From Plasmodiophora brassicae (taxonomy: Eukaryota): a stretch of DNA of 64,000 nucleotides. Below the pieces are notes generated by a model, which was given only the letters and a program-made list of their open reading frames with translations, was not told the DNA's origin and did not search any database. The stretch is taken from positions 1,178,001 to 1,242,000 of the forward strand of contig CP145410.1 in the NCBI GenBank assembly GCA_036867785.1, written 5' to 3'. Shown here in pieces: positions 1 to 64,000 of the stretch. Positions within the stretch are counted from its first letter, which is position 1. Every line of letters begins with the position of its first letter. Both the position numbers and the translations under genes were made by a program.

Positions 1-78
1 CGCAAGCACCTGCCGCGGTACCTGCTCCAGGTCGGTCGCGCTATACGCCAGGCGGCGGGGCACCTGTCTGCAACGGGC

Positions 79-109
<31 letters not shown>

Positions 110-2327
110 CGGTGGCCTGCTTGACGCAGGCCGTGGCCGTCGCCGACGCCGTCCTGTCCGGCAGCGACCGCACCCTTGTCGTGGACTGCCTCGTGGAGCT
201 CGCCGACGCGCACCTGTGTCGCCAGGAGGCGCCCGCCGCCGTCCGATCGCTGAAGCGCGCCGTCGCCGAGATCGACGCCATCCACGGGTGCAACTCCAGG
301 GACCTGCAGGTCGGTGCCACCTCGGACACGTCTAGCCGGTCGCTAACGCGGCGCGCGCGATGCCACAGATCGCCGACCTGATGACGAGGATGGCCCGGGC
401 GTTCGTGGCGAACAGCCAGGCAGACCTCGGGGCGCAGGCCTGGCGCCTGGCCCAGGCCCACTACCGTCGCCTGCTGTCGACGAACGACGGCACCGATGCG
501 ACCGACGAGCGCGTCCGCCTGCTGAACCGCCTCGCCGCCCTGCACGACGAGTTCCGCCCGCCGTCATCGTCGTCGACCTGGGCGACGTCCTGGCAGGTGG
601 CGACGTCCCGGCACGGGCACCTGCTCGAGACGATCGCGGCGGGGCGGGGCGCGGCGCGCGCCTCCCCCGACCCGATCGACGTGCTCGAACGCGTCGCCGA
701 GTACGCCCGCCAGGCGTACGGCGGGGCGCACGACGTCGCTGCCGGGGCCGGCATCGACCTCGCCAACGCGATCGGCCGCGCCGGCCGCGAGCTCGAGCGC
801 CTGCACATGCTGCGCCGCATCGACGACGCGTTCGACGGGCGCGGGTCGCCGCAGCACGTCCGCTGCTGGCTGGAGCAGGGCGCGTCGCTGGAGGCGCAGC
901 GCCTGTTCCTGGAGATGAAGGCGGTGCTGGAGAAGGCGCTGGCGCGGGTCGAGCGCGACTCGCGGGCGACGCCCGACGTCGACACCGTGTTCGGGCTCGT
1001 GGCCGGGCTGATCCGCGCCGGGCACCGCCTCGGCGAGTTCGACACCGCCGGGCGCGTCGTGGAGCGCGCCGTGCTCGTCTGGCAGCGCCTGTTCGGCGGC
1101 GGGCCGTCGTCGGCGGTCCCCGCCATGCTCCGTCGCCTGGCGGCCCAGTTCGCCGACCTGTCCCGGCACGACATGCAGCGGAGCGTCGTGATCGAGGCCT
1201 GGGAGCTGGCGCGCCTGCAGGCCATCGAGCAGACGCCGCACGCCGCCCGCACCGTCTACCGCGTCCGGGACCGGCAGGCGTTCATGGAATTCGCGCGGGT
1301 CACCGTCGCCTACGCCGACGTCCTCGGGCGGGAGGGGCGCACCGACCTCGCCACCGGCGCCTTGCGCGACGTCATCGGCATCCTCGACGAAGGCGCCGAC
1401 CGCGACGACGTCAGCGCCCTGCTGGTCGACGTGCGCACGTCGTTCGCCCACCAGCTGTACCGGCAGGGCGACGCCGACGGCGAACGCCGGGCGCTGATCG
1501 GCGTCCTGGAACTGCAGAAGCGGGGCGCGGGCCGGCTCGCGTCGGCGACGATGCCGATGACGCTGCTCCGGCTGGCGTCGGCGGAATCGCGTTCGGGCGA
1601 CGGCGACGCGAGCACCGCGTGCCTGACGGCGGCGCTGGCGCTGCTGAACGACGCGCTGCTGGTCGAGCGGTCCGACCCGTTGCGGCAGTTCGTGCGCGCC
1701 GCGCTGCAGTCGCAGTCGCGGGTCGGCGCGGGTCGGCCGCCGCGGCGCGGACGCCGCCTGGACCGCGTCGACCTGTACGGGATCCGGTTCGATGCGGATC
1801 GCGACCCGATGCCGTACGCGACGGCGATGGCACCGGCGCGTACGGCCCACGACCGCAACGGGAACGCGGTCGGCGTCGTCGTCGACGAGGAGGCGGCGGA
1901 AGCGGCGGCGAGCCGCGCGGCCCATCGCCGGCACCTGACGAACCAGCTGCGACGGTACGAGACGCGGCGGCCGCGTGTGCGCCACGACTACATCGCGCTG
2001 GCGCTCGTCGAGCTGGCCGACGCGTACACGAACGACCGGATCTACGCCAAGGGCCAGGCCTACCTGCAGCGGGCGCTGAAGATCATCGCGAAACGACGCC
2101 TGCCGATCGCCGTCCCGGGACGGATCGCGGCCGCGCTGGCGCTGGCCGAACACGGCGTCCAGGCGCCCGGGCACGACGCGACGCCTGACGTCGTTCCGGC
2201 GTTGAGGTCGGTCGGGCCCGCGCGCGAGTCGTCGGGCAAGGGCCCGTCGCCGTACGAGGCGCCCGCCCGCGGCAAGTCCCGATCGCGGTCCAGGACGCCG
2301 GCCAGTAATAGTACCATGTACCGATGA
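1..2327 (+). CDS. TPR-like alpha-helical repeat protein, 5' end outside the window
   Basis: Open frame from the window start, intron 310-368 (GT..CTAAC..CAG), then a long Ala/Leu-rich helical ORF with TPR-like segments (LALVELADAY...AYLQRALKI). Confidence 0.6.
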
Positions 2328-2463
2328 TAAACGTCCCGGCGGCGGATGGCACATGGCAACGCGCGCCGCTCTCGAATGTTCTGGAGCGCGAGCGGGGGGG
2401 CACCTGGACCAGGGCGCCACCCGTCGGCACGTCGCGCGCCAGTCCCCGTTGCTTCAGTTAATA

Positions 2464-3709
2464 ATGAAGAGCGCGATCGTCGGCGCCCTGCTGCTGCTGG
2501 CGGGCGTCGTCGCCCACATCGCCAATGCGCAGAGCGATATCGTCCCCCTGGATTGCATGCGTACGCGTCGCTCGTTCGTTCACCGGCCGCCCGTCCGTCA
2601 CTGACCGGTGCGGGGCGTCGTCGTCGTGCACAGAGAAGGGCAACTTCGACCCGGCCATGTGCATGTTCGCCGGCGAGTATTGCGACTTCCGCACCGACTT
2701 TGCCGACTTCAACGACCAGGCCATCCAGTACTACAAGTACGTCGACGACCCGAACCCGAACAATGCGGAATTCGTCGTGGAGAGCGGCGCGCCGGCGTAC
2801 GCGAACGGCACGCTGAACGTGTACCTGCACCCGCCGCGGCCGACGACGCCACCCGGGCGCGGCATCGCCTCCATCATCTCCACCACCCGGTTCATGCATT
2901 ACGTACGGGCGCTCGCGTTCGTATTCGCCGGTGTGCTGACGGCCCCCGATCGAACAGGGCGTCTTCGAGGTGACGCTGGAGCAGACGGGCCACCCGGGCG
3001 TCGTCACGACCTTCATCTCGTACTCCAACGACAAGGACGAGATCGACCTGGAGATCACGGGCGCCGACCACAACAACACGCAGGCGAACTGGTACTACCG
3101 CGGCATCCAGGACAACAACGAGTTCGGTAGGGCAGACGGGTGCGGGCGCCGTCGCCAGGCGCACTCTGACCGGCGCGTCGCTCGGCAGGGGCGTCTGTCA
3201 ACGGGTTCGTGGGGCACACCAAGGAGGACAACGCGCTGATCCCGCACCGGTACACGATGAACTGGACGGAGAACGAGATCACGTGGTCGATCAACGGCGC
3301 CCTGATGCACAAGGTGACCCGCGCGAACAAGACCGCCCGGTTCCCGTCGTCGCCGTCGCGGATCTCGTTCGGCGTCTGGCAGGCGCAGAACGGCAGCGTC
3401 TGGGCGGGCAACGCCACCATCACCGACTGGACCGCCCCGATCGTCGCCCGCTTCTACAACATGTCCGTCTCCTGGTACGTAAGCGCATGCGCGTCGTGGC
3501 GACCAGGCCCCCCTGTGCGGGCGTTTGGGTTCGTGACACTGACAACGCGCACACACAGCCGCGCCGGTCCACATGGGGGGACGCCCGCCCCGCCAACGCA
3601 TCCGCCCACCGGGTACAACCCGGATGCCGTCTTCGCCACGTCGCCAGCGACGCGCCCTGTCGTTCCCGCCCTGGTCATCGCCCTGGTCGTCATCGTCGCC
3701 CTCTGGTGA
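2464..3709 (+). CDS. Secreted, probably GPI/TM-anchored glycoside hydrolase family 16 (Crh-like), multi-exon
   Basis: Signal peptide MKSAIVGALLLLAG; GH16 catalytic motif DEIDLEITG; HRYTMNWTENEITWSING; hydrophobic C-terminus; about 4 short introns. Confidence 0.85.
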
Positions 3710-3818
3710 TCACCGGTTGCGTCTGCCAGGTCCCCCTGCATCGGTACCCACGCGCACGTGATCCCAACCAGGGCGCGGTGTCGTCGTACAACGTCTCGGT
3801 TTATCAGGAACAGGTCCG

Positions 3819-5045
3819 TCAGTAGGCATAGTACCCGGGAACGGCGCCGTAAACGTACGGCGCCGGCGCCGCATACATCGGGGCGCCATACGGCACGCCA
3901 ATGGCCGCCGTCGCATGCAGGCGATTGTCGTTCACGTTGTTGTCGAACGCCGTCGTGGTCGCCGCCGACGACCGCGTCGCGGCGCTGTTCGCGTTGCCAA
4001 CGTCGGCCCGGCGGTCGTAGCCGGCGGCGCTGCTGCTGTACTGGGTCCCGCTGCTAACGCCCCCGGGCAGGCCGGCGCCGATCACGACGGACGACCCGCG
4101 GGCGCCCTTGGCGTACTGGCTGTCCAGCAGGTTGCTGTGCCCGGCCGAATCGTACAGGCTCTGCGCGCTGTCGGCGTGGTCGAGCGCGCTGCCGGCCGAC
4201 GCCACATGCGACCGCTGGTCGGTGCTGCCGTGCGACCCGCCGCCGCCGCCAAAGATGCTGGCCGTGTCCGACGCCGCCTGGTCGACGAGGCGCGACCTGC
4301 CCGCCTGGTGGACGTCGTTGGCGACATTGCTGGCGCCGCGCCGCGCGTACTTGCTGAGCCGGCCGCGGTTCAGCACGGCCGAGTACGCGTCCTGCGACTC
4401 GCCGGCGCTGCCGACGCCGCCCAGGCCCTGGCCGAGCACCGCCCGGCTGTACGAGGCGCGGTTCACCGCGCCCTGGTCGAACACCTGGTCGCTGTTCGCC
4501 GAGTTCACCAGCGACTGGCCCAGGTGGGCGGCGCTGCCGCGCGCCGCTTGGTCGTTCTGGAACAGCGACTTGGCCGACCGGCCGAACGACGCCCCGTACG
4601 GGCCGTTCAGCGCGACGCCCGTGTCCAGGGCCGCGTTCCGGACGGCGGAATCGCGGGCGGTTCGCGACGATCCCTGGTGCTGGACGACGTCGCCCGCCGC
4701 GCTGGACAGCAGGGCGCCTCGGTCGAAGTTGGCCGACAGCGCCCGGCTGTTCGTCCCGGTGCTGCCGGCGCCGCCGAGGCCGGCAACGCCAATCTCGGCC
4801 GTGTTGAACGCGTTCTGCGCCACGTTGGCGCGGTCGTACGCCTGCGCCCGGTTCTCGTTGGTCGCCTGGGCGACGTGCCCGTCGGTGCCGGTGCTGAACC
4901 CGCGGTCGAACACGTTGGACGACGCCTGCTTCCGGTTGCCTGCCGACCCGCCGTACGGCAGGATGACGTGCCCGACGGACGCGTGCTCCAGCATGACGGC
5001 GACGACGAGTACGACGACCCGTATGAGCTTTGTCAGGTCCCCCAT
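3819..5045 (-). CDS. Secreted Gly/Ala/Ser-rich protein (408 aa) with 59-aa periodicity and a Tyr/Pro-rich tail
   Basis: Intronless ORF from ATG 5045; hydrophobic leader LIRVVVLVVAVML; no Cys or Trp; periodic Gly-rich turns. Confidence 0.75.
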   Translation of the reverse strand: MGDLTKLIRVVVLVVAVMLEHASVGHVILPYGGSAGNRKQASSNVFDRGFSTGTDGHVAQATNENRAQAYDRANVAQNAFNTAEIGVAGLGGAGSTGTNSRALSANFDRGALLSSAAGDVVQHQGSSRTARDSAVRNAALDTGVALNGPYGASFGRSAKSLFQNDQAARGSAAHLGQSLVNSANSDQVFDQGAVNRASYSRAVLGQGLGGVGSAGESQDAYSAVLNRGRLSKYARRGASNVANDVHQAGRSRLVDQAASDTASIFGGGGGSHGSTDQRSHVASAGSALDHADSAQSLYDSAGHSNLLDSQYAKGARGSSVVIGAGLPGGVSSGTQYSSSAAGYDRRADVGNANSAATRSSAATTTAFDNNVNDNRLHATAAIGVPYGAPMYAAPAPYVYGAVPGYYAY

Positions 5046-5192
5046 GCGGCGAGGAACGGCGATAGGATACAGGTGTGACCAGCGGAGAGCGCATCGCGCG
5101 CGCGGGAACCCCTCGGCCGTCTTCCGGTCGACAGAAATATCGGCCTTGTGGTCGGAAACGGGCGGCCGATCCGGTCCACACGCCCGCGCGCC

Positions 5193-5211
5193 ACACACAC
5201 ACACACACACA
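5193..5211. repeat. (AC)n microsatellite
   Basis: About 9 AC units upstream of the secreted-protein gene. Confidence 0.85.
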
Positions 5212-5275
5212 GACGAGACCAGGTGGGCCGATGCGGTGTTGATTAGGCATAGTTCACACAGGGCAGGGGGGCGCC

Positions 5276-5979
5276 CTACGCCGACTTGGTCGCGTTGATG
5301 TGGAATACACCTGACAGGCAGACGCGCGTCAGGGCGCGCGGCCGTACCGTATACGTTTGCACACAGACCCGAACGTACACTGCGGTATCTGGTCGATCTC
5401 GGCGGTGACGATGGCGTCCACGCCCATGGATCGGAGCGCGCCGCGAATCAGGCCCCGTGTGAACGCGGCAAACGCCTGCGCGGACGCCTGCGCCACACGT
5501 TCGTCGTCGTGGGCGATGTACTGCAGCCAGCGAAGGTTGTTGTCCTGCACGGCGAAGATGCCCGCGTTGTTCGTGCGCAACTGGGGGGGTCGGATGGGCA
5601 CACGCCCACACGTTAGAGCATACCGCGTGACGACCGGTCGGCGCATCGTTCGGCTTACCCTGTCGGCCGTCTTGTTAAACAGGGCGTTCCATATCTCCTT
5701 GCAGAGGAACTTCAGCACGTCCAGCTGCGTATTGAACCGCGCCTGCCGAGCCAAGGCGCAATCAGGGCGTGGACCAGCAGCGGACGACGGCAACGGGGCG
5801 ATTACGCGCTCCCGAATGGCACGCTCGGCGAACCGCACGCCAACGCTGCTGCCGATGGCGTCCAGTCGGTCCTCGCTGGACGGCCGTCGGACCATCTCGA
5901 CCAGCAGCAGGTCGAGCGACGACCGCGCGATCAGGTCGGACGCCGCGGACGTCGCCGCCGTCGTCGTCGTCGTCGCCAT
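5276..5979 (-). CDS. TRAPPC6: TRAPP complex subunit 6 (Trs33), multi-exon
   Basis: RLDAIGSSVGVRFAER, LDVLKFLCKEIWNALFNK, LRTNNAGIF, FTRGLIRGALRSMG. Confidence 0.9.
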
Positions 5980-6136
5980 CCGCACGATGCGCCGCCGCCG
6001 CGGAATCTCGCGCGGCTCGGCCGCCGCCGACGGGCGACGACAGGCGATGATAGTAGGCACGACGGCTGGTGGGAAACACAGGCACGTCCAGTGATGGTTT
6101 TATAGTCTGTTTGGGGGATCGCGAGCGGTCCCACAA

Positions 6137-9100
6137 TCAAGACAGATCCATGGGCTGAGCCAGATGAGTGGCAACGTCTGGATCGGGTGACCGTGGCGAC
6201 GACGACGACAACGGCAGCAGCAGGGCGTCCCGTTCCGCGCCGGTCGGTTCCGGGGGCGGGGACGGCGCCCCACTCGCCGCCATATCGAGCTCGGAGACCT
6301 CCATGGGTGCCGGGACGCGGAACATGGCGGGTATCTCGTCCGGCTTGTCGAGGAACGCCGGCTGCTTCTCCCACCAGGCCGCGAAACGCGCCTTGAGCCT
6401 GCCGTACCGGATGCGGCGGGTCGTTGGCCGACGACGGTAGAACATGTCCTCGGTGTCTTCAATGTAGTACGTCTTGAACGTACGACGGCAGATCTTGCTC
6501 TCGAGGGCATTGATCGTGACGGTTGCGTCAGGCGATGGACGGCGCTGCTGGGCGCGTCGCAGGTTCCTTCGCAGGAACGGGTTCGTACCTGACGACAGCA
6601 GGTCGGAGCGGGTCGACAAATAACGATCCAGGTACTGCTCCCAGGCGGCGCTGGATGGCTTCGCCTCCGCCGACCCGACGTTCTCCAGGAAAGCGATGCC
6701 CATTTCGTTCGAGTCCTGCACAAATCAGAGTCAGGGACGGGCCGACACGACGCAGACGACGACAGGCGCGACCTTGAAGAATTCGATTTGAATACAGTGG
6801 TCGTCCTCGTTGAGGAGGCTGGAGCAATTCATCAGATACATGCGCGCCAGCAATGCCGATCGCTCCAGAGGATCGTCGCCGGCGGCGACCGATTTGTCAA
6901 GCGCCCGCGAGTGCTCGTAGCCGTACAGGCCGATCAGCTTCTGACTGAGCGCAGACCCAGCAACCGTCTGCATTTGCTTGACGATGGCCGCGACAAGCTT
7001 ATCGATGGTGAACATTGGGTACGACTTGGCACCGACGAGCGCGCGCAGGTTGTCCTCGTACGTCACCTGGTCGACCTGGTTGTCCAACAGTTTGTACACC
7101 AGTTCCTTGAATTGCTGGTAGACAGATTCCCCGTCCGGCTTCGCAAGAGCGAGGTCGCGACAGGTCTTCCATCTGGAATACAAGAACTGATGGAGGCGGA
7201 AGAACACATAGAACGACAGGTTTCCAAAGAACAGATTCGACTCGCGGGTATGCCGTCGCATAGGGTTAATCGTTTCCTCCAGCGCCCATGCGCTCATGGA
7301 CAGTCGAACCGGACGCGTAGAAGCCTGTGCAACAGACCGTAAATACAATGGGATCCACAGCTGTCGATGTAACCTACATCAGGGCCGTCGAGCAGGTCAG
7401 ACTTGTCAGTGGCGTTCAAGAAATGGAGGACGAAACCGTTCCAGAACGAGAGCAATTGAGAGCGATCCTCATCCGGAAGATGATTGATGCACCTCTCGAT
7501 TAGGTCCAGAAGTTCAGGGTGAACTGCTTGATCGTCAAGCGAGAAGTTCATGCAGTAATTGTACAAAGAAGGCTGGAGGCTGGCGTTCGTAAACACCCCC
7601 TTCTCCTCAGCACCCTCCGCCATTTTCTCGCACAGGTCCTTCAGTTCTGCGATCAAGAATTTGGACGACAGACGCTTCTTCTCCTCTGACTTGAACGTAA
7701 AGCTTCTGTGATCAAGGGAGCGGTGATAATTGGCCTTGACGACATCCTGCCATGTCTTCTTCATGTTCTCCCGGGCTCTCCTCCACTCGACATCCTTCTG
7801 CTTCAGGCGCTTCAGGATAACCGGTATTGCAGTGGATGGGTTCAGACGCAACAAGCGGATGATATCGTACCTGACATATTGCATGTAAGACAGTGCGGAC
7901 ACGTATACGACAATGCGACAACTTACCATGCATCACCGTAGATGCGAGCCATTGCGCGAATATGCAGAATGTCGACAGAGTTGTCGAGCTTGAATGCAGA
8001 AGCTTGCTCCAATGTCAAGACTTCAATCTTGTCGCATAACGGCTTCGCAATGGTTAGACCAGCTGAGGAGCTATGGCAAGGCGGCCACGAACCTGTAGTA
8101 CGCGAATCGCTGCGGCGTTATTCTCGATCATCATGTCGATTTCGTACCGCTCATCTTCCACTTTGAAGAGTGCCTCCTCGTACTGGTTCTTACGAGACGA
8201 CTTGAAGCTCTGATCTTCAGTCCCAGTAGGAATGGATATGCATGTGTCGTTGAGGACACTGTCTCCAAGAATAGAGCGCCCCGAACAAGGGGGACACGGG
8301 ATCTCCGCAGGAAGAAGTCGATAGGATGGGGTGACCTGCGTGCAGGTTGTGAAGTCGACCGACGAGACAAACGCGTAGAAGTTTGACCGCATGTGGGTCA
8401 TCAGTTGATTCTCCTCCCATTCGTTGTAGCCCAGAACTTCCTTGAACTTGATCGCGAACTCGGCGTATTTAGGATTCTTCAGAAACAGGTCATCAACAAG
8501 GGACATCAACTCGGCACGAGTGATGATGTTGCAAGAGAATAGATTCAACACGCGCATAAGTTGCACGTAGAGAGATCGAGGAACAATCATCTAAGGCAAC
8601 CGTTAGAGTGTTGTTACATGGTGTCCCCAATAACGAGCCATACTTTGATCTTTTCGAACAGCTGCATTTCCTTCTTCGAGTCTGGAGGATACGACACTGT
8701 CGCATACGGACCTGGCGGAATCATCCCTCCAATGTTGCCAGATATTCGCCGGTTAGCCGTCGGCAGACCTGTAGCAGCGTCAGCGAAGTGCATTGTGACG
8801 ACGGAAGGCATCAGACCTGGGGCACTCATGGTGGACGAGGCAATTGGGGACGTCCCGGCACGGACGGGAGGGGGCGGCGGAACCCCAATGGGACCAGAAT
8901 CCATTCGACGAACACCGAGCGGCGGCACTGAACTCGTACCACCAGGTTCCTCTTTTCGTGGGCGCTTCTTCTTCTGTTGCTTAGCGACACCTGCGGGAAG
9001 TGCTCCACTAGCTTCTGGGGGCAGGAAATAATTGAAGTCATCCAGCAAGTCGGGATGCCCGCGGAACAAGTTCTGGACTTTAGCCTTGACCTGTTCGATG

Positions 9101-9600
9101 GCAGTCTCGGTTGTCCGCTTCTCCTGATACGCATGGAGAATCTCCAGAAACTCTTCGTAGACTTCGGGTCGCGACTCGAAACGTTGCTGTTAGCGTCGAT
9201 TGTCAGCACTCCATACAGCCCAAGTAAGACGCACTGGCTTACCTTGATCTTAGCGACGTACTTAACAGCGTGATTGAACTCAACGGTTGGCTTCTGTTGT
9301 GGCGGTTCAGGTGGCGGGACTGTTGGATCCGTGATCTTGTATCCCGGAGGCAGGAACTGGTTGAACCCAAGAATAAGTTCACGGTGGCCCTGGAACAAGG
9401 TAGTGACTCGCTTGATAACGCCCTCGGTGTTTATGGTCTGCGCCTTGAACTCTTTCATGATCTCAAGGAACTGGTTGTAGACGTTTGGCCGATCATAGAA
9501 CTTCTTCTTCACTTTCTCCAGGTACCCGAGAGCGTCCTTGACTTTCGGCATCTCCCCAGCTGGCTGGCCCACGCCATCACCGACTTGCTGTGCCTGAGGT

Positions 9601-9636
<36 letters not shown>

Positions 9637-10403
9637 GATTGCTGCGGCAGCATCATGGGCTGTGGCCCAGGTTGCCCTGATTGAGGTGGGACCGGGACCT
9701 TTGGTGCTCCCATAGGAGACGGGCCGCCCATCGGTTGCATTAATGTCGGTGGAGCACCCGCCTGTTGCATGGACTGTATCGGCCCAGGTCCAGATAGTTG
9801 AGAGACTTGTGCAGGAGGCGGTTGCGATGGCCCGGTTTGGAACTGCGGCGAAATGCGCCCAACTTGAGGCGCCTGCGGCGGACGCGGGATGTGACCTTGC
9901 AGGATGGCTCCTCGTCCCGTTTGCTGCATCAACCCACCCCGCATCATCATCGAAGGTGGAGGCCCGCCTCGACTCGGTCCTGTAGCACCCACCACGGTGC
10001 GCTGCATCACTGGCCCAGGAACGATGCCGCCCTGGACGACATTGCCGGGGCCGAACTGTCCCGGCACACCTTGTTGCTGCTGGATGACGGCGCCCAGCCC
10101 TCGCCCTCGACCTGCTTCATCGCCGAACATAGCTCGAGAATTTGGTTGAGGCGGCGGTGCCGCGCGGGCTCTGTTGATGGCCCCGAATGCGGCGGCCTGC
10201 TGGGGCGTGCTCTGCTGGAATACCGGCGGCTGGTGTGGTGGTGGAGGTGGTGGCACATTCCCACCAACAAACATCTGCGTTGACGCAGGTGGTCCGGGCG
10301 GTTGCGATGGGGGAGGCATGGCCGACGGTGTCGGCGGCGACGTCGACTGCTGTGACTGCGCTGACGGCCCCTCTTCGACGCCATCCGGTAGTCCCCTCTT
10401 CAT
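6137..10403 (-). CDS. SIN3: Sin3 co-repressor (PAH1-3, HDAC-interaction domain, Sin3 C-terminal domain), multi-exon
   Basis: PAH1 [13 protein letters not shown]...[20 protein letters not shown]2 [25 protein letters not shown]...[26 protein letters not shown]; low-complexity Gln/Pro N-terminus. Confidence 0.95.
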
Positions 10404-10789
10404 GGGCGGCGCACCGGACGGCGACGGTTCGTCTCCAACGCCTTCCGCCGTCGTGGTGACGCTGAACTGGGGAACGCAGATAAACAAGTGGCCGTGCCAC
10501 TCAGTTGCAAGTCCGGACTAGAATCACCCCGCCGAACGCAACGCCCATAAAAACTGACAGCCCTCCCGCCGCAGTCCGCAACAAGGGCCCACGCCGCGGC
10601 CGCCTACATAACGTACAAACAGCTCCCGCATCATCGGCTGACATCAACCAGCGGCACAGTCGAGTTCGGCAAATGACGCGAGTCTAATGTAATTGCCAAA
10701 TTCAAATAGAGCCGTCGCAGAGAAAGCCGCGCCCGATAAACGATAGGTTATTAATACAGTGTAGAGAAAAAAGCATACGTAAGAACGTG

Positions 10790-13700
10790 TTAATCAGCAC
10801 TCCAGGCCGAGGAAGCAGCGTCCGATCGTCCTGATGGCGATTCGCTGATTCGCCTACGGCTCTGCATGGCGGCGCCAATAACTTGTTCAAGCGAGGGTTC
10901 GTCCAATGATGGCACACATGTCGATGTTTGTACACGAACCTCATCTCGTGGCCGTCCCCGCCGGGCCTGCTCCATCCGCACCAGCATCGAGACGGATCCA
11001 GCAAACTCCTCGCTAAAGTCCTTGAAGAGCTTGAAGAGCTTGCTGATGACGTCCGAAAGCTGGGAGACCTTCTCGGAGGCTGCAGACGATACCACTGCCG
11101 GAGAACGCAAGCTTTGCTCATCCCACTCCAGGACAGTCACCCATTCGCAGAGAAGCCGCCGAGCAACCTTAATGCCCTCTTCCCTCTTATATCGTGCATC
11201 AGATGATGTAGGGTCATCTTCATGCGTTCGTCGAGCCATGGCAGCTGCAGAGAGCGCTGCAAACACCTCGTCAACCTTCCTGGTGTCCCACATGCGCCGT
11301 GCATTGTCCTCTTGTTGTTTCTTGTTCGACTGGGCCGCTTGCGATGCTGGAGAGAGTTCAGCGAACATGGATACTGCCGAGTCAAGGGTCAAGCCGAAGT
11401 ACGCAAGTAGACGCATTGCTTCGTCCTCGAGTGACGAGAATCTGGACCGAAGGCTTTCCGCATCTTCCAGTGCCGACTTGAACGAATCGCTCAGGGCATG
11501 GATTGAGTCGCCTTGCGGGAGTTTTGCTGCAATCGCCAGAGAAGCTCCAGACTGACGTTCGAGAGCACTGGTCAAATCGGCAATCTTTTGATGGATTGCC
11601 GCCAGCTCTGCGCGCTTGACGTTCACGAGATGAGGACCAATCTAAAAGGGAACGGTGACCAATGGTCAAAGGAATTTGATAACCGCAACGACAATGCTTG
11701 CATGTACCTGTTGGGGGAATTCCAGGGCTTGCGCCGCATTGCGAGATAACTGTTTCACAAGAAAATCAAGAAGGCTGGTGTGAGGGTTGTTGTTGCTAAG
11801 ATGAAAACATGTGTCAATCCTGCACATGAGCGCAGTGGTCAGCAAAACCGACCATTTCATCGAACGCAGTTTAGCAATAGCGTCCAGGCGGAACCCTTTA
11901 GCGCTACCACGGGCGCTGCCAAGATTCATCTGGTTGCCAATGAAGAGGATGGAACCAAATATACTTCGCAGGGACGTCGACTGCACTAGGAATTTCATCG
12001 CATTTGATAGTAATGCAATCTCCTCATACAGTGAAGATGACTCTTCCTCATACTCCCGAAGCGCCTTTAGAGAACGAAGCCGAGTTTCCCAAAAGGGAAC
12101 GGAGATCAGTCCCTGAACATGGAAATCAGGGACCATTTGTCACAAGTTTCATCACGTCACCTTGATGAACACAACTGGCGCTGTCGCGGTCGCGGTTGTG
12201 ATTTCACATTCAAGGCTGGATACAAATTCGATATCGCTCGGACGAGGTACTGTTTGCAACAGTAACCTCAACGTTGTCAAATCAAGGACCGTCTCATCCA
12301 GATCTCGAAGCGCTAGCACACGCCATCATACGTAAGTTCGGGTGAGCACGCCAAACCAAGACATGATCACACCTCGAATAACGTCGTCAACAGGAGGTAG
12401 CCTACATTCCCCTGTTAGCATTTGACGACCGTGCGGATATACATACTAACTTATGCAACACTATGTCAAGCCGTTGAGAAAATTGTGTGTCCGGTAGTTC
12501 TGCCTTTGCTGGTTGACTGGCAGATGGTGATACGATGGAAGGCCGCTGCCTAACTGATGCCTGTGCCAATGTTAGTCAGCAGGCAATGGCAATGACATAA
12601 GACTCTTACCTTGAGTTTGGGTTTCTTTGAAAAGTTTGCCTCGATGGTTTTCCGAGCGATAGAGACGCTGGAAAGCCGGTTCCAAATCACATTTGAAGAA
12701 GGCGTATCGGTTACCGGCAACTTATTCCAATAAAACGGACGACAGGCGACGGCACCAGGAGGCAACATTGGCCCAACGGATAGCACTCCACCGACGGGAG
12801 GAGGAACAGGAGGAGGCGGAGGAGCCGGCACAGAGGAGGGAGGCGGCGGTGGTGGTGGTGGAGCTGGCGGTGTCGGTGAAATCGTATCAACCTCGTCCGC
12901 AGGAGACGGTGTTACTGCAACTGTCTCCTGATCACTGATCGACACAGGTATTGCTTCTTTCCGGTCTTGCTTTGATACATCTTCTGCTGAGGAATCTCCA
13001 GATCCACGACGGGAGGTCTCTGAAGGCGATCGTTGTGCCGTAGTGATGAATTCTTGGATTTCTGCTCGTGATTCCTCTGTCATAAACTCAGAAATGCATT
13101 TCCTATGCGTCGGTACAGGCTGCAGACGTCGCTAAGCAATGGAACGTTGAGTACAGCGTAGCTTCCTAAACCTTGGTTGGCGATTTAAGTCGTGTCATAA
13201 AGGTTGGCTGAGCTCCGAAAGGATATGTAGGCTCCCGTTTCCTCCTCTGTGGACCATTAGATTACGCACAGAGCGGGTTAACGCGTCGCAAACAAACTTC
13301 TTCTTCGTAGTCTTTTGAAATCCCGAACTTGTCAGCTTCCGTTCGTGTGAAAATTGTCAGCTGCACAACATTATCGGACGTGTTCCCGATCAATTCCCCC
13401 ATCGTTGTAGAATCATCGAACGGAAAACAGGTTTGCCCGCTGAAGTGCACAATCAGTATGGGGGAGCACATATCAACACATGGTCTCGCAACAGCCACAC
13501 CGATATCGAATGATTAACGAGCTGGGATCTAGCGAAAGGTGCTCAGCAACGTTTTCTCTAATTTCGCCAATATCTAGCGAGGCTGGAATGGAGGAAAAGG
13601 CAACCTCGAAAACGTCTGCTCCAATCGGGACCAGAACGACCACCTGATACGTCATCGAAAACGACTATTCGAACTTGAGAACACACCGCCTGTGCACCGT

Positions 13701-14206
13701 TGTCGATGTTGCTTACCGAATTGGCAGATGCTGTCTCACGCTCTTCTGACGTGAGCGTAGCTGCCTTAACGGTCATCTGATTGATAACCTCTTCAAACGC
13801 CATCACGCTTTCAAGGAACTCGTCAGATGGCTCCTGGTTCAACGCGATCATTTCGTTAAGACGGTTGATTTGAACGAGCAAGATCTCGTATAGGCGTTCG
13901 CTCTCAGGTAGCTCCATCCCTATCATCGTCTTAATCTACTTGGAATGGTCAGAAGACATATTTCAAACCGCATTAGTATCCGGCTACCTGCTGCTTGAGG
14001 ACTCCGAGCCTCTCGGAGGTCGCCGCCGTTGCAGTTGAGTCGTGCGTCGCCGGATCTGCAACGAGGATTGGCCGAGGCTGGCGCGGTTCACAAGCCATGG
14101 CGTGCGTCTCCACGTCTTCGACGGGAACCTTCGTGCCACAGTTCTGGCATCGTGCAACGACCGGTGTTACCGACATCGACAGAGCGCTGTCATCGCCGCT
14201 GTTCAT
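10790..14206 (-). CDS. Formin (FH1-FH2) with a putative N-terminal Zn finger and ubiquitin-like segment, multi-exon
   Basis: Poly-Pro FH1 near 12800-12870; FH2 motifs RPFYWNKL and ILFIGNQMNLGSARGSAKGFRLDAIAKL. Linkage of exons 13100-14206 is inferred from splice sites. Confidence 0.8.
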
Positions 14207-14330
14207 ACTGAGACGCCCCGCCACGTCAGTCCCTTCATGTAAGAGCGGCTCAAGAAATCTGAGAATTCCCACCGTCACGTCGGCCCCGTCAACGACCCGA
14301 TTGGAAAATGATGTCACAGGCAGGCACAGC

Positions 14331-15004
14331 TATAGATCTGTTAGTTATTTTGGCGTTATATAACGGGCGTTATATAACGCGTTATATAACGTTATGTCAC
14401 AGAGGCGTTATATAACGCGTTATATTCCATTTATAATGAATAACAGTGTACCGGTCATGTTTCACACCCATCCTGATTCTACGACCACTTCCTCGGTATC
14501 AGAGTCGCTGTAGATCGATCGGTCGAGTTAGACCGTCCTAAGGATCCTCCAACGGCCGTATGAGTAGCGGCGTTCCTGGGAGTATTCGTAGCCGTGGCAG
14601 TTGACGATGTTGCCCCACCCGCTCGTAGGATCCCAATCGTTCGTGGAAGCCGAGTGCAGACACGCTGGTGAGACTGCAACCGAGTCAGATTCGCCGCCAC
14701 CGAGGCACTACAGTATTTGCAGGTAACCCGTTGGACTTTGCCAGAGCTATCGCAAGGTTCCGAGAAGTCATTCCACACTGCAGACTTACGCTTCCCCATC
14801 GTCGAGAATTGTGCTTCGAGATGTCAATGCGAGCCCGACGGATTTCCACGGCCACTCCGCGCAGTCCGGGCTGTCCGGGGGGCGGGGCGGTCTCCAAGAG
14901 TCTCCAAAAAGGGCGTTATATAACCGTTATATAACCGTTATATAACGTTACATAACGTTATATAACGCCCACCCTCCCGCCAAGCGTTATATAACAGATC
15001 TATA
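14331..15004 (-). mobile_element. Non-autonomous hAT-type DNA transposon (674 bp)
   Basis: 13-bp perfect TIRs TATAGATCTGTTA / TAACAGATCTATA; 8-bp TSD GGCACAGC at 14323-14330 and 15005-15012; subterminal GTTATATAAC arrays; internal BED-finger ORF. Confidence 0.93.
14479..14799 (-). pseudogene. Truncated hAT transposase N-terminus (BED zinc finger only)
   Basis: KSAVWNDF...VTCKYCSASVAANLTRLQSHQRVC fits the BED pattern; no DDE domain follows. Confidence 0.8.
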
Positions 15005-15120
15005 GGCACAGCTCGACATGTGGACAGCCAAAGAACGTCAACGGCAATATCTGCTGATGGCTTTTGCGTTCCGATTTTCCGGAACAAAAATAGGTCATCC
15101 AAACGTCTGGACCCGCTTTA

Positions 15121-17143
15121 CTACTCCGATTCCAGCCAGTGCTTGTTCATAACACGCACGATGAACTGGGCCTGAGGCGTGTCTGTGTTGTTCTTCAGCA
15201 TGTTGATGATTTCGGACAGCACAGATCGTTTCTCTTTCCCGGCGGCGACCATCTGCAGAACGCCACAACAGGCGCCGCGCTTGCCTTCCCAGTACTCAGG
15301 AATTGGGTCGAGTCGCCAAAGAACATCGAAGGCTTTGGCAGCGTAATAGAACGCTCCTACGCGATAGCAGTCGTTGGCGATAAGGAGTAGCAGGTTGAAC
15401 GAATCCGTGCTGGTCTCCATGTCCAGGTACATGTCCCATGCCTGGCGAGCCTGACCAAGGAAGATGTGGACCCGAGCAGACCATGCAATAAACTCATACT
15501 GCTTGTGTCGCGCCTGAGATTCGATATTAGCCCCGACCCAATTCTGTCTCCAGTTACTGTACCAGGTTCTGGATACTTGCAAACGCTTGCCCTGCCTCCG
15601 CAAAGCGACCAACATTGGCAAGGGCGACGCCATAATTCCAGTGGAACCTATAAATATACGGTTACGTCGACCGAACGTACTCCTATACACTGGGGTACCT
15701 GTCATCGTTAACGGAATACGCCTGGATACTAGACAGGTAAATGAGAACGTCTTCGAATTGCTGCAGGAGGAAGAAGCAGGATGCCATTGCTTGTCTTCCA
15801 GGGATGGTGTCGCATTCAGAAGAAGATGACCCAATTAACTGGAAATACTGCTGAGCAAGGTGTAAATCCTCGGTGGATTGGTTTGCCTGCCCATAGGCAG
15901 CGTGGGTAACGCCTTTGAGAATATACCTTAAAATACACGAATAAGAACGCAATGGTGCAGTGAAATCCAAGGGCTACTCTTGAGGCGTTTGGGGCGGTAC
16001 GTCTTTCATCAGCTTGTACGCCTCCTTTAGATCGCCAACTTTCAGGTAATGAATGCACAGGTTGAGGCGGGCCTCCGGGACGATATCTACTAGAGGCGGC
16101 AGCACCTTCAAGGCGTTCTCCCCGTTACGGAACACGACTAAATTGTGGTTGATGAGGGTGTCGGCATTGGTCATCGATCCCGTTGTTGTTTTGAGTTGCG
16201 ACTTCTCGATGTACGCTTGAAGCTGTTGCTCGGCAGCTTTCCCGTCGTACAATTTGAAGTGGCAACAGGCTTTCAAACTGAGCGCGATCGCTGAATCCGG
16301 ATTGACAGCCAAGTACGGGTTCAGGATCTCGAGGGCAACCTGGGGTAGTTCCAGGCATCAGACAGCGTCGGGCATGGCAAGCGCACCGTGTGACTTACGT
16401 CATAGTAATCGAGTTTGTAATAGCAGACTGCTATGTACACTTGCAAGGCAAGATATTCGCGATGCTCAAGTAGGAGTCGTTTGTAGATTTCAGTCGCCTC
16501 CTGAAAGTGGCTCCGTAGAAAGTGAATCGCTGCCAGCCCCAGCTGGTCCTCCACCGAATCTTCGAACAGGGTAATGTCATATGTTGATCGCCGAGCGGGA
16601 ACACATGGGGAGCGATACCTGTGAGCTTTACGAGATATTTCGCCAACATCTCTTCGTTCCCCAACCGATGAGCGCAATGAAACATAATCCGATTCTTCAG
16701 GCCACATTCAGGACCGGCCTGCGCTTCTTCGATGGCGCGGCTGAAGCTGCTAAGAAAAAATAGGCAGGCTGCAGCATGTAAATGAAGAGCTGGATCGTCC
16801 TTGCCCGATTTCATGATCGAATCCATTACTTGCAACGACTAACGCGAAGCACAACGACTCCTTCAACCAACCGCCGGCATTCAACAATCGCGCGCAGCAC
16901 CTTCGCGAAATCATGCTGATGGAAGTACGTGTACGCTAGCCATGCCCGCTTATCGTGCTCGCTTTGGATCCCGGGCTCGCTGGAGCCCGACTGCATCAGG
17001 AACTCCAGCAGGGCACTCGCCCCAGCGAAATCCCGGGACTGCAGGAACGAATCCAGCGTTGGCCGCTTCTCCCGCTGCTTCGTCCCTGCATCGCCGGACC
17101 TGCCGCCCAGCGGTGACGTCGGCTTGGCCCGCCCTAGCAGCAT
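15121..17143 (-). CDS. TTC26: Intraflagellar transport protein 56 (TTC26/DYF-13), multi-exon
   Basis: MLLGRAKP...[72 protein letters not shown]. Confidence 0.95.
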
Positions 17144-17340
17144 CGCAAGTCGTCACCGCTACAGCTCTGTGACCCTGCACGGGTTCGCCGTCATACGAGA
17201 GACAGGCTGCGCCTGCAGCTGCAGCCGTCGCGGCAATCGCTGCATGAGCCTCAAACAAGCCTGCAACGGAGACTGGATCAAAACGTGTTCGTGACGGGCC
17301 ATGTGGCCCGCGAGCAATCATTGCGCTGGCGGCCGGGCGC

Positions 17341-18716
17341 ATGCCGCTCGGGCATGGAGACGTATCGGCGCTGTTCGTGTACGCGGCCGACCATCTGTCC
17401 CGTCTGCAGATCATCCTGCCATCCGGTCAGCTTGGGCTGGGGCCGGCGAAGTACGGGTTCCTGGTGGGAGGCGGCCTGATGTGCTCCAGTGTGGCCAGCG
17501 CTGTGGGGACCACCGCCGTTGCTCGGCGTCCGCGACGTCGAATGATGGTGATCGCCGCCATTTCGACGCTATCGCCCATCGCGCTGGCTGTCGGTGCAGC
17601 GTCTGCCGGTCCGCATCTTGCCTTCCTCGTGTCGTTCTGGTGTCTCGCCGCTGTTGCCACCGCTGGGTTGCGGGTGGTGTACACTCAGCTCGTCCAAGCG
17701 TATTCCCGAGATGATGACGGTCTTGAATTTCCATTCACGTGCCGATCTCTCTGCTGTTCTATCGCCGAGCTTGTGTCCGTTCTTTGTTTGGCTTTCGCCA
17801 TTGCTATTGGGTCGACCGCGCCAATCGTCTCCGTAGTGGTGGCCTTAGCATTAGCTGGAATCGCCATCGGTGCTTCGCGCCATCTTCCGATACCAAATCA
17901 GTCGATCATCCAGGTCGATACGCTTGACGATGGCTATTTCGAGTTCGATAACACCGCTGCGTTCGTGTCCCCGGCAACGATCCCGCGCGACGTTGCCATC
18001 GTGTGGCGAACGCCAGCTTTCCTGTCTCTCGTTGTCATGTCCGTCGTGTCGACGACGATCCTGGAGGCAGTTCGCTATTGGTTGCCCATGTTTCTTGCCA
18101 ACGTGGGTGCTGTGTCGCCGCCCGTCGGCGCGCTTGCGTTTACTGTTATCCCAGTGGGATCAATCGGCGCATCTGCTCTTCTGGACCGGTTCACGCCCAC
18201 AAGTGAAACGCATCCCAATGCGTTTCTCCTTCTCAGTGCAATCCAGCTTGTTGCAGGCGTGATGCTGTTCGGCTTATCGTCGACAAAATCATCGGTAAGT
18301 GAACGTTTCGAAACAGTTTGACGAGATCATAGTAAATGGGGCACGTTGTTCAGGTCCCTTTGTCTCTGGTGGCAATCCTGGTTGGCCCCATTGTCGCTGC
18401 CGCTTCGGCATCGTACGCAATCCTAACTGACCTTGTTCAACATCGGGCAAGCACGTTGGACCCTCGCCTAGCTCGCCAGATCCAGGCGATTGTTCTGGGT
18501 GCAGGCGCTCTGGTTGCATCCATGACGTGCGTAATGATGGGTCAGCTGGCACAGCATGCCAGCTGGAGTGCGGCACTAGCGTTACTCTTGCTTGTGATCA
18601 CGGCTGGCTCGGTGGCCATCTTCAGCCAGGAACGCGGCATGCTCCGACCCCAGCCATGCCAGCGCGCAAACGACGCTCAATCAGAGTTGCTATGTGACCG
18701 AGAGCTGCCCCGATAA
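17341..18716 (+). CDS. MFS-like multi-pass membrane transporter
   Basis: About 10-12 hydrophobic segments in two halves; VRYWLPMFL motif; one intron near 18295-18353; start uncertain. Confidence 0.7.
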
Positions 18717-18797
18717 TATATATCTCAGATGTTCTATCCAATTCATGGTTAACGATACCGCAGGGCTCCAAGCTTAACTCGAAATGGGTGTATTCTA

Positions 18798-19724
18798 TCA
18801 CGTGCAAATTGTCGGCGACCTCTTGCACAGAGTCTTGACGACGTCGTACAGCTCAGCGACACCCGATTCGACGCATGGATTGTGCTCTTCGATCTTGGCG
18901 ATCAGCGTGTGTGACAGCAGCGCTTCTTCAGCGGGAGAAAGATGTGTGAACTCGCTCGCATGCGCCAAGATGTTCATCCCAAGGAGAGCCGTCATCGACG
19001 ATACCGCATCATCGTGAGTATGCAGACGTTCGCACAAGATGGGAATAATGTCGACCAACGCGGAACGCAGTGACGCCACGCCGGTGCTCGACTGGGAGAT
19101 GACAAGAAGACAGCGGAGGGCTTCGGCATGGACTTCATAGATCGGAGACGCAGCCATGGACAACAGCTTCTTCACAAGCGCTTCGGACACTTCGATCCCA
19201 TCGAGCATGGGACTATCAAGCACCGGTTTGCGAAGTGCATCCGAGTCACTGGACCCATCATGCGAAGCATCCAGATCCAGCGTCGGGACACAGGAAGACG
19301 ATGACAGCGACGACGGGGACGACGCGAACTTCAACTCGGGATCCGCGTCGCGAATCGCGTTAACTATGGACGAGGCAAATTCGCGAAACGTGGTCCTGTC
19401 GCCGGTGCGACGCTGGAACTCGACCAGGATCCAGTTCGATTCCGCAACGAAAACGTGCACAATCATGAACAGGTTCGGCGCATGAATCCAGACGCGCCAT
19501 TTCGAATTATCGATACGAATGTCGACGTCATGCGCTCCCGCAAGGGCCTGCTGTACGACAGACAGGACCTGCTGGCCGGGCAGCGTCGTGAAGCACGCCC
19601 ACGTCTTCTCATAGAACGCAGGGACGGGTGGCGGGCGATGGTCGATCGGGCAAGCGGGCGAATAGCTGCAGTACAGGCTCGCCGGGAAGCCCGATACGCT
19701 CGACGTCATGGTGCGAGACACCAT
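18798..19724 (-). CDS. Hypothetical protein with a KA1-like domain and ARM-like helices
   Basis: LVEFQRRTGDRTTFREFASSI resembles a KA1 domain end; followed by amphipathic helical repeats. Confidence 0.6.
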   Translation of the reverse strand: MVSRTMTSSVSGFPASLYCSYSPACPIDHRPPPVPAFYEKTWACFTTLPGQQVLSVVQQALAGAHDVDIRIDNSKWRVWIHAPNLFMIVHVFVAESNWILVEFQRRTGDRTTFREFASSIVNAIRDADPELKFASSPSSLSSSSCVPTLDLDASHDGSSDSDALRKPVLDSPMLDGIEVSEALVKKLLSMAASPIYEVHAEALRCLLVISQSSTGVASLRSALVDIIPILCERLHTHDDAVSSMTALLGMNILAHASEFTHLSPAEEALLSHTLIAKIEEHNPCVESGVAELYDVVKTLCKRSPTICT

Positions 19725-19934
19725 CACAACGATCGCCACATCAGCGACATCGCGGATTTACAACTGGCGCGCACAACACTCGTCGTCGCCCCGAGTCAAC
19801 TCACTCGGCGATGAATTTTGCGTCCGGCTGACTCCGTCAGAGGCCGCAGCCACAGTGCGTCACGCGTGACGGGGCCACTGCCGATGCCGGTCCATCGCAC
19901 CAAGAATAGAGCTGGACAAACAACTGAGGGCGGT

Positions 19935-22800
19935 CTATTTCCGTCGTTTCGATAAGCGAAGCGCGTTCGTGTCGGCTTGCTGTTTCTCCAGGAACGCACG
20001 AATCTCACGCTGCTTCGCCTTGGCCGCTTCTGCCTTGCGCTGGTTAACATTGCGTCGTTCTGCCTCGACAAATTGCGCATCACGTCGGAGCTCCCTCCGA
20101 GCACCCTGATCGAGATCAGCTCAACATCATCAACAGCAGTGCAGCAACATCAGTACCTTCTTTTCGCTCCTCATTTTCTTCAACAGGGCACGCCGTTCCC
20201 GTCTTTCTGGATCAGGGTCGCGGTCAACACCAGGAATAAAGTCGTCCTGGAAAACAGGATCCCGTTGACGAATCTGGCGATTGCTTTCAGCACATGAACA
20301 ATTAAAAAGACGCCACATTAATATACCATTGGAGGCGGCTTCGCGACACTCAAGGGTCGCCGTTTTCCGACAGCCTCCGTTATTCTCTGGCGCAGATCGT
20401 CCAGCAATTGTGCAGAGCACGCATCCTCCGCGGTCTCCAGGAATTCAACAAACGGGGCAAACAGCTTAAAAACGAGTTATGATTTGCCATTTCAAGATCA
20501 CGTTGAACTGCGCCTACCTCGGGGAACGAGGGCAGGTCGACATATAGGTCGGATGCACGTCTAACCAGCGACGCATACAATGGACGAGGAACAACCGACA
20601 TCTCCGAGTCGAAAAGATCGTTGATGGTCACGGGGCCAGACATGCTCTCAGGTCGTGACAGCCTCAAGCCGAGGTGGAGATGGGAAAGTAATTCCGCAAC
20701 GAAACGCTTCGATTGCGAAACGTATTGCAACAGCACTTCACACAGGAAAGCACTCCTCAAACCGTTATGCATGACGCGATCTGCGGCAACGGTGTAAACC
20801 GTGTAACTCACAATGCGATTCGCTGCAGACATACCTTGACGTTTCAATGATGAAAGGAAGTGGCACAGGACAAGCAGCAACGGCGTCATGCAGGAATGTG
20901 CAAAGTCCGACACAGAGAATATCTGGATAACCAGCTGCAACTCGACAAGGATTGGGACGGGCAGATCAGTACGTTGGTTGATACAGGACGTAATCGTCGG
21001 CAGTAACTACGTACAATTTGGTCAAAGACCACAAATGGAACAACGCGGAAATACGGCCACCTTTTTTAGGATGAGTTCGCACGCCCACCTCGGGAACTGA
21101 TTCGACATGGTGCTGATCGCTTTCACGAGGATATCTGACTGAACAACCGTTTCCCCGTTTGTCTTGTCTGCCCAAATGCGCCGAAAGTAAAGGAAGAGAA
21201 TACGAAGAAACTTCTGCAACTTAATGGAGTTGTCAGGATGAAGAGCCACGTGGGAGCACGCCCTGGTTGCTCATATTAGAATTACTTTGCAATTGCTTCC
21301 GTGATGACTAAACCTGATCCGTTCGATGGCAACGCCCAACTTAGTAGGCACGTCATCGGTCCCGAGAAGACCAATAAATTCTTGAAGCGTCTCCGGAACA
21401 GGAATGACGAATGGCAACTCGCCAGACGCGCAAACCGCTGCCGCATCTGAAGGAGCGACTGTATCACCGTCATCATCGTCCATTGGAACCTCTTCAACAC
21501 TGTCCTCCTCATCATCAGAGGTCTCTGAGAGTACGAACTCTGGGTCGATTTCACAGTTCGTATCCTCCAATCTTTCGCTTTCAATCGAACGAGATGAAGC
21601 CCCGCGAGGCACACCTTGCATCCGGGAGAGACGTTCCTACACAAAGATGTCAATTCACAACATATTCGTCAAACAAAGCACACGGTGTAACCTTCTCGAG
21701 TTCTTCGAGACGTTCTTTGGCCTTGAGTGCAGCTTCTTCCTCTGTAAGCTGACGATCGGACGCAGCTTGAGGTGCCTGGGAACATGCTTAGGAGCATTTA
21801 CGAAGCGAGATCTGCGCCAACAAACCTGGGTCGACAGTGCTCGAGCAATCTTTTCAAAATCATCCTCGTTGTTATCGTCACCATCACCTCCATCTTGTGC
21901 TCCTTTAGTGTAATCCATCTGCGCCCGCATTTCCGCCCACTCTTGGTCCAGGTTCGCAAGCAAAAGTTCGTCTTCTTCTTTCGCCACTGCGGCTTCAGCC
22001 CTGCATGCCAGTGAGCGTAATGCTGCAACACGTAACCACGACGGATACAAACTTGTATGCTTTAGACTTGGCAATCACTTCTTGTAGAATTTCGCGTCGA
22101 GTCCTTCCTTCACCGCGCGCCGCCTCTTCTTCCATCAGCTTGCGGTCCTGGAATCACCAACTGCAATCAGAATGGTTCGCCAGCGTCACAAATCAAATGC
22201 GACAGACAAGTTCGAACTGTTCTTGCTCATCTCGCGCTTTATCGACAGCCTCCTGCTGTTCATCTTGCAGGACGCTCGAAAGAGAAGCACCAAAGTGGGT
22301 TAACTCGGCGTCCTCCATCTCCGAGTCATCGTCCAGATTGAAATTCACCTTGGACTTAGACTTCGTGACAGCAGCCCGCTGCTTCTCGAAACGAAGCTGA
22401 TTCTTTTCTTCAGCGGTTAGGTTTGGGTTGTTCTGCCCGAACCGGTTGTCAACGAACCGATTATACTGATTCAGTTCATGTCTGAAAAGAGAGTCAACAC
22501 TAGAATGGGTCGACATGAACGCCATTCACACCGTTTGAATTCCGTCAAAAGCGACTGCTGGCGCTGAAGTATAGCACGGGTCTTCGCCTCTGTAACGTCA
22601 CGCTTTGCTCCTTTGATACGGCGCCCAAGGACCTGACGTTTCTAAATAACGTTCAACAGAAAGCGTTCCAGGCACTAGCATACCACATGGCGTTTCGGAG
22701 CGCAAGTCACACGAGCAAACGGATTTGGCGGGGCTGTCTTGGAGCGCTTAGCGCGATTCAGGACATTATCGACGGCCGACTTTGTTTTCAGCTTCCCCAT
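19935..22800 (-). CDS. NOP14: Nucleolar protein 14, multi-exon
   Basis: NPFARV, FVDNRFGQNNPNLTAEEKNQLRFEKQR, FNLDDD...LTHFGASL, ELPFVIPVP, FSVSDFAHSCMTP, DPDPERRE. Confidence 0.92.
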
Positions 22801-23411
22801 GAGTGACGCGCCTGATGGTGGGTGTCCCGGTCGTCTCGCGGTCCGTACGGAGTCCGCCGCGGACAACCTGTTTGCGTCTGCCTCCCACCGGAAAGTGATA
22901 GGTAAAGCACACGGACGTATCTACGGTAGCTACATAGGGAGGAAGTGTCAGCCCGATTCGTAACAGAGAAAGAATGTGACGCCGGGATAAGTAAGTGAAA
23001 GACTTTCTTGTCGGTAAGCATGTCCGACGACCTCGAAAATGAGGCCTAGGCGATAAGACCCGCATTTGGTTCTCCGACGGCGCAGGAGGGGCCACGACCT
23101 TTCTATCAGCGGAAGCGGGCGGGGACGCTGCGGCACAGGAATGGTCGTTTTGACTTTATCTCCAGACGAGAACGCCTCTTCACATACCTACCCCGACTTC
23201 ACAATATTACACTGCTCCAGCTGACATAAGTACCAGCGAATCGTAAGTGGATGGTACCGAATTCCCGACCATTCTTTCTCGGTCGATTCCAAGGAAGGAG
23301 TATTGTCCTTTCGGAGTGGGGGCCTGCCGGTCGTCAGGAAAGGGCATCGGACCATGCTGCCAGTTTACTCCGCTGCGACTTGCGAGATATTCTGCCGCGT
23401 TAAGCTCCTCG

Positions 23412-24887
23412 ATGGAGTCGCTGTGGACGCCGACCCCTCTGACGGCCAGGTCGGACCCATGGTATTCATTGCGAAGCGTCGACGCTGAGTTTCGACGGCA
23501 GCGGCCTGCCGGTCATGAATGGCCCGCCGGCTCACGAGCAAGAAATCGATCTGATTGCCCAGGCGGACGTATCCGTCATGTTTGGGTACGATTTGGGATA
23601 CTGGCTGTAGCTGTCCGTTCTGATGTTTCGTTCACAGGGATGCACTGTCAGATCTGAAACGAGGAAACGTGACGTTGACTACGCAGCGCCTCTTGTTTGC
23701 AAATGGACCTCGACAGTGCTGCATGAGCTTGGGGAATATCGAATCTGCCCGGGCAAGCTCTTCCATATTCGGGCCGGCTAAAGTCAAAATGTTTCTCGTC
23801 GGATCAGGCTACATGCGGTTGGTGTTCCATCGGTCTGGACGCGATGCGTTTCTTGAGAAGCTGGCTGGGGCGCTGAAGATGAAGGAATGGATTGTATGCG
23901 GGATGCAGGAATGGGGCTCATTACGTGGAGTGTTTTAACGCTCTCTTTTGCAGCCTCTTGCAACGAAAAAGCCAGAGAAACAAACAGTGTTCACGACCCA
24001 TTCAGCTGGAATCTGTTAGTGCCCCTTAGTGGAACCGCGGTGGTTAAGCATATCATTTATGTTAACTTCTTTCAGCTGGCATTATGCGCTCAGTGGCGCG
24101 TGACCAGAAGGCAACAGACCAGGTCATGCAGGAAGCATTCAGCGATCTCGACTCCCTGATGTCAAACGCCAAGCAGATGGTCAGAGCATTGTTCATTGTT
24201 GCAGTACGGAAACTGATGGTTCCCAACGCAAAAGGTGGACTTGGCAGAGCGGTTTCAAAGTGCTCAGTCTGCTGAAGAACAGGACGAATTTATGTCGATT
24301 CTGCATCAACTCGGAATACCGAGTATGTCAATGTGTTTGCGCAAGCTTCCGTGCCTTAGTGCCCTCGACAGATCCTGTGACGAAGCAGACTGCTGGCTCA
24401 TCTTACCACGTCCTTCTTGCCCGACAGTTAGCTGATTTCCTGCTCAAAGTGCTGGCAACATCGGCAGGGATGATCATGCTAATCGACGTTTACTGCATGT
24501 TCAATCGAGCCAGGAGCACGGAACTAGTGTCCCCGGACGACGTCATAAATTCGTAAGTTTGAAGTCGTTCATCAGAAGAAGCTCTGCCAACGTCCAATGC
24601 TCAGCTGCAAGCTCTTTCCGGAATTAGGTATCCCACTGAGCTTGAAACAGTTTCAGTCGGGTGTCCTCGCTGTCCAGAGTGCCAGTCACGATGACCACCT
24701 GATGTCGTTACGAATCGTCGAACTGATCGAGGCGAATGGCCCGCTGACAGATATTCAATTGTCACAACTGCTTCACGTCTCCATTGCGTTGGCAAGCGAG
24801 CATCTGCTCACTGCCGAACAAAGTCTACACTTATGTCGCGATACAACGACTGAAGCGACCCGATTCTACAAGAATATATTCATGTAA
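23412..24887 (+). CDS. VPS36: ESCRT-II subunit Vps36, multi-exon
   Basis: Spliced MESLWTPTPLTASGLPV; GNVTLTTQRLLF; EAFSDLDSLMSNAKQMV; LIDVYCMFNRARSTELVSPDD; LCRD. Confidence 0.92.
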
Positions 24888-24965
24888 TAGATTTCGCAAG
24901 CCTCACGGGTCAGCGAATAATAGCTGGCATGTATTACTGTCTGACGCCTACAAGTCTAGCGACGC

Positions 24966-25718
24966 CTAGCAGATGACGCATGGCAATGGCATGCGTTCAC
25001 CGCTGATCTCGTCATCGGATCCCTCCTGCCCGCTGTGTGTACTGGGATCTTCAGCGCTGTCTGGTTTTGCAGGAACGTCGACCATGGTCGTATGATCACC
25101 AACACTGGCCTCCGCAGCCGAAGGCAGACCGCCAGACGCGACTGCTCTTGAGAGCTGCTCAACATGTTCATCATGCTTGGCAGGCGCGCCTAAATCGTTT
25201 CTTTCATCGATTACCATATCTTGATCGGGGTCGGCAACGTCGTCGTCCCGTATAGCGCCGTCGTCATCGCACGATTCAGCCGTCGGCGTCAACGGACATC
25301 CAGCTTCATCCGTTATGGCCAGAACGCTCATCAATGACGAATCTTGCATGTTTGACATGACTCGCGTTTCCACCGCCATCCCAACGAAGTCTAGTTCACC
25401 GCCCATCTCAAGTACCCACTCGTCATCCTCGTAAACGTCCCTTTGAGCAGTCGAGATGTCACCAGATGGTCGCGGTTCGGCGCTCGCCGCGTGACTGAAT
25501 CCACCCCATGGCCCCGCCTGCCTCTTCAGCCCCGATGGCGAATACACGAACCTTTCCGTCACGACACTCAGCGACTCGCCATCAACGACGACTGTGCGTT
25601 CCCGGTCAGGGCGCCACAGCCCGGCCACGTCCACAGTGTACGGCTTACTGTGCGACAGGAGCACGGAATCCGGCGGCGCTTGGAACATGGGACGACGGCG
25701 ACGATGCTGATAGACCAT
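24966..25718 (-). CDS. Hypothetical protein with an acidic C-terminal half, ending in CVIC
   Basis: Long ORF fills the gap between genes; start uncertain; family not recognised. Confidence 0.5.
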   Translation of the reverse strand: MVYQHRRRRPMFQAPPDSVLLSHSKPYTVDVAGLWRPDRERTVVVDGESLSVVTERFVYSPSGLKRQAGPWGGFSHAASAEPRPSGDISTAQRDVYEDDEWVLEMGGELDFVGMAVETRVMSNMQDSSLMSVLAITDEAGCPLTPTAESCDDDGAIRDDDVADPDQDMVIDERNDLGAPAKHDEHVEQLSRAVASGGLPSAAEASVGDHTTMVDVPAKPDSAEDPSTHSGQEGSDDEISGERMPLPCVIC

Positions 25719-26227
25719 TGTCTCGATGGTGGCACGCCGACCCGCCCACTCGCCCATCCAGTAGTGGCCACCTCTACAAATAATGTTATGGCCCGCCTCC
25801 TCCTCCTCCCCAACACGGGACTGCACATTTTGATCTTCAGTGATCCGCAACTGGCGCCGACAAAACGACGTTTCAGTCCGTTGGCTCGGGCCAATCGCCA
25901 ACGCCACGGCGGCACCCCAACGGTGAACCGGCACGGGCGCCATTTCCGGCAGTCCGGCCCCCGGCCGCGCAGTCATCACTCATCGGGACGGCACGTTCGC
26001 GCGTTTCGAAAAAGGCACCAGGCTGGATGAGTTCTGCTCGGTCTGCGTTTTGGGGCTGCCCATGGGATTGGGAGGGACCTCTATGATGACACTGGACAGC
26101 CGGGTCCAGCTGTCGGTTGTGCCTAATAATGGGGCAGTGCCACACGAGTCACGTTTGCCGGTTGGACGCAGAGTGTCACAGAGAAAGTTGGCGACTCGAG
26201 GCATCTGTTCCGTGACGGCGACCAACG

Positions 26228-28828
26228 ATGGGGAACTGCCTCGGGTGCACGTTCACGCCATCGGATAGCGGCACGCCGGTCGCCAAGATCAAAACGAAAC
26301 GCGGGTGCACCGACTTCCCGATCCTGGTGCTGTTCATTCTGTCCTGGGCGGCGATGTGGTACGTCTTTGGCATTGCCTTGTCGAAAGGCGCCAACCCTAC
26401 TCGGTAACCGCCGCGTTCGTCGTCCCATGAAAGCCTTGCCGAACGTTCTCTATCGCAGCCTTGTTCGTGGCGTTGACTGGAACAATCGCATATGCGGGGT
26501 CGATAGCGCAGTCGCAGACAAGCCTCTTGCTGCCTGGCCAGGACTCCCCGGCGACGTCCATCTACTGGACAGCAACCCCACAACGCTGTATCACATCAAA
26601 GTATGCGTCGACTCGTGCACGAAAACCCAGGACAGCGCGACCGTCCTGACGCCGTACAACTCGACGAAGTGTACGTGTGCCAACCCAGACTGATATCGAT
26701 CGCCCATGCGTTGACCGTTATTGGCGTAGTCCTGTACTATTGCGTCCCCACCGTACTGCCAGCTGGAATTGGTGACAATTTCAACTCGGGATCGCAACAG
26801 GCGTCGCGTGCCTTCGGAGGTCGCCTGCGTGCACACGATGGTTTTACGTGTCATTGACCGCCCATCGCAGATCTTCGAACGGCTTGGAAGCTGCTGCTAA
26901 TCTCGGGCGGGGTCGCCATTGGTCTCTCATTCCTGTACGCGCTGTTCACGCGAAAGTATGCAACGACCTGTTTCGAGCAACGTGCCCTCCACTGACGCAT
27001 TGGGCAGGTTCGCAGGCGTGCTAGTTTGGACATCAGTCTTTGCGATCGTTGCCGGCGGGTTCCTCATATCGTACTCGCTGCTTCAGATGGCCAAGTCCAT
27101 CTCGGACGACAAGAATGCTGTGAACCCTGACCGTGCCAAATCGATCACGTGATGCACATTCAACCTAGGGCGTGCTGGCTGTCTCTGACCTGTTAACTGT
27201 AGGATTATGGGATACATTGCTGCTGTGTTTACTCTTTTGTTTCTGGTGGCGATCATTTTCTTGCGGAAGAGGATTGAGGTACATGCGGTTGACGTCATGT
27301 TCGTCGTCTGGCCCTGACTCGATGAAAATGGAACAGATCGCAATTGCAGTTGTGAAGGAAAGCTCGAAAGCGGTCAACGCTGTTAGCTCTGTGATTGTCT
27401 TCCCCATATTCCCACTCGCGTTCTCCCTCGCCTACTTCGTCTTCTGGGTCTACGTCGTGATCTTTGTTTTCAGTGTACAAGGTGACCTAGCGAATCCTAT
27501 TACAGCAACAGTTCCCCGCATTTGACAGTTGTCCAGTGATAAACCCGTCGCAGCCAGTTCCCACCGCACTCCAGCCGTACACGGGCCTGACGTACCTTTC
27601 ACGCTCCTTCGACACCTCTATGCAACGCTCCATGATTTACGTGTTCTTCCACATGTTCTGGAACATCCAGTTCTTGATCTACTTTACATATCTCGTCATC
27701 GCGGGCGTTATTGCTCAGTGGTATTTTACACCGTACCAGGCCGACGGATCCAAGGTCCTTCCCATGATAAAATGCCTGGCCGAATGCTGCTCATCGTTGG
27801 GATACAGGCACGTGGTTCAGGCGAAGGACAGCTTCCACGTACCGTCGTCAGTCGTTCCGCATTTCGCACCCTGACATACCACCTTGGTTGTCATTTCCAT
27901 ATTCGCCTTGGATTGCTCCCACCGGTTGCTGACGAGTATCCGGTGCTCAGGAACGGTAGCATACGGCTCACTGATCATCGCAATCATCCAGACGATTCGT
28001 GCCGTCGTGACCTACCTTCAGAAGCAGTCCAAGGGGCAGCAGAACCGACTGCAGAAGGCTCTGTTCTGCGTCGTGCAATGCTGTCTCAAGTATGATACGC
28101 GCTGGCATGCGACCCGGAGCGCAGTCTGAAGCGGTTCTTCACAGGTGCGTCCAATGCTGCATGGACAAAGTGTCGAAGAACGCTTTCATCTTCTGTGCCG
28201 TGTACGGTGATGCCTTCTGCCCGTCCGCAGCCGCCTCGTTTACTCTCGTGTGGCGAAACCTGGTGCGTGTCGCTGCCGTCTCCATGGTTGGCAGCGTGAT
28301 TGTCTTCTTGGGGAAGGTCAGCCCATCCAGCTAGTTGAACCTGCACCAATGAAATAAGAAATTGGTGATTCAGGTTCTTGTGTCAATGTTAACTGGCGGT
28401 ATCGCCGCCATTATTCTGACAAAGACCTCCATGTACACTAACCAGCTTTCGAATCCCATCCTTCCAATCTTCGTTTGCATGATGTGACGACTCCTCCACG
28501 ACTTTTGTAGAACCTTTCTGATGGGACATCACGCAGGATTGCCTACATGGTCGTGTCGCTGTTTATGGTCATTTACGAAACTGCCATTGACACAATATTC
28601 CTCTGCTTCTTGATCGATGAAGAGAACAACAAGGGTCTGCGTACTGGCACATGCTGACGGATTTGCATCCAATGACACTGGGCTATGGTCGCAGGAGGAG
28701 TGATGCTGGCCAGCAAGGAGCTTCAGGAGATCATCAATCATCACGCAGAAGCGTCAAAGAAAATGGCCGACGACATGAAAGCCACAGCGGAGGCCCATGG
28801 GATGCACGCGCCAGGCGCCAAAGCCTGA
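26228..28828 (+). CDS. Choline transporter-like (CTL/SLC44) protein, multi-exon
   Basis: RGCTDFPILVLF, GVDWNNRICG, YHLGTVAYGSLIIAI, NAFIFCAVYGDAFCPSA, IDTIFLCFLIDEE. Confidence 0.92.
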
Positions 28829-28982
28829 AGTACAGCTGGACTATTTCCATTCACGCAACCACCATTGGGATGCTTGATCGCATCTGCTAATAAACATCAG
28901 GTGCGAAACAGGTTTTCGCGTGCGCACTCAAACGTCGCATGATGCTACGTATACATTTATATTGCTCCCGTATTCATTTCCA

Positions 28983-31900
28983 CTACTTCAAGCGCGCTCT
29001 TCTCCTTCCGCCTTCTTCTCTCCGCCTCCTGGACGTGCTCCCGGATCTGACAGCATTTATCCAGGTTAGGTACGGCGTCATGAGAGGGGACGATGACCAC
29101 TTTACCAAATCTACGGGATTCATTCCCCAAAGGTACACGACAGCGTGACGCATGAGACGCGCGAGTAGAGGAACGGCGACCCCCATTATGATTACTAAAC
29201 TGGTCTCCAGCCCATTATGCGACCGGATGGACCACAGCTCCCCAGCGTCACCAAATATTCCTGATATTCTTATGATATCTGCAAACGCAGGTCACGTTGG
29301 GGAAACATACTACCAAAGCGATGCTGTTACCGAGTAGAAGTATCGCAACCAAGTAGACGACCAGAGACGCGCCAATCGCCAACGCATGCACAACCGTCAC
29401 GGAGGACGTTATCTCCATTACGCGAATTGTCACCTGACGCAATGGAAGTCAGCGCACACGACTGATTTCGTACTGCGCCGGCGAGCACCTGTATGAACAG
29501 GGCGGTGAACGCACCCACCGATGCGCTGGTCAGGTCGCTCTTCGGTTCATTGCACAACTGGACAAAGACGAAAGAGAACGCAACCAATCCGTCGAATACG
29601 CTGGACAGCATCCAAGTCGTGAACGATCTTGCATTAAATAAGGCCTGCCTTCCAACGGCTCTATAACTACATGGCCGGTATCAGCACAATCGATTTCGCT
29701 GACGCGATTCGAATCCAAGGGTCCATACATCAAATTGGAGTAATTCAGGAGCTCTTCCCTCTCGAACAGTCGGTCAAAGATGCCGACGGCCAATACCGGC
29801 AGTGCTGCGGCGACGAAACCCTCAATAGCAATTGTATGACGCACCCAATGCCGTACCTGTGAAGAAAACGTTCTGGACCGTGATGAGGACGTCAGGGTAC
29901 AGCTGCTGACCACTGAACGCGGAGACGAGGCCGAACGCGAACATACCGATCGGGACGAGGGCAGACTGCAACGAGGCACAGGCGAACGTCAAGCAGTGAA
30001 GGTCTCCCCAGTCAACCACGAACCTTGTAGAATATGAAATGCGATAGTTTGGCGACGCGATCATAGCTCCACACACCATGGACGAACATGAGCGTATGCA
30101 ACTGCCGGAACGACCCGATGCTGACGTCAGCGGCCCTAGATGCCGTCGATCCTTCGAGACCGGCGATGCCGACCCCAATGTCCGCCCTTCTGATCATGCC
30201 TTCGTCATTCGCGCCGTCGCCCTGCATCAGGCCGTTTAAGACCAACGGCTTGCACAGCGGTTGGACTGGACGTACGATAGCGAGGACGGCACCGATCTTT
30301 CGCCGATGATACCGCCGCAGGTGCAGGACGACAGAGGCCTTGATTGCGGGTGTTGCTCGGGCACAGATCAGCGACAAGCAGGATGGGTGCGCGTGAACCC
30401 TGCCGTTGGCCCCCTTAGCGACCCTAGCAACGGTGACCATAAACCGATCCCATACTGCAGCAGCCTGTTGATGGTGGCGTTGTCCATGGTCAGCAGTTTT
30501 GCCAGCGTCGTTCCTTCGATCATCATCGAAAACTGTTCCATCAGCGGATCAGCTTCCCGCTTGCGCATGCTGTCTTCGCCCTATCAGTACCGTTAATCAG
30601 TCATGCTGCCACTAGGCGCTAATGACTGTCCAAAAGCGGCATGCCTTTTCAATGCATTGTTGAATGGTGGATGATTCCGAATCCTCAATGTGGACGACGG
30701 ATTCAGTGGTGTGGGCGAAGTTGGAAGCCACGGCAATGGACAGGGCGGTTTCAGGCTTGTCGCCTGTGAGCATGACCAGCTTGATACCCGCACGTGTCAG
30801 CGCGCAAATCGTCTCTGGCACCAGGAACTGCGGCTCGGTCAGCTAACATTGCCGAGTGCACCTTGGAAAACGACCTTACCTGCAATGCATCCTCCAATCC
30901 CGAACAACCGACAAACGTCAGTCCAGCATCGCGTTCGATATGCGCGGCGCCAGAGCAGATTCGGCATTCGTCGGAACAGCTGAGAGAGTCAGGCACCGAT
31001 CCCGGATGCTTGCGCCACCCACACCGCAGCCGTACCTGCCCCTAGAATGGCCTAGTTCTGCACCCTCTTCAGGCAAGTGTGCCAGGCGTTCCCATTCGCT
31101 GCTGCGCTGCCTCCACCAGTCGCGAGACCGTCGTCCCTCAGCGAACACTACCCATCGTCAGGCGCCGCCGTGTGTCTTCAGCGACGTGCCGTTGCATACC
31201 CAGCGTTCGCATGCCGCGTTCGGCCATGGTCCGTAATCGAGCTGGCAAGCTGGTCGGACACACGGTCGCCGGGTCCAGTAACGGTATTATGACATTGTCA
31301 GCACCTGTGGAAAACGGTTAATAATGAGCATGGCAAAGTGTTTCAGCATCGCCGAGGCGACCTTTGCACATGATAGCGATGGGCTCTTGACTTGCGTCGT
31401 TCAGGTCGAAAATCAGGGTAGCTCGTTTACGTTTGCTGTTGAACTCCAGGGTGGTCAGCCGCTTCAGTGCGACCGTGCTCGTTCCGTGAACTGCTACGGT
31501 TGTTAACCCACCCTGCACGCCTCGCAGCTCATAGCCGACGCCCCTGGCAAATTCACAGAGTTCCAGTTCATCAGGCGAACTTGATTGGTACAGCACCTGT
31601 TTCATGCGATCAGAGACGTGCGCGTTGATAACACAGTATGTACGCCTCGTACGGATCCAGAGGTCTCGTCAACGACAGGCGAAATTGTGTTGCTGACAGC
31701 GAAATGCAACAGGATCCGCTGCAGAGCGACGTTGCCTTGGAGCAGCGCCGTTTCAACGGCCTGTCTTCCATCGTACACATGTGGCGACGTTGTACCTGCG
31801 CTCGGATAAATGTCATGAAACAGCAAGCCCGCTTTGGATCATACTGAAAACGTTGCTTTCACCGTCTGTGTTCTTCGTCCATCGTCGAACGTTGTCCATC

Positions 31901-33598
31901 TTTTCGGACAGCATGTCGGTCCACCTCTGACTTGTGCGAGGACCCCGTTGATTCAGGGTGGCAGACGATGCCAGCCTTCTCGATATCTCGGTGTCCCCTG
32001 AACCATACATGGCCAGGTCGGGCCCGACGAACATTTGCCGCAGTTGCATGCGATTCCTAAACGACAGAGTGAGCGTTCATCGCTGTATGGCTCAATCATT
32101 TTCCTACTCTGTCAGCGTTCCCGTTTTGTCGGACACAACGATGCCAACCTGGCCCAGTTCGTCAATGAGGGAACTGGTTCGAATAGCACAAGCGTTCATC
32201 TCGTCGTCCAGGGGCACCATAAAAGCCATTGCAGTCTTGACTAACTCCGTTGAGATCTGTCGGCCAGTCTCGTAATGCGTTTCTTGCAGGCTGGCGGCAT
32301 GATACACTTACGACAAACGAGATGGGCACCATTTGTGCCATGAGTATGACATAGGTGAAGAATCGACGTACACCCTCCAGTTTGATATCGCTGTCGCTGA
32401 ACTTCAAATAGTAGTGCTTCACGAGGACGTTGCGTGCCTGGAGCTGTAACACGCATTGCTTAATGCATGGCATTGTCTCTCGGGAAAGCGAACGTCCGTG
32501 TACCTGGCAGACGACCGTCGCTGCGATACACATCAGTAGCTGGATAAGGAATAGCCCTATCAGCATCCTATGTTGGCCCAGCACCCTGATCAGATCGTGG
32601 AGAAGTGTGCGCGCCTAGCAAGCTTCGCACCTGTTGGCGACAAGGGCCAACGAGCTACGACGAATGGTCTGGGCCTGCTGAGTGACGAACGAATTGCACC
32701 GAATCTTGGTCTCGTCGCCGGTGAACACGACCACACCTAGACCCAATGACGAACACGTTAGCCTGCACGGTAACATTCAACGTACTCACGAACCAATCAC
32801 GTGCTCGGTGTTCTTCAGAACGGTGCCGCGCAGAAGAAGATTCGCCATTGACAGGCGGTGTTGCACCTCGCCCTGACCATTTCCAAACAGCCCTTGAGAA
32901 TGTACGATCCATCGACGCATTCACCGTACGACCACCTCGGCTCCCGCGACGCCATGAATCCCAATAAGTCCTCGAAACGATTCAATGTCGGCATTCGGTT
33001 CCTCGTATCGGATTGTCAGGCGGTCGTAGACGAGTTCACCGGCAGACTGTGTGGTTGGCAAGGCAACCTTGACCTTGAGCGTGGATTCGCCATCCAGACT
33101 CGACGTCTCGACGAAGCAATGGCCACGGGCGTGGTGGGAATGCAGGAGGAGCACATCGGCAGGAACCTCCTGGTCCGCCTCTAGTCGGATGATCTGCCCG
33201 ACGGTGATGTCGGCCGAATGCTGGTGGACGAACTTGCCGCCGGCATTACATAGGTACTGTCGCATGGCAAGTTCCCAATCGGATCGGTGCCTCTGCAGGT
33301 CTTCGGTGGCAGCCCGTATGCCGCTGACCGTTAGGACAATCGATAACGGGAGCATCATGGTCGGCACGCCATTGGTCGTGCTGACCGGCTGGATGCTTTG
33401 CAGGACCGCGATGACGAGAAAGAAAAAGTTTGCAGGGTGCATGAACTGTTCGAACAGGTTCAGCGGTAGGAAGTTCCAGACCGTGTACCGGGACGTTCGG
33501 ATCACGTTCGAACAAGCCGACCCGCCTGTCGCCACCCACGACCCATCCGGGGATCGGCAGACCTCCACCCGCGACAACAACCGATCGTCATCGCCCAT
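28983..33598 (-). CDS. P4-type ATPase (phospholipid flippase), multi-exon
   Basis: NVIRTSRYTVWNFLPLNLFEQF, ETSSLDGES, VPISF, SDKTGTLT, SSPDE, MLTGDKPETA, GDGAND. Confidence 0.93.
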
Positions 33599-34092
33599 CG
33601 TGGGACGATCCCCCCTCGTTGCGGCGACGTGCGCTCGCGCCCGCTTGTGGACCTTGGGGCTGGTGCCTGCCCGCTGTTCGCCTATATCTTCACAACCGTT
33701 GCTGCTGCTATATGTCACAGTGACAGACAGGCGACCCCCATATTTTTGGGACACGCTGCTGGCTGCCGACTGGCCCCACGTTTCCACCTGCTGCTGACCA
33801 CGCGCAGCCGCCACCGTGTCGCTGGCGTTAGGGTTGCGCGCCCAGCTGCACTGCCGTGGGGGTCCTATGCACAAGACGTTCTCGCCTGTCGGGAACGCTC
33901 CTTCTCTCTATGCTTGTTGCTAATCTCCTCGAATGGGATCGGGTATCGGGGCCCGGATCGATCTTGCCGGAGATACGGGCGGTAAAGGGAACATACGTAC
34001 AGGATCGAGGCCGTGTCGGGCGACGCGACGGTCGGGTCGCAGTTCAGGACCCTGTCGAGGGGGCGCATGGTCCCCGGTGCCGCGGACCGGGG

Positions 34093-35528
34093 ATGGATCG
34101 CAAGCCCATGATAGAGACGTCGACCATCGACGTCCGCCATGACGCCGGCACGGGCAACAAATGCGTCAACCAGTACGTCATGCAGGCGACGCTCGGGAAA
34201 GGCAGCTACGGGAAGGTCAAGCTGGCGATCGACGAGACGACCGGCGCTCAGGTGGCCATCAAGATTGTCAACAAGGCCAGGCTGAAGAAGAAGCGCACCT
34301 TCGGTCGCTTTGGCGTCATCGACCCGCTCAGTGGCATTCGCCAGGAGGTCGCCGTAATGAAGAAACTGGACCATGTCAATGTCGTTAAGCTGCTCGAAGT
34401 CATCGATAACCCCGATGCGGAGAAGCTCTACCTCGGTAGCATGCAATCTGTGCATGCAGCGCCGTCAGCCAGCGGCTAACCTGTTCGAATGTGCCAGTCA
34501 TGGAATTCGTCGCCAGGGGCCCTATCTTGGACCTACGAAGTGACGCGTGCGAGCCCCTGCCGGAGCCAGTCTGTCGCTCCTACATGCGCGATATCGTCAA
34601 CGGCCTGCGATATCGTAAGAGGTCGCACGGATCGTTGCAACGACCTAACATTGCCATGGGGCAGTTCATTTCAACCACATCGCCCATCGCGACATCAAGC
34701 CTGAGAACCTGCTGTTGTCTGACGCCACTGCGGCGTCGCCCTGTGGCACTGTCAAGGTTCGTATTCGACCGTGACGACAGCTGGCGACGTCCTAACGCTA
34801 GTGCTCAGATTGCCGATTTCGGCGTCAGCCTGCTGTTTGAAGGGGATAACGACTTCGTGAAGGCAACGGCCGGAAGTGTCGCGTTCATGGCACCGGAAAT
34901 GTGTGCACGTACGTTGGCCGTGTCGGCTAGGTTGTATCATGCTGAGTCGGCACAGCCGATTCCTTCATGTATAGTGCCAAGAAGACAGATGTCTGGAGCG
35001 CCGGCGTGACGCTGTTCGCCATGGTGTTTGGCCAATGTCCAATCACAGCAACGTCAACTGCGGAAATGTACGACCGCATTTGCAACTCAACGTCAGCCAG
35101 CGCTTTGCCTCGATGCCGCCGTCGGTCTCTTTATCGGATTTGCAGGCTTACACTACCGTGGCCCATCCACCCCAGGCAGGAGCATCTCATTCGCAGAATG
35201 CTGGACAAGAACCCGGACACCAGAATAACGCTGGACGAGATCAAGGTGACCGGCGACCCGTTCACATGGGTTTTCTCGTCTAACCTTACTGCGAACATTC
35301 TAGAAGGATCCATGGCTGATCGGAGACGGCGTAACGGCAGATGACCACTTCGAACGAGTCTCCGTTACTGTCGATGACGTCGATAAGGCGCTGACCCTCG
35401 TGAATCGCGTTGTTATGCTGGTGCGTCTGAAGACCAAGGTCGGACGCATACGTCGTAGCATTCGCGGGTTACCGCCGACGAAATCGGGGACGTCTGATGA
35501 CATCAAGGACTCACCGACGTCGCCATAG
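34093..35528 (+). CDS. CaMKK/SnAK-like Ser/Thr kinase, multi-exon
   Basis: VNQY..LGKGSYGKVKL, EVAVMKKLDHVNVVKL, HRDIKPEN, IADFGVS, TAGSVAFMAPE. Confidence 0.9.
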
Positions 35529-35605
35529 TCTCCCTAACCTATTGACGCTATTTATCACTGCCCTTTCAATGTCATATAGTACATGTGATCGAGGTTTATC
35601 TAGGT

Positions 35606-36612
35606 TCATTGCTGGGCGTAGTAGGCGGGCTGTGGTTCAGGTCGTGGTTCCGCCTCTGCCATGCGCAGCTTGAGGAACTCGCCCGTCAGGCCGCTCATAG
35701 CCGCCTGACGCGCCAGCCGACCCTACATGAACAGATGAAATCGGGAGTCTGCACGCCAGCATGCAACGGCTGACAGACCTGGAGTGACGCGCGACGAAGT
35801 CGCTGCTCCTTGGCGTACTCGGGGTCGTACTTGTCGGAGTGAGGCAACTCGCGTTCGTCTTCGTCGTGGATGAATATGCAACGGGACCCGAACGGGCAGG
35901 CCCCTTCGGTATGGAACTTCTGGCATTTCTGCGTCTTGTACTTCTTCGGGCGCTCGACAGAGCGAAGCTCGGCGTCCCCATGTCTACGTGGACGTGTTAG
36001 AACACCGTAATGAAGCGAACATTGTCACGCTTACGCGAACTGGCAGCGAGCGCCGTATGGGCAGGTTCCGAGATCAGAGAACGTCCTGCAGAGTTCGGTC
36101 TTGAAGAGGCGAGCGGCGCGTTCTCCGTCGACCGATGACTTGGACGACTTGGAGGACGGCGATCCAGACTTGCCTTCGTTCGAGAGCTTCGGGTCGGTGT
36201 CCGACCAGATACGGGGCGCCGTCGGGGCCCCTGCCGACGTGAACGACTTCTCGGTGAGCGTGTTGATGATGATCGGGGTGGACAGTCGACTAGGAGACAG
36301 CGGGTATCGCAATGGTCCCGATTGCAGGCCCACGATGACAGCGTTGATTGATGATTGGCGTGGCACAGGACGGAGCTCGTGTGGACCATGGGCGAATAGG
36401 CATTTGGCCGCGTACGAGCACTGGCCCGTTGTTTCCCAGGATCGGCACATCTTGGTCTTGTACAGGTTCGGGTTCGCTGGTGGCGCGGTACGCGACGTTG
36501 GCGATGTTAAGCCCGACGATGACTTGGACGACGGCGAGGAGAGGGCACTGCGACTGGGGAAGCGCGACTTGGCGTCGTCGATGGACGTGTTGCTCAGGAT
36601 CGGGGCGGGCAT
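35606..36612 (-). CDS. TIS11/ZFP36-like CCCH zinc-finger RNA-binding protein with three fingers
   Basis: YKTKMC-x8-C-x5-C-x3-H, FKTELC... and YKTQKC...; two introns. Confidence 0.9.
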
Positions 36613-37025
36613 GGTGGTGAAACGATGCTGCTGGCAACAATACAAGCCGGTGCGTGCAACCCTGGACTGGAGTTTGGCGAATGGCAATGACTCTAGAACA
36701 TCACCGTCTCTCGAGAACCCCTGTATGACCGCACGAGGGTGGCACACGCCCGCGTTGGCACGCGCTTCGATGAACGTCTTTATGAGTCATCGCCATCGGA
36801 CGTCATGCAGGGACCTCCTCAGCAACGCCTCAATGACAACGCAAGGTTCAAGGCAGCGCCACTAGCGGCGTCCCGGCCAATGGCGCGCCCAAGATCGAGA
36901 ACGGCTGTAGTTGTGCAAGGGCTTAGTGGGAAGCTTCACAGGAACAGCATATGAATGGGAAACACAGCAGCCGGACATCGTGATGTATTGCGATACGCTC
37001 GAAAGAGACAGTTTGCAGAGGCGGT

Positions 37026-38353
37026 TTAACCGACGGAGACGCCGAACCCGAACTTGTACGTGTTGGCGAAGTGGTCGATCTCGCCGTTCACAGAGAACCT
37101 CATCATCGGCGAGATCGTCTCGTCTAATGCGCCCGAGACAACACCGTTCGAGTCGATGGCGCCGCGAAACTGGGCCTGTCGTAGGGACCATTTGTAGCCG
37201 ACCTTGGCCGTGCTCTCACGATTGTTCGGGTCAAACTTGAAATCGGACGCCAACGTTAGTCGCGGGGATACACGTCGCGTATACGACAGGTTGAACGTGC
37301 CCTGGTCCAGGAGCGAGACGCAGAAGTTATCGCCCCCGCTCTTGTTGTCAAATCGTCCAACGTAACGACTGTGCAGCGAGTAGTCGGCAGGATGGAACAG
37401 GCACTCAATACCTGGCACGAACAGGGACGTCAATTAACGTGTCAAGCAACAGCGCGCGTGCGTGCCGCATTTACCTGTGGACACCGTGCTGCTCAGCGAT
37501 TGCAGGTAGGAGCCAACGACCATGCCGTCATGCGAGCATTTCAGGTTGGCACTGTAGTCGCTGCCAGAGTAGTCCATCTGCAACTGTTTCGTCAGCAGCG
37601 GCCTACCGCGAAACGCATTCCTGGGCAGACCTCAACCAGCGCCATATCGAACTGACGCTTGGCTGCCGGGGCAACAGCAAACTGGACTTTCGACAAGAGC
37701 GATGGCGTCCACTGGTGATGGTACCGCCCGTTCAGCATGCCGCTGGTGTCGAGTTGCGCCATGAGCGTGCAGTTGGTCATGTTCAGCTGCGTCGCGAACT
37801 CGTACGACGACCCACCCTGCAGGTGGGCCGGCCCAAGCCAGAGCAGGTGCGAATACGTCAGGCTCTTGTCCCGGGCGTTCACGACCGGCTTATGATATTC
37901 GACGCGAACACCGTCGTACGTCGGCACACTCAGCACATCTGTCGCAATTGGAAACATTCACGTGTTCGCTGTGCCCAGATGGATTTCGAATATCACTCGA
38001 CGATACCTTGGTTCTCTTTGGTCAAATCGTCCATCTTGCCGGGGTTCGGCAGGGGCGTGGCCTGTAGCTGCGTACGACGAAGCTCCCGGGAGCGTCTGGC
38101 ACGTTCAGCGGCCGCCTCCTGGCGGGCAAGCTCAGCCAAGTCATCGGCGTTGCCCTTTCCTTGACGGGCAGACTCGGGCGATGCTCGCGGCTTCCTGTTC
38201 CGGGGGCAACGTTAACCCAACATGAATAAACGGCGATCCCACGCGCGGCAATTACTCGACTGCAACGCGGTCTGTGCGGTCGACGGCGGCGTCGGCCGTG
38301 ATGCTGGGCGCCGTCCGGAACAACGACGCTACCGAATCGTACAACGATTCCAT
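37026..38353 (-). CDS. TOM40: Mitochondrial import channel Tom40, multi-exon
   Basis: LPNPGKMDDLTKE, YDGVRVE, LMAQLDTSGMLNGR, FRGAIDSNGVVSG, C-terminal beta-signal YKFGFGVSVG. Confidence 0.9.
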
Positions 38354-38840
38354 CGTCGGACGTTAACTGCAGTTTCTGCGACCCCGTACGGCGCTCGGCC
38401 CACGCACTCCGCCAAAACTGCCCCACTTGGAGGTCACTCCAAGGTCCCACCCACATTGGCTACATATGTACATAGGCAGCGAGCGTCTACCGTACCTACA
38501 TCCGGAACGGACGGCCGGTCTCCGGGCGAAACGTTTCCAGCCCTCCCATCATGCACTGTTTGGGACCAGCTGGCGTCGTCGACTCATCAGACAGCGGCAC
38601 ACTGCGGTCACTCCTGGGGGCGTGCGTGTACAACGACACACTCCCGGGGGCAGGCCTTGTGTGTTGGCGTTCAAACGGTCCAGAGTTGGTGGAAGCCCTG
38701 TTAAACGTGGCTCTTTGTCATACCGACGGTGTGCCTCATGGTTGACGATGTCGCCGCATTGGATGGTTGTGGCAGCGCAGGAGGCGGCCGCAGGTCCGCA
38801 CGCCGTGACCGACGGCATTGCGTTGGAGTGGCTGACGACG

Positions 38841-40127
38841 ATGTCGGGACGAAGGACGCGCGCGGCGACGGAGAAGTCGGATACAGACGAACCGGCGACG
38901 CCGCGTCGTGGGCGAACGCGAGCGGCGGATGTGTCGACTCCGGGCGGCAGCGAGACCGATGTGGGGACGCCGATCCCCGGCGACCTCGGCAAGCTGAAGG
39001 TGAAGGAGCTGCAGGCCAAGTTAATCGAGATGGGGTTGGATTCCAAAGGGCGTAAGGCGGAGCTTGTCGCCCGTTTGCAGGCAGCACTAGACGCTGCCGC
39101 CCAGGCCGACGGAAACGAAGCGGACCAGGAGCTGGAGGCGAAACCCGACGAGCCTGAACAGGGATCGGAGGCGAAACCCGAAGAAGAAGTGCCGCAACTG
39201 GAAGTCAAAGCGATGTCATCCCTCGATGAGCGCTCGCATTCTCCGTCGAGGTCGCCCACCCGCCAGCCTGAAGCGGACGGGCAGGTGTCACCGCGAAAGT
39301 CTCCTAGCCCGAAACGATCACTGGAAGCGCCCTCGCGGAAATCTCCATCACGAAGCAGATCACCTGCACGCAAACGAGAACCATCACCTTCTCCCGCGGG
39401 TGCTCTGCTGGCTTCTTCACCGAAGCGCTCCCCATCACCGGCAGAAGCGCCTGTCTCCCAACCGGCCCCCGAGCCCGAGCCTGCCTCCGAGGCGATGCCT
39501 GTGGAGAAACCAGAAGGCCCTTCACTGGCGCGTTCCAGGAGCCGATCCCCTAGGTCGAGATCGAGGTCGCCGGTTGTGAAGATCACAGACACACATCGGC
39601 GCAGTCGCTCGCCGAGTGCCGAGCGTGCCAAGAAACACCGACGCCGTGATGGGGATGAGGAATCGTCCGCGTCCGAGGAAGAAGCACGTCCGCGTTCGCC
39701 GCCGGGTTCGCCTCCGGCAGCGACGTTCACCATCCGCATCGACAACCTCGTCAGACCACTTCGTGTCGATGACGTCCGTGCGCTCCTGGAGAAGTTCGGC
39801 ACCATTGTAGCGCTGTCGATGGACAAGAAGAGGACGCACGCGTTGGCGAAGTTCGAATCACGATCCGAGGCAGCGGCTGCGTTACGTGCCTTGCAGGGGA
39901 CCGTGTTCCAACCTGAGAGCAACAAGACATTGGCAGTCACGTTCACCGACGCTGAGCCGTCTGCTGATGAGAGCACCGCCATGGTGATTGACAATGGCGG
40001 TAGTGCTGCGCCCGCTGCCAGCAACGCTGCCATCCCGCCGCCTGCGACAGACACGGGTGCACTCGACACGCTCTTCAAGAAGACGAAGGCAATGCCCCCA
40101 ATTTTCTGGTTGGCCCGCTCCAAGTAA
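38841..40127 (+). CDS. ACIN1: Acinus-like protein (SAP, RS-rich region, RRM, RSB motif)
   Basis: SAP LKVKELQAKLIEMGLDSKGRKAELVARL; RRM IRIDNLVRPL; RSB LDTLFKKTKAMPPIFW. Confidence 0.88.
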   Translation: MSGRRTRAATEKSDTDEPATPRRGRTRAADVSTPGGSETDVGTPIPGDLGKLKVKELQAKLIEMGLDSKGRKAELVARLQAALDAAAQADGNEADQELEAKPDEPEQGSEAKPEEEVPQLEVKAMSSLDERSHSPSRSPTRQPEADGQVSPRKSPSPKRSLEAPSRKSPSRSRSPARKREPSPSPAGALLASSPKRSPSPAEAPVSQPAPEPEPASEAMPVEKPEGPSLARSRSRSPRSRSRSPVVKITDTHRRSRSPSAERAKKHRRRDGDEESSASEEEARPRSPPGSPPAATFTIRIDNLVRPLRVDDVRALLEKFGTIVALSMDKKRTHALAKFESRSEAAAALRALQGTVFQPESNKTLAVTFTDAEPSADESTAMVIDNGGSAAPAASNAAIPPPATDTGALDTLFKKTKAMPPIFWLARSK

Positions 40128-40554
40128 CGGTTTAGTACAATGGCACTGGATTCAAGATATTGACGAGCGCTGGTGATCTGTTATTCGCTCGTGCCATGCT
40201 TACCTGGAAGGCACGGTTCCGCCGCGCCATGTCGAACGATAGCGAACAGAACTGGGCGGTACGTAAACCTGTTGGGCAATGTGCAGGAGAGGGCATGCGG
40301 CAATGACGTTCGATGGCCGCCCTGGTAGGTATTCCAGTACACGTTGTTCGCGACCGGATGGCTCATCGCCCAGCCTCCACTGCGGTAAGTCGGTGTCAGA
40401 TCTATCTCCCCGCTCGCGAACAGAGTTGCAATTACAGTCCATCGACGAAGCCAACGAGTGGCGTCGTGGGAACACTGCTCCTGGCCCAGTATCCAGGGTC
40501 GTGCACGGGAGATGGCCGTCGTCATTGATGACAATGCTAATGTATTTTGATCGA

Positions 40555-43140
40555 TCAGTAGGAGCGCGCATACGACTCCTCGCCAGACCCGTACGACTTC
40601 GATGATGCGTACGATGACCCATTATCGTTGCTGGGCGATTTGCTGGGTGACGCCTCTGATGAGTACGAACGAGGTGCGGGAGCAGGTGGGGGACCGTACT
40701 CCTTGGACGTTGCTGGCAGCGGAGAGGACGACGATTCATAGCTGCTCTTCTCGGGCGACTTGCTGTATCCGCCCGACGACTCTTCCTTTGGCGAGTACGA
40801 GCGCGGTGCGGGTGTTGGCTCAGGCTGGTACGACGGCTTTGGAGTCGGGACCGGCGTTGGCGCCTTCGCATACGGTTTCGGCGTCGTCGGAGCGGGCGTT
40901 GGCGCCTTTGTGTATGGTGCCGGAGTCGGCGCTGGAGTCGGCTCCTTCGTGTAGGGCTTCGGTGTCGGCGCAGGTGTCGGCTTTGGAGTGGGAGCCTTCG
41001 TGTAGGGCGCGGGGGTCGGCTTCGGTGTAGGAGCCTTTGTGTAGGGCTTCGGCGTCGGTGCGGGCGTTGGCGCCGGCGTTGGCTCAGGGGTCGGCTTTGG
41101 AGTCGGCGCCTTGGTGTACGGTTTCGGCGTCGGTGCGGGTGTTGGCTTCGGTGTCGGCGCCTTGGTGTATGGTTTCGGCGTCGGTGCGGGCGTTGGCTCC
41201 GGTGTCGGCTTCGGTGTCGGCGCCGGGGTCGGCTTTGGAGTTGGCGCCTTGGTATATGGTTTCGGCGTCGGCGCAGGTGTTGGCTCTGGAGTTGGTTTCG
41301 GTGTCGGCGCCGGGGTCGGCTTTGGTGTTGGCGCCTTGGTGTATGGTTTCGGCGTCGGTGCGGGCGTTGGCTCCGGTGTCGGCTTCGGTGTCGGCGCCGG
41401 GGTCGGCTTTGGAGTCGGCGCCTTGGTGTATGGTTTCGGCGTCGGCGCGGGTGTTGGCTCCGGTGTCGGCTTCGGTGTCGGTGCCGGGGTCGGCTTTGGA
41501 GTTGGCGCCTTGGTGTATGGTTTCGGCGTCGGTGCGGGCGTTGGCTCTGGGGTTGGCTTCGGTGTCGGCGCCGGGGTCGGCTTTGGTGTTGGCGCCTTCG
41601 TGTACGGTTTCGGCGTCGGTACGGGCGTAGGTTCTGGGGTTGGCTTCGGGGTCGGCGACGGCGTTGGCTTTGGAGTCGGTGTCGGTGTCGGCCTTGGAGT
41701 CGGTGCCGGTGTCGGCCTTGGAGTCGGCGCCTTCGTGTACGGCTTCGGCGTCGGAGCCGGGGTTGGCTCTAGGGTTGGCTTCGGTGTTGGCGCCGGCGTT
41801 GGCTCTGGAGTCGGCGCCTTCGTGTACGGTTTCGGCGTTGGAGCCGGCGTTGGCTCTGGAGTCGGGGCCTGTGTTGGCGCGTTGGTATCCGGCTTCGGTG
41901 TTGGTGCCAGTGTTGGCGCCGGTGTCGGAGCGGGAGTCGGAGCCATGGTGCTTGGCTTCGGTGTCGGCGCTGGTGTCGGCTTTGGAGTCGGAGCCGACGT
42001 GTAAGGTGCCGGTGACGGTTCGGGGGTCGGAGCAGGAGTAGGGCACGGCGTCTCAGATATTGGCTCGGGCGTTGGAGCCGCCGTGGACAGCTTCGGTGTC
42101 GGCACGTCAAGCGCTGGAGACATCGTCGAGTTCGACGTCGGCGCGGGAACCGGAGCCGGGGTTGCCACTGAAGTCGGAGCTGACGTATTGGTGTTCAGCG
42201 CCGGCTCCGGGGTCGGAGCAGACGAGTTCGCCGCTGTCGTCGGTGCTGGAGTTGGTGCAACCGTCGGCTTCGTTGTCGGGGCCGTCGTGTTCGTCATCGT
42301 AGTCGGTTCCGGAGTCGAAGGAGACGGTGTCGTCGTTGACGCTGGGGCCGGCCCCGGTGTCATCTTCTGCGTCGTGGGTGCAGGTGTCGGCTCAGGGGTA
42401 GGCGCAGCCGATGTCGACATTGGTGTTGGCCCGGGCGTCGGCGTTGATGTGGACGTTGTCGGAACGGGAGAGGGTTCAGGCGTTCGTTCCGGAGCTGGTG
42501 TCGGCGCCGGTGTATCATCGCAATCCTCTGGGTTAGGCGTCGGTGCCGGCGTCGGCCCATTGCTTTCCGTCGCGGGAGTTGGAGTCGCACCTGTCGGTGC
42601 TGAACTCGGCAGTGGCGCGGGCGCTGGTGTTGGCCCAGTCGTCGGCCTCGGCGTGGCAACCTCGTCGTACGGTTTCGGGGTAGGCTCTGGTGACGGCGTC
42701 GGCAGAGGACTTGGGGCCCTGGTTGGCGACGCTGTCGGTTCCGACGTTGACATTGTGGTTGGCGTTGACGATCGGGTGTAGTCCATCGGCGTCGGTGCAG
42801 ACGTCGATGGCTCCGGTATCGGCCCAGACGAGGATGACTTCCAGGTTGGCGCAGGCACCGGTGATTCCCGTTCTGGAGCGTACGACGTCGATGGAGTCGG
42901 TGTCGAGTCGGCGGCGTAGGTCGACGACTTGGAGGGTGCCCAGGTTGACAGTTCGCTGCTGACGTCAGACGTGCCGGGCAGAGCCGAATACTCAGCGTTC
43001 GTCGTCACCGTATCCGGTTCGTTCGACGATAACGGGCCATATCCGCCCTCGTCCGAGGCGGATAGCACCGACGTGTCGCTGGTGGCGTGCACGACGGCGC
43101 CTGCTACGAGCGTGATAATTAGGAACGCACGAGCGCTCAT
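40555..43140 (-). CDS. Secreted Pro/Thr-rich mucin/extensin-like protein
   Basis: Signal peptide [22 protein letters not shown](K/A/E) repeats; Ser/Tyr-rich tail; intronless. Confidence 0.85.
40850..42010 (-). repeat. Coding tandem repeat: 12-bp subunits within 87-bp (29 aa) units
   Basis: [29 protein letters not shown] repeated about 6 times, with degenerate flanking copies. Confidence 0.9.
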
Positions 43141-43472
43141 GTTCAAACGTGGGACGCTTTCCCAGATCGATACCTTAGATGGTAATGAAGATTCGGTGCC
43201 TAGGTAGACTTGACACGACGTTGACGCCGACTGGGACGATGTTGACTCAAGCAGTCGCAAGTCAACACGACCCTGTCTCGCTTAACGTCTGGCACCATCG
43301 CAACACTCTGTATTCACGTCTCGGTTTTGCGTCTGTCGGATCCTGGACACCGCCTACATACATCATGGAGGTACACCGAAACGATCCGACGTGATCAGGC
43401 CCACGGTGGACATCGGGCGTCGACGGGTCGCCGATGCCTGAGGAGCGCCTTTGAAACGAAGGCCCTTGACCG

Positions 43473-44342
43473 ATGGCAACAGCGTTACGTCGTGTGAACG
43501 CAACGATCGATGCGAACAGGAGAAGCGGGACGAACGCGACTAGGGCGACCCGCCCGGAGACGTCGCTGGGCGACATCGAGAGCATGCTGGATGAAATGCG
43601 AAAGTATTCGTCGCGAACGGTGGCCCAGTCGTCACCTGGAGCGATCCATCGGCATGCGTCCCCAGTGCCGGCCACATCTCGACCAGCCGGCGCCCGACTG
43701 TCCGACGTCCAGGAACAGCTGACCAAAGAGCTGGAGATGAGGCTAGAAGCCCAACGTGCACTGGCGAACGCGCAACGAGAGCACCGTAGTGAGATGGCCA
43801 GGCTGAACGACCTTCTGCAACGGAACGCAAAGGAGTTACGTCGGTGCCAAGAGAGCGAGCGCGACGCTCGAGCGTCCTGCATGTCGTTGAGCGCGCGCCT
43901 GCAGAAGCTGGAGATTGATGAGAAACAGAGCGAGCGGCGATCAAAGGAGCACCGCAGGCAGTTCAAGCAGACGTACGAGTACGCGAGCCAGTGTTCGTCG
44001 CTGTTGAAGCAGTCGAACGCGCAGCTGGTGAAAGCGAGGAGAAGGATCCAGGTGCTGGAAGAGCATGTGGTCGCTAGTCGGACGGAGCGGGCACGGGAGG
44101 AGACGCGCGCACAGCAGCGGGAGACGATGCTGTCGGAGACGATCGTCAGGCTGGAGGATCAGCTGGGCGAATCCGTCCGGAAGAACGGCAAGTTGCAGGA
44201 CAGGGTTGACGACCTGGAGCGCGCCCTGGCCATGAACGAGAACAAGCTCAAGGAGCAGAGCGAGAAGTTCAGGGAGAGCGTCATGGAGATCCGGGCCGTC
44301 TACGCCAACAGTTGCAAAGGCGGGCCAGTAGACCAAACATAA
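43473..44342 (+). CDS. Coiled-coil protein
   Basis: 289-aa intronless ORF rich in E/R/L/Q heptads. Confidence 0.75.
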   Translation: MATALRRVNATIDANRRSGTNATRATRPETSLGDIESMLDEMRKYSSRTVAQSSPGAIHRHASPVPATSRPAGARLSDVQEQLTKELEMRLEAQRALANAQREHRSEMARLNDLLQRNAKELRRCQESERDARASCMSLSARLQKLEIDEKQSERRSKEHRRQFKQTYEYASQCSSLLKQSNAQLVKARRRIQVLEEHVVASRTERAREETRAQQRETMLSETIVRLEDQLGESVRKNGKLQDRVDDLERALAMNENKLKEQSEKFRESVMEIRAVYANSCKGGPVDQT

Positions 44343-44389
44343 ACTATCGGTAGAGCGATACTTGCCTGGCGCGTTCACAGCGCTGTTAA

Positions 44390-46425
44390 TTATTGTTTCG
44401 GCTCGGGTGCCGGTGTCGGAGCAACCTGCTTGAAACCAGCAGCAGAGCTGAAATACTTCTCATTGATCGCCTTCAGTTTCGCCGCCTGTTCCTCAGCTGC
44501 ATTCGGGTTGACGAGTTCGAGGCCTTGAACGGGGGTGAACGCCAACGACGTGCTGAACCCAGACACAGTTCCGCCGGCGCCGCCGAACCTGCTCTTGAAC
44601 TTGTTCTTCTGGGCAACCGCCTTCCCAAGCTTCTGCGTGTCCTTTGTTTGAAGGCGAACCCGGCCGGACCCTGGCGCGTTAATCATGCCCAGCTCCATAC
44701 CGTCATACGATTCGGCCTCTTCTGTGCCAAATGCCTACAGTGCCACGTCAGATTGCGATAGCGTCGACGCCATCGGCAGATGTACCATTCGGTTCTTCTG
44801 CTTGGACAATTCCGTGATCTCGAATTTCTCCTTGAACTTTCTGAAGCGCCTGCCGCCTGCGGAAACGTCATTCAGGTTGCGGAACCGTATCACGAATCGG
44901 CCCTGATCGACCTCGTCGTTTCTTATTAGTCTCAATTGGCGCAGGCAAAGCTTTCGATTGCTTTTTAACGTCGGGTTCTGTTAATCTAGGGCCAATCGTG
45001 AGAAACACCACTAGCAGCGCGATCAATCCCACCAACCTTCGGATATGCTTTGATATATCCTCACGATATTCTCGACCTTTGGAGTCGTTGATGGTGGAGT
45101 CGTTTTGAAAACAGTCGATGCGCGCAGTCAGGGCAACCTACACAGGGCGAGAGGGGGGCCGAATAAGAATGTGAAATCAATGTCGCCTAGCGCCAGCACT
45201 ACTTTTGCCGCGACAAGCTTCAGGGCTTTGTTTCGAATATGGGAGGGTGCTCTGGCAACAAGGTCACATTGCTTCAAGATGCCTTCGTGAACTCCTGCCG
45301 TCGCTTTAGAGAACCCAGACAAGTCTACACGGCGGCTATGGCCCAGCACCTGAAGATCCGTTCAGTCCCGCGGCATACGCGAACGAGTCACCAACAGACC
45401 ATGATATCGCAGGCAGGAATAGACGCCAAGCGTTCAAGTCCACCTGCTATGCCAATAATTCGGGAGGCACAGCGCGAACCAATCAGCGCAGTTAGGTTCG
45501 GGGCAAACATTCCCATTTGCGACTCGATGAACGAAAGCATCTAGGAAAAAGGCAGCAGCAGACTCAGGGATCCTTTGCATGCTTACAGAGCGTACTGTTG
45601 CATCATGCATACCTCGTTCTTATCGTCATGCAGCTGAATGATGACGTCGCACGCCCGCAGACACGTATCCATGACATCTGGCGGCAATGCCGGATACGAC
45701 GACGTCGTCGTAACAGTCATGGCTAACATGGCTTACGTTAACACGTGCCGTGTTCTCCTCGGCACTGACGACGAACGTACCTATCGACATCACGTTTTCA
45801 GGCGGGACAATCCCGTTCAGGTCAACTGATTGTACGTCCTACGCAGGGTCCCATGGTTAGAACCCACTGAGCAGCGACATGCTTATAACTTTTACAGTCT
45901 TGTTCTGGATGTGCTTGACGACTTTGGCGTAGTCGAGCGGGGATGGGACAAGCCGTTCCAGTTCAGGGAACCGCACAGAGTACAGGTCGCGAACAAACTT
46001 GAATACCTGATGCGCGTTATCAGAACGGTTTCAGCGAGGGGTACGTACATAGCAGGAATTCCGACCGCTGAAATTTCATCATCGACTTCCACGATCATCT
46101 TGTTGCACGTCAGCATGGTGTCGACGTGTCGTTCGCCGTTGGCGTCGGTTGATCCGTTGTTCGACGACGCATTTCTGAGAAGTTCGAGGTGATCGCGAAG
46201 ACGTCGTGATCCACAGAGCACCGCCACCTGCTTCAGCGGGTCCGGCTTCACCGCCTCCATATCCATCGCATCAATGTCACCACATTCCTCATCTTCATCC
46301 ACGGCCGCCTGGGCGGCGTCCTCCTGTCCTAACCCAGCCGCCGGAACCTGCACCTGCGGTTCCTCCTCCTCCTCCTCCTCATCGCTCTCCAAATCGTGCA
46401 GGAAGCTCTCTGCAAGCGTTGACAT
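44390..46425 (-). CDS. PRPF31: U4/U6 snRNP protein Prp31, multi-exon
   Basis: MSTLAESFLHDLE, RFPELERLV, FAPNLTALIG, KKRRGGRRFRKFKE, SGFSTSLAFTPVQGLELVNP. Confidence 0.95.
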
Positions 46426-46490
46426 CGCTGGCGTCGTCGAAGGAACCGGTGCGGCCGTCGCGGCGGACTCCGTAGCGGACTCGCCTCGCG

Positions 46491-48042
46491 ATGAAGCAGT
46501 GCTTCTACGAGGTCCTGTGCGTACCTCGCGATGCCTCCGATGCCGACCTGCGCAAGGCGTATCGTCGACTCGCCCTGGAGTGGCACCCTGACAAGGTCGG
46601 GCGCATATCGGCCAGTTTGTCCGCGCCGTCACGGTGACCGTCCATTGCAGAACCTACACCGACAGGATGAAGCGGAGGCGCGGTTTAAGCTGATCCAGGA
46701 AGCGTTCGAAACGCTGAGCGACCCTGACGAACGAGCGTTCTACGATGGGCATCGCGACCATATCCTGAACGATCAGATGGGCGCTGATGTCGATGATCGG
46801 TCCGCGCGCGATCCTTTGATCGACCTGGCTGTCTACTTCAGTGCAGCCTGTTTTGATGGGTTCACTGATAAGGAAGGCGGGTTCTTTGACGTATTCACAC
46901 GTGCGTTCGAACGCATTGACGAGCTGGAATCTGGGAATGGATCCCGGAATCCGTACCCGAAGTTCGGGCGTACCGACTCGCCTTGGTCGGATGTCAACGA
47001 GTTCTATCGCGAGTGGGGCAATTTCTCCACTGGGCGGAGCTTCACGTGGGCCAACCAGTGGAGGACGTCTGACGCAGGGGAGCGCCGGACGAAGAGGTTT
47101 GCACTTGGGCTGAAACGTGCAGGGCTTCGTTTTGAGAACCGCGTTTGTTGCAGGGCCATGGAGAAGGAGAATCGTACGCATCAGAACAAGGCTCGTCGTC
47201 AGTACGTCGATACGGTCAACCGATTGGTTACATGGGTGCGCAAGAAGGATCCACGTGTTGCCTCTCATCAGGAGGAGGTGCGACGTCAGACGCGGGCAAA
47301 GGAAGCCGAACTGAAGGAACGTGAAGAACGCCGGAGACAACGGTATGAAGAAGATCGACAGCGATGGAGAACGTTGGAGCAGCAACGAATCATCGAAGGC
47401 GAGCAGCGACGTCGAGAGGCGTACGGCGATATCGATGACGAAGAGCAGAACAGCGATGCGTCCGACGAATCCATTATCGAATGCGTCCCGTGTGGCAAAC
47501 AGTTTCGAAGCGCGAAGCAATTCGAGAACCACGAACGATCCAAGAAGCATAAGCAGAATGTCGCCGCTCTCAGGCACGAACTCGAGGCCGAGGACGCGCT
47601 TTTACAGCAGCTGAAGATTAACGATGAACTTGATGATGGCAGTCCGTCACCCGACGTTATTACGGTCGATATTGAACCGCTGGATGAGGACGAAACCGAG
47701 ATGCAGCCGACAGCGGTTCAGAAATCGAAACGAAAGAAGAAGAAAGGGCTGCGGGCTGCCAATTTCGGCCACGAAGAGGTTCCTGATGAGGAGCAAGCCG
47801 ATGACATTGTACGGCAGGGCGCCGTGGAACCCCCTGCTGATGAAGAAGCGCAAGACGTCACCAAGAAGTCGAAACAGCGTCGGAGACGTCGAGATAAAGC
47901 GTCTGACCCGTCTGGCGCCGCTCCGCCAACGCCCGATCCGTCTATGCCGTTCTCGTGCGAAAGGTGCCACGCAGGGTTCCCTTCGAAGACTCGGCTCTTC
48001 ACTCACCTGAACCAGCATCCATCCCACAAATCGCTCAAGTAA
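46491..48042 (+). CDS. DNAJC21: DnaJ C21/Jjj1 (J domain, zuotin-like region, two C2H2 fingers)
   Basis: MKQCFYEVL...[30 protein letters not shown]...[26 protein letters not shown]. Confidence 0.92.
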
Positions 48043-48168
48043 GTAAAATTATATATTCAATCGGATGGCGCTGCTATTCATCTGGTTGCGAAATGCACGG
48101 TTAGATCAAGCCGGGTACCAAGGGCGCCCATCAAGGCCGCTATGTAGCGATTCGTAATTAAGGCTCGG

Positions 48169-49889
48169 ATGGCACCGATCCCCGTATGGGTGGACGACGA
48201 CGTGTCCGGCAACGCGCGTGACGAATGTGTCCACGTTTGCATTCGTGTTCGACCCTCGTCTGCACCTGGCAGCTGCGTTCGCGTCCGTCATGGCCAGGAA
48301 ATCCAACTGCTCGGCGATGGCATCGCACTGCCCGGCTCCCCTGTCCATGGCGAATCGGCGCCCCTTGTCGAGAATGAGAAGCACCTGTTCACGTTCGATT
48401 CTGTTCTCGATGAGGCAACAACACAGGTTGGAACGGGGACCGTTTTCTTGGGCTGCCGAAGGCTGACGCGCGCCGCCCTTCCCAGGAGGAGGTCTACGAA
48501 CGAACCTGTCGCTCCATTATTGACAAATTCTTTGACGGATACAACACGAGCGTGCTCGTCTACGGGCAGACTGGATCAGGTAGGGTTATGCGTCCCCCTT
48601 GGTGCAGGACTGCCACGTATAGTTACCCGCCAGCCCACAGGGAAAACGTTCACGGTAACTGGAGCCGGTCGCGATCGTCACCCGGGCATAGCGTACAGGG
48701 CGGCCCAGCACGTGGAGCAATGGCTAACCCGGCCCGACGCGTCCCAGTTCGAGACCGTGGTGCTTGTCAGCCTGATGGAGATCTACAACGACACGCTGAT
48801 CGACCTTCTGTCGGAGTCGCCGACCATCGCCAAAGACAAGGACGCCGCGGTAAGCGTCTTGCCTCTGCACGTCGATGACCGTGACGAGCCGTCTTAGGGC
48901 AAGCTTCGCATCCGGGAGGATCCCGTCCTGGGCGTATTCGTCAACGGTTTGACCCGGGTGCCAGTCGAGACCAGCAGCGACATCGTCGCCCTGATCGAAA
49001 AGGGCAGCACTAGACGTCACATCGCAGCCACGTCCATGAACGAGTTCAGTTCGAGGTCGCACTCGGTCCTGACTATAACGATCCATCAACGGCACCTGTG
49101 CGAATTTGGGCAAGGACGAATGTGAACTCTGTCGCCTGATGGACCCCCGTTCGACAGAGACGATGAGGAGGGATTCCAGGCGAAACGCTCCGAGCTCAAC
49201 ATCGTCGACCTAGCTGGGTCTGAGAGGCAATCAGGTAATATGGCGCCTATTGGGCAAACGGAGGCCAGTGCCATGACCGGTCCCATGGCCCTCTAGCCAC
49301 GAAGGCGACGGGTCACCGACTTCGAGAAGGAGCCAAGATCAATGCATCGCTCAGTGCGCTGGGGTTGGTGATCAAGGTGTGCTGCGTGCGTCTGTGCCAT
49401 TCCATCTGGACCGACTGACGTGGCGACAGAACCTGGTGGAAGGAAGCACTCACGTGCCGTTCCGAAACTCGGCGCTGACCAGGCTGCTTCAAAATAGGTC
49501 GGCGACGGTCCCGTCTGTAATCCTGTCGGACGAACACGCTACTGACAGGGTCTACCAGCTTGGGCGGCAACGCCCGCACGCTGCTGATCGCCTGCATCAG
49601 CCCAACGGCGTCGTGCGTGTCGGAATCGCTGAGCACGTTACGGTTCGCGGCGCGCGCCAAGCTGATCCAGAACCGGCCCCGGGTCTACGCCGACCCGAAG
49701 ATGGCCCGAATCGCCCAGGTCGGCCACGTGTGCCTCGTCCCCCCGCCTGCTCGCCCTAAGCCTGACCGACACACGCAGCTGGAATCCGAACTGGCCCTAG
49801 CACGATCGCAGCTGGAGGCCTGTCGATGTCGCGATGATGCGCCTTATCGCGTCGCACCTGCCGGGGACGCCTGCTGCACGATCATGTGA
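48169..49889 (+). CDS. Short kinesin (motor domain, short tail, CaaX box), multi-exon
   Basis: [52 protein letters not shown]; ends CCTIM*. Confidence 0.92.
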
Positions 49890-49997
49890 GGGAGCCGCGC
49901 GCGGCGACCCCCAGAGACATGGGCGGTCGTCCACGTCCCGGATCTGACTAACAACCGCGTCTATAAAGAAAGCGACATTGTAGATCGGCTGTCGAGG

Positions 49998-51319
49998 CTA
50001 CGGGAACGACGTCTTGATCGCCGGGGCGCTCGATCGTCGGCGGGCGCGCCTCTGCAGCTGTGCCGTCTTCCGGTACCTGGTCGGCAGGCGGAACGCGCCC
50101 GCGAACCTGTCCAGGGCGCCCGACCGCAGGAACCGGTCGGCGAACACCGCCTGCAGGCGGGCGTTCAGGTCGGATTCGACCTCCTGGAACAGGGTGACGG
50201 GCACCCGCGGGTTGTCTTCGTCGATGGCGTCGGCCCGCGCCGCCAGCGCCTGACGGGACGCCGCCGAGACGGCGTCGCCGACCGGGCTGGGCGCGTTCTC
50301 GGCCAGGAACTTGCTGTTGATGCTGACGAGCGCCCTGTACCGCGACGGTTGCGACGTCCCGTTCCGGAAGTCGCGAATCGCCCGCAGGCATTGCAGGTGG
50401 ACGGCCTCGCCGATCTCGGTCAGGTAATCCATGAGGAACGCGGCCGCCCGTTCATCGGCGAGGAACGACTGTCGGGCACGCGTCAGCCTCCCGAACCCGC
50501 TACCTGGCGTCGCAGTGCCCTTCACCTGCAGGTCAGGCCGGTCGATCATGGCGTCGTAGCGGTCGGCGTGATGGGACTCGCAGAGCCCTGCCGGCCGAAA
50601 CACGTCGTCAGCGGCGACGCTCAGCGCGTAGTACACGCACGGTGTCGCCCGGCAGGATACGGCCGCCTGTGCCGGCGCGATCTCGACATGGGCCATGATC
50701 CTCTGCAGGGTGTCGGCCAGGGCGACGCGTTGTGGGCGCAGGTCGGCCCGGTTCAGGACCGCGTCGACGAACGCCTGATCCGACAGCTGCTTCGTCACGT
50801 TCTGCAACTTCTTGACGTTGTCGGGTTTCATGTGCCGGCTGACGATCGGGTTGGCGACGGCGAAGGCGCGGTTCATGGCGGCGACAAGGAACTGCGGGTC
50901 GGCGCCCAGATCGGGGTTCTCCAGCGACCGGTGCGCCTGCACCAGCAGCGCCTGAAGCGGCTCCGTCGCCTCCGACGTGTTCTCGGGCGTCAGCAGCTTC
51001 TCGTTCAGCATGATGCCGACCTTGAGGACCAGCTTGACCATGTCCTGTTTCAGCTGCTTGCCCTGCGTCTCCCCAAACACGATCTTGGCGGAATCTGCTG
51101 CATGCGTCAGCCGAGGTCGTGTATCCCGAGACAGTCGTTAGGCGTGCGACCTTTAATGGCGTTGAAGATCGCCTCGCCATCGTCACCGAGGACGCCCAGG
51201 ATCGCCTTGCGCCCGAGCTTGGTGCCCGCTGTGGCCGACCCCATGAACTTCATGGCACGAGCAAACCCGCCCTGCTTGCTGGGCATCGGCTGCTCGGCGT
51301 CCGCCTCATCGTCCGACAT
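49998..51319 (-). CDS. TNFAIP8/TIPE-like domain + Cys/His motif + RGS domain protein
   Basis: TIPE-like KQDMVKLVLKVGIML and IVSRHMKPDNVKKLQNV..LSDQAFVDAVL; RGS-like FLMDYL..HLQCLRAIRDF..INSKFLAENAPSPV..LFQEV..DRFLRS; two introns. Confidence 0.75.
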
Positions 51320-51370
51320 ACTTCTACAAGGATGACACTAGCTGTTAACAGATCGCCCGTACTCCATCGA

Positions 51371-51817
51371 CCCTATGTACTGAACCTGGGGGACACTCTA
51401 TGGGGGTTCTGAAACCAGTCAACGCTGTGTGTCACCTGCCGTTGTCATCCGAGGGAACCGTTCCTATCTCAATCGTGCCAAGCAGCAGCTGGTGCTGGGA
51501 TCGCACCGGCCAAGCACGGATCCTGGTGCGTCTGCTGAGGCGTCCAGGACGCCTCACGTGATCATTTCTGCACTGTCGCCGCAGCGAGGGGCAGCGCTGA
51601 CGCCAACGCCAACCTGGGCGGCTCCTCCATGGTCGTCGTGCATCGCGTACACAGAGCAAGGGCCGCCTTGGCCGGCTGCACGACTACAAGTGCCGGGCGA
51701 TCACTTGAGGCTTTCAAGGGCGCGCCTGCGGAAGCATACCAGGATGGGTGGTCAATCAAGCCGCATGGTGCCATCTGCTGCAGACCTGCGAACCGCATCG
51801 GGCATGTAGGGGGTTTT
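51371..51817 (+). ncRNA. Candidate structured non-coding RNA (rod 51482-51781), identity unknown
   Basis: Several nested complementary blocks share one axis; G.U-compatible differences on the + strand; T4 run at 51814-51817. Confidence 0.45.
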
Positions 51818-51901
51818 AAAGACCGGCGCTGGTGTCGTATTCAGTGCTCGTGCCTGCGTTTGTTATGGCGTGTGGATCGGCGGGTACGTAGACGCGCGTT
51901 A

Positions 51902-53275
51902 ATGGAGCGCGACGTTCCGCCGGTGTCGTTTGGGCTGTCGGCGCGCGTGTTCCTGTATCCGGTGAAAGGCCTTGCCGATGGCCGCGAAGCGAACCGCGAC
52001 GCCATCCGGCAACGCGTCGAGTCCTACATGAAATGCGTCGTCGGGCTCGGGTTCACACCTGCCGATGTCTTCTCATCGTACGAGCGATTGTTACCGGTTA
52101 GCCTGGTCCATGCTGACGTGCGCTCGCCCGTCCAGAGGAGAGGCGATCCCTCGGCAGGTCGCCGAGGTGATCTACAGTCAGATGACCGAGGTCTACGGCA
52201 GGCAGTGCCAATTGCATCGTCGATGGCAGGCGATAGGATCCGACCCGATGCAGATGCTGTCGGAGGTCCTGCATAAGTCGTCCGGCGTTGACCGGTCCAT
52301 CTGCCTGGTCGGCCACCCGCCCTTCCTCAAGACCGTCTACACGAACCTGAAGAAACTCGACAACAAGTACGTCGAGAAGGACGCGACCGGCCAAGAGTTC
52401 GAGGACGACCTCGATCCGGCCATGGCGATGCACCCGGAAGCCGTCCTGGAGATCTCCGTCCTGAACAGCGTCACCACACGATTCCAGCGGTGCTTCGTCG
52501 AGCACCAGTTCACGTACACGAGGAAGCATCGGCACAAGATGTACGCACGGCGACGTCCGGCCACTGTCCCTGCTGTGTTCTGACACGTGTCCCGGGCAGC
52601 TTGACGATCGTCCTGATTCCGACCGGGGTGGCGAGCGACCGCAACCCGATGCAACTGACGGATCACTCGGAGACCTGCCTGCGAGGCCTGCTCAGGAAGC
52701 CACTCGGTCTCACCCCGGGATCGGGTGCCTCCGCCTTCCTCGCTGACAGCAGCGTCCCCGGGCGCCTCTCCGTTGCATTCCTGTTAGAGGTACCCCATTC
52801 GCAATGGTGCGAAGGCCCCTTGCAACCAGTTGGTGACGAGATGAACGACATTGGCAGAATACGACGGCCGCCTTTCTGCCCATCTTCATATCGCAACGGG
52901 TTCGGAACCGCCCATGCCATGCAACGGGATTGCCTGCGAAGTAACGCCCGCCGTTCAGAACCCACAGAAGGTTGTGCGCGCGATCGCCTCGCAGCCGGCA
53001 GGGACGCGCACGTTCCTGATGGCGCCCGTGGCCATCCTGAAGGAGGTTGCCCAACTGCTGCTGGGCGTCGACAGGTTCGTTCCGGGGGCCGCGTTTCGAT
53101 CCCGCCCGACGTGCGCCTGACACACACGCCCCAACGCGACAGCACCGCATCGGACAGCATCGAGCAGAACGTCGTTATCGTGTTGCAGCACAGCGTCCCT
53201 GCCGCCTCGTACGAAACGTTCGAGATCGCCACCAAGTGCATCGACACGATGCTGACGGCAGTCAGCGCCAAATAG
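51902..53275 (+). CDS. Hypothetical protein, possibly tandem degenerate histidine-phosphatase-like folds, multi-exon
   Basis: Chain of coding exons with GT-AG introns; SICLVGHPPFL resembles a SixA-type segment. Confidence 0.6.
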
Positions 53276-53342
53276 AATGTGTGTAATGTGGGACGTGGAA
53301 CGCGACTCCCGTGACGCCCAGGTCGGGGGGAGGGCGAACCCG

Positions 53343-53891
53343 TCATGAAGCGTTGGGTTTCCAGGCGGGCGCCCCCTCGTTGTAGTGTTCCTGCTTGAAG
53401 ATGGGCGCCGTCGTCTTCATGTGGTCGATCGCGAACTCGACCGCGCGCAGGGCGTCCCGTCGGTGCGGGGCGCTGACGGCCATCCGGACGGATGCCTCGC
53501 CGACCGGCACGAACCCGACGCGATGCTCAATACCGATGCGATGCACGGACGGCCAGCGCGCCCGAATCGCATCGCACGTCTCGTGGAATTGCTTCACGGC
53601 CATCCGCTCGTAGGCGTCGTACGTCAGGCCGACGACGCGCCTGCCGTCGCGCTCGACATCCGCCCGGGCCACGCCGACGAACGTCGCAATCGCGCCGATC
53701 GCCTCCAGGCGCACGGCGCGCTCGACGACGTCGCCATGAAGCGCGTGCGGGCGCAGCCAGACACTGGACAGCCGCGGGCACTCGTCGACCGGGTCGCACC
53801 GGTTCCCGCACGAGCATCGCGTCGATGCGAGCGCCGGCGACTTGTCGGCAGCACCCGGCGGCGCCGTAACCGCCGCACCGCCGCTCATCAT
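53343..53891 (-). CDS. MOCS2: Molybdopterin synthase catalytic subunit (MoaE)
   Basis: GAIATFVGVAR, LTYDAYERMA, HRVGFVPVGEASV, SAPHRRDA, APIFKQEHY. Confidence 0.92.
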   Translation of the reverse strand: MMSGGAAVTAPPGAADKSPALASTRCSCGNRCDPVDECPRLSSVWLRPHALHGDVVERAVRLEAIGAIATFVGVARADVERDGRRVVGLTYDAYERMAVKQFHETCDAIRARWPSVHRIGIEHRVGFVPVGEASVRMAVSAPHRRDALRAVEFAIDHMKTTAPIFKQEHYNEGAPAWKPNAS

Positions 53892-54069
53892 CTCCGCGCC
53901 ACTTTCGACTGAAGCGTCGCGTGCTCGTCTCTCGTGGTGGACCGGACGGGCGCCCCCGCCTGACGATGCCGATGCCGAACGAGGTGGAGGAGCGGCGGGT
54001 GACTCACCGCCAACGTGGTGGTCGGCCCAGGAGTCAACGCGCGCCCGCTCCAAAGTCGAGCGGCGACGA

Positions 54070-54381
54070 ATGAGGACGCGTCCGAACATTTCTGGCACGA
54101 TGCCAGCGCAGGCGCTGCGCCCGGTGCCGTTGAGCCAGGCCGGGAAGCGGCTGGCTGGGACGCGCGAGTCGACGACGGACCAGCACCCGAACAAGCACGC
54201 GCACAGGGACGATATCGCCGGGAAGGCCACCCCGGATCTATCGTCAGCGGCCGACGACCCGGACTGGCTGGCCGTCCTGCAACAGGAGGACAGCACCATG
54301 TTCGTCGACGACGACGGCCCGGATCTGCCGCCGGCGCCGCCACCCAGCAATCCCGCCAACATGGAGCAGGACCAGGGATAA
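54070..54381 (+). CDS. Small hypothetical protein (~103 aa)
   Basis: ORF with GC3-biased codons followed by an AT-rich tract; no obvious splice link to the GYF gene. Confidence 0.35.
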   Translation: MRTRPNISGTMPAQALRPVPLSQAGKRLAGTRESTTDQHPNKHAHRDDIAGKATPDLSSAADDPDWLAVLQQEDSTMFVDDDGPDLPPAPPPSNPANMEQDQG

Positions 54382-54519
54382 CGTTATACATACAAGGAAC
54401 CCCATGCGCTCGTACGTGATAGCAGGCTCGCGCACAGGTACCCGTTGCACGTCTTGCCGCAGGGGCGTCGCGCATGCGGATCATCGTCGTGCGTCGCGAA
54501 GGTGCGCGGCGCAGTCGGC

Positions 54520-56330
54520 ATGGGCGGCGCGGCACGTCCCGAGGAGGTCCGTTGATTGTGGAGGGCAAGGGAGAGCATGCCACCAGCGGTACTGACGCGC
54601 GCGTCGTGCAGAGGGGCTGGCAGTGGTACTACGTGGACGATGACGGCCAGTGCCAAGGGCCGCACACGCACGACGACATGGCGGACTGGTTTGCGGTCGG
54701 CTGGCTGCGGCCGGACCTGCTCGTGCGCCCATCGCATAGGACCGTGTTCAAGCCGCTGAACGCGTTGAAACCGGTGCCCGAGTTCTGCCGGCCGCAGCAG
54801 CGGAAACCGCCTCCGGCGCGTTCGCCGCCACCCCCGCCACCAGCGCCCGAACCGGTCGAAACGCCCGAGTGGATGTACCTCGATGAGAACGGTACGTAGG
54901 GGGCAGTCGTTGGGCCATCATTGCCGCGTGCCTTACGGGAATCGCCCAGGTGAGGAGCAGGGTCCGTTTCCGATGGCGATGATGGGCGCCTGGTTTGTCT
55001 CTGGGCACTTTGACGAGAACGTCATGGTCCGTCCCATGAATGAACAGGTAACCGCTCGACGTGCAACTCTGTCGATGAACGCGCTTACCTGGGCTGACCA
55101 GGGGTTCCAACTGCTGAGTATTCATGCGGACGCGTTCAGACGAGCGGCCGCCGAAGTTGTCCCTCAAATGAAGCACGAGTTCCATGTCGATGATCAGCGT
55201 CTTGATGACGAAAGGGTAACGTTTGCATCCTGTTTACTGCCTATTTGGCGTCTTATGCTGTCGTGCCGGCAGGAAGAAGATACCAGCGATGGGCAGGAGG
55301 TCGCCTTGTGGATGTATCTCGACGACAGCGGCGAGAAGCAAGGGCCATTCACAGGGACACAGATGCTCGCGTGGTATAATGCCGGTTTCCTGGACGGCAG
55401 CGTCCGTGTTCGCAGGAAGGCATCGCCGGATGAAACATTCTTCCCCATTGGGGACGATGCCGAGGCCCTGTTTACGGCGACTGTCGAGGAAGGTCTCGAA
55501 GAGACGGAAAAGCCATCCGATGAGGCTGCTGCTGTCGTCCGAGAGGGACCGGACACTAAATGGTTCTACATTGACGATTTGGGCATTGAGCAAGGTCCTT
55601 ACCCCGCTGCTCACATGCGCTCATGGTACGACCGCGGGTTTCTCAAGCCAGGTACGACGCCGTGCGCGTTTAGCGCTTGCCTACCCACGGTCTCATTCGT
55701 ATGCTGTCAGCTGTACGAATCCGTACGAGCGACGAGACGGAATACACGGTGTTCGGCAACCGCGTCCCGTGTCCACAGTTTGCCGCCCATCGTCCACCTC
55801 CTCCTGTCGTTGTAGCGCCGCCCGTCATGGTCCCTTCAGAGAGCTGGTACTACATCGACGCGGAGGGTCACGAGCAAGGTCGGCATGGTGTGGTTTCGTT
55901 TGTTTCCGAGCTCATTGCCAGGGTTGGTCAGGTCCTTTCGCTACGGCAAGCATGCTCGCGTGGAAACGCCAAGCGCTCCTGCCGCCTGATCTACGTGTCC
56001 GATGTGCTGTTTCTGGATTCTATCAACCAATTGAATCCGTTGATGCGTTCAATGACCGGCCAGTCGCCAACGAAGACCTCGTGCAATTCGGTGGATTCCA
56101 GTCTCATGGCAGACGTTTCCGGGCGTCTGCTGCAAGGTCTGGCATTGGCTTCTGTCGCATTGGAAGGCCATCGGGGCTGACTGTGTCACCATAGTCACTG
56201 GCAAGACAAGGATCTTCCCGACGATTCCGCTGGACGGCAGATGGGCCATTACTTTGACGTCAACGCATGGCAAGAACAGCGGAACCAGCAGATGGCGGCC
56301 CAGCTCCAGAAGAAAAAGAAGAAGCGGTAA
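54520..56330 (+). CDS. Protein with five GYF domains and a basic C-terminus, multi-exon
   Basis: Five W-x-Y-x-D-x2-G-x2-QGP...M-x2-W units; ends GRQMGHYFDVNAWQ...KKKKKR. Confidence 0.88.
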
Positions 56331-56704
56331 CTCGTGAAATACATCTTGTACCCGCAGTTGTATCAATGTGAAGATGTTAATCATTGCCGAGAAAGTGGCG
56401 TTCCATGCAGAACCGACGGTAGCAGCCTTGCAGGTGACGGTCATTGACCTGATCAGATAGAACCGCTCCGCTGTCAACGAAGCAGAATTGGTGGACGACT
56501 TGCAATGTGATATGGTCAATGACCCAGAGGCGCAGGCAGCGAAATAGTCTATCACGTATTCACACCTTGTCGCCACGATCGGGACGGTTCTTGAAAACGT
56601 CCTCATCGCCTACTGGCATTGCATTAGGTAGGTCGTCCGCCAACGAGGGCCGTGAAAACCTGCAAGTACGTCACTGCTTCAATTGTATTCGATTGGCTTG
56701 TTCT

Positions 56705-59025
56705 CTAACTGACGTTTGCTGGTACACCTCTGAGAAGTTGCCCCAGCTGGCGTTGATGAGCGGGCAATGCATCGACGGGTGACACTGGTCTCAGCAGGTC
56801 CTGCAGATGAGCACGATTGTCGTCGGTCATGAACGGGAACACGCTCGGGGAGAGTCCCAGGGCCTCCAGCGTGAACGGTCTCGACACTTGCTCCAGCGTC
56901 CGCTTCCGTGTCGCAGGCGACATTGGTTCGACAAACACAGCAACTTTCCTTACAACCGCACTTGACAGGTCGCATCGAATCGTGAAGAACGGTTGCACAT
57001 CGGGCACCGCCGGGCCCGTTGAGCCTTGAGTAAACGCCGACCTTGCCCTCCTGGGCGTTGTCGCATCTGGAGACCTTACTGGCGATGAGCAAGACCCGAA
57101 CATGGCAGGCACGTCAACGGATCCACGATCATCCGCAACACTGACGACCACGAACGTGAACGTCGCTGCCTGGGCATCACTCTCAGGCGGCACCATCACC
57201 GAGATTAGAAACTGTGTCGTCGTCTTCCCCACTGGCACGCGAACAGCAATCCGCCTCGCGAACATCCATGGCAGCAGTCGTTCCAGCGGGTTCGTCAGAA
57301 GCGCATCGTCGTTGTCGACCTCGACGATATGCGTAAAGGACACCAATGAAGACGATAAGCGCCGGCCAAAGTCGCCACCGGCAACCTTGTTGACAGCGGC
57401 GTCGCCAAACAGCTCGCTGAGCCAGCACCGGCACCGGACCGGTTCCGACATGAACTTTGATTGTCGTGCCGATACGGCACGCGATGCTATCAGGACGATC
57501 GACATGACGAAGGCGCGCCGGCGGTCGCATTCGAGCACGCCTTGGGCCATGAGACGACGAAGCGCGATGGCGCCTTCCGACAGGGCTTTAGGCAAGTTCC
57601 CCGCGATGTACGACAGCGTCGCTTCGGCCAGAATCGGTTCAGGTGGGTAAATGACAGTACATGCCCTGCCCTGGAATGGTGCACAAACCGCCAGGAGGGT
57701 AGCCAGATGTGACTGGACGAGGTCCATCGCCAGCGATGATTGCGGGTTGACCTTGACCGGCATGACGGCGCTGAACATGGCCACGAGGTCGGATTCGGAA
57801 ACGGGCTGGTTGTGACCCGCCAGTAACGTCAGCAGCGCCTCGCGTTTCAACGTGTCCAGGGCGACCTCGGATCCGTCGTGCAACAGGGTCGTCCAGAACG
57901 GACGACCGGACGTGAACAGGTCCACATATGGGGACAGGTGCCTCCAGCGAGATCGCAGGAGATCCCTCGTGGCAAGTGCTGTGAACGGTTCTGCTATCTG
58001 TCTTGGCCCAGCCGGGTCCAGGTGACCGTCCGGATCCATTGGCCCTGCGAAGTCTTGCTCCTCCCAGGCTGCGTCAACCAGTATGGCGACGAGGTTCCCG
58101 CCAGGGAGCGATCGAAGCACTCGACGCAGCAGCCGAAACAATGTGATGCAATCTCCACGCTCGTCGACAGCAGTGATCTGGTTCAGGAGCGAAGCGTGGT
58201 CGAACACGATTGCGATGACGTGGTCGGCAGGAACATTCGGGAACGTCGACTGGTTGTCGTCTAATCGGCAGGCGGCCGCAAAGAACTCGGCGACCTTGGT
58301 CGACATGTTCTGGACGGCCGGCCAGTCGTGCTGCCCGCCCGATTTCCAGAATGAGGACAGTAGGCAGTGCAACCATTTCGTCAAGTCCCTTGCGGCGTTC
58401 CTCGAGCTTTGCAGACCGGCGAGGAATTGCCTGACGGGCTGGTTGGCGTGGGGGTACCCGGGCAGGTTTGGGTCCCGCAGGCAGATGTAGATGGTGTGGA
58501 GGAGGTGGCTCGACGTGTCGGCTGCCTTGATCAGCCGGGACTTACCGTACCCGGCTGACTGGCAGACAGCGAAGTACGGTGCGAACAGGTGATGCTGGCG
58601 CCATTGGTGCACGACATGCTGGACGTGCTGGGTGAACGCAGATACAAGGCGGCCGCCCGGGTCAACGAATGGCGTGTTGAATGGGTGCCTCGAAGTGTTT
58701 GACGCCGCCGCCTCCATGCCTCGTCGGTGCCCTGGCATTCCACCGTCTGACCATGGTGGATGGTGTGTCCAACGAGCCGGGTATTACCTTCGGTGTCGAC
58801 TGCTGGGTGCAGGAAACGGTACAGTGAGACGGCGGCGTCTCGAGGCATTACGAGTTCGAACTTTGACATCGGGCATTGTAGCAGGAACGTGTCGGGGATG
58901 AGCTTGAGGAAGTCAGGAGCATTGCAGCCATGCTGTTTCTCCCACTGCCCTAAGAGATCCTGCGCCCCTCCTGATTGGTTGTGCCGATGCCTTGGGCTTC
59001 GTCGGATGACATTCCCGCCCACCAT
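56705..59025 (-). CDS. Crinkler/RHS-type NTPase + REase-fold protein with a SAM-like header
   Basis: APYFAVCQSAGYGKSRL P-loop; SGRPFW; LVQSHLA; YPPEPILAEA; SFTHI; upstream exon joined in frame by intron ~58748-58788. Confidence 0.7.
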
Positions 59026-59274
59026 ACTACCAGACCGTATCAAGGCATCATCGCATGCTTGCCATGAGTGAGAGCGACGTCGGTCATGCAATGCGGCGTA
59101 CCGACTATCGATCCACCCGGTCGTATCTTGGTCGGGCGGAGCGACGCCTGATTGATAAGATCATGATCGCGTTGCTGACCTTAACAACGACGGCGTGACT
59201 CATGGCGTCAGTGGGTCAGGCAGTTGCTTCCGGGCATCCGAAGTTAAACTTCAAACCTGGGCGACACGTCGACA

Positions 59275-59709
59275 ATGGTGGTGCGGTCATGGGTGTACGC
59301 TGCTGGCCTGACGCTACTGATTCCCTTGGCAATCAGTGCTGCCGATGATGCTGTCGGATCGTGTGACGACTTTGCGAACGGGTTGGTCAAATGCGTCAAA
59401 GATGCCCACCGCCCAGAATCTGGCAGGATCGACTGCGGCAAGCCGGCGGATGTGAAACCCGTCCAGGCATGCATCCTGGCGTTCAAGCGATGCGTGCCGA
59501 AGGCGTCCAACTTCGACAAGGATTTTGTCCGAGATTTGTTCGATGTCGTTGACCAGTTCTGCCTCGGCACAAACGTCGAATTCCGTATCGAGCCCGTCCT
59601 CGCCGTTGGTGCCAAACACAAGGACAAGAAGGACAATGCCGCCCAACGCCTCATCTCCTTTGCGTCTGTCGCTGTGCTCGCTGTCTCTCTGCTCCTCGTC
59701 GTTCCCTAG
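59275..59709 (+). CDS. Small Cys-rich secreted, GPI/TM-anchored protein (144 aa)
   Basis: Signal peptide, 6 Cys, hydrophobic C-terminus. Confidence 0.75.
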   Translation: MVVRSWVYAAGLTLLIPLAISAADDAVGSCDDFANGLVKCVKDAHRPESGRIDCGKPADVKPVQACILAFKRCVPKASNFDKDFVRDLFDVVDQFCLGTNVEFRIEPVLAVGAKHKDKKDNAAQRLISFASVAVLAVSLLLVVP

Positions 59710-60175
59710 TGTCAGATACAGCCAATCGAAAACAATTGACCAATAGAAATCGATAGATACCCAACATTAGTGATGCAACGCTGTACGATGACAGAACCGG
59801 AACGCGATCGTTTGACGCTCTCGCAAAGGGCCCTGGATTCGAGACGTTAAATCGGCGGCGATGTATCCTTGATACCAGTTTGCCTGGGCCCGTCTCCAAA
59901 GACGTGGCAAAGTCCTGGGGCATATGCCAAATTCGCGAGCCACGTCGCCCAGTGCATCTCCGTCCGGGACGTCTCCCGATTCTCGAACGTGCTAGGAGCC
60001 TCTCGAGCACGCTGCGCCTCTGCACATTTGTCGTGTGCTTCTTCCCCGGTGCCGTGACTGTAATTCAGCACTTGGACCGTCACCGCAAGTGCCCGCGCCA
60101 AAAGCGTTCCATTCGCGGCACGCCGCCCGTTCGCGTTCTTGCGGGGGCTACCCGCTACCGTGTTAGGTAGTCTGC

Positions 60176-63100
60176 ATGACGGCAGCGTCGGTTGTGCGGC
60201 TGGCGTTGCCATTACGGGGTACGGCGTGCTGGTTGCCAGGTGTTGACGTGAATGGGCGCGGTGACGGACAATGCCCGCCGACAGGGTTCGCTGGAAGTGT
60301 TCATGACAGGTGCTCGCCCGGTGTCCCGGTTGTCGTATCATCGGTGACCGACGCGACCCTGTGCATGAAGTGCGCGCGTCGGTCGCTGGAATCGCCTGCA
60401 ACGTCGTTTGCCCAGAAGAAGCGTCTCGTGTCGGACCTGAAGATCGTAGGGTTGCTGTACTCCAAGAGGCGAATGCGGTAACCGGGCCGTGACGCAGGTC
60501 GCCAGCTCGACGGCAGCGTGTACTCGCCTGTGGACGGACGGGACAATGTGGGCGTCCATCCCCATGGTATTGCATGGAGGTAACCACGACTTGTTGTGGA
60601 CGCGTTTTGATGAATGCTTAGTTCTTCATGTCTCCCCAGTTGTTATTCGCTCGAAGGCTCCAATTGATGCCCCCTTTGCCGAGGATATTCTCGACCTCAT
60701 CGAGGCGATACTCGTGTGCTGTCCTTGCGAGCCACAATTACTCAAGACACTCGAGGGACTCCTTGAGCAGCCCATTGGCTGCTTCGAAAGCGTGCCTCTA
60801 ACGTCGTTCATCGAGTGCCTTGCACTGCGGGGCTTGATATTTATCTTTCGGCTGCTTGGTGGCTCGTCGGTTGCCCTTCCAATTAGCACCGAGCGTCGTC
60901 TCCAGCAAATTGTCTCAGCCTGTATCGACTGGCGGTTGCCCGTGGAGACACAAGCCGCATCCTGCACTCTTCTCAAAGGCATCCTGTCAGTCCAGAGTGC
61001 ATCTCAGGCTCAAAGACCGGTTGCCTCTCTTGCCACCGACTCCAATTTCATTGACGCGTTTGGCCGAGTTTCCCACAGCGCCACACGGCAACTGATCCTG
61101 GAATGTGTCGTGTCTCTTATCGACATAGCGGGGTCACTTCCAGATCAAGTCGTCATCGAGTATTGCAAGGCACTGGAGATAACGCTTTTAAGCGTCGACG
61201 TAGCACAAACAGTTCGTTGACTCGTTCATAGGAGACAGAGCTATCAGATCTAATTCGCCCTTCTGACCAGGAATACAGCGTGGTTGCCCTCGCCAACATC
61301 GTCGCGATGTCACCCCAGGCCTGCATTATTTCGACCAACGCATGCGAGTACCTGATACAGTGCTTGACTCGGGCACTGTCTCTGTCTTCCCACGCCTGCG
61401 GAGCGATACTCGGATCCATTGTCCTCTTCTCGAACTTGCCGCATTTCTCGGCTAATGCCACTGCAGGTTTGGTGTGAAGGATTCCTTAGTAGCACCAACT
61501 CTTACGGCCTTGTGTAGCCATAACTGCTCTTGCAGAGCAGCTAAGAAACTGGGTTCTCTGCGATGCTTTCGGCCTTGCTGAGCGGTGCATTCAAGTAACT
61601 GAGTACAGCGTTTCGTCTGAAACTATCCAACAGTGGTCTCACGTGCGCTGTAGGCCTTATCTGAAGTTGTCTGTAACTGCGATTCCCGAATCATGACCTC
61701 GGTTCGAGGTGACGATGTATTTGATTCGATCATGAGATGCACCGATGCTGCCGTAAGTGCAACCGCTCTTCTCCCGTCAACCCGAGAATGGCTTCTGAAG
61801 ATGCTTGCCCACATCCTTGATGGTTTGCTTCGCTGCATCGTAAATGGTTAACGATTAGCTAATCCTTTCGTAAGATTACTGCCCGTCCAGATCCGCTCAG
61901 GATTCGATCAACAGCATTCTCTTCACTGTCTGGAATGCGCTTATCGCCGAAGATGAAGCAAATGTGGCAGATATCCTTTCTCTGTGCTGCAAACTCCTTC
62001 AAAACATGGTCGCGATGTGGCACGCGGACGGCTCTTTGCGTTTCGTCCTATCGTTCTGCGAAGAGCAACTTGTTCCTTTAATGGCACTGGTAATGTGAAG
62101 CGTACCGAAAGCGAAAGTGGAATGACTATGGACGTTTAGAGGCCATCCTGGGCAACCTTGGAATTCTACGATTCTGCTTTCGCATTCCTGGTGTCGACCA
62201 TGAACAGAGTTCCGCTAGAGACGGCACAGCTACTCGACAATTTAAAGATCGCAGGAATATTCGATATCGTGAACGAGCTCGTCGAGTTTGAAACGGTTCA
62301 AACTGGCTTGCAGGTCCGGTGAGTGGTATTCAAGGTTTGTACGCGCAACTAACGTTTGCTGCTTTGCAGGAATTCGTAATATGGTCGCTCTGTTCATCGC
62401 CACCATTCAAGGACGATGATACCGCTCCGGATTCTTGGAAGTCACGATTCCCTACTCTGGCCTCTCGTACGGCTCATCTCCATGTGCCCGCCCCGACTGT
62501 CTGATCTAAGGCCAGAACCGTCGCATAGTTGGCATTTCGAGGATTTGCGGCGTTCTGCCAACGTGTTCGTCTCTGCCTGATGTTGTGCCATATTGCACCA
62601 TGCTAGTTCATCGGATGCGATCATTGACCGCAATGCCGGCTTCCACTCTTCAGACAGCCATTGCTGCGATATCGTCCATACTGGCGCGAATCGACAGGCT
62701 ACTTCAGCGTGAACAGCCCGTTACTTCTTATGATGTCGCCCTCAACGTTGCTGTACGCTGTGTTCTCGGTGTTGCCCATCTTCAACGTGTCGCGGGAGAT
62801 GACATCGTCTTCGCTACATCGAGCAGCGGTGGTCTGGTACTGCATTCACTAGGTAGGAGTAGGGCCTTTGCGTTTCAAACAACTGGCACGATTGCATCAT
62901 GATTCTAGAGTGCATCGTTTTATATCTTATCAAGGCGGTCCCGTGCTTCGAGGAGCTGTCGATGTGTACGATGGTGTGGTCCTGGTTGTGGTCTTCAAGC
63001 GTCCAGATGCGGCAATCGTTAATCGAGCTTACTGCCAACTGCCCTAGTGTAGAGTGCGATCGCCTGCTGTCTCTTGTCGTCGTCTCCGTTTCGCCTATGC

Positions 63101-64000
63101 TGTCTGTGGTTGAATGCCTGGCTTGCTTCAGGAGCCATCCGTGCCTGCACTATCTTCTGCAACAAATCGTCTCACGAACCTGTGAGGTTACCCGCACCGA
63201 CCACCTGATGTCACTGTTTGGTACGACCCTCGTCGTATGCGATTTCCTTTGCCTGATCATTCGGCGCAGGCGCTGACCTTACGACGCACGACGTTGAAAC
63301 GCTCCTGGTTCTGCAACGGCTTGGAGTTGTCAACAAGGCCTTCTTCGAGGATCACGTAATTGATTTAATTTCATTTCCGCGTGTGGGCGACCTCCAGTTC
63401 AGCAGCACCTGCGCCCTAGTTTGTTCGCTCGTTCCCGGGTCCCGCGGCATCGTCGATGATCGGCTTCAATCTCTCGTATGGGATTTGTTCCCAGCAACCC
63501 TTGCGGCCGACGACGCGGACAGTTTCTCCAATCTGCTGTACGTGAAGGCCGATCTGATTCGAATTGGATCAGGACAAGGCGATGCAGATTCTGAAACTGC
63601 ACAGCTGCGAGAATGGGCAAGTGCATACCCACCTCTGCAGCCTGCCACGTTCGCCATTACAGCTGCCCGAATAAGCCATGGTTCTGTTGGAGTTCGCTCG
63701 CCGGCTGTTCAGCGGATGCTGCACGCCGCCGTTTCCAATGTCCTCGGGCCGCACGGCTGTCTCGATGCAGTGCTGCTCGTGGGTGCCGCTATTGTCAGGC
63801 TTGGTATGGTGCCTGGCAGTATTCAACCTTGGGTAGAGACCGCATCGCAACATATGATGCTGTCGACGCTCGCTGGCCCCGGTCGCACAATGGTACCTCT
63901 TCCCCAGCTTGCCCTTCTGGCACTGTTCTGGCACTTTGAGATGCCACCCCCGCTCAGATCCGTCGTTCGCGACACGCTTCGGTCTGTCGAACCCGTCGCC
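60176..64000 (+). CDS. Large ARM/HEAT-like protein, probable MEI1/PRD1 homolog; runs off the window end
   Basis: LCMKCARRSLESPATSFAQKKRLVSDL and spliced ITLLSVDETE resemble recalled MEI1 motifs; many short introns; start uncertain. Confidence 0.55.

Follow-up and report, generated by a model that had tools for sequence, protein, structure and literature searches.

Does the 408-codon open reading frame on the minus strand of a GC-rich stretch of Plasmodiophora brassicae DNA encode a protein of its own and, if so, what is the meaning of the glycine-rich turns which recur in it every 59 residues? A preliminary description of the locus had proposed a secreted protein with an exact 59-residue register, whose segments would form very long antiparallel beta strands assembled into a ribbon or an amyloid-like polymer. 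This proposal was followed up within a window of 64,000 nucleotides, which is the whole stretch of DNA analysed and to which all coordinates refer.

Translation of 3819–5045 on the minus strand yields 408 residues followed by a stop codon at 3819–3821; the resulting P. brassicae protein is denoted P0001. Because the stretch has a GC content of about 70 %, four overlapping open reading frames of about 400 codons are present at the locus. Among these, the pattern expected for coding DNA (GC1 > GC2, GC3 highest) is confined to the frame of P0001, with GC fractions of 0.672, 0.555 and 0.936 at the three codon positions and a GC3 of 0.87–1.0 in each of thirteen blocks of 30 codons. Furthermore, the locus is covered by contigs from the runs X2, X6 and X13. 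No run with this sequence is registered as RNA, but the contigs were recognised as such by their splice joints, which are of the GT..AG type in the GH16 gene next to P0001 on the plus strand and of the CT..AC type in the minus-strand gene upstream. Record 16 of X6 and record 10 of X13 span 3781/3784–5308, including the whole reading frame, with zero internal joints, and therefore the P0001 frame is transcribed and intronless. The introns within the contigs that cover P0001 indicate the minus strand. Comparison of four runs with the window gave six differences, all of them at 5458–6315 and none in the reading frame of P0001. The runs were available as contigs only, whose depth is not usable to rank genes. 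In two studies the contigs end at 3781 and 3784, which leaves a short 3' untranslated stretch (3781–3818, minus strand) and gives a weak hint at a transcript end near this position. With the coding signature, the RNA coverage and a homologue that is open in the matching frame only, 3819–5045 (minus) is a real, intronless and transcribed gene, in agreement with the preliminary description, and most likely a stand-alone one. Its convergent neighbour is the plus-strand GH16 glycoside hydrolase gene; the GH16 family is known for wall work, and the adjacency is weak evidence for a wall role of P0001.

The independence of the protein has to be weighed against the public model P0012 (625 aa), in which a TRAPP-domain protein is fused to P0001, so that the latter would be the C-terminal 408 residues of a TRAPPC6B fusion instead of a separate protein. 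The GT..AG intron used by this model (5309–5376, minus) connects the leader of P0001 with the final exon of TRAPPC6B and was found spliced (joint 5308/5377) in all four runs; its excision removes the TRAPPC6B stop codon (5329–5331), and no further stop interrupts the frame between this joint and the ATG of P0001. The RNA contigs thus connect P0001 to the upstream TRAPPC6B exons, and its transcription start is left undefined by them. The leader itself (5046–5308, minus), however, is open in frame without a coding signature: over 261 nt (5046–5306) its GC fractions by codon position are 0.713, 0.575 and 0.655, i.e. GC3 does not rise, as compared with 0.87–1.0 in the coding parts on both sides. 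It holds a (CA)10 tract at 5192–5211, and in the fused model a (GT)n run is read as VCVCVC. Moreover, the paralogue and four further homologues have a hydrophobic N-terminus of their own, the ATG of the homologue at locus L001 is preceded by an in-frame stop at a distance of 23 codons, and a second public model with a length of exactly 408 aa speaks against the fusion as well. The Pfam TRAPP domain covers residues 7–127 of P0012, and its match stops at profile position 148 of 154 for P0012 and for the unspliced exon alike. Rolfe et al. 2016 describe a compact P. brassicae genome with overlapping UTRs and liken the overlap to microsporidian mRNAs carrying the sequence of more than one gene. The fusion is therefore regarded as extremely improbable. 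The open frame of P0001 extends back to 5210 and contains no upstream ATG, and we place the start of the protein at 5045.

Residues 1–25 (4971–5045, minus) resemble a signal peptide, as had been described: K6 and R9 precede the hydrophobic stretch VVVLVVAVML, which is followed by ASVG ahead of HV. The n-, h- and c-regions were assigned by eye, and a hydrophobic start is common to all five homologues which are N-terminally complete or nearly so. From this start, with no visible retention or anchor signal, we infer that P0001 is probably secreted. The protein is rich in Ala (18 %), Gly (14 %) and Ser (13 %), which together account for about 45 % of the residues (S+G+N+D about 39 %), poor in Lys (1.0 %) and Glu (0.8 %) and mildly hydrophilic (GRAVY −0.38). 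A scan of the mature protein gave zero Cys, zero Trp and zero N-x-S/T sequons. All eight prolines (30, 149, 327, 385, 389, 394, 396 and 403) fall at loop starts or in the tail, and the segments between the turns are Pro-free as claimed. The Tyr/Pro-rich tail noted earlier is likewise present: residues 384–408 (3822–3896, minus; APAPYVYGAVPGYYAY) contain seven Tyr and five Pro, including YVY and YY, and open like a seventh loop (VPYG). The tail is missing from every homologue that reaches the C-terminus and is specific to the P0001 paralogue; judged by its residues, it is possibly a cross-linking end.

If the sequence is broken from residue 30 onwards into rows of 59 residues, these start with PYGG, GLGG, GPYG, GLGG, GGGGG, GLPGG and VPYG, which reproduces exactly the register of Gly-rich turns between residues 30 and 384. 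Comparisons of rows, units and profiles define six units on the minus strand. Type A comprises unit 1 (residues 30–88, 4782–4958), unit 3 (148–206, 4428–4604; containing FDQG) and unit 5 (266–324, 4074–4250), type B comprises unit 2 (89–147, 4605–4781; starting with GLGGAGS and containing FDRG), unit 4 (207–265, 4251–4427; starting with GLGGVGS) and unit 6 (325–383, 3897–4073). In the family alignment G110 of unit 2 as well as F189 and G192 of unit 3 are invariant. The autocorrelation of the smoothed Gly density amounts to 0.521, 0.508 and 0.482 at lags of 58, 59 and 60 and shows a second peak at lag 118 (0.41), compared with a maximum of 0.349 in 1000 shuffles. At the level of residue similarity the period is 118: the mean BLOSUM62 score at this shift is 0.281, whereas the maxima of 500 shuffles have a mean of −0.166 (sd 0.060) and a largest value of 0.104, and the proposed 118-residue super-repeat is thereby confirmed. 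A shift of 59 alone (−0.19) lies within the null of the 500 shuffles and is not significant. Consistently, the in-register unit pairs 2-4, 2-6, 4-6 and 3-5 gave z values of 4.7, 5.9, 3.3 and 3.9, and the three 118-residue units compared with each other gave z values of 3.9–5.5; unit 1 matches units 3 and 5 only weakly (z 0.4 and 1.7). A profile comparison of the six units with homologues included returned the pairs 1-2, 1-3, 1-4, 1-6, 2-4, 2-6, 3-5 and 3-6 in or near register, of which the odd-even pairs 1-2, 1-4, 1-6 and 3-6 are near-register with probabilities of 14–73 % (profile-profile). In the alignment of 118-residue units from P0001 and one homologue (A3), G7, H28, D42 and S66 are invariant.

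At the DNA level the absence of an obvious repeat is confirmed. TRF found no tandem repeat inside the reading frame, its sole call being the (CA)10 tract of the leader, and what the DNA still shows of the repeat is a single pair of 25 nt (D2, involving unit 4) with 76 % likeness and a spacing of 354. The event which formed the repeat is old, because no tandem repeat and only this single pair are left. In the scheme that we propose, a 59-residue unit would have been doubled to an A+B unit of 118 residues, which would then have been triplicated.

An HMMER search of 1,835,955,588 representatives (E ≤ 0.001) matched 11 proteins: P0001, six collinear relatives with lengths of 211–392 aa (P0002, E = 2e-83; P0003, 7e-34; P0004, 5e-22; P0005, 3e-12; P0006, 2e-11; P0009, 6e-6) and four long SRCR-repeat proteins. 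The last four match over merely 43–79 residues and were set aside as spurious, because SRCR domains are Cys-rich and the P0001 family is Cys-free. P0002 is a P. brassicae paralogue of P0001 (47 %); the source names in its cluster are P. brassicae, hypothetical protein PBRA_007470 and PBTT_06382, and the source name of the 625-aa model containing P0001 is Plasmodiophora brassicae. P0006 is recorded as 'hypothetical protein, partial [Beta vulgaris]' and presumably is a contaminant from a root-infecting plasmodiophorid. The remaining members stem from assemblies of metagenomes or of runs and carry no source name. By these sequence matches the family appears to be very small, with all of its named members linked to plasmodiophorids. 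In the family alignment (seven rows, three of them fragments) the full-length proteins P0002, P0003 and P0005 align with P0001 over all six units (alignment A1), including the Gly loops and FDRG-type motifs. All seven members are free of Cys and Trp, contain 10–14 % Gly and 10–19 % Ala and have GRAVY values of −0.26 to −0.98; two of them are strongly charged (K+R 16–18 %). At locus L001, which has a GC content of 0.558, the homologous frame contains 0 stops in 340 codons, as compared with 5–12 stops in the other five frames.

For P0001 hmmscan gave no Pfam-A family at E ≤ 10, LEA families included, and the seven members share no Pfam family at E ≤ 1 (five scattered single-member matches, E 0.015–0.2). 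Against 177,635 distinct PDB chains the best E of the family profile was 2.1, for a formate dehydrogenase over 48 residues. The best score of P0001 in the ESM Atlas was 0.76 (127 of 256 shared features) for Hyr1, which is a match at the level of a lead only, and P0005 gave no usable match there. In a word-index protein search, in which the 8000 top word-sharing candidates were scored, P0001 as query returned itself and the family profile returned P0001 and P0005. The sole match of a metagenome scan with a three-row alignment (A2) was the source contig of P0004, and tblastn with five family members found no second copy in the 64-kb window. In the literature searched, no description of the family was found, and no paper mentioned PBRA_007470 or any of six accessions that belong to the paralogue and the fused model. 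The sequences were public as hypothetical proteins, once in a mis-fused form, and the family itself is new. Its type is familiar, namely a lineage-restricted, secreted, low-complexity repeat protein; the odd trait is the combination of fixed segments with variable hinges.

This trait becomes evident from the spacings between the columns aligned to the seven loop starts of P0001. They are 62, 59, 59, 59, 59 and 58 in the paralogue P0002, 58, 65, 58, 65, 58 and 60 in P0003 and 58, 64, 58, 66, 59 and 55 in P0005; the complete intervals of the fragments are 58–64, apart from the first interval of P0009 (72). Six loop windows of nine residues each, which make up 15 % of the length of the mature region, take in 26 of its 29 indel events, where 4.4 would be expected, and 12 of 15 distinct indel positions; the events are non-independent and MAFFT gaps favour Gly-rich, poorly aligned stretches, which inflates this loop bias. 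The three indels outside the loops all belong to P0005. Consequently, the strict length conservation that had been claimed stands for the P. brassicae paralogue and for the segments between the loops, and has to be given up for the loop spacing of the distant homologues, which varies between about 58 and 66; variable spacing in homologues is what the preliminary description itself had named as a refutation. As far as the alignment tells, the exact value of 59 is a trait of the P. brassicae pair and the fixed length of the inter-loop segments a trait of the family.

The conformation of these segments was the central claim of the preliminary description, and here the result differs. A polymer of six very long antiparallel beta strands would agree with the polar composition rich in Gly, Ser, Asn, Gln and Tyr, with the equal length of the segments between the turns and with the exclusion of indels from them. 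However, beta-type alternation is absent from the hydrophobic-moment spectra: in all six segments z at 170 degrees ranges from −1.6 to +0.6, whether calculated for P0001 or as the family mean, and no excess was observed at 160–180 degrees. AlphaFold2 drew helices between the loops, at low confidence. With the seven-row alignment (mean pLDDT 38.1, pTM 0.16) they comprise residues 100–145, 151–201, 218–264 and 274–316, and with the six-row alignment of the 118-residue units (pLDDT 50.8) residues 26–57 and 69–117; no strand of at least three residues is present in either of these low-confidence models. In addition, 18 % Ala alongside Arg, Asp and Gln would more commonly be met in helices, and we know of no stable design with single strands of about 50 residues. 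The beta polymer is thus very unlikely. Near 100 degrees, where z lies between −1.4 and +2.3, a clear amphipathic signal is lacking as well: in the family mean the hydrophobic moment reaches z 2.3 for the segment 152–204 and −1.3 to +0.6 for the others, and the summed spectrum peaks at 75–80 degrees. In the AlphaFold2 model of P0001 a pLDDT of about 70 is attained solely by the N-terminal residues 1–25. A two-copy complex prediction for residues 25–383 scored 0.00 with the controls also unfolded and therefore speaks neither for nor against self-assembly. The better guess, at the level of such models, is that the inter-loop segments are rods, either helical or folding under certain conditions, with flexible Gly hinges between them; the term helical is a hint taken from AlphaFold2 at pLDDT 38.1 and 50.8, and the composition of P0001 (S+G+N+D) fits disorder equally well.

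Helical-repeat rods are known from the spectrin repeats of about 106 aa and from apolipophorin-type helix bundles. P0001 would resemble them in its putative long helices of matched length, in the short turns and in a repeat length that is kept while the sequence drifts, and differs from them by the lack of a PDB match, of a clear amphipathic or heptad signal and of a confident fold. With silk-like fibroins and fungal wall proteins such as Hyr1 it shares the probable secretion, low complexity and the high content of Ala, Gly and Ser, whereas its repeats are long, old and diverged instead of short tandem units, and the Atlas score of 0.76 remains a lead. Tyr-rich wall proteins with dityrosine or isodityrosine cross-links include those with the YXY motif of extensins and the precursors of the coccidian oocyst wall. 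The YVY and YY of the P0001 tail are similar to them; the likeness is, however, restricted to the last 25 residues, and the other members of the family lack this tail.

On the basis of these observations we favour the reading that P0001 serves outside the cell, in a wall or coat, as a structural or matrix protein, with a rough probability of 0.4. It was ranked first because of the probable export, the architecture kept in several organisms, the structural-type composition (Ala+Gly+Ser) and the length-locked modules. The roles suggested in the preliminary description, in the spore wall, as an adhesive or in an extrusome, and the di-Tyr cross-linking are guesses. Each unit would open with a flexible, Gly-rich hinge and continue as a stretch of about 50 Pro-free residues in which indels are hardly tolerated, and these stretches would act as rods of equal length, helical or folding conditionally in all likelihood. 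P0001 would work outside the cell as a wall or coat component, most probably in the wall of the resting spore or cyst, where the Tyr/Pro tail may serve as a cross-linking end.

Two other functions have to be weighed against this role, and both build on the possible disorder of the protein. As a secreted, intrinsically disordered effector P0001 would be released by the intracellular plasmodium into the host cytoplasm, with the hinges and polar segments acting as flexible binding regions. The signal-peptide-like N-terminus and the very low AlphaFold2 confidence agree with this function, as does the lack of Cys, since disulfides would be unneeded in the reducing host cytoplasm. P0001 is also transcribed in runs labelled with organisms other than organism A, which likewise contain it. 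A TurboID preprint mentions a disordered low-complexity P. brassicae candidate among the proteins captured in host cells, and this is another protein (CEO97827). On the other hand, a collinear family with conserved motifs and fixed segment lengths in several organisms is unusual for host-specific effectors, the mean charge and hydropathy of the mature protein place it in the 'folded' half of the Uversky plot (0.458 vs 0.416), and the literature search yielded no paper with the accessions of the paralogue or the fused model. According to Schwelm et al. 2015, P. brassicae and Spongospora do not have the majority of their predicted secreted proteins in common, and for this reason the shared P0001 family fits core biology better than a host-specific effector. 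We consider the effector unlikely.

A secreted protectant related to hydrophilins or group 3 LEA proteins (Pfam LEA_4, PF02987) would be disordered and water-holding, would gain helix on drying and would shield the resting spore or its wall without bearing load. P. brassicae resting spores survive for years in soil, and a tie of the family to such a dormant, stress-resistant stage is plausible. Like the hydrophilins and group 3 LEA proteins, P0001 is hydrophilic, Gly-rich, built from repeats and predicted with low-confidence helices; Gly contents above 10 %, negative GRAVY values and the absence of Cys and Trp extend to all seven members, and the two strongly charged ones also suit this function. 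In contrast to group 3 LEA proteins, whose repeat comprises 11 aa, P0001 repeats with 59/118 aa, has a signal-peptide-like N-terminus and contains hardly any Lys or Glu. No Pfam match to LEA was obtained for P0001 or the members at the above thresholds, the GRAVY of P0001 is merely −0.38, and strict segment lengths would be unexpected for a pure protectant. A protectant of this kind therefore appears rather doubtful.

A more specific form of the structural reading, which we offer as speculation and hold to be quite improbable as a whole, is a ruler invented by the plasmodiophorids. Six equal rods would fold at the glycine hinges into a block of fixed size, the blocks would polymerise in the wall of the resting spore or in the Rohr/Stachel of the zoospore cyst, and the Tyr tail would lock the lattice by oxidative cross-links.

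Irrespective of the function, the stand-alone reading corrects a public gene model, i.e. the 625-aa TRAPPC6B fusion. If P0001 proves to be an effector or a disordered filler, no more than an annotated orphan family is left. Plasmodiophorids cause clubroot and powdery scab and include the vector of rhizomania, and they are poorly known at the molecular level; to our knowledge, the proteins of their very durable resting-spore wall and of their penetration apparatus are unnamed. A secreted family which is built from modules of fixed length, conserved within the plasmodiophorids and without relatives outside them in the searches made is a reasonable candidate for the structure of the spore wall or the penetration apparatus, and it may provide a lineage-specific marker or antigen. 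If the ruler were true, P0001 would be the first molecular handle on the structure behind the decades-long survival of clubroot in soil or its entry into the host.

Upstream of the repeat-protein gene (P0001, 3819-5045, minus strand) lies a TRAPPC6B-like gene (5329-6060, minus strand), whose stop codon is located at 5329-5331. A GT..AG intron at 5309-5376 (minus strand), the joint of which was observed in 4/4 runs, spans this position, and its splicing removes the TRAPPC6B-like stop codon. The spliced TRAPPC6B-like frame then contains no further stop before entering P0001, and the public 625-aa model follows this same spliced path from the TRAPPC6B-like gene into the next gene. In run X1 a second joint (5308/5367) was found as an alternative, together with one unspliced piece. 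A coding signature was looked for in the leader between the TRAPPC6B-like gene and P0001 and was absent there. The leader carries a perfect (CA)10/(GT)10 microsatellite at 5192-5211, 147 nt upstream of the P0001 ATG, and in the placement of the X1 contigs the stretch 5176-5220 was passed over as repeat.

A further joint at 5977-6203 was likewise observed in 4/4 runs, skipping 225 bases and showing five other letters (GTTGT) at the junction, its shorter side comprising 21 letters only. Loose contig ends were numerous and clustered at 5951-5977 and 6223. This joint may reflect a low-complexity coding repeat which assembles differently, or a length variant.

On the other side, P0001 is convergent with a plus-strand GH16 glycoside hydrolase gene (about 2346-3802), which was identified by Pfam PF00722 on two exon pieces and whose RNA contigs reveal four GT..AG introns (2561-2633, 2903-2957, 3126-3187 and 3474-3557). 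The C-terminal stretch of the encoded protein is hydrophobic. As the GH16 RNA contigs stop at 3773-3802 whereas those of the repeat gene begin at 3781-3784, the 3' ends of both genes abut or overlap.

Among the homologues of P0001, P0004 ends after unit 5 (...GEISS*, 1376-1399 of its contig locus L001), at a point where its close relative P0006 reads on (GGEVSNGQQ...). The early stop could be explained by an intron that was not recognised or by truncation of the allele at the end of the contig.

Beyond the TRAPPC6B-like gene, Sin3a C-terminal domain matches (Pfam) were obtained for two adjacent minus-strand ORF pieces (6137-7348 and 8826-10487), and a Gln/Pro-rich ORF upstream of them exhibits apparent PAH-type motifs, as judged by eye. 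These pieces and the Gln/Pro-rich ORF look like one multi-exon Sin3 co-repressor gene. At the opposite end, a plus-strand 655-aa ORF (360-2327), rich in Ala/Arg/Leu and without a Pfam match at E<=0.01, possibly encodes a helical-repeat protein.

Positions 1-6000 form a GC-rich block (GC 0.67-0.75), in which GC3 amounts to 0.82-0.95 in four ORFs or pieces, namely the 655-aa ORF (0.945), the GH16 piece 3209-3709, P0001 and the TRAPPC6B ORF. For the GH16 piece 2525-3130, where the ORF extends into introns, GC3 is 0.71, and genes beyond the first 6 kb vary between 0.63 and 0.73. The high GC and GC3 are a property of a regional compositional domain and are not peculiar to the P0001 gene.

What the first reader, a model, noticed from the sequence alone, without database searches (positions are those of the whole stretch)
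49998..51319. TIPE/TNFAIP8 domain fused to a Zn-like motif and an RGS domain
Seen: the N-terminal ~190 aa follow the TIPE helical pattern, then come CRATPC...GLCESHH and an RGS-like domain. Known: animal TIPE proteins are stand-alone phosphoinositide-binding/transfer proteins, and RGS domains are GAPs for G-alpha subunits. I recall that TNFAIP8 has been reported to interact with G-alpha(i). Inference: this Rosetta-stone fusion would couple lipid sensing to heterotrimeric G-protein shut-off in a non-animal lineage, perhaps in zoospore chemotaxis. I know of no description of this architecture.
Basis: partly seen in the sequence, partly recalled or inferred. Interest (0 to 1): 0.72.

Follow-up and report, generated by a model that had tools for sequence, protein, structure and literature searches.

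The report
TIPE–zinc finger–pseudo-RGS protein family
This real, spliced gene of the clubroot parasite joins a lipid-holding TIPE domain to a zinc finger and an RGS-shaped domain that has lost the residues normally used to switch G proteins off, so it more likely carries G proteins on and off membranes than inactivates them; many related protist proteins share the design.

Summary
Confirmed as one three-exon gene (402 aa) of Plasmodiophora brassicae. TIPE and RGS folds are both supported by Pfam, PDB profiles and an AlphaFold model. It is not a one-off: 74 of 139 scanned proteins hit both families, with named members in Rhizaria and stramenopiles. The Cys/His motif is conserved (58 of 143 hits; shuffles 0.07) and weakly resembles A20-type zinc fingers. 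(1) The RGS domain lacks the canonical G-alpha contacts: 71 of 95 family members keep none of five, whereas 44 of 50 other P. brassicae RGS domains keep three or more. A GAP role is therefore unlikely. (2) The pairing is not unrecorded: '/DUF758//RGS/' is a row label in a 2014 supplementary figure, though not discussed in that paper's text. The closest functional model is Dictyostelium Gip1, a TIPE-fold protein that holds the G-gamma lipid anchor. Best reading (0.45): a Gip1-like G-protein solubilisation factor with a non-catalytic RGS dock. Nothing functional is shown. The scan's earlier notes held no TIPE finding on other DNA.

The parts
51151..51319 (-). Coding exon 1 (residues 1-56 plus one base); acidic N-terminus and basic helix alpha0 of the TIPE domain
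   Evidence: ATG 51319 with an in-frame stop 22 codons upstream in the spliced leader; homolog P0006 residues 6-51 match this exon at E 6.5e-11
51095..51150 (-). Intron 1, 56 nt, GT..AG, phase 1
   Evidence: Joint 51094/51151 in contigs of 3 of 4 runs; retained in a contig of run X9
50526..51094 (-). Coding exon 2 (residues 57-246): rest of the TIPE domain, the zinc finger and its helix
   Evidence: homolog match 49-238 at E 5.8e-37
50685..51268 (-). TIPE/TNFAIP8 domain (about residues 18-193, interrupted by intron 1)
   Evidence: Pfam PF05527 44.5 bits; PDB profile hits TIPE3, Tnfaip8, Gip1; fold Z 16.5-19.9
50568..50654 (-). Cys3-His finger C204-x4-C209-x18-C228-x2-H231-H232, probably zinc-binding, weakly A20-like in fold
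   Evidence: Conserved in 58 of 143 hits; top three fold matches are A20-type fingers, Z 3.6-4.0, rmsd 1.6-1.9 over 33-35 residues
50469..50525 (-). Intron 2, 57 nt, in frame without a stop; spliced or retained (402 vs 421 aa)
   Evidence: Joint 50468/50526 in contigs of 2 of 4 runs (58 letters on the short side in X9, 27 in X6); read through in X8 contig 50177-51096; the homolog alignment breaks here
49998..50468 (-). Coding exon 3 (residues 247-402 and stop): most of the RGS-fold domain (residues 243-372, ending at 50091) and a basic tail
   Evidence: Pfam PF00615 25.0 bits on the spliced protein; fold Z 14.6 to RGS8; canonical contacts missing
51324..51385 (-). 5' UTR intron, 62 nt, ending 4 nt before the ATG
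   Evidence: Joint in 2 of 4 runs; GT..AG
51726..51785 (-). Second upstream minus-strand intron, 60 nt, on the same contigs (long 5' leader)
   Evidence: Joint in 3 of 4 runs; GT..AG at the +1 cut

Best explanation
A soluble, single-copy factor that carries lipid-anchored heterotrimeric G proteins, working like Dictyostelium Gip1. Proposed cycle: the basic helix alpha0 docks the protein on anionic membranes; the TIPE cavity takes in a G-protein lipid anchor (G-gamma prenyl and/or G-alpha acyl chain) in exchange for a phospholipid; the finger and the RGS-fold domain, which follow the last TIPE helix where Gip1 has its specificity tail, give a protein-protein contact that selects or times the cargo. 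The RGS fold is a non-catalytic dock, not a GAP. SHOWN: gene structure, both folds (in a predicted model), the conserved finger, loss of the canonical GAP contacts, homology to Gip1. INFERRED: lipid binding, the identity of the cargo, any contact with G proteins, zinc binding, and any role in chemotaxis.
For: The family profile hits Gip1 (5z1n) at E 5.7e-15, about as well as mouse Tnfaip8 (2.3e-15). The model superposes on Gip1 at Z 17.3, rmsd 2.3 over 159 residues. Gip1's TIPE-like region binds the geranylgeranyl group of G-gamma and sequesters heterotrimers, and its C-terminal tail adds specificity (PMC6219514: abstract, introduction, passages and discussion read). Mouse Tnfaip8 co-precipitates with G-alpha-i3 in a lipid-dependent way (PMC5524748). 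The fusion partner is a G-protein-related fold kept in 93 of 105 proteins of 300 aa or more by family-derived profiles (partly circular, as the profiles came from 40 of them). Gip1 cavity residues V190, L211 and I166 align to V82, L103 and S58 (read by hand); many TIPE columns are at least 90% hydrophobic. alpha0 is basic: K24 in 85 of 93, K/R29 in 74 of 97. The genome has 85 G-alpha exon matches, a G-beta gene and 82 RGS matches, but one TIPE match. No hydrophobic stretch long enough for a membrane helix (best 19-residue mean 1.1).
Against: No binding or activity was measured. Gip1's essential D208 and its partner R212 align to T100 and Q104 and are not conserved in the family. The PH domain that Gip1 needs for release is absent. 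TIPE3 and TIPE2 score higher in fold than Gip1 (Z 19.9, 19.2 vs 17.3). In the TIPE-domain tree the RGS-bearing proteins do not group with the three PH-TIPE proteins, and Gip1 itself was not in the tree. RGS-fold domains without GAP activity can be scaffolds unrelated to G-alpha (PMC3971589 passage; Axin and SNX13 are among the fold matches). The finger is missing in 35 of 74 two-domain proteins, so it is not needed for the core function. P. brassicae itself has A at the conserved basic position 29.
Confidence: 0.45

Rival explanations
1. A TIPE2/TIPE3-like phosphoinositide-binding or transfer protein (or a GDI-like holder of prenylated Rac/Rho) whose RGS fold is a scaffold for partners other than heterotrimeric G proteins.
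For: Best fold and profile matches are animal TIPE3 and TIPE2. The alpha0 lysines that TNFAIP8 uses for phosphoinositide binding (human K17, K22; preprint 10.1101/2021.03.26.437243, passages) align to the conserved K24 and K29 columns. The canonical G-alpha contacts are lost.
Against: The TNFAIP8 cavity-entrance triad H86/R87/K103 aligns to L86/N87/T100, and these columns are variable, with D most common at 87 (37 of 105). It does not explain why an RGS fold is kept across two SAR lineages.
Confidence: 0.28
2. One reading: a lipid-sensing GAP, in which TIPE recruits an active RGS domain to membranes to switch off a G-alpha. It would need a non-canonical interface or a divergent G-alpha partner.
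For: RGS Pfam score above cut-off and RGS fold intact. P. brassicae has many divergent G-alpha genes. P0003 itself keeps R358 at the R167 column. An Asn lies within one residue of the N88 column in 33 of 95 family members. The family conserves its own basic surface (R/K at 289, 292, 299 in 61, 62, 83 of 95).
Against: N128, one of three critical RGS4 contacts (N88, N128, D163; PMC8252600 passage), is kept in 7 of 95 against 45 of 50 control domains. Alignment-free motifs [EQ][VIL]N[LIV] and [DN][ST]x.RF occur in 0 of 95. No family member keeps more than two of five contacts.
Confidence: 0.13
3. An effector or ubiquitin-linked sorting adaptor: the RGS fold binds activated G-alpha without hydrolysis (as the GRK2 RH domain does; recalled), and the A20-like finger reads ubiquitin to route the cargo.
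For: The top three, and 6 of 22, fold matches of the isolated finger model are A20-type fingers, four of them solved bound to ubiquitin. GRK RH domains are among the profile and fold matches.
Against: Finger Z-scores are 4.0 or less, within the range of common arrangements. The loop is longer and the fourth ligand is His. The aromatic pair after the second Cys that A20 fingers use for ubiquitin (recalled) is not seen in the alignment. The finger is absent in 35 of 74 two-domain proteins.
Confidence: 0.12
4. Artefact: two adjacent genes merged by annotation, or chance domain matches.
For: No single spliced contig spans the whole coding sequence, and the runs are only guessed to be RNA.
Against: One open frame crosses both domains. 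A spliced joint links the finger exon to the RGS exon. Dozens of independent homologs align over the full length.
Confidence: 0.01

Closest known systems
Dictyostelium discoideum Gip1 (PDB 5Z1N/5Z39; PMC6219514, PMC8369479)
   Same: TIPE-fold domain (profile E 5.7e-15; Z 17.3, rmsd 2.3 over 159) fused to a second signalling module in a protist with heterotrimeric G proteins; aligned cavity positions are hydrophobic or small.
   Different: Gip1 has an N-terminal PH domain; this protein has a C-terminal finger and RGS fold. D208/R212 are not conserved. G-protein binding is shown for Gip1 and not here.
Animal TNFAIP8/TIPE1-3 (Pfam PF05527; PDB 4Q9V, 5JXD, 3F4M, 8GYN)
   Same: Pfam above cut-off; same seven-helix fold (Z 17.9-19.9); basic alpha0; K81 shared (100 of 105).
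   Different: The solved animal proteins are stand-alone domains. The entrance triad H86/R87/K103 is not conserved. About 15% identity in the structural alignments.
Canonical RGS GAPs (RGS4, RGS8, RGS16, RGS18; Pfam PF00615)
   Same: RGS fold (Z 14.6, rmsd 1.9 over 129 to RGS8) and hydrophobic core.
   Different: Switch-contact residues are absent across the family; a different basic surface (R289, R292, K299) and F355 are conserved instead.
Non-GAP RGS-homology domains (Axin, GRK2/5, SNX13)
   Same: RGS fold used, by inference here, as a docking module; all are among the profile or fold matches.
   Different: No closer match than the canonical RGS proteins; different partner domains; no shared binding surface was tested.
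'/DUF758//RGS/' row in the supplementary RGS-architecture figure of de Mendoza et al. 2014 (PMC3971589)
   Different: A heat-map label only. The taxa are not readable from the extracted text, and the main text does not mention it. No finger, residue analysis or function appears in the text I could read.
A20-type zinc fingers (ZNF216, A20 ZnF4/7, Rabex-5)
   Same: Top fold matches of the isolated finger model (Z 3.6-4.0, rmsd 1.6-1.9 over 33-35 residues); two Cys, a loop, then C-x2-ligand into a helix.
   Different: Fourth ligand His (Cys in 2 of 60); longer loop (mostly 16 residues, 18 here); weak scores.

Membership tests
TNFAIP8/TIPE family (PF05527) | Pfam score above gathering cut-off | tested here: met
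   44.5 bits vs 22.5
TNFAIP8/TIPE family (PF05527) | alpha0-alpha6 cylinder fold | tested here: met
   Predicted model vs TIPE3 Z 19.9, TIPE2 Z 19.2, rmsd 2.5 over 150
TNFAIP8/TIPE family (PF05527) | Central hydrophobic cavity | tested here: inconclusive
   Aligned columns are hydrophobic; cavity volume was not measured
TNFAIP8/TIPE family (PF05527) | Basic alpha0 helix | tested here: met
   5 K/R and no D/E in residues 18-40; K24 in 85 of 93; position 29 is Ala in this protein
TNFAIP8/TIPE family (PF05527) | Basic cavity-entrance triad of TNFAIP8 (H86, R87, K103) | tested here: not met
   L86, N87, T100; columns variable. A feature of TNFAIP8 itself; Gip1 has an acidic entrance
TNFAIP8/TIPE family (PF05527) | Phospholipid binding or transfer | not testable with these tools
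   Needs biochemistry
Gip1 (G-protein solubilisation factor) | TIPE-like G-protein-binding fold | tested here: met
   E 5.7e-15; Z 17.3
Gip1 (G-protein solubilisation factor) | N-terminal PH domain | tested here: not met
   TIPE starts at about residue 18; no PH hit
Gip1 (G-protein solubilisation factor) | D208-R212 network at the cavity entrance | tested here: not met
   Aligns to T100/Q104, not conserved
Gip1 (G-protein solubilisation factor) | Binds geranylgeranylated G-gamma and sequesters heterotrimer | not testable with these tools
   Needs pull-down or complementation
Canonical RGS GAP | Pfam PF00615 above cut-off and RGS fold | tested here: met
   25.0 vs 23.9 bits; Z 14.6
Canonical RGS GAP | Switch contacts N88, N128, D163 (PMC8252600) and E87, R167 (recalled) | tested here: not met
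   P0003 has V269, H270, G310, V354, R358; family 2, 2, 7, 8, 7 of 95 for E87, N88, N128, D163, R167; controls 47, 24, 45, 15, 45 of 50
Canonical RGS GAP | Accelerates G-alpha GTP hydrolysis | not testable with these tools
   Needs assay
A20-type zinc finger | A20 fold | tested here: inconclusive
   Top three matches, but Z 4.0 or less
A20-type zinc finger | Four Cys ligands with an 11-residue loop (recalled pattern) | tested here: not met
   Cys3-His; loop 12-24, mode 16 in 41 of 58; Cys at position 231 in 2 of 60
A20-type zinc finger | Zinc and ubiquitin binding | not testable with these tools
   Needs ICP-MS and binding assays

The most novel reading that the evidence does not exclude
An old SAR family of heterotrimeric G-protein 'GDI-like' carriers in which a pseudo-RGS domain recognises the G protein while the TIPE cavity hides its lipid anchor. 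With Gip1 (PH-TIPE) and the animal TNFAIP8-G-alpha-i link, this would mean that carrying G proteins is the ancestral job of the TIPE fold, and that a catalytically dead RGS can serve as a cargo-selection module.
Probability: 0.3. Interest if true: 0.8.

Novelty: new variant of a known kind. Interest (0 to 1): 0.58.

Why it matters
Papers on Gip1 leave open whether TIPE proteins in general shuttle heterotrimeric G proteins and how the heterotrimer is recognised (PMC8369479, PMC6219514). A conserved TIPE-RGS fusion in a third eukaryotic lineage is independent guilt-by-association for that idea and gives a single-chain object on which to test it. The family-wide loss of GAP contacts, against a clean in-genome control, suggests a distinct class of non-catalytic RGS domain. 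It is also the only TIPE match in a crop parasite with a much expanded G-protein system. Interest is tempered because RGS domains shuffle freely in protists, the two-domain pairing was already listed in a 2014 supplement, and no function is shown.

Tried and rejected
Complex prediction of P0003 residues 18-393 with the most canonical P. brassicae G-alpha and Zn gave no answer (score 0.00). The G-alpha chain was one exon without the P-loop and the alignments were not used, so it says nothing either way. A Pfam G-gamma search of the genome found nothing, and nothing rang in the controls either: uninformative, so whether a prenylated G-gamma exists here is open. The run search listed no holder on record as RNA; I relied on spliced joints instead. 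phmmer of the single exon-2/3 frame against PDB found nothing; only the family profile did. The isolated finger gave no PDB sequence match, no Foldseek match, no usable Atlas hit and only weak Pfam hits (EsV_1_7_cys and Zf_WRKY19, 2 of 18 members each). The Atlas search with the whole frame gave RGS clusters under 0.9 only. Word-indexed homolog searches were nearly blind to this family (2, 4 and 3 hits). An N-terminal extension through the upstream exons was rejected: an in-frame stop lies 22 codons before the ATG. The first G-alpha alignment misplaced N-terminal exons and was dropped. The gene identifier was not found in the supplements of PMC4471660 (3 files) or PMC8595600 (1 file), so no stage-specific expression is available. 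The tree does not resolve gain or loss of the finger (9 changes among finger/no-finger rows; 49 of 123 inner branches open).

Full report
Gene and organism. The window encodes a minus-strand gene from ATG 51319 to a stop ending at 49998. A near-identical database protein is named Plasmodiophora brassicae PBRA_003780 (P0003, 402 aa); another record (P0004, 421 aa) is identical to the window read with intron 2 retained. Contigs of four public runs, chosen from 24 listed and only guessed to be RNA, show GT..AG joints at 51095-51150 (3 of 4 runs), 50469-50525 (2 of 4) and two upstream introns (2 of 4 and 3 of 4). Retained forms also occur: intron 1 in a contig of X9, intron 2 in X8. No single spliced contig spans the whole coding sequence. 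A homolog at 41% identity matches the genome in exactly three pieces that break at the two introns, and nowhere else. The 402-aa form is therefore the likely product, and the refutation 'two separate genes' is not met.

Domains. Pfam gives TNFAIP8 44.5 bits and RGS 25.0 bits on the spliced protein, both above cut-off. A profile of 40 homologs, hand-picked for full length and the Cys motif, hits TIPE3 (E 2.8e-17), Tnfaip8 (2.3e-15), Dictyostelium Gip1 (5.7e-15) and RGS18 (4.1e-13). The AlphaFold2 model of P0003 (pLDDT 91, pTM 0.61, so the relative placing of domains is unsure) matches TIPE3, TIPE2, TIPE1, Tnfaip8 and Gip1 at Z 16.5-19.9 over residues 14-195, and RGS8 at Z 14.6, rmsd 1.9 over 129 residues.

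A family, not a one-off. phmmer over 1.84 billion representatives returned 144 proteins at E 0.001 or better. Pfam was run on P0003 and 138 of the 143 non-self hits: 74 of 139 hit both families at E 0.01 and 62 pass both cut-offs (tallied by hand). Family-derived profiles find both domains in 93 of 105 proteins of 300 aa or more (partly circular). Most shorter hits look like fragments, but some are stand-alone TIPE or PH-TIPE proteins. Of 20 hits looked up, four carry a taxon name: Leptophrys vorax (Rhizaria, Endomyxa; finger present), Platysulcus tardus (stramenopile; finger present), Chrysophaeum taylorii (pelagophyte; no finger) (lineages) and a record labelled Durusdinium. In a quick tree of 126 TIPE domains, P0003 lies in a clade of 8 with Leptophrys (SH-aLRT 95), as vertical descent would give. 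All RGS-bearing rows fall on one side of a branch with support 85, under the starred level, and no animal TIPE or Gip1 was in the tree. One origin in SAR fits but is not shown; the range rests on four names.

The finger. C-x4-C-x(8-30)-C-x3-H occurs in 58 of 143 hits against a shuffle mean of 0.07. 39 of the 74 two-domain proteins have it; most of the other 35 have a helical-looking linker in its place, and two have a variant spacing. Position 231 is His in 56 and Cys in 2 of 60, a swap that points to H231 as fourth metal ligand (inference). A model of the finger alone (pLDDT 82) has A20-type zinc fingers as its top three matches among 48,161 chains (Z 4.0, 3.8, 3.6; rmsd 1.6-1.9 over 33-35 residues) and 6 of 22 rows in all. 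These scores are low, so this is a lead only.

The RGS domain is probably not a GAP. N88, N128 and D163 are the critical RGS4 contacts (PMC8252600, passage); E87 and R167 are added from recall. In a joint alignment, 95 family domains (10 of 105 dropped for having under 85 residues in the region) keep E87, N88, N128, D163, R167 in 2, 2, 7, 8 and 7 cases; 71 keep none and none keeps more than two. The 30 best-scoring other RGS matches of this genome keep them in 28, 16, 28, 11 and 27, and 20 weaker ones (29.7-46.1 bits, hand-picked for near-full coverage from 82 matches) in 19, 8, 17, 4 and 18; 44 of these 50 keep three or more. Alignment-free motifs agree (0 of 95 for two of three motifs, 2 of 95 for the third). 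Against this reading: an Asn lies within one residue of the N88 column in 33 of 95; P0003 keeps R358; D163 is poorly kept in the controls too; and the weak controls still score above P0003's own 25 bits. The family conserves a different, basic face: R/K at 289, 292 and 299 in 61, 62 and 83 of 95.

The TIPE domain and Gip1. Gip1 is a PH-TIPE protein whose cavity takes the geranylgeranyl group of G-gamma and keeps heterotrimers in the cytosol; its C-terminal tail adds specificity (PMC6219514: abstract, introduction, first results, passages and discussion; PMC8369479: passages). Mouse Tnfaip8 binds PE and co-precipitates with G-alpha-i3 (PMC5524748: abstract and results sections). Reading the profile alignments by hand, Gip1 V190, L211 and I166 fall on V82, L103 and S58, but D208 and R212 fall on T100 and Q104. 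The TNFAIP8 entrance triad falls on L86, N87, T100, and the alpha0 lysines (preprint 10.1101/2021.03.26.437243, passages) fall on the conserved K24 and K29 columns. So the carrier scaffold and the basic membrane-facing helix are kept, while the entrance residues match neither model and the cargo cannot be read from sequence. The finger and RGS fold start right after helix alpha6, where Gip1's tail lies.

Context. The genome has one TNFAIP8 match, 82 RGS matches (this one second weakest), 85 G-alpha exon matches and a G-beta gene. The neighbours I looked at (a kinesin-like gene ending near 49889 and a divergent gene from 51902) give no clue. A review reports that a GPCR-pathway inhibitor reduced clubroot symptoms (PMC9180986, passages; primary paper not seen).

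Mechanism. Best reading (0.45): a Gip1-like solubilisation factor for lipid-anchored G proteins with a non-catalytic RGS dock. Rivals: TIPE-like lipid transfer or Rho-GDI-like scaffold (0.28), non-canonical lipid-gated GAP (0.13), effector or ubiquitin adaptor (0.12), artefact (0.01). It is a member of the TIPE family and an RGS-fold protein. It is not a Gip1 by architecture and not a canonical RGS GAP by residues.

Prior art. Full-text searches for 'DUF758' (3 papers), 'TNFAIP8' + 'RGS domain' (1), 'TNFAIP8' + 'protist' (5), 'Plasmodiophora brassicae' + 'RGS' + 'G-protein' (1) and 'Gip1' + 'Dictyostelium' + 'TIPE' (4) showed, from listings and for three of the four Gip1 papers from passages, no description of the fusion. 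However, the supplementary figures of PMC3971589 list '/DUF758//RGS/' among RGS architectures; the heat-map cells are not readable, one supplementary file was not searched, and the main text never names DUF758. That paper stresses that RGS domains shuffle widely and that some lost GAP activity. Anantharaman et al. 2011 was not seen and may also list it. The scan's earlier notes had no look-alike sequence and no TIPE finding.

Verdict. A real, conserved and functionally undescribed variant of the TIPE/Gip1 kind. The finger, the family-wide loss of GAP contacts and the Gip1 link are the new points. Interest 0.58.

Noticed in passing
window 51324-51900 and beyond: The gene has a long minus-strand leader with two introns and six upstream ATGs; contigs run on past 51900 into the plus-strand gene that starts at 51902, so the two 5' ends may overlap head to head.
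   Followed up: partly
window 50469-50525 and 51095-51150: Both coding introns are seen retained in some contigs. Retaining intron 2 inserts 19 residues at the start of the RGS domain; retaining intron 1 gives a 70-aa stub (P0005).
   Followed up: partly
L034:1501-2442 (G000:C4:1442732-1443673): An intronless G-alpha-like frame with DVGGRR in place of DVGGQR and no Arg at the switch-I position before 'VVRSTGI'; both changes would be expected to impair GTP hydrolysis (recalled).
   Followed up: no
proteins P0084, P0137, P0152, P0153: PH-TIPE fusions with the Gip1 architecture, from unnamed sources.
   Followed up: partly
proteins P0048, P0060, P0068, P0069, P0109, P0113: Finger-less members with a short N-terminal helical module; weak Pfam hits to ARMET_C (P0109) and RNF34L-like_3rd (P0048), both under cut-off.
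   Followed up: no
protein P0096: Record labelled Durusdinium, but it groups (SH-aLRT 97) with unnamed finger-less proteins; it may come from a co-cultured organism.
   Followed up: no
G000, several contigs (for example C9:111314-115071, C2:708040-711878, C1:1108209-1112500): Tandem clusters of RGS-domain genes; at least 82 RGS matches in 25 Mb.
   Followed up: no
window 48148-49889 (+): Kinesin-like gene, convergent with the TIPE-RGS gene and ending about 110 bases from its stop; two of its introns are seen as joints. Family name from motifs, recalled.
   Followed up: no
window 54423-56180 (+): Several repeats of a 'W.Y.DD.G..QGP' motif, GYF-domain-like (recalled), in one gene.
   Followed up: no
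window 46495-48042 (+) and 53349-53912 (-): A DnaJ protein with C2H2 fingers and a molybdopterin synthase large-subunit-like frame (recalled from motifs).
   Followed up: no
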